Origin: an uncultured bacterium
GTDB taxonomy: Bacteria > Bdellovibrionota > JACOXK01 > 2-02-FULL-40-11
DNA length: 13,188 bases
Direction: 5' to 3'
Assembly: GCA_964392415.1 (NCBI GenBank)
Contig: CAYMPL010000054.1
Coordinates: 1 to 13,188, forward strand
Part shown: piece by piece, positions 1-13,188 of the stretch
Layout: every line of letters starts with the position of its first letter
How positions within the stretch are numbered: position 1 is the stretch's first letter
Notes under the pieces: model-generated
What the model saw: only the letters and a program-made list of their open reading frames with translations
Told to the model about the DNA's origin: nothing
Databases searched by the model: none
Made by a program: the position numbers and the translations under genes

Positions 1-72
1 AAGGGATTAGATGATGTCATTGATCATTCCATTTCAAAAATGGTGAATCCCTATAAATGGAGGAAAGCATGA
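1..72 (+). CDS. 3' end of an upstream gene truncated by the window edge (product unknown; plausibly another gvp operon member)
   Basis: Frame 1 is open from base 1 and reads ...KGLDDVIDHSISKMVNPYKWRKA, ending at TGA 70-72. That stop overlaps the ATG at 69 of the next gene in an ATGA arrangement, the usual signature of translational coupling. Confidence 0.4.
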   Translation, partial: KGLDDVIDHSISKMVNPYKWRKA

Positions 73-830
73 GGCAAGCGCTTTACGTATATTGCGTTGT
101 ATGGTCACCTAATAAGCCTGTGAAGTTTGAAGCGAAAGGGATTTCAGGAAAACAAGTGTATCCTGTTTATTATAAAGATTTAGCGCTCATTATTCATGAA
201 TGTAATCCCATTCCTTATTCTTCCAAAGATCCAAAAAAAGTTTCTGAATGGGTCAAAAAGCATGGTCAAATTATTGATGAAGTATGGGACACTTTCGGCA
301 ACGTTTTGCCCTTTTCATTTAATACCATTATTAAAGAAACCTCCAAACAAAGTGCCTTTGATAATGCGATTTCATGGTTAGAAGAAAAGCATGGGGTGAT
401 TATTCAAAAGATGCGTGAACTAGACTCCCAAGCTGAATTTGGAGTCCAAATTTATTGGGATCGAAAACGAGCGTGCGATAGTTTACTTAAAAACGAGCCC
501 ACTCTTTTAAATCTTCAAAAAGAAATGGCAGAAAAAGGAGAAGGGGCAAAATTTCTCTTTCAAGAAAAATTAGAGAAAGAGCTTCGTCAGCTTTTGGAAA
601 AAGAGGGTTTAAAGTGGACAGATGAATTCTTAAATAAAATTAAAGGGGTTGTTTCTCAATTTAAAATAGAAAAATCAAAAGAAGAAGGGATGATTTTAAA
701 CCTTTCTTGTTTAACGGGTAAGGAAAAATCAGAGCTGGGTGAAGTTTTAGAAGAAATTAAAAATTTGGAAGAATTCCAAGTTCGATTTACAGGGCCTTGG
801 CCTCCTTATAGTTTTTCAAGTTTGGCATGA
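69..830 (+). CDS. gvpF: Gas vesicle protein GvpF/GvpL family. The ORF track starts at 57, but GGAGG at 59-63 is a Shine-Dalgarno sequence for the ATG at 69.
   Basis: The N-terminus LYVYCVV resembles the LY(L/V)YG(I/V)V start typical of GvpF/L. The C-terminal FTGPWPPYSF matches the conserved GPWPPYSF tail of GvpF/L proteins. Length is ~253 aa. GGAGG lies 6 nt upstream of the ATG at 69, and that ATG overlaps the stop of the upstream ORF. Confidence 0.8.
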   Translation: MRQALYVYCVVWSPNKPVKFEAKGISGKQVYPVYYKDLALIIHECNPIPYSSKDPKKVSEWVKKHGQIIDEVWDTFGNVLPFSFNTIIKETSKQSAFDNAISWLEEKHGVIIQKMRELDSQAEFGVQIYWDRKRACDSLLKNEPTLLNLQKEMAEKGEGAKFLFQEKLEKELRQLLEKEGLKWTDEFLNKIKGVVSQFKIEKSKEEGMILNLSCLTGKEKSELGEVLEEIKNLEEFQVRFTGPWPPYSFSSLA

Positions 831-837
831 AGCTTAT

Positions 838-1065
838 ATGAAAGCTACACGTGGTCAAAAACATACGCTTGTCGATTTATTGGATCGAGTTTTAGATCGA
901 GGAGTGATCTTACATGCCGATTTGATTATCTCGGTTTCAGGGATTCCTTTAGTAGGAGTAAGTCTTAAAGCCGCTATCGCTGGCATAGAGACGATGCTTC
1001 AATATGGATATTTTAAAGAGTGGGATCAAGAAATTCGTGAGATAGAAAATAAGAAAACAACATGA
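838..1065 (+). CDS. GvpA/GvpJ/GvpM-family gas vesicle structural protein (small and hydrophobic), more J/M-like than a major GvpA
   Basis: LVDLLDRVLDRGVILHADLIISVSGIPLVGVSLKAAIAGIETMLQYG aligns by eye to the GvpA core ([47 protein letters not shown]). It is 75 aa with a charged C-terminal extension. The stop overlaps the next start in an ATGA arrangement at 1062-1065. Confidence 0.8.
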   Translation: MKATRGQKHTLVDLLDRVLDRGVILHADLIISVSGIPLVGVSLKAAIAGIETMLQYGYFKEWDQEIREIENKKTT

Positions 1066-1454
1066 TTAAAAGTGTGCTTGATCTTCAACGCAAACTTAAA
1101 AAAAGTTCTAAAACTATTTTAGAGCCTCATGAAGAAATTGTTGTAAGCTCAAGTGCGAGTTTTGATGTGGGAGCTTCACTTCATCCCCATTGGAAATTTT
1201 GTAATGTTGTTCTAACCCCTCAAAGATTGGTGTGCTACCAGGTACATCGGATTTTAGCTTCAATTCCCATCGAAAATATTTTGTCTTTTGAAATTGAAAA
1301 AAGAGAATGGATTTTAGGTAAAAAAGTAAAGCAGCTTCGGATCACCTCAAGCGGAAATAAACTGATTTACCTGGCGGTTCGAGATCCTGAAAAATGGATA
1401 TCGTGCGTTGAATATTTAAAAAACAAAAGTGAGAAGATGGCATGTCAAAAATAG
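1062..1454 (+). CDS. Hypothetical protein, possible bacterial PH/GRAM-like fold, translationally coupled inside the gvp operon
   Basis: 130 aa. It overlaps the upstream gene by ATGA and the downstream hsp70 start by 13 nt. The pattern FCNVVLTPQRLVCYQ ... ASIPIENILSFEIEK ... KQLRITSSGNKLIYLAV ... EKWISCVEYL resembles the beta-strand/IPxxxI/C-terminal W-helix layout of bPH/GRAM domains. No motif of a named Gvp protein was recognised. Confidence 0.6.
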   Translation: MIKSVLDLQRKLKKSSKTILEPHEEIVVSSSASFDVGASLHPHWKFCNVVLTPQRLVCYQVHRILASIPIENILSFEIEKREWILGKKVKQLRITSSGNKLIYLAVRDPEKWISCVEYLKNKSEKMACQK

Positions 1455-3199
1455 TGGGCATTGATCTTGGAACTACGAATAGTCTTATTGCCATTGTCAA
1501 AAATGGAAAGCCTCTGGTGATTTCAGATATCGATGGGGCTCTCTTAATTCCTTCGGTTGTGGGATATTCCCCTTCTGATCGAATGCTGGTAGGGAAAGAG
1601 GCCAAGGATCAAAGAATTCTTTATCCCCAAAAAACCATTTATTCGATTAAAAGGAGAATGGGTGAAAAAGTGCGTATTTCACTGGGGAGCCATGAATTTA
1701 CTCCAGAAGAGATTTCTTCTTTTATCTTAAAAAAGCTAAAAGATAATGCCGAACGATTTTTATCTGAAAAAATAGAAAAAGCGGTTATTACCGTTCCTGC
1801 CTACTTTGATGACAGACAACGTCAAGCCACAAAAAAAGCAGGGGAGTTAGCTGGGCTTGAAGTCGTTCGAATTATTAACGAGCCTACGGCTTCTTCTTTG
1901 GCCTATGGGCTGGATCGCGACCCATCTCCTCATACCGTGATGGTTTGGGATTTAGGGGGCGGAACCTTTGATGTTTCCATTCTTGAAATTGGAAATGGGG
2001 TTTTTGAAGTGAAAGCTACTTCTGGTGACACCCATTTAGGAGGAGATGATTGGGACGAAAGATTATTTTCTTATTTGGAAGAAAAGATAGGTAAAGAATT
2101 TGGAAAGGATGTCCTTTCGAATCCCTCCCTTCGAGCAAGACTTTTGGTGAGTTGTGAAAAGACCAAATGTCTTCTTTCAAAAGAAGAAAAGGCAGTCATC
2201 AATCAACCGATTTCATGTGAAGGGGAAAAATATTTTAAAAATTTTAAATATGAAATCACAAGACAAGAATTTGAAGATCTAACAAAAGATCTTTTTGAAA
2301 GACTTCTTCTCCCGACGAAACGAGCGCTATCTGATGCCAAGCTTTTTCCAACAGATATTGATCGGATTATTATGGTGGGTGGATCTTCCCGAATGCCAAA
2401 AGTAAGAGAGCTTGCTCAAAAAGCGATGGGAAAAATTCCCTATACAGAAGTAAACCCCGATGAAGTTGTGGCCTTAGGGGCCGCCCTTCAGGCAGCTATT
2501 ATTTCTCAAGAAATGACAGGAATGGTACTTTTAGATGTGACTCCCCTTTCTTTGGGTATTGAAACTCAAGGAGGGATTTTTACAAAGGTGATTGATCGAA
2601 ATACGCCTATTCCCACCTCTCAAAGTAAGATTTTTACAACGGCCGAAGATAATCAAACGACTTTTGACATTCATATTCTTCAAGGGGAAAGAGAGATTGC
2701 CGTCTATAATCAATCTTTGGGAAAGTTTACTTTAGAAAATATGAGTCCAGCTCCAAAGGGAGAAGTCAAAACAGAGGTTGTTTTTACCATTGATATCAAT
2801 GGAATTCTTCATGTATCTGCTCAAGATCTTCAAACGGGGGAAGAAAGAAAACTCAGTTTAAAAACACTGAAAGATATTACAGAACAAGAAATAGAATTTA
2901 TTCTATCAGAAGCCAAACGCTATGTGTCTCAAGATCAAAAAGAAAAAAATTTAAAGGAACTTTGTATCAAGGCGGAAAGCCTTATTTATGCAACAGAAAA
3001 AATGATTGAAGATTTAAGGGGAAAGTTACCATCCAATTTTATTGAAGAGGCCAGAACACTTATTTCTTCTTTGAAACAAACGCTTCTCAATGCCTCAAAT
3101 GATAGAGAAATTGAACAAAAGGTTTTAGATTTAAGAGAAAAAGTAAATACGGCTTATGAAGGATATCGAAAACAAGAATTAAAATCTCATCATGCATAA
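1442..3199 (+). CDS. Hsp70-family chaperone, a short DnaK/HscC-like paralog, embedded in the gas-vesicle operon
   Basis: The N-terminus has IVGIDLGTTNSLIAIV (the phosphate-1 motif of DnaK IIGIDLGTTNSCVAV). DLGGGTFDVSIL, IIMVGGSSRMPKV and the linker-plus-SBD start VLLDVTPLSLGIETQGGIFT are all present. The protein is 585 aa, so the lid/C-terminal tail is shortened with no GGMP/EEVD-like tail. The start overlaps the upstream ORF. Confidence 0.9.
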   Translation: MSKIVGIDLGTTNSLIAIVKNGKPLVISDIDGALLIPSVVGYSPSDRMLVGKEAKDQRILYPQKTIYSIKRRMGEKVRISLGSHEFTPEEISSFILKKLKDNAERFLSEKIEKAVITVPAYFDDRQRQATKKAGELAGLEVVRIINEPTASSLAYGLDRDPSPHTVMVWDLGGGTFDVSILEIGNGVFEVKATSGDTHLGGDDWDERLFSYLEEKIGKEFGKDVLSNPSLRARLLVSCEKTKCLLSKEEKAVINQPISCEGEKYFKNFKYEITRQEFEDLTKDLFERLLLPTKRALSDAKLFPTDIDRIIMVGGSSRMPKVRELAQKAMGKIPYTEVNPDEVVALGAALQAAIISQEMTGMVLLDVTPLSLGIETQGGIFTKVIDRNTPIPTSQSKIFTTAEDNQTTFDIHILQGEREIAVYNQSLGKFTLENMSPAPKGEVKTEVVFTIDINGILHVSAQDLQTGEERKLSLKTLKDITEQEIEFILSEAKRYVSQDQKEKNLKELCIKAESLIYATEKMIEDLRGKLPSNFIEEARTLISSLKQTLLNASNDREIEQKVLDLREKVNTAYEGYRKQELKSHHA

Positions 3200-3217
3200 C
3201 ATATTGAAAATACTAGG

Positions 3218-3312
3218 TGCAATAGCCGCAGATTTTACCGCTTTTCGTTTGAGGAATTTTCTTTTGGTTTTGATTTATTATTGAAAACGTTAAATGTATT
3301 TTTTGAAGACGA
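3218..3312. repeat. Direct repeat copy A (~95 bp, imperfect). Its reverse complement encodes a decayed copy of the C-terminal tail and stop of the PGPGW gene.
   Basis: 3220-3290 aligns to 4745-4815 with about 5 mismatches in 71 nt, and the shared core gtattttttgaa follows. The reverse complement translates LSSSSKNTFNVFNNKSKPKENSSNEKR*, against GSLSKNTLRAFNNKLKPKENASNEKR* at the end of the 4760..5041 gene. Confidence 0.75.
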
Positions 3313-3349
3313 ACTGAGAACTGCACATTTTTAGATGAAATATTATTGC

Positions 3350-3377
3350 TTGACTCTTCATATTTATATATTATCAT
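3350..3377 (+). promoter_or_regulatory. Sigma70-like promoter for the ATPase gene; the transcript is probably leaderless
   Basis: TTGACT at 3350-3355, a 16-nt spacer, then TATCAT at 3372-3377. The ATG at 3386 lies ~8 nt downstream of the -10 and there is no Shine-Dalgarno sequence upstream, consistent with a leaderless mRNA. Confidence 0.45.
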
Positions 3378-3385
3378 AAATAGTA

Positions 3386-4702
3386 ATGAGGATTTTTATA
3401 AATCAAAAATTATCAAGTAATATTAATGAGTTATTAGAAGATCCATCCGTAGCTGAAGCCATTAAAATCTGGGGTAAAGATGATATAATAGCAAAATCCG
3501 CAATTGATTTAAGTATTTTTAGAACCCCTTTTGGATCCATTTCACTGCTATATGGCCCCAGGCAAATTGGAAAAACAGCAACCTTAAAACTCTTTCTGAC
3601 ACAGGTCCAGGATTCAGAAACGCTCATCTTTACGGACTGCTCTACCATTTTGGATAAAGCGGATCTTGCTCAACATCTTTCAGGACTGATTCAGGGACCT
3701 ACTACGATTGTCTTGGATGAAGTTCAGGAAGTCAACGATTGGCATTTAGCGCTGCGTTCGATGTTTTCGGAAGGAAAGTTAAAAAACTGTCGCATTTGGT
3801 GCACTGGAAGTGAGGCACGTTATCTACTTGAAAGTGGAGAAAGGCTCCCTGGACGAAAGGGAGAAGGAAAAACCATCTTTGCTCGTCCTTGGAGCTTTCG
3901 GGAGTATATGGATTTTTTTTACATCCATGAGACAGCTCCATTTCGATCTCTTTCCTTTAAGCACATCAATCAAAATTGGCTCAATGACCAGAAGATAGAT
4001 TGGTCTAAATATTGGTCTTCGTATCTTTTATCGGGTGGCATCCCTCATGCCGTTGCCTCTTGGATCAACCATGGTAAAATTCCGGATTCGATATGGCATG
4101 TTTATGCAGATTGGATTTTGGGGACATGGTCTCGTGTTCGTACACCCCAACGTTCATTGGCAGCTCTGGCTCGTAGAATTTGTGATACGCTCAATACACG
4201 TGTAAGCTATGAATCTCTAAAAAAGGGAACAGATATTCAAAGCGCCAATACGATTAAAACACTCATCGATTTTCAAGAAGATCATTTTTCGCTTCATTTG
4301 CTTGCTCGTTTTGATACACAAAAAGAGAAATATCTTCCGTCTAAATTAAAAAAAATATATCCCATTGATCCGTTTATTGCGCGTATTTGGACAGCGATTG
4401 GATGGAACATTAGAAGAATTTACGAAGAATCTGTTCCTGAATTAAAATTGGATGAATGTGCTTTTTTGACTCAAATGTTTCGAAAAGAAGATTCTTTGCC
4501 CATTAGCTATCTTTATAGTGATCGCAGTAAATCTGAAATTGATTTTTATTTTGAAGAATGTGGTTTTGAACTCAAATCAAATGGCAATCCAACTCAACAT
4601 CAAAAAGAACTTTTAAAAACATGTCCTCAATCCTTTATCATCAAAAAAGAAAAGCTTCCTCTCATGGCGTATCTAGTTGGAGAGGGAAGAACATCATATT
4701 GA
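3386..4702 (+). CDS. AAA+ ATPase of the AAA_14/DUF4143 (COG1373-like) family with a C-terminal PD-(D/E)xK-like region
   Basis: Walker A LLYGPRQIGKTATLK. Walker B TIVLDEVQEV. C-terminal SEIDFYFEECGFELK carries a D...ExK pattern typical of the restriction-endonuclease-like domain fused in this family. 438 aa. The gene is flanked by the ~95-bp direct repeats. Confidence 0.8.
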   Translation: MRIFINQKLSSNINELLEDPSVAEAIKIWGKDDIIAKSAIDLSIFRTPFGSISLLYGPRQIGKTATLKLFLTQVQDSETLIFTDCSTILDKADLAQHLSGLIQGPTTIVLDEVQEVNDWHLALRSMFSEGKLKNCRIWCTGSEARYLLESGERLPGRKGEGKTIFARPWSFREYMDFFYIHETAPFRSLSFKHINQNWLNDQKIDWSKYWSSYLLSGGIPHAVASWINHGKIPDSIWHVYADWILGTWSRVRTPQRSLAALARRICDTLNTRVSYESLKKGTDIQSANTIKTLIDFQEDHFSLHLLARFDTQKEKYLPSKLKKIYPIDPFIARIWTAIGWNIRRIYEESVPELKLDECAFLTQMFRKEDSLPISYLYSDRSKSEIDFYFEECGFELKSNGNPTQHQKELLKTCPQSFIIKKEKLPLMAYLVGEGRTSY

Positions 4703-4742
4703 GAGTTTAAGTTCAAAATATTGCGAAATTATTTATGCAGGT

Positions 4743-4838
4743 ATCAATAGCTGCAGATTTTACCGCTTTTCGTTTGAGGCATTTTCTTTTGGTTTTAATT
4801 TATTGTTGAAAGCGCGGAGCGTATTTTTTGAAAGTGAA
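4743..4838. repeat. Direct repeat copy B; the original copy, containing the stop codon and last ~26 codons of the convergent PGPGW gene
   Basis: See copy A. The stop TAA of the minus-strand gene (reverse complement of 4760-4762) lies inside the repeat, so the duplicated segment spans the coding/3'UTR boundary. Confidence 0.75.
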
Positions 4839-5041
4839 CCGGCTTTGTCTTTGAATTTTTTGAGGAGGATGCGTGCCCAGATAAATTCCGTTGCCAGAAG
4901 CACAAGCCCTATGAGCATGACCACTATGCCAGGACCTGGGGTAAAGAACATGACGGCGCCTATCAGAACAATCGTACTTCCAATAAGAAAGATGAATATG
5001 CGTTTGAGCGTTTTATAGGTCATTTTGGCGAGTTCGAACAT
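4760..5041 (-). CDS. Small membrane protein with a PGPGW-type motif. The ORF track extends to 5089 with a TTG; the probable start is the ATG at 5039-5041 (MFELAK...).
   Basis: Two predicted TM helices flank FFTPGPGIVVMLIGLVLL, the motif of the putative transmembrane PGPGW family. GGAAG lies ~8 nt upstream of the 5041 ATG. The gene converges on the ATPase gene. Confidence 0.6.
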   Translation of the reverse strand: MFELAKMTYKTLKRIFIFLIGSTIVLIGAVMFFTPGPGIVVMLIGLVLLATEFIWARILLKKFKDKAGSLSKNTLRAFNNKLKPKENASNEKR

Positions 5042-5165
5042 TTGGAATCTTCCCAGTGATTTTATAGACAAAGCGGCGTTATTTTTCAAGAATAAAATCG
5101 GAATGACACTTTAAAAATTTTAATCCATCTTTATCAAACCTTAACAGACAAACGCTATGTATGAC

Positions 5166-5186
5166 CCATTTCCTTCAAGGAAATGG
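5166..5186. promoter_or_regulatory. Perfect 8-bp inverted repeat (CCATTTCC ttcaa GGAAATGG) immediately upstream of the pstS ribosome-binding site
   Basis: Read directly from the sequence. It sits about 15 nt upstream of the AAGGAG Shine-Dalgarno sequence of pstS. It could be a regulator binding site or a 5'-UTR hairpin. Confidence 0.35.
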
Positions 5187-5215
5187 AATTGCGCATTATG
5201 AAAAGGAGACAAACA

Positions 5216-6202
5216 ATGAAAAAGCGAATGGCGCTCATTGCTGGAATATTTACGGTTATCTTAAAAACAAGCTTTGCGCCGCATGCGGCGGCAGATCCGA
5301 CGATTGTCAAAGTGGATGGATCAAGCACGGTATATCCGATCACTGAGGCAGTTGCAGAGGAATTTCAGAAACAAAAAAAGGGGGTTCAGGTGACGGTTGG
5401 AATTTCCGGAACGGGAGGAGGATTTAAAAAGTTTTGCAGGGGGGAAACCGATGTTCAGGATGCTTCCCGCCCTATTCTTGAAGCGGAAATGAAGGTTTGC
5501 AAAGAGAACAACATCAAGTATGTTGAACTCCCGATTGCCTACGATGCTATTACAGTAGTGGTAAGTTCAAAAAATACGTGGGTTAAAAATATAACTGTTT
5601 CAGATCTTAAAAAGATCTGGGAGCCGGATGCCCAGGGAAAAATTCTAAAATGGAATCAGGTGCGGCCCGAATGGCCAAATTCCCAGATTAAATTGTTTGG
5701 CGCCGGTTCTGATTCCGGGACGTTTGATTACTTCACCGAAGCGATCGTTGGAAAATCAAAATCGAGTCGGGGGGATTACACGAGCAGTGAAGATGATAAT
5801 ACCCTTGTTACAGGTGTGAGCACCGATAAACATGCGTTAGGATATATCCCGTTTTCCTATTATGCCGCGAATACGAAACGCCTAAAGGCATTGAGTGTGG
5901 AGGGAATATTCCCCTCAGCAGCCACCATTGACGCAGGCGCTTATACGCCGCTTTCCCGGCCTATCTTTATTTATGTGAATTTGAAGGCGGTTGAAAGGGC
6001 CGAAGTAAAAGAGTTCTCAGAGTTTTATTTAAAGCAAGCCGCTCTTTTGGCGAAGCAGGTCAAATATGTCCCGCTGCCAGCCCCTCTATATGCGCAGGCG
6101 CTCAAAAATTTTCAAAAGAGAAAATTGGGAACTGCCTTTGGGGGGAAGCCTGAAGTGGGAATAAAAGTTGGGGAGCTCCTAAAGCGTGGGTCCAAATACT
6201 GA
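5216..6202 (+). CDS. pstS: Phosphate ABC transporter substrate-binding protein PstS. The ORF track starts at 5183, but AAGGAG at 5203-5208 supports the ATG at 5216.
   Basis: The signal peptide is MKKRMALIAGIFTVILKTSFAPHAAADP. Motifs of the PBP-like_2 PstS family are present (SSTVYPITEA, GISGTGGGFKKF). The gene is first in a pstSCAB-phoU operon. Confidence 0.85.
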   Translation: MKKRMALIAGIFTVILKTSFAPHAAADPTIVKVDGSSTVYPITEAVAEEFQKQKKGVQVTVGISGTGGGFKKFCRGETDVQDASRPILEAEMKVCKENNIKYVELPIAYDAITVVVSSKNTWVKNITVSDLKKIWEPDAQGKILKWNQVRPEWPNSQIKLFGAGSDSGTFDYFTEAIVGKSKSSRGDYTSSEDDNTLVTGVSTDKHALGYIPFSYYAANTKRLKALSVEGIFPSAATIDAGAYTPLSRPIFIYVNLKAVERAEVKEFSEFYLKQAALLAKQVKYVPLPAPLYAQALKNFQKRKLGTAFGGKPEVGIKVGELLKRGSKY

Positions 6203-7133
6203 AACGCCGGTTCAGGAAGTGTGGTTCCCTGAATCAAATATTATTATCAAGAGGCAGTGGCGGAATCTCAAAGAGGGGACTATCAGTGTTGTCTTATTCT
6301 GTGCGGCATTCTGTTCGATTTTCATTACGCTTGGGATTATTGGGATTCTCATCTTTGAATCGATCCCCTTTTTTAAAGCGGTTCCACTCAAAGAATTTTT
6401 AACGGATACGCAGTGGACTCCTCTTTTTGCTCAGGCTCATTACGGCATCTGGCCGCTGATTTCAGGAACTCTTGTGACAACCTCGGTTGCCCTTTGTGTC
6501 GCCCTTCCTTTGGGGACAGCGATTGCGATTTATCTCAGCGAATACGCCGGGGGGCGCTTTCGCGAAACGATCAAGCCTGTTTTGGAACTCTTGAGCGCTG
6601 TGCCGACGGTTGTTTATGGTTACTTTGCCCTGTTATTTGTTACGCCGCTGCTTCAGGGAATCATGCCATCCCTTTCCGGATTTAATATGCTCAGCGCGGG
6701 GTTGGTGATGGGGATTATGATTATTCCTTATGTCAGTTCCCTCTGTGAAGACGCCATGCGGGCGGTTCCGATGTCTCTTCGCGAAGGATCTTATGCGATG
6801 GGAGCGACCCGTTTGCAAACCTCTTTACGGGTCATTTTCCCCGCTGCGTTTTCCGGGATTACGGCCGCCTATATTTTGGCGATTTCACGTGCTGTGGGGG
6901 AGACGATGATTGTTGCAATTGCCGCTGGCATGCAGGCGAGATTAACCTGGAATCCGCTCGAGCCTGCTGAAACGATTACGGCCTATATCGTGCAGGTCAG
7001 TTTGGGAGATCTGCCCCATGGGAGTATTGGCTATCAGACTATTTTTGTTGCGGGATTAACCTTATTTTTGATCACCTTTTTATTTAATATGGTCGGCTAT
7101 TTTCTCAAACGACGCTATCGTGAGGTTTATTAG
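6186..7133 (+). CDS. pstC: Phosphate ABC transporter permease PstC. The ORF track puts a GTG start at 6186, overlapping the pstS end; the exact start is uncertain.
   Basis: It is a multi-TM permease with the ABC type-1 EAA-like loop SRAVGETMIVAIAAG. It is the first of the two permease genes after pstS. Confidence 0.85.
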   Translation: MGPNTETPVQEVWFPESNIIIKRQWRNLKEGTISVVLFCAAFCSIFITLGIIGILIFESIPFFKAVPLKEFLTDTQWTPLFAQAHYGIWPLISGTLVTTSVALCVALPLGTAIAIYLSEYAGGRFRETIKPVLELLSAVPTVVYGYFALLFVTPLLQGIMPSLSGFNMLSAGLVMGIMIIPYVSSLCEDAMRAVPMSLREGSYAMGATRLQTSLRVIFPAAFSGITAAYILAISRAVGETMIVAIAAGMQARLTWNPLEPAETITAYIVQVSLGDLPHGSIGYQTIFVAGLTLFLITFLFNMVGYFLKRRYREVY

Positions 7134-8023
7134 TGACTCGCTCAAAGAGATATGATCTTCTTTTTTCATTCTTTAGTCTCTCAGCGCTCTGTTTGGCGCT
7201 CGCAACCCTTCTTGCATTGATGATGGCTCTCATGATCGAAGGGCTTCCGCGCATGAGCGGCTCTTTTTTGACCTCTTTCCCCTCGCGTTTTGCCGATCAG
7301 GCAGGAATTCTTTCAGCATGGGTGGGGACGCTGTCGGTTATGACGGTGACCGCCCTGACCGCTATTCCTCTGGGTGTCGCCGCTGGTCTTTATCTTGAAG
7401 AGTATGCGCCAAAAAATTTTTTAACCGCTTTTATTGAAATGAATATTTCGAATCTTGCGGGGGTTCCATCGATCGTCTATGGCTTGATGGCTCTGGGCAT
7501 ATTTGTTTACAAATTTCAGTTTGGTCAGAGCATTTTAACGGCAGGTCTCACATTGGCGCTTCTCATTCTTCCGATTATTATTGTAACGACACGGGAAACG
7601 ATTCGGGCTATCCCGCTGATGATCCGGGAGGGGGCCTATGCGCTGGGCGCCACGCGCTGGCAGATGGTCAAAGATCACATTCTCCCTTATTCGACGGGAG
7701 GAATCTTGACAGGGGTTATTATCGCGCTCTCTCGCGCGATCGCTGAGACGGCACCGCTCATTACCATTGGGGCTTTGACTTTTATAGCATTTTTGCCGCA
7801 CTCCCCATTTCAAAGCGGTTTTCCTTTTATTTCGTTTGAGTGGCTGAAAGATCCCTTTACCGTTCTTCCGATTCAGATGTTTAACTGGATCTCCCGTCCT
7901 CAAGAAGAGTTCCATCAGAATGCGGCTGCGGCTGGGATTGTTCTTGTTGCCCTTACTTTGATGATGAACGGTTTGGCTATTTATGTGAGATATCGATTCC
8001 GGAAAAGGATCAAATGGGCATGA
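7133..8023 (+). CDS. pstA: Phosphate ABC transporter permease PstA
   Basis: The GTG start at 7133 overlaps the pstC stop TAG at 7131-7133, with GAGG 7 nt upstream. It is a multi-TM permease with the loop [16 protein letters not shown], and is the second permease gene of the operon. Confidence 0.85.
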
Positions 8024-8781
8024 ACGAGAAAGCAGAGGTCAAAAATTTAAGCTTTTTTTATGGGGATGTAAAAGCGTTGGATTCTATTTCTGTTCCTATC
8101 TACAAAAATAGAATCACAGCGATGATCGGGCCTTCCGGATGCGGAAAGACGACCCTGCTTCGCTGCTTCAACCGCCTGCACGATCTTTATCCAGGCAATC
8201 GTTATGAAGGGGAGATTGTTTTATTCCCGGAGAATATCGATATTTTAAAAAAAGAAGTCGATCTGGTGGGACTTCGAATGCGAATCAGCATGGTTTTTCA
8301 AAAGCCAAATCCGTTCCCAAAATCAATTTATGAAAATGTCGCCTATGGCTTGCGTGTCAGAGGGATGAAGAATTCTTATTTCATCGGTGAAAAAGTTGAA
8401 GAGTCTTTGAAAAACGCGGCTCTCTGGGAGGAAGTTAAAGATCGCCTCTATGACCAGGCTTATCAGCTTTCAGGAGGGCAGCAGCAGCGGCTCTGTATCG
8501 CTCGCGCGCTGGCAACCGATCCGGAAATTGTTCTTTTTGATGAACCGACATCCGCGCTGGATCCCATTGCCACTCAAAAGATTGAGGAGCTGATTCATAG
8601 CCTGAAAGAACACTATACGGTGATTATTGTGACGCACAATATGCAGCAGGCTGCCCGGGTTTCTGATTTTACCGCTTTTTTTTATTTGGGCGAATTGATA
8701 GAGTTTGAGAAGACGGCAATTTTATTTACCAATCCAAAAGTAAAGAAAACAGAAGAGTATATTACAGGAAGGTTTGGATAA
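8014..8781 (+). CDS. pstB: Phosphate import ATP-binding protein PstB
   Basis: Walker [13 protein letters not shown] signature LSGGQQQRL. Walker [14 protein letters not shown]-loop VTHNM. The start overlaps the pstA end. Confidence 0.95.
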
Positions 8782-9468
8782 ATGACGCTTGCGCAGAAAT
8801 CGTTTGAAAGAGATCTTCAGGAAATCCAGGAAGAGCTTATTATGATGGGGGGAATGGTTGAAAAGGCGATTTCAACCTCTATTCTTGCTCTAAAGGATTT
8901 AAATGCGCGCCTCGCAAAAGAGGTGATTCGCTATGACAAAACGATTGATGAGCAGGAGCTAAAGATTGAAGACCTCTGTATCAAATACATTGCGCTGCAG
9001 CAGCCGAAAGCGACAGATCTCCGTTTTATTACCTCCGCCATGAAAATCAATAATGAACTCGAAAGAATGGGGGATTACGCGGAGAGCATTGCGCGGCAAG
9101 CTCTTTTTCTTTCTTCGAAACCGCCGTTAAAACCCTTGGTGAACATTCCACTGATGTCTGAACGCGTTCAGGCAATGGTGAAAGATTGTCTGACTGCCTT
9201 TTTAAAGAAGGATCAAGCTTTGGCGCACGATGTGATTCATCGGGATCATGCTGTCGATGAATTGCAAACGAGGATTTATAAGAACCTTCTTGGCGATATG
9301 ATTCGCGATCCAAATGCGATTGAAAGGGCGAGTTCATTGCTATTGGTTTCAACGCGGCTTGAGAGAATTGCCGATCAGGCGACCAATGTCTGCGAAGATG
9401 TCATTTATCTCGTCACCGGTGTGACCGTAAGACACAGAGACAAATTGAAGTTGGACGAGTCATCTTAA
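8782..9468 (+). CDS. phoU: Phosphate signalling complex protein PhoU
   Basis: 228 aa, two-repeat helical PhoU architecture (E(x)LxxMG..V.. / ..RIADxATNV). The ATG sits immediately after the pstB stop with a GGAAGG Shine-Dalgarno sequence. It is the canonical last gene of the pst operon. Confidence 0.9.
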   Translation: MTLAQKSFERDLQEIQEELIMMGGMVEKAISTSILALKDLNARLAKEVIRYDKTIDEQELKIEDLCIKYIALQQPKATDLRFITSAMKINNELERMGDYAESIARQALFLSSKPPLKPLVNIPLMSERVQAMVKDCLTAFLKKDQALAHDVIHRDHAVDELQTRIYKNLLGDMIRDPNAIERASSLLLVSTRLERIADQATNVCEDVIYLVTGVTVRHRDKLKLDESS

Positions 9469-11217
9469 GGGGAGTCTCAAGGTAAAGCTGGTTCCTTTGC
9501 CTGGGGAGCTTTCTACATCTACCGTTCCTTCATGAAGAAGGGCGACATGTTTAACAATGGCAAGTCCAAGCCCGGTTCCACCCCATTCGCGGTCTCGTCC
9601 CCGATCGACGCGATAAAATCGCTCAAAAATCCGGGGAAGATGTTCAGAGCTGATTCCGATGCCCGTATCTTTTATAGTCATTTTAATTTCTTTCTCTGTT
9701 TTTAGAGCTTCGATCTGAATTTTGCCGCCAGGGGGGGTGTATTTCGCGGCATTGTCGAGCAGATTCACAAATGCCTGCTCTAATTTGGTTTCATCAGCGG
9801 TCAGTTCATCGATTTTAATTTTTGTTTCTAAGGAAATATTTTTCTTTTCTGCCGCCGGCTTCATTTTGGAAATAATGTGATTGATAAATACGTGAAAATC
9901 AAATTTCTTTGCGCGCAATTGGTCATTAGATTCAAGGGATTCAAGCTCGGACAATGTCAAAAGATCATCCACAAGAGCCGTTAAGCGATCGACGTTATTT
10001 TTAATAATGGCTGCAAATTTAGAGCTGTTTTCGCGATCATCCAACCCCCCCTGGAGAAGCGTGTCGGTATATCCTCGAATAGAGGTGAGAGGGGTCTTAA
10101 ATTCATGTGAAACGTTTGCCACAAAATCGACCCGCATCTGTTCCACCCGTTTAAGTCCGGTGATATCATGAAAAATCGAAACGACCCCAAAAATTTCCTC
10201 TCCTTTCAGGAAGAATGGGGAAACGATAACTTCATAATGTTTTTCTTCCGAGTGATTTACTATTTTAATTTGTTTTTGGTAAATTTTATGATCAGCAAGC
10301 GAGGCATCGATGAGCGTTGAAAGTTCGGGAATTCTTACGATCTCGAGGAGCCTTCTTCCCTGTAATTCTTTTTCCTGAATGTGAAAGATATCGCAAAAAC
10401 GCTGGTTATAAAGGATGAGGTTTTTATGAATATCGACAGTCAAAACTCCGTCGTAAATACTCGAAAGAATGGTTGAGAGTTTTAGCTTTTCCTGAGAGAT
10501 ATTTGAAATGGTTTGAGAGAGTTGATCTTTCATTGAATTGAGAGAACCTGCCAGGATGCCAAGTTCATCGGTTCTCGAAATGAAAAGTTTTTGAGAAAAA
10601 TCCCCTTCCGCGATTTTCTTTGAAAAGGCAGTCATTTCTTCAACGGGTTTGGTGATCAATTGAGTTATTTTAAAGCCGACAAAGAGAATTAAAATTCCTC
10701 CCATCAGAAATATGATGAATAAAATATGAGAGAAGCCGCTGAAACTCTCTCGGAGTGTTTTTAAAGGAAGCGCCACTCTCAAATAGCCGATGCCTTCAAT
10801 CTGTTTTGCGACATAGAGCATCTCTTTTTTAACGGTGTCGCTAAAACGGATGCTCAGGCCGAACAACTGATTTTCTGATGAGATAATTTCTGGGCGTTCC
10901 GAGTGATTATCCATCTTGCGGGGATCGGCGTCAGAATCTCCCAGAACAGAGCCATTTTTTTGAATGAATGTGATTCGGAAAGAGAGGATTTTCCCATATT
11001 TTTTACAGAAACGGTCCGGTCTTTTTTTTGCCCATGGCGTATCTTTAAAGGAATGTTCCAGTTGAAGCAGGTGTTTTTTTAAAAAAAGCTCTACCTGCTC
11101 GATGTGCTCTTTTCTTAAGGCATGGGTTCCATACCATCCTATGGCAATTGCTGTCACAAGGAGCGAAGCCGAAAAAATCAGAAATATCTTTGAAAACAAA
11201 CGCTTTTTAAACTTCAT
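9460..11217 (-). CDS. phoR: Phosphate regulon sensor histidine kinase PhoR-like (TM - periplasmic loop - TM - HAMP - PAS - HisKA - HATPase)
   Basis: Two TM segments flank a ~130 aa extracytoplasmic region. The HAMP region is TKPVEEMTAFSKKIAEGDF...GSLNSMKD. The H-box is VANVSHEFKTPLTSIRGY. The G-boxes are DTGIGI and GGTGLGLAIVKHV. The ATG overlaps the phoB stop in an ATGA arrangement. The 3' end overlaps the phoU 3' end by 9 bp, convergently. Confidence 0.85.
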   Translation of the reverse strand: MKFKKRLFSKIFLIFSASLLVTAIAIGWYGTHALRKEHIEQVELFLKKHLLQLEHSFKDTPWAKKRPDRFCKKYGKILSFRITFIQKNGSVLGDSDADPRKMDNHSERPEIISSENQLFGLSIRFSDTVKKEMLYVAKQIEGIGYLRVALPLKTLRESFSGFSHILFIIFLMGGILILFVGFKITQLITKPVEEMTAFSKKIAEGDFSQKLFISRTDELGILAGSLNSMKDQLSQTISNISQEKLKLSTILSSIYDGVLTVDIHKNLILYNQRFCDIFHIQEKELQGRRLLEIVRIPELSTLIDASLADHKIYQKQIKIVNHSEEKHYEVIVSPFFLKGEEIFGVVSIFHDITGLKRVEQMRVDFVANVSHEFKTPLTSIRGYTDTLLQGGLDDRENSSKFAAIIKNNVDRLTALVDDLLTLSELESLESNDQLRAKKFDFHVFINHIISKMKPAAEKKNISLETKIKIDELTADETKLEQAFVNLLDNAAKYTPPGGKIQIEALKTEKEIKMTIKDTGIGISSEHLPRIFERFYRVDRGRDREWGGTGLGLAIVKHVALLHEGTVDVESSPGKGTSFTLRLPLR

Positions 11218-11906
11218 TCATCCCGGAATCGGTATCCTATACCACGGATCGTCTCGATATAGATATCCCCCCCGCCTAATTTTTTTCTCAAGGATTGAAT
11301 ATGCACATCAATGGTCCGGTCGATGACAATGGTTTCGCCGCCTGTGACTTCATCAAGGAGGCGATCTCTGGTAAGGACGCGCCCCTGGTTTTCAATGAGG
11401 GCTTTTAGGATTTTAAACTCTGTCAGCGTCAATTTGATCTCTTTTTTATTCATATAAATTTTATGCCGGGCCCAATGAATGCGAAGAGAGGCATACCTAA
11501 ATTCTTGTTCGGTGACTGACCGCGAAGATGTTCTTCTTAGAATCGCCTTAATTCTTGCCACGATTTCAGAGATATCAAATGGTTTGGCGACATAATCGTC
11601 CGCTCCCAGCTGCAATCCCTTAACCATATCTTCTTTAGCGGATTTTGCGGTGAGAATGAGGATTGCAATGTCTTTTGTTTTTGGATTTGATTTGATTTTA
11701 TTACAAAATTCAAGGCCGGACATCTTGGGGAGCATAATATCCAAAATAATGAGGAGCGGGTTTTCTTCTTCAAGCCAAAGCAGCGCTTCTTCGGCGGATC
11801 TTACCTGTTTTACCGGGAAAAATTCTTTTTTCAGATGATATGAAAGAAGTTCTCCAATATCTTTTTCGTCCTCAACAATTAGGATCTTTTTTGCTTTTAG
11901 TTCCAT
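11214..11906 (-). CDS. phoB: OmpR/PhoB-family response regulator, probable PhoB. The ORF track extends to a TTG at 11915; the ATG at 11906 gives MELKAKKILIVEDE.
   Basis: The receiver domain has the conserved D in ILDIMLP and the K in AKP. The C-terminal winged helix is TLTEFKILKALIENQGRVLTRDRLLDEV...GYRF. It is co-oriented with and coupled to phoR, and lies next to the pst operon. Confidence 0.85.
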   Translation of the reverse strand: MELKAKKILIVEDEKDIGELLSYHLKKEFFPVKQVRSAEEALLWLEEENPLLIILDIMLPKMSGLEFCNKIKSNPKTKDIAILILTAKSAKEDMVKGLQLGADDYVAKPFDISEIVARIKAILRRTSSRSVTEQEFRYASLRIHWARHKIYMNKKEIKLTLTEFKILKALIENQGRVLTRDRLLDEVTGGETIVIDRTIDVHIQSLRKKLGGGDIYIETIRGIGYRFRDE

Positions 11907-11937
11907 AGACGACAAGTTATATGAGGATAGTTAAAAT

Positions 11938-11959
11938 TGTGTCAAGATAGTGTGAAAAC
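11938..11959. promoter_or_regulatory. Pho-box-like direct repeat (TGTGTCAAGATAGTGTGAAAAC; two TGTCA/TGTGA half-sites at an 11-bp period) in the phoB/ORF-12059 divergent region
   Basis: The enterobacterial Pho-box consensus is CTGTCATA(A/T)A(T/A)CTGTCA(C/T). This repeat has the same 7+4 periodicity. Read on the minus strand it gives TTGACAC, a -35-like hexamer for phoB. Confidence 0.35.
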
Positions 11960-11975
11960 TTGCGCAGTCCAGATA

Positions 11976-12003
11976 TTTGACATCCTGCTCATTCTAACTA
12001 TCA
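11976..12003 (+). promoter_or_regulatory. Sigma70-like promoter for the 12059 ORF
   Basis: TTGACA at 11976-11981, a 16-nt spacer, then TATCAT at 11998-12003. It lies ~55 nt upstream of the ATG. Confidence 0.45.
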
Positions 12004-12058
12004 TGAAACTATAGGCTTTTATTCGGTACGTGTGTGGTTTTAAGCCTAGGTCATTCTA

Positions 12059-13135
12059 ATGAAGTTTCACAAATTCTGTTTTTTCTTTTTTTTCTATCTG
12101 TCGGTAGTCGGATACGGCGAGGACCGTCAGCATCATTTTTTGTCTCAAGGCGAAAGCATCCATCTGATTGAAATGGGTTTTGTCTCTGCGAATGTAAAAG
12201 CCCGGATTGAGTGGGTTGCTGAAACCAGAAAGGATCAGGAAATTATTTATCATCCCCGAAAGAAGAAAGTTTCAAGTCGCGATGTGGAATTGAGGGATCA
12301 TCTGTTGTATTTTCGTCGGCCCGGCGAATATTTGGTTGAATTCATCAGGGAAGATCAAACGAAAGAGATCCGGATAATAAAAGTCGTCCCAAATCAGGAC
12401 TCTGGCATAGGTACTTTTGGAGATCCTTTTAAAGATATTCATCTCTATGCGTTTCGTGATGCATTTTATAAAACGATTTTTCATCTTGAGCTTCGATTTG
12501 TCCGAAAAGGGGATTGGGGATCGCGGCTGCCCCCCCCTCCCAATGTATCGTGGGAAATCAGCGGCGGCAGGCACCACGTTTTGGATGATGAACTCCCCTA
12601 TTTTTCAAAAATCAGGGCATTTCAAAAGAGTGTTGTCTTGAAGGAATTTGGATCTTATGAAGCAAAAGCCTATGTGAGTCTGTCAGATGGAGGAGTTCTT
12701 GAAAGAAGTGTGACGATTAATCTTCAACCAGAGGCGAGCAATACGCCGTTGTTGGCCACAGATACGCAATTACTTTCTTTTCCCATAAATAAACCAGTGC
12801 GTGTTTTTGTTCAAAATAGTTTGTCGAACGAGAGATATCAATATGCATGGCGTGTCAAAGCCGTTCACCATCCAGAGTGTCTACAAGAATGGCTTGAGTT
12901 GGAGGATGCGGACAATTTTTCTGTAAGAGGAATTCTTCATTATATATGCGACAACGGTTATGAAGAAGAACTGGTTGCAGAGAGAGATTACTTACTTTCG
13001 AAACAAGACATACATAAAGCAGAATTTCTATTTAAGAATCCCGGAAGGTATGAGGTGGGACTTCTTTTGTTTGATTCTATCGGGCAAATCTATTCATCGA
13101 GTTCCAAAAGAATAATGCTATATCGGCGGGATTAA
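12059..13135 (+). CDS. Hypothetical secreted or periplasmic protein (358 aa) with an N-terminal signal peptide; no recognisable domain
   Basis: The long ORF has a hydrophobic N-terminus MKFHKFCFFFFFYLSVVGYG. It is divergent from phoB and shares the Pho-box-like region. Internal T8 and C8 homopolymer tracts were read directly from the sequence. Confidence 0.65.
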   Translation: MKFHKFCFFFFFYLSVVGYGEDRQHHFLSQGESIHLIEMGFVSANVKARIEWVAETRKDQEIIYHPRKKKVSSRDVELRDHLLYFRRPGEYLVEFIREDQTKEIRIIKVVPNQDSGIGTFGDPFKDIHLYAFRDAFYKTIFHLELRFVRKGDWGSRLPPPPNVSWEISGGRHHVLDDELPYFSKIRAFQKSVVLKEFGSYEAKAYVSLSDGGVLERSVTINLQPEASNTPLLATDTQLLSFPINKPVRVFVQNSLSNERYQYAWRVKAVHHPECLQEWLELEDADNFSVRGILHYICDNGYEEELVAERDYLLSKQDIHKAEFLFKNPGRYEVGLLLFDSIGQIYSSSSKRIMLYRRD

Positions 13136-13160
13136 TTTGTGCTGCGCGCTATTTGCCTGA

Positions 13161-13175
13161 GGCAAATGGCTTGCG
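13161..13175 (+). terminator. Weak hairpin (TTTGCC tga GGCAAA) downstream of the 12059 ORF; no T-tract follows
   Basis: A perfect 6-bp inverted repeat read directly from the sequence, 26 nt after the stop. It lacks a poly-U, so it is at best a weak or factor-dependent terminator. Confidence 0.2.
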
Positions 13176-13188
13176 ACTTAAGTTTTCT

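Follow-up and report, generated by a model that had tools for sequence, protein, structure and literature searches.

We find that positions 1-3199 of the analysed stretch of DNA (the window, 13,188 nt) are the distal end of a gas vesicle protein (gvp) operon, gvpK(3' end)-gvpL-gvpM-X-hsp70, in which a complete Hsp70 is encoded as the final gene. This Hsp70 is one of a group that lies within gvp clusters across many anaerobic bacteria, as a rule together with a GvpF protein joined to a J-domain. We consider it probable that the hydrophobic gas vesicle shell proteins are served by an Hsp70/J-protein chaperone system of their own, with the PH-fold protein encoded by gene X as its adaptor. No published description of a link between gas vesicle clusters and Hsp70 was found in the literature.

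Layout of the operon end

An earlier, sequence-only reading had described four coupled genes with overlaps at 69, 1062 and 1442. All four ORFs are present on the plus strand in the ORF listing of positions 1-3199, and the junctions lie exactly where that reading placed them.

1..72, + strand: 3' end of gvpK (last 23 codons and stop), the gene being cut by the contig start
69..830, + strand: gvpL/gvpF-family gene, 253 aa (Pfam GvpL_GvpF, NCBIfam GvpL)
838..1065, + strand: gvpM-like gene of the GvpA/J/M family, 75 aa (Pfam Gas_vesicle, NCBIfam GvpM)
1062..1454, + strand: gene X, 130 aa, a stand-alone PH-like domain protein and proposed adaptor
1442..3199, + strand: Hsp70 gene, 585 aa, the final gene of the operon (Pfam HSP70)
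3200..3385, no strand: AT-rich spacer marking the end of the gvp operon, where synteny stops

Read from the sequence, the gvpK stop codon (TGA, 70-72) overlaps the gvpL/F start codon (ATG, 69-71) as ATGA. A second in-frame ATG lies at 57; as GGAGG stands a few bases 5' of the ATG at 69, the latter is the likely start, and it is also the start used by the public gene call in the independent assembly L002. A gap of 7 nt separates the end of gvpL/F (830) from the start of gvpM (838), gvpM and X share an ATGA overlap at 1062-1065, and X and hsp70 overlap by 13 nt (1442-1454), gene X being translationally coupled on both sides. The 13-nt overlap is found again in the relatives L003 and L006, and an overlap of 4 nt in L014. 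Gene content 3' of hsp70 differs among the window, L003 and L006, and synteny therefore ends at hsp70. A promoter-like site (3350-3377) precedes the next gene, and a search of the spacer (3200..3385) for a simple terminator found none.

The truncated ORF at 1..72 had been taken as a sign that the operon reaches upstream, and it does. Its translation is identical to the C terminus of a complete 104-aa GvpK (PF05121) in the related contig L003, and both L003 and L008 carry an ArsA-like gene, gvpJ and gvpK upstream. The order in the close relative L003 is GvpJ-GvpK-GvpL-GvpM, as in the haloarchaeal gvpJKLM order. No J-domain gene, GvpA or GvpN was found within the window, where the contig starts inside gvpK.

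Pfam profile searches matched GvpL_GvpF, Gas_vesicle and HSP70 to the respective genes, so that the proposed GvpF/L and GvpA/J/M assignments hold, and NCBIfam sharpens them to GvpL and GvpM with scores below the curated cut-offs. The first gene (57/69-830) covers positions 1-244 of 245 of GvpL_GvpF (PF06386; E 6.2e-51), and its top NCBIfam model is GvpL at 156 bits, under the cut-off of 200. The second (838-1065) matches Gas_vesicle (PF00741) with E 1.2e-14 and 54.6 bits against a cut-off of 25; GvpM is its top NCBIfam model (96.8 bits, cut-off 109), with GvpJ and GvpA scoring lower. The encoded protein shares 53-59% identity with the N-terminal domain found in 357-371-aa GvpM-PH fusions from other phyla.

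Gene X, previously listed as a small unknown protein, is indeed small, whereas "unknown" no longer applies: it is a PH-fold domain with gvp-linked relatives. The fold is a seven-stranded sandwich with a C-terminal helix cap and is structurally similar to PH domains. At the sequence level, X (1062-1454) has no Pfam match at E <= 0.1, including no significant match to the GRAM and bPH families, and its relatives give only sub-threshold matches to GRAM, Vps36 and bPH_3. The family is small, with 32 matches among 1.84 billion representatives. Elsewhere the domain is fused to GvpM or to an Hsp20 domain, and in 80 metagenome loci an X-like PH-Hsp20 protein directly follows gvpM. Of the PH-PH-Hsp20 proteins, X itself matches the N-terminal PH domain and nothing more; an assignment as GvpH/Hsp20 was rejected, as X has no alpha-crystallin domain.

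The Hsp70 and its relation to DnaK

The product of 1442-3199 matches Pfam HSP70 (PF00012) over profile positions 1-595 of 599 (E 3.5e-194) and aligns residue for residue with Geobacillus DnaK (2v7y) over residues 1-508. It is full-length, comprising nucleotide-binding domain, linker, substrate-binding domain and lid, with intact ATPase motifs and an interdomain linker, VLLDVTPLSLG, intact as in DnaK. With its catalytic motifs kept and the NCBIfam DnaK model PRK00290 passed (691 bits, cut-off 648), the protein would from sequence alone be called DnaK. It fails a further DnaK model, TIGR02350 (676 bits, cut-off 822), and scores far under the cut-offs of PRK13410 and PRK13411. An identity as HscA was also rejected (TIGR01991, 553 bits, cut-off 708).

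Three nearest homologues share 89%, 89% and 68% identity, after which values drop to about 50-53% for DnaKs of many phyla; the closest relatives are all gvp-linked. Whereas canonical DnaKs are 70% identical among themselves, the window Hsp70 is 50.5% identical to them. Among the gvp-linked Hsp70s, median pairwise identity is 50%, compared with 70% in the canonical set, and these proteins are about 26 residues shorter at the C terminus. A neighbour-joining tree separates canonical DnaKs from gvp-linked and short Hsp70s in 156 of 200 bootstraps, with the window Hsp70 outside the canonical group, and provides moderate evidence for the split, being unrooted (no outgroup) and built with a canonical set biased toward the best matches of the query. 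Recruitment of Hsp70 to gvp clusters may have happened more than once: 43 of 200 bootstraps place a gvp-linked subgroup (Anaerolineae and Chloroflexia) with the canonical DnaKs, and an insert of ~24 aa in the nucleotide-binding domain is present in some gvp-linked subgroups and absent from the others.

That this is the ordinary housekeeping DnaK of the organism, merely adjoining a gvp operon, is highly improbable. Its full length, intact motifs and PRK00290 score would suit such a protein, as would the finding of no other dnaK within the 13 kb of genome examined; yet its gene overlaps the upstream gene by 13 nt, an overlap conserved in relatives, it is only ~50% identical to any canonical DnaK, it fails TIGR02350, and the arrangement recurs in other phyla (see below). 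Neither grpE nor a canonical dnaJ adjoins the Hsp70 gene in the window or in L008-L016. The window Hsp70 is more likely a specialised, fast-evolving member of the gvp cluster than a housekeeping DnaK placed there by accident. The gvp-carrying Desulfotignum phosphitoxidans (Desulfobacteraceae) is reported to have dnaK, dnaJ and grpE plus a separate Hsp70 (PMC4046663).

Distribution of Hsp70 and J-domain fusions among gvp clusters

Six short Hsp70s of 572-605 aa (P0009, P0015, P0079, P0022, P0032 and P0084) were drawn from different branches of the list of homologues, and all six are encoded inside gvp clusters; their sources are Actinomycetota, Thermodesulfovibrionales and Edwardsbacteria MAGs and three metagenome contigs. 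A genome scan with the GvpM-like domain, taking one genome per species, yielded >536 loci, the best 80 of which were analysed. An Hsp70 on the same strand is present in 46 of these 80, for the most part immediately downstream of gvpK-gvpL-gvpM, and the figure is 28 of the 36 loci with long flanks. The same arrangement is found in Actinomycetota, Nitrospirota, Chloroflexota, Desulfobacterota and Planctomycetota. The gene order is conserved across phyla, beyond what chance would produce, and the adjacency proposed by the sequence-only reading proves not to be unique to one strain, Hsp70 standing beside gvp genes in many lineages. Some clusters of this kind do without it: in Bacillota and Prolixibacteraceae, the J-domain fusion described below occurs with no Hsp70 within up to 10 kb on each side, and only 1 of 80 PH-Hsp20 loci from JGI metagenomes contains one. 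In the related locus L039, the Hsp70 has been lost to a transposase-like insertion.

A GvpF paralogue fused to a J-domain occurs in 44 of the best 80 loci, with the HPD motif in all 44, and is likewise found, HPD included, in the relatives L008, L013 and L016. Fusion and Hsp70 occur together in 26 of the 36 long-flank loci; the co-occurrence is not statistically strong (Fisher p = 0.06), since the J-fusion is nearly ubiquitous. The presence of a J-domain with intact HPD on a GvpF paralogue lends support to the dedicated chaperone that had been suggested from the gene neighbourhood. L008, the nearest relative with a large context although its Hsp70 is only 68% identical to that of the window, additionally carries gvpG, gvpF, the GvpF-J-domain fusion and a Cdc48-like ATPase.

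Further products of related clusters are Hsp20-domain proteins, ATPases of the Cdc48-like and ArsA/Get3-like kinds, and a zinc-finger protein with the DnaJ motif CXXCXGXG (E 6.7e-12). The gvp core is complete in such clusters (GvpA, N, F, G, J, K, L, M and O), with GvpA-sized genes of 68-74 aa and an AAA_5 ATPase resembling GvpN; neither of these two was seen in the 10 kb upstream of L008. The earlier reading set GvpN, as the dedicated ATPase of canonical gvp clusters, against Hsp70 as a non-standard component; the two are not alternatives, as GvpN-like AAA_5 proteins are present in the clusters as well.

The Cdc48-like ATPase suggests a different use of the Hsp70. Together, the two could form a disaggregase or recycling machine that works not in vesicle assembly but on aggregates and on vesicles that have collapsed or are surplus, from which it would extract or resolubilise GvpA-family proteins, an account that differs from a chaperone for assembly in the direction of the reaction and not in dedication to gvp. 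In the ClpB/Hsp104 bi-chaperone, an Hsp70 working with a hexameric AAA+ unfoldase is a well-established design, and a Cdc48-family ATPase (TIGR01243, 945 bits) is present in 42 of the best 80 loci, in the long-flank loci mostly with Hsp70. The mechanisms of gas vesicle degradation are unexplored (PMC10903477). We consider this account unlikely, however, given that hsp70 is coupled to gvpL, gvpM and X while the Cdc48 gene lies elsewhere in the cluster, that the J-domain is fused to GvpF, which the literature ties to the handling of GvpA in assembly, and that Bacillota clusters have Cdc48 and no Hsp70.

Slightly less likely still is a decaying or non-buoyancy remnant, in which vesicles are no longer made, or the cluster builds some other GvpA-type assembly that the Hsp70 serves instead. 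In L002, the N-terminal half of gvpK is missing from a point ~100 nt upstream of the position at which the window starts, leaving a 62-aa version that matches Pfam GvpK with E 0.0011, short of the curated cut-off; with coverage of only about 4x, however, a chimeric join in that assembly is likely, and the close relative L003 has intact gvpJ-gvpK upstream. The hosts are largely groundwater and sediment anaerobes in which vesicles have mostly not been observed, Streptomyces gvp clusters are not known to produce vesicles, and the loss of Hsp70 in L039 would fit decay, whereas all five ORFs of the window are intact and tightly coupled and the core of related clusters is complete. The sole pointer to vesicle formation, and an indirect one, comes from Hurt et al. 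(PMC10344784), who report a vesicle-forming cluster from Desulfobacterium vacuolatum; this 23.5-kb Desulfobacteraceae cluster, which may or may not share the genes described here, made vesicles in E. coli.

A proposed chaperone system and its counterparts

When its assembly factors are missing, GvpA tends to aggregate and is proteotoxic (PMC12848028), and GvpF/L are thought to chaperone it (PMC10903477). For the dedicated Hsp70/J-protein system that we favour, we infer the following course, with the J-domain gene, GvpA and GvpN of the present locus extrapolated from relatives. A GvpF paralogue with a C-terminal J-domain would be encoded further upstream, beyond the contig end, as in L008. Its GvpF part would bind a hydrophobic GvpA-family shell protein, and its HPD motif would trigger ATP hydrolysis in the cluster's own Hsp70, which could then hold or release the aggregation-prone subunit for nucleation or for insertion into the growing vesicle. 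Protein X is probably an adaptor linking the GvpM-containing assembly site to a chaperone.

The canonical gvp clusters (haloarchaeal gvpFGHIJKLM, cyanobacterial and Bacillus megaterium) share with these loci the core GvpF/L, G, J, K, M, O, A and N, and the haloarchaeal ones also the local J-K-L-M order. They differ in that the operon here continues beyond gvpM with genes for a PH-fold protein and Hsp70, and in that the relatives add the GvpF-J-domain fusion, Cdc48-like and ArsA/Get3-like ATPases and the DnaJ zinc-finger protein. To our knowledge, the same additions are absent from model gvp clusters. None of them appears in the reviews of those clusters that were examined (PMC10903477 among them).

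Chaperone-like and ATPase genes of other kinds have been described in gvp clusters, namely Hsp20/GvpH-type and ArsA-type accessory genes (PMC2963123), and ArsA-like and Hsp20 proteins recur here. That study (Castillo and Saier 2010, PMC2963123) covers ArsA and Hsp20 only, with no mention of Hsp70, DnaK or Cdc48, and uses "chaperone" twice, both times in an unrelated sense. In the clusters described here, gvpM is followed by a PH domain and Hsp70, which replace or add to the PH-Hsp20 protein.

With the DnaK-DnaJ-GrpE system, the gvp Hsp70 shares domain architecture, catalytic motifs, linker and, in relatives, a J-domain partner with HPD. In contrast, it is only about half identical, shorter at the C terminus and without grpE or dnaJ neighbours, and its gene lies inside an organelle operon; the gvp J-domain is joined to GvpF rather than to the client-binding body of DnaJ, and the zinc finger that belongs to DnaJ there is encoded here on its own, as a small protein. 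HscA-HscB, which serves the Fe-S scaffold IscU, is alike in concept, a specialised Hsp70 and J-protein being co-encoded with the client pathway, but pathway and J-protein architecture are different and the HscA model is failed, as noted above. EutJ, of the ethanolamine microcompartment operon, is likewise an Hsp70-superfamily (actin-fold) protein in the operon of a protein-bounded organelle. EutJ consists of the ATPase domain only, whereas the Hsp70 of the window is complete and scores far under the EutJ cut-off (60 vs 152 bits).

On a broader reading, which we hold to be evenly balanced, there is a large, so far undescribed class of gvp clusters, chiefly of anaerobic bacteria with some archaea, that is equipped with folding machinery of its own. 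Besides a dedicated Hsp70, this machinery would comprise a GvpF onto which a J-domain has been grafted, a DnaJ zinc finger that has become a separate protein, PH-fold adaptors joined to GvpM or to Hsp20, a Cdc48-like unfoldase and an ATPase of the Get3/ArsA type. Should the J-domain fusion have the role that its make-up suggests, GvpF would be a client-delivering co-chaperone of the shell protein, and direct tests could be made of a long-standing question, by what means GvpA stays soluble and enters the wall.

Gene order and coupling of the gas-vesicle genes

The gas-vesicle part of the window, positions 1-3199, contains five co-directional reading frames. The last four have the coordinates and overlaps given in the sequence-only reading, and Pfam searches bear out the families it had named, GvpF/L, GvpA/J/M, and Hsp70.

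Reading frames of the gas-vesicle region
1-72, plus strand: 3' end of gvpK; tail identical to the complete 104-aa GvpK of L003, a closely related contig
69-830 (57 as alternative start), plus strand: gvpL/gvpF-family gene; Pfam GvpL_GvpF, E 6.2e-51
838-1065, plus strand: gvpM-like gene; Pfam Gas_vesicle, E 1.2e-14
1062-1454, plus strand: gene X; no Pfam match
1442-3199, plus strand: Hsp70 gene; Pfam HSP70, E 3.5e-194

By NCBIfam ranking, the first full protein is closest to GvpL and the second to GvpM, both scoring under the curated cut-offs. ATGA overlaps join gvpK to gvpL (69-72) and gvpM to X (1062-1065), X and Hsp70 overlap by 13 nt (1442-1454), and a 7-nt gap (831-837) separates gvpL from gvpM; the genes are translationally coupled. 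For the gvpL/F gene, the start at 69, which is also used by the public gene call, is favored over that at 57 because GGAGG lies just upstream of it. That the operon continues upstream, as had been proposed, is confirmed by the gvpK end at 1-72 and by L003, where the order is ArsA-like, GvpJ, GvpK, GvpL/F, GvpM, X, Hsp70. Haloarchaeal gvp clusters have the order J-K-L-M; L003 shares this order but adds two genes after gvpM. At the other end, the genes 3' of Hsp70 differ in each of three related contigs (the window, L003, and a second close relative, L006), indicating that Hsp70 is the last gene of the operon; a simple scan found no terminator after it.

The window, 13,188 nt long, is an entire metagenome-assembled contig, and identical pieces of its sequence occur in two ENA assemblies from Hainich groundwater well H51. 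Exact look-ups yielded a sole extension, L002, an independent contig of the same sequence that adds 394 nt upstream, with no further gvp genes in that stretch. Within L002:1-300 the match to gvpK ends ~100 nt before the window start, followed by a minus-strand ORF fragment, so that gvpK is without its N-terminal half. This join is probably a low-coverage chimera, the alternative being a real truncation of the cluster. The broken gvpK would fit a cluster that is decaying or serves something other than buoyancy; however, L002 has a coverage of only ~4x, the reading frames in the window are intact, and a 23.5-kb Desulfobacterium vacuolatum cluster (FWXY01000008:1268-24724), comparable to this cluster type in size, gave vesicles in E. 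coli (PMC10344784). We consider such decay or change of function distinctly unlikely.

The G+C content is 32-40% at positions 1-3500, which hold the gvp and Hsp70 genes, versus 43-50% at 5000-9500, which hold a phosphate-transport operon, a contrast that could reflect horizontal acquisition of the gvp cluster.

Features in the rest of the window
3386-4702, plus strand: AAA_14/DUF4143 ATPase, 438 aa; PADLOC phage-defense candidate PDC-S01, E 2.9e-25
5183-9468, plus strand: phosphate-uptake operon pstS, pstC, pstA, pstB, phoU
9460-11915, minus strand: PhoR-like histidine kinase and putative response-regulator ORF
12059-13135, plus strand: 358-aa ORF with hydrophobic N-terminus; no PADLOC match

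L003 and L006 carry other genes in place of the AAA_14/DUF4143 ATPase, and the best named matches of the PhoR-like kinase are groundwater 'Deltaproteobacteria' MAGs (48-53% identity). PADLOC matched neither Hsp70 nor X, and a defense-system reading of either was set aside.

The Hsp70 and its distribution in gvp clusters

Residues 1-508 of the window Hsp70 align to Geobacillus DnaK (2v7y) without large gaps, and the phosphate-binding, NEPTA, and DLGGGTFD motifs are retained along with the VLLDVTPLSLG linker. From this alignment and these motifs, the protein looks like a working, J-protein-responsive Hsp70. Its identity to canonical DnaKs of any phylum is ~50%, versus ~70% within the canonical set. 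As in most gvp-linked relatives, a ~24-residue insert in the nucleotide-binding domain is absent and the C-terminus is ~26 residues shorter. The protein passes one NCBIfam DnaK cut-off and fails another, and NCBIfam scores rule out HscA; public MAG annotations label these Hsp70 genes plainly DnaK.

The three closest Hsp70 homologues (89%, 89%, and 68% identity) all share the gene order of the window. Further down the hit list appear short Hsp70s of 572-606 aa, which cluster separately from housekeeping DnaKs of 607-660 aa. All six short Hsp70s sampled from different branches sit within gvp clusters, three of them in MAGs annotated as Actinomycetota, Thermodesulfovibrionales, and Candidatus Edwardsbacteria and the other three on metagenome contigs. 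A scan for the GvpM-like domain, with one genome per species, returned >536 loci, the best of which reach at most 66% identity and do not include the species of the window, and our own HMM search of the best 80 of these >536 found a same-strand Hsp70 in 46, mostly directly 3' of gvpK-gvpL-gvpM; where long flanks were available, the proportion was 28 of 36. The hosts are Dehalococcoidia, Anaerolineae, Desulfobacterota, Nitrospirota, Nitrospinae, Planctomycetota, and a few archaea. The pairing of Hsp70 with gvp genes is therefore not peculiar to this strain. Canonical DnaKs and gvp-linked or short Hsp70s were split in 156 of 200 neighbor-joining bootstraps, the tree being unrooted and the canonical sample biased.

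A housekeeping DnaK that lies beside the gvp genes by accident is highly improbable, as the gene overlaps are conserved in relatives, the sequence diverges from canonical DnaKs, grpE and dnaJ are missing nearby, and the arrangement recurs across phyla.

Among the species-level genome loci, the nucleotide-binding-domain insert (~24 residues) is carried by the Hsp70s of L018, L027, L029, L031, L047, L090, L043, L046, and L071. Its presence in some gvp-linked subgroups makes more than one recruitment of Hsp70 into gvp clusters possible, judging from these sequences. At another such locus, from a 'Proteobacteria' MAG (L039:10258-15724), Hsp70 is cut to a 43-aa fragment after gvpM, which would amount to its loss in nature; farther 3' lies a 990-aa ORF that resembles, by eye, a Tn3-type transposase.

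Gene X and the chaperone partners

Gene X encodes a 130-aa protein; among 1.84 billion representative proteins, a profile search identified only 32 relatives. An AlphaFold2 model built with 26 sequences (pLDDT 81) has a PH fold made of seven strands and a closing C-terminal helix, and supersedes a poor earlier model from four near-identical sequences (pLDDT 58). X shares 42% identity with the PH domain at the N-terminus of PH-PH-Hsp20 proteins. The first PH repeat of GvpM fusions in other phyla shows 26% identity to X; these fusions, of 357-371 aa, comprise a Gas_vesicle domain, a pair of PH repeats, and a zinc ribbon.

Scanning of JGI metagenomes with an alignment of close X homologues retrieved nothing, and an intermediate X alignment retrieved the PH-Hsp20 subfamily, not the lineage of the window. 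A PH-Hsp20 protein lies directly 3' of gvpK-gvpL-gvpM in 80 JGI loci, only one of which has an Hsp70 alongside. As this protein occupies the slot held in the window by X and Hsp70, the position after gvpM always pairs a PH module with a chaperone, which is either fused to it as an Hsp20 domain or encoded by the next gene as an Hsp70.

A further protein of the relatives' clusters, a GvpF paralogue of 330-440 aa, ends in a C-terminal J-domain that contains the HPD motif; this fusion is here called GvpF-J. It is present in 44 of the best 80 of >536 genome loci, with HPD in all 44, and accompanies Hsp70 in 26 of 36 long-flank loci. Five loci (Bacillota, Prolixibacteraceae, Bacteroidales, and one with a transposase-like insertion) have GvpF-J without Hsp70 and presumably rely on the host DnaK; L070, a further genome locus, has Hsp70 together with a degenerate J-domain no longer containing HPD. 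A small protein made up of little more than the DnaJ CXXCXGXG zinc-finger module is encoded inside clusters as well (L011:5972-6367; Pfam E 6.7e-12); judged by domain content, separate gvp proteins seem each to carry a part of DnaJ. The zinc-finger protein is also found at L009:3596-4810 and L013:4969-5337, which, like L011, are contigs around sampled Hsp70 homologues. No grpE was seen in these clusters.

Hsp20-domain proteins are encoded in these clusters too. A Cdc48-family ATPase (945 bits) is found in 42, and tandem ArsA/Get3-family ATPases (481 bits) in 36, of the best 80 of >536 genome loci, each in most long-flank loci; L008, the nearest relative with larger context, has genes of these two families at 1628-3802 and 6171-8168. 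GvpA-sized genes and a GvpN-like AAA_5 ATPase are likewise present, bringing the number of different ATPases to as many as four per cluster. With all these genes, from zinc finger to GvpN, the related clusters hold a complete gvp system to which a set of chaperones has been added. The Hsp70 could act with the Cdc48-like unfoldase in recycling or disaggregation, a role that we regard as unlikely.

Small genes of the 23S_rRNA_IVP and GIY-YIG families lie between gvp genes at L009:8210-8593, L011:451-864, L014:2582-2878, and L016:1347-1637. Inserted in several unrelated clusters, these genes may be mobile or selfish elements with gvp operons as their target.

Proposed role in vesicle assembly

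GvpA on its own is toxic in E. coli, where it aggregates (PMC12848028), making a need for a chaperone plausible. GvpF/L is suspected of chaperoning GvpA, a shell protein of extreme hydrophobicity whose solubility in the cell and transfer to the growing vesicle still await explanation (PMC10903477). The sequence-only reading had proposed a dedicated chaperone; the HPD-containing GvpF-J of related clusters supports this proposal and would extend it to a co-chaperone. GvpF-J would capture a GvpA-family subunit via its GvpF part, and its J-domain would trigger the cluster Hsp70. The Hsp70 would then hold the hydrophobic subunit soluble and pass it on to where nucleation or growth takes place; X and the PH repeats of GvpM may anchor a chaperone there.

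Hsp70 goes unmentioned in a 2010 paper that noted ArsA-like and Hsp20 genes as members of gvp clusters (PMC2963123), and a 2024 structural gas-vesicle review makes no mention of Hsp70, DnaK, ArsA, or Hsp20 (PMC10903477). The Desulfotignum genome paper describes a gvp-carrying organism for which an 'Hsp70 protein' is listed apart from dnaK, dnaJ, and grpE, and draws no connection (PMC4046663). Our literature search, outside which most subscription journals lay, found no publication that connects gvp clusters with Hsp70, a J-domain, or Cdc48; apart from the 2010 paper it turned up co-mentions of no relevance. The locus belongs to a widespread, apparently undescribed gvp-cluster variant with its own Hsp70/J-protein system, the J part being known from relatives.

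Natural clusters with their own Hsp70 and a J-domain on GvpF point to GvpF as a client-presenting co-chaperone, and the pair would be a second bacterial Hsp70/J pair encoded with one pathway, besides HscA/HscB. GvpA aggregation is the main source of toxicity of acoustic-reporter vesicles in other hosts (PMC12848028), and these genes are candidate parts for better heterologous vesicle production.

Follow-up and report, generated by a model that had tools for sequence, protein, structure and literature searches.

How a gene comes to stand alone between two copies of the end of its neighbour is the question raised by the stretch of DNA analysed here (13,188 nucleotides in all, hereafter the window), which comes from an uncultured bacterium of the Bdellovibrionota. 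In it, an hsp70 gene (1442..3199, plus strand; Pfam HSP70, E = 3.5e-194), the last gene of a gas-vesicle cluster, and an intact gene for a PGPGW membrane protein (4760..5089, minus strand; Pfam PGPGW, E = 6e-15) flank a gene for an AAA_14/DUF4143 ATPase, which sits between gas-vesicle and phosphate-uptake genes and not in a recognisable defence island. We conclude that the ATPase gene probably arrived by insertion; and we think it reasonably likely that a unit of promoter plus ATPase gene entered the end of the PGPGW gene, with duplication of some 95 bp of the target.

The flanking repeats and their source

The two direct repeats, A (3220-3314) and B (4745-4839), are 95 nt long and align without gaps at 82 of 95 positions (86%), with a spacing of 1525; both lie within 2 nt of where the first-pass annotation had placed its ~95-bp repeats, and its description of ~90% identity over the first ~70 nt followed by decay agrees with the 65/70 (93%) that we find there and the lower identity beyond. 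Repeat B (minus strand) forms the functional 3′ end of PGPGW: it takes in the stop codon (4760-4762), the 25.7 codons before it and the next 15 nt, where the stop and last ~26 codons had been claimed. Repeat A, on the same strand, is an orphan, decaying copy of the last ~26 PGPGW codons, the stop (3235-3237) and 15 nt beyond, whose translation ends in SSSKNTFNVFNNKSKPKENSSNEKR before the stop; stop codons lie directly upstream of it and, as had also been proposed, there is no gene body. The outer ends of A (3220) and B (4745) match exactly, both being 15 nt past a stop codon. For annotation, a footprint of this kind accounts for stray ends of genes like repeat A, and for the spurious 54-aa ORF called over it.

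That the similarity arose by chance or by misassembly, or that it marks a member of a dispersed intergenic repeat, is effectively refuted, and we give such readings a negligible probability. A gapped local alignment of 3220-3307 with 4745-4832 scores 126, against at most ~30 for shuffled flanks (z ~45). Two further independent assemblies, at 99.98% identity, carry the identical repeat-ATPase-repeat arrangement, so that three assemblies agree, and the copies differ at 13 positions, which is not what a collapsed or duplicated read path would give; the layout is thus not an assembly artefact. The similarity follows the reading frame of PGPGW, and the sequence is orthologous to the PGPGW tails of two related loci (L003 and L004). 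A widespread repeat family unrelated to PGPGW had been named beforehand as a finding that would count against the proposal; in the sequences compared there are no dispersed copies, the 95-nt repeat occurring only twice in the 13-kb window and not at all in 153 other loci, the same strain aside. Within the window repeats no significant RNA structure was found (z ~0 to 0.9), and no terminator-like site was predicted.

The source of the repeat is the PGPGW gene end, as first proposed. Two PGPGW orthologues (P0002 and P0003) are 88-89% identical to the window protein, and in L003 and L004, whose DNA homology to the window spans 4767/4780-5097, the tail sequence is present once each with the PGPGW flank aligned; these relatives, ~90% identical, have no ATPase. 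In the conserved coding part, copy B matches L004 at 48/50 positions (and L003 at 46/50) and copy A at 37/50, and all ten differences there (positions 5-35) are A-specific, eight of them GC to AT; B is therefore ancestral and A derived. In the strain-specific tail plus the 15 nt after the stop, A and B agree at 43/45 positions while both match L004 at only 24/45; the copy was therefore made within the window's own lineage. Copy A is the degenerating, non-functional one.

The differences between the copies are unevenly spread, with 10 falling in 35 nt and 3 in the other 60 nt (p = 0.0035). The divergence had been taken to date the event as not recent; as the decay is not uniform, it is a poor clock and does not carry that date. 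Non-uniform decay of A also counts against the insertion that we favour, since neutral decay after one old duplication would not be expected to produce it. The pattern counts in favour of homologous capture of the Campbell type, in which circular or linear DNA carrying the ATPase beside a fragment of PGPGW tail would recombine with the resident tail via host RecA; both repeats would then be hybrid copies, and the original illegitimate event would have taken place earlier, in another strain. The cassette-side part of A is ~71% identical to B and the outer 60 nt 95%, and such a mosaic is what a crossover inside the tail would leave if the incoming copy had diverged from the resident one. Against this, the ten A-specific changes are mostly GC to AT and so resemble ordinary decay; the assemblies show neither a circular form nor a second arrangement; and the model presupposes a donor with the ATPase already beside a PGPGW tail, so that the origin of the junction is only moved one step back. 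We regard capture of this kind as possible, if unlikely.

The ATPase gene and the unit that probably moved

The ATPase gene (3386..4702, plus strand) encodes 438 aa and is preceded by a promoter, TTGACT-16-TATCAT (3350..3377, plus strand), which ends 8 nt before the ATG and at 10/12 is the best promoter-like match in 3100-5250; the first-pass placement of an ATPase gene with its own promoter between the repeats is thereby upheld. The -35 and -10 boxes are kept across the ATPase subfamily, and a conserved palindrome overlies the -10 box and the start codon. When 24 homologues were aligned, conservation was limited to the stretch from the -35 box through the stop codon: the left junction spacer, from repeat A to the promoter (3315..3349, plus strand), is conserved in 0 homologues of the 24-homologue upstream alignment, and the right junction spacer, from the ATPase stop codon to repeat B (4703..4744, plus strand), in no homologue of the downstream alignment. 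The moving unit is accordingly promoter plus ORF. The DNA homology of two homologue loci (L009/L010) to the window runs from 3367 to 4691.

Within the protein, the AAA_14 domain (PF13173, E = 4.9e-20, residues 52-175) has an invariant Walker A motif (G57-T64) and an invariant D111/E112 motif, and its fold is confirmed. The DUF4143 domain (PF13635) scores 28.1 bits, exactly equal to its cut-off; the DUF4143 family is classed as PD-(D/E)XK (PMC3424549). Here the residues E384, D386 and K397 are invariant and E395 is nearly so, and these residues lie on predicted strands (383-389 and 392-395) of a putative nuclease fold. The protein matches seven PADLOC PDC-S01 profiles (best E = 2.9e-25, 87 bits), judged by profile score rather than by PADLOC's calling thresholds. 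Its subfamily, which is divergent and tightly conserved, has members in groundwater ‘Deltaproteobacteria’, UBA10199 and Bdellovibrio-like MAGs, and no solved structures related to the window protein by sequence were found. We infer for the gene a role as a defence or selfish nuclease.

The insert itself, 1430 bp with a single ORF, has the AAA-type and DUF4143 domains as its only Pfam domains. No transposase, integrase or other recombinase domain was detected by Pfam between or beside the repeats, the neighbours being hsp70 and PGPGW; the insert holds no methyltransferase, no inverted repeats bracket the window's ATPase gene, and the base composition of the insert is not distinct from that of its flanks. 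A site-specific integrative element was considered, and is ruled against by the absence of a tyrosine or serine recombinase domain between or beside the repeats.

A probable insertion, and the history of the hsp70-PGPGW region

We propose that a 1.43-kb unit, the promoter and one ATPase gene, entered PGPGW some 26 codons short of its end, with ~95 bp of target being copied to both sides of the insert. Such a duplication could come from repair of a break whose ends were staggered by ~95 nt, or from an equivalent illegitimate joining. The right copy, B, would keep PGPGW intact and remain under selection; the left copy, A, being redundant, would decay. On this proposal hsp70 and PGPGW would have been adjacent before the event, and the hsp70 3′ flank (3200-3217) would form the left side of the insertion site. 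Two hsp70 loci (L006 and L007, 84-85% nt identity) align to the window up to 3217 only, after which their genes are unrelated to it; the end of this homology is 2 nt from the edge of repeat A.

The ancestral junction of convergent hsp70 and PGPGW genes that had been proposed is not confirmed by the relatives found. We looked for an empty hsp70-PGPGW junction among five PGPGW homologues and three hsp70 homologues (the window's own protein excluded), and none joins the two genes. The 3′ side of PGPGW is occupied in relatives by phoB, an AbiE pair, a queuosine gene or a tRNA synthetase, and the gene adjoins one of 358 aa; downstream of hsp70 there are three different genes, one per strain. On the minus strand, the genes run 358aa / pho-pst / PGPGW in the window, 358aa / PGPGW / pho-pst in L003 and 358aa / PGPGW / AbiE in L004. 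The region has thus been reshuffled in every strain found, which explains why no relative has the empty junction; and a history more complex than one insertion is possible. Nor does any relative found carry the ATPase beside PGPGW or hsp70; had they all carried it here with both repeats, the first-pass annotation would have counted this against an insertion.

Such reshuffling gives some room to a different history, in which a duplication or rearrangement set a whole second PGPGW gene beside hsp70, whose body was later lost, by deletion or by being overwritten on the arrival of the ATPase, so that A remains as a relic. The neighbourhood has been rearranged between strains ~90% identical, and the permuted gene orders would follow from a passing stage with two copies of PGPGW. 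This history takes more steps than one insertion, however, and the outer ends of A and B coincide exactly, as they would for one duplicated block; independent deletions, moreover, would not give the same bracket at unrelated genes, which is what we see elsewhere in the ATPase family (below). We therefore consider it very unlikely.

Flanking repeats across the ATPase family and comparison with known systems

A scan of the genome collection with the single ATPase protein as query returned 0 loci and one with an alignment as query returned 70; a metagenome scan gave 70 more, and a viral scan gave no loci. Flanking direct repeats scoring at least 40 surround 19 of 112 family ATPase ORFs, versus 5 of 417 other ORFs (of at least 250 aa, from the same loci; Fisher p = 7e-10), and the 19 represent 13 clusters at ≥60% aa identity. 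Repeat lengths across the family range from 29 to 162 nt, and the targets differ between members: a 29-nt repeat is the last 9 codons plus stop of priA (L030), one of 162 nt is the 3′ part of a glycosyltransferase gene (L112), and one of 64 nt is the 5′ end of the downstream gene (L093). Such differences in target and length are a poor fit to a site-specific enzyme. That the footprint recurs at unrelated targets elsewhere in the family gives strong indirect support to the idea of a long target duplication, which had been raised for this locus from the start.

The footprint is not universal. Of 20 close homologues besides the window, 18 have no flanking repeat. On the side of insertion, 26 close homologue loci have almost no neighbours in common and none lies near PGPGW or hsp70; only two loci (L014 and L017) have three neighbouring genes in common, differently arranged. 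Hairpins or palindromes are present in several repeats of the family (L034, L057 and L075), and inverted matches are confined to direct repeats that are themselves palindromes; some repeats are both palindromic and conserved between species, and these may have a regulatory function and not be copies of a target. In Agrobacterium pAt plasmids two ATPase copies are old paralogues in different contexts, with no repeats, and an Acinetobacter copy is carried as cargo by a Tn3-family element. A search for a pair of occupied and empty sites among plasmid records yielded none. In the library searched, we found no report of mobility for the family in literature on DUF4143, COG1373 or AAA_14.

These family data bear on the rival explanation by capture in both directions. 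RecA can use homologies of the lengths seen here, all the family repeats (29-162 nt) being at or above its usable minimum, which counts in favour of capture; the targets differ among family members, so that a separate pre-existing donor would be required for each, which counts against it.

Returning to insertion with target duplication, one may ask whether the gene moved itself. PDC-S01 genes might be autonomous single-gene mobile elements, whose ATPase-driven PD-(D/E)xK nuclease would make breaks staggered by tens to more than 100 bases at gene ends, promoters or hairpins; joining in of the promoter-plus-ORF unit would then produce target duplications as long and variable as those around the window gene and around at least a dozen independent members of the family. 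We think this distinctly unlikely as it stands. If true, it would represent a transposase-free mode of gene mobility, helping to explain the abundance of PDC-S01 among prokaryotic ‘defence candidates’. A few non-ATPase genes show the same repeat footprint, so that the mechanism may be the host's and not the gene's; this counts against the insertion that we favour for the window. [quoted passage not shown] The window protein is like PDC-S01 in being an AAA_14 ATPase fused to a DUF4143 PD-(D/E)xK domain, with both Pfam domains present.

Among known insertions, the locus resembles those of phages and islands at att sites in that the repeats are a gene's 3′ end and the target gene is left intact, and is unlike them in that the 1.43-kb insert has no integrase or other recombinase. 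Unlike an insertion sequence or transposon, it has no transposase and no terminal inverted repeats, and its duplication is 95 nt (29-162 nt in the family).

The closest match for the locus is the insertion with long target duplication of restriction-modification genes, reportedly described by Nobusato et al. in 2000. Restriction-modification and Type IV restriction genes are known with target-derived repeats of more than 30 bp and variable length, without a mobility gene; these repeats often overlap the 3′ ends of genes, and flanking repeats are significantly commoner for restriction-modification genes than for average genes (PMC2853133). As in the cases of Furuta et al. 2010, a short unit without transposase or integrase lies here between target-copied repeats of more than 30 bp (95 nt), the repeat length varies from case to case and the repeat overlaps the 3′ end of a neighbouring gene; the insert, at 1430 bp, is below the 20 kb that those authors set, with no mobility gene in or beside it, and the cargo is likewise a restriction-type nuclease, judged here by its PD-(D/E)xK motif. 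Unlike the restriction-modification cases, this cargo consists of one gene in which ATPase and nuclease are fused; it lacks a methyltransferase and does not count as a recognised restriction system. The published cases are also defined by an empty-site genome, whereas here the tail is single-copy in L003 and L004 and the hsp70 flank is never adjacent; and the repeats here are older, at 86% identity versus mostly >90% in the published restriction-modification tables.

PDC-S01 genes, here and in relatives, are thus often promoter-plus-ORF units between long target copies, a footprint that is the same as the unexplained one of restriction-modification genes. A very large uncharacterised family is hereby linked to a “selfish nuclease” mode of mobility, with the testable prediction that insertion requires both activities of the protein, nuclease and ATPase. 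The footprint itself is known from restriction-modification genes; what is new here is its presence, as long flanking repeats, around genes of the AAA_14/DUF4143 family.

The repeats and the gene they bracket

The window begins with the end of a gas-vesicle cluster, comprising gvpL/F (57-830), a gvpA-type gene (838-1065) and, as its last member, hsp70 (1442-3199); between the latter two lies a 130-aa ORF (1062-1454), without a Pfam match, which keeps the same position in an hsp70 relative (L006). The AAA_14/DUF4143 ATPase gene (3386-4702) lies 3′ of hsp70 and is followed by the convergent PGPGW membrane-protein gene (4760-5089, minus strand), a minus-strand pstSCAB-phoU block with phoR and phoB, and a 358-aa ORF beyond it. 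In the sister assembly L001, ~41 added bases within pstB (L001:7155-7197, against window 8440-8441) break the call into ORFs of 158 and 124 aa; the excess reflects strain variation or else an assembly error.

A repeat search of the window gave one strong repeat family, an ungapped 95-nt pair, 86% identical and 1525 nt apart, at 3220-3314 (copy A) and 4745-4839 (copy B). Their local alignment scores 126, where flank shuffles reach ~30 at most, and two further assemblies from the same groundwater well (Hainich H51) have the identical repeat-ATPase-repeat layout; chance or artefact is therefore excluded as the source of the repeat, and the finding of a repeat-bracketed ATPase is real. Copy B comprises the final 26 codons of PGPGW, its stop codon (4760-4762) and 15 nt past the stop. 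Read in the same frame, copy A gives SSSKNTFNVFNNKSKPKENSSNEKR* and copy B SLSKNTLRAFNNKLKPKENASNEKR*, and copy A has stop codons directly upstream and no gene body. The first-pass annotation had described these repeats and the gene between them correctly in every particular, and its placing of the PGPGW gene end in B, and of a diverged tail copy lacking a gene body in A, is borne out by alignment and reading frame. A 54-aa ORF (3213-3377, minus strand) also crosses copy A, in a frame other than that of the PGPGW tail; one public assembly (L002) calls it a gene; it has no Pfam match and is probably spurious.

We aligned both copies to the orthologous tails of two Logan contigs that are ~90% identical to the window (L003 and L004). 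Within the 50 nt of conserved coding sequence, B agrees with the orthologues at 48/50 and 46/50 positions and A at only 37/50. A and B differ ten times at positions 5-35; in every instance it is A that has changed, eight times from GC to AT. The ten final codons evolve fast; over these, the stop and the following 15 nt, copies A and B are alike at 43/45 positions, and both differ from L004 (24/45). Because the orthologues match B better, and A and B share this lineage-specific end, copy B is the PGPGW gene's own end, and copy A a redundant duplicate, made within the window's lineage and decaying since. The A-specific changes at 3281-3314 fall in an ancestral ACGCTCCGCGC stretch.

This decay is uneven: the 35 nt beside the cassette contain 10 differences and the outer 60 nt only 3 (Fisher p = 0.0035). 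It could reflect gene conversion between A and B across the outer part, junction synthesis that was prone to error, or crossing-over with an incoming copy that had diverged. Campbell-type integration, or homologous capture of a pre-formed unit, would account for such mosaic A/B divergence, and we consider it an unlikely origin of the locus.

The ATPase gene and the probable travelling unit

Between A and B there is a single ORF with, as the first-pass annotation had it, its own promoter, which is near-consensus (TTGACT-16-TATCAT, 3350-3377) and ends 8 nt from the ATG. The encoded protein combines an AAA_14 P-loop domain with a DUF4143 domain that scores exactly at the Pfam cut-off, and seven PADLOC profiles of the candidate defence family PDC-S01 match it. 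A recent survey (PMC12988326) ranks this single-gene ATPase-nuclease, still a candidate, fourth in abundance among the defence candidates of prokaryotes. In an alignment of 30 homologues E384, D386 and K397 are invariant and E395 nearly so, which on sequence grounds is the PD-(D/E)xK pattern; DUF4143 was placed in that superfamily by a systematic survey (PMC3424549). The AlphaFold model is confident (pLDDT 89.6) and places these acidic and lysine residues on predicted C-terminal strands. Neither a transposase or recombinase domain in the cassette (Pfam search) nor inverted repeats bracketing the ATPase gene (repeat search of the window) were found.

Groundwater and sediment MAGs contain many ATPase homologues of 55-82% identity; these MAGs carry the labels Deltaproteobacteria, UBA10199, Bdellovibrionales, Bacteriovoracaceae and even Nitrospira. 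A comparison of the 26 close homologue loci shows hardly any shared neighbour genes, and no PGPGW, hsp70, gvp or pst genes lie nearby. DNA homology to the closest of these loci is limited to 3367-4691 and, with 24 upstream and downstream regions aligned, conservation runs from the -35 box to the stop codon. Because conservation is confined to this span, the travelling unit appears to be the promoter plus the ORF, without conserved ends.

A conserved palindrome, with consensus ATTATCCTCA-N5/6-TGAGGATAAT, covers the -10 box and start codon of this ATPase subfamily (window 3365-3396 and 21 homologue loci). At least 8/10 positions are complementary in 12/22 loci, against 1.5% of shuffles; both arms are altered together in L013 and L025, and the palindrome is weak in the window itself (7/10). 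It is probably an operator. Family members are also present in 515 plasmid records, 168 of these from Acinetobacter; the copy at 55860-57092 of the Acinetobacter pittii plasmid NZ_AP021937.1 (L159) adjoins a Tn3-family transposase and resolvase, and also WYL/BrxA (BREX-type) genes, and given these neighbours is likely transposon cargo.

Relatives of the target side

L003 and L004, whose PGPGW orthologues are 88-89% identical, have a single copy of the tail and lack the ATPase. The hsp70 orthologue loci (L006, L007; 84-85% nt identity) align with the window to 3217, 2 nt short of copy A, and then run into two different, unrelated genes. Syntenic relatives, in which the first-pass annotation had proposed to seek an empty junction, include ATPase-free PGPGW loci, but hsp70 is joined to PGPGW in none of the PGPGW or hsp70 relatives looked up. 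On the minus strand the window order is 358-aa ORF, pho-pst, PGPGW, ATPase, tail, hsp70; that of L003 is 358-aa ORF, PGPGW, pho-pst, AbiE pair, and that of L004 is 358-aa ORF, PGPGW, AbiE pair. The whole neighbourhood has been reshuffled between strains and, since no relative joins both genes either, we infer rather than observe an ancestral hsp70/PGPGW junction. Such local reshuffling would also fit copy A being the relic of a second PGPGW copy, an origin that we regard as very unlikely.

The order of PGPGW and the 6.7-kb pst-pho block is exchanged, without inversion, between the ~90% identical strains of the window and L003 (window 4745-5118 and 11907-11969, compared with L003 and L004); in the third strain, L004, PGPGW has no adjoining pst-pho block. 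The phoB start is overlapped by the PGPGW tail in L003; the window has a separate TTGACA-type promoter region for phoB. The hsp70 3′ flank (window 3200-3217; L006:3166-3490, L007:1804-2353 and L008:11711-11925 in hsp70 relatives) is a synteny breakpoint in every relative, the next gene encoding a membrane protein, a different 173-aa-plus protein or a class II ribonucleotide reductase. In L003 (L003:614-688, two copies) and L004 (L004:535-594) a short repeat element of GTCATCCTGAGCC...GGATC type separates the 358-aa gene from the PGPGW promoter; only a GTGTCATTCCG remnant is left at the window's PGPGW/pstS junction (~5098-5112).

Flanking repeats across the family and probable insertion with long target duplication

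For every ORF of at least 250 aa in ~145 fetched loci (within L009-L151, duplicate and relative loci removed), 400 nt upstream were aligned against 400 nt downstream, and ORFs were sorted into ATPase and other by an iterated family HMM. Flanking direct repeats scoring at least 40 were found at 19/112 ATPase ORFs and 5/417 other ORFs (odds ratio 17, Fisher p = 7e-10), the positives forming 13 clusters at >=60% aa identity. Two more cases, L093 and L112, were left out of the count solely for their short flanks. Repeat lengths across the family are 29-162 nt, and 18/20 other close homologues have no flanking repeat.

Several of these repeats are, by their sequence, unmistakably pieces of a neighbouring gene. 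In L030 (MAG UBA10199-1, JASOAK010000001.1) a 68%-identical ATPase (8001-9323) lies within a 29-nt direct repeat (27/29; L030:7918-7946 and L030:9343-9371) that corresponds to the nine final codons and TAG stop of priA, the upstream gene. This second, independent case has the footprint at another target. The downstream gene's 5′ end (64 nt) is repeated upstream of the ATPase in L093. In L112 the ATPase lies between two copies (132/162) of a glycosyltransferase gene's 3′ part, and a second, unrelated family member (26% identical) lies just upstream of the first copy; the two ATPases thus stand in series (L112:2-3112), and a piece of this glycosyltransferase 3′ region (162-nt repeat) comes after each, which suggests repeated insertion into one gene. 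Perfect or near-perfect repeats in L034, L080 and L009 (45/45, 57/58 and 38/39) indicate recent events. The repeats in Sphingobacteriales (L038/L123/L128) and Cyclobacteriaceae (L042/L044/L046/L048) are palindromic and, since they are conserved between species, may be regulatory or binding sites and not plain target copies; these brackets are 40-100 nt long and contain palindromes such as TTTACTCAATATATTGAGTAAA (copies in L038 at L038:7895-7944 and L038:9078-9127).

The five non-ATPase positives represent four distinct loci and include a YhcG-type PD-(D/E)xK nuclease gene, two outer-membrane-protein genes and an uncharacterised 270-aa ORF. In L016 the YhcG/DUF1016 nuclease gene is bracketed by 88-nt repeats (79/88; L016:5617-5704 and L016:6913-6999), and in L011 one of the membrane-protein genes, a 422-aa porin-like gene, is bracketed by the duplicated 3′ end of the ATPase (38/40; L011:3256-3295 and L011:4770-4809). 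As genes other than the ATPase carry the same footprint, a host pathway may be enough to produce it, and self-mobility of the ATPase gene seems distinctly unlikely.

Because its anatomy matches a described process, we think the window locus is probably one more insertion with long target duplication, whose cargo is a PDC-S01-type gene. The first-pass reading, of an insertion at an hsp70/PGPGW junction, was broadly right, the junction itself being the part found in no relative. Duplication would imply that either side of the insert had ~95 nt of target at the time of joining; the simplest route would be a break with ends staggered by ~95 nt, filled in after joining. The staggered cutting could possibly be done by the encoded ATP-dependent nuclease, in the way that translocating restriction enzymes cleave at variable distances, and if so both the variable repeat lengths and the family enrichment would be accounted for.

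Insertion with long target duplication was defined by Kobayashi's group for Type I-IV restriction systems, its mechanism being left at a suspected role of double-strand breakage (PMC2853133). The kind of event is thus already known; the cargo family and its family-wide link to the footprint are new, as far as the searched literature shows, and merit a systematic survey. Unlike the published restriction-modification cases, the window cargo comes without a methyltransferase and so falls outside the literal definition, and unlike them the locus lacks empty-site proof, which makes it alike in working and not a certified member. It resembles them in that the unit is short and carries no mobility genes; the direct repeats are well over 30 bp, vary in length from case to case and are target copies overlapping gene ends; the cargo is a restriction-type nuclease; and flanking repeats are in significant excess over average genes.
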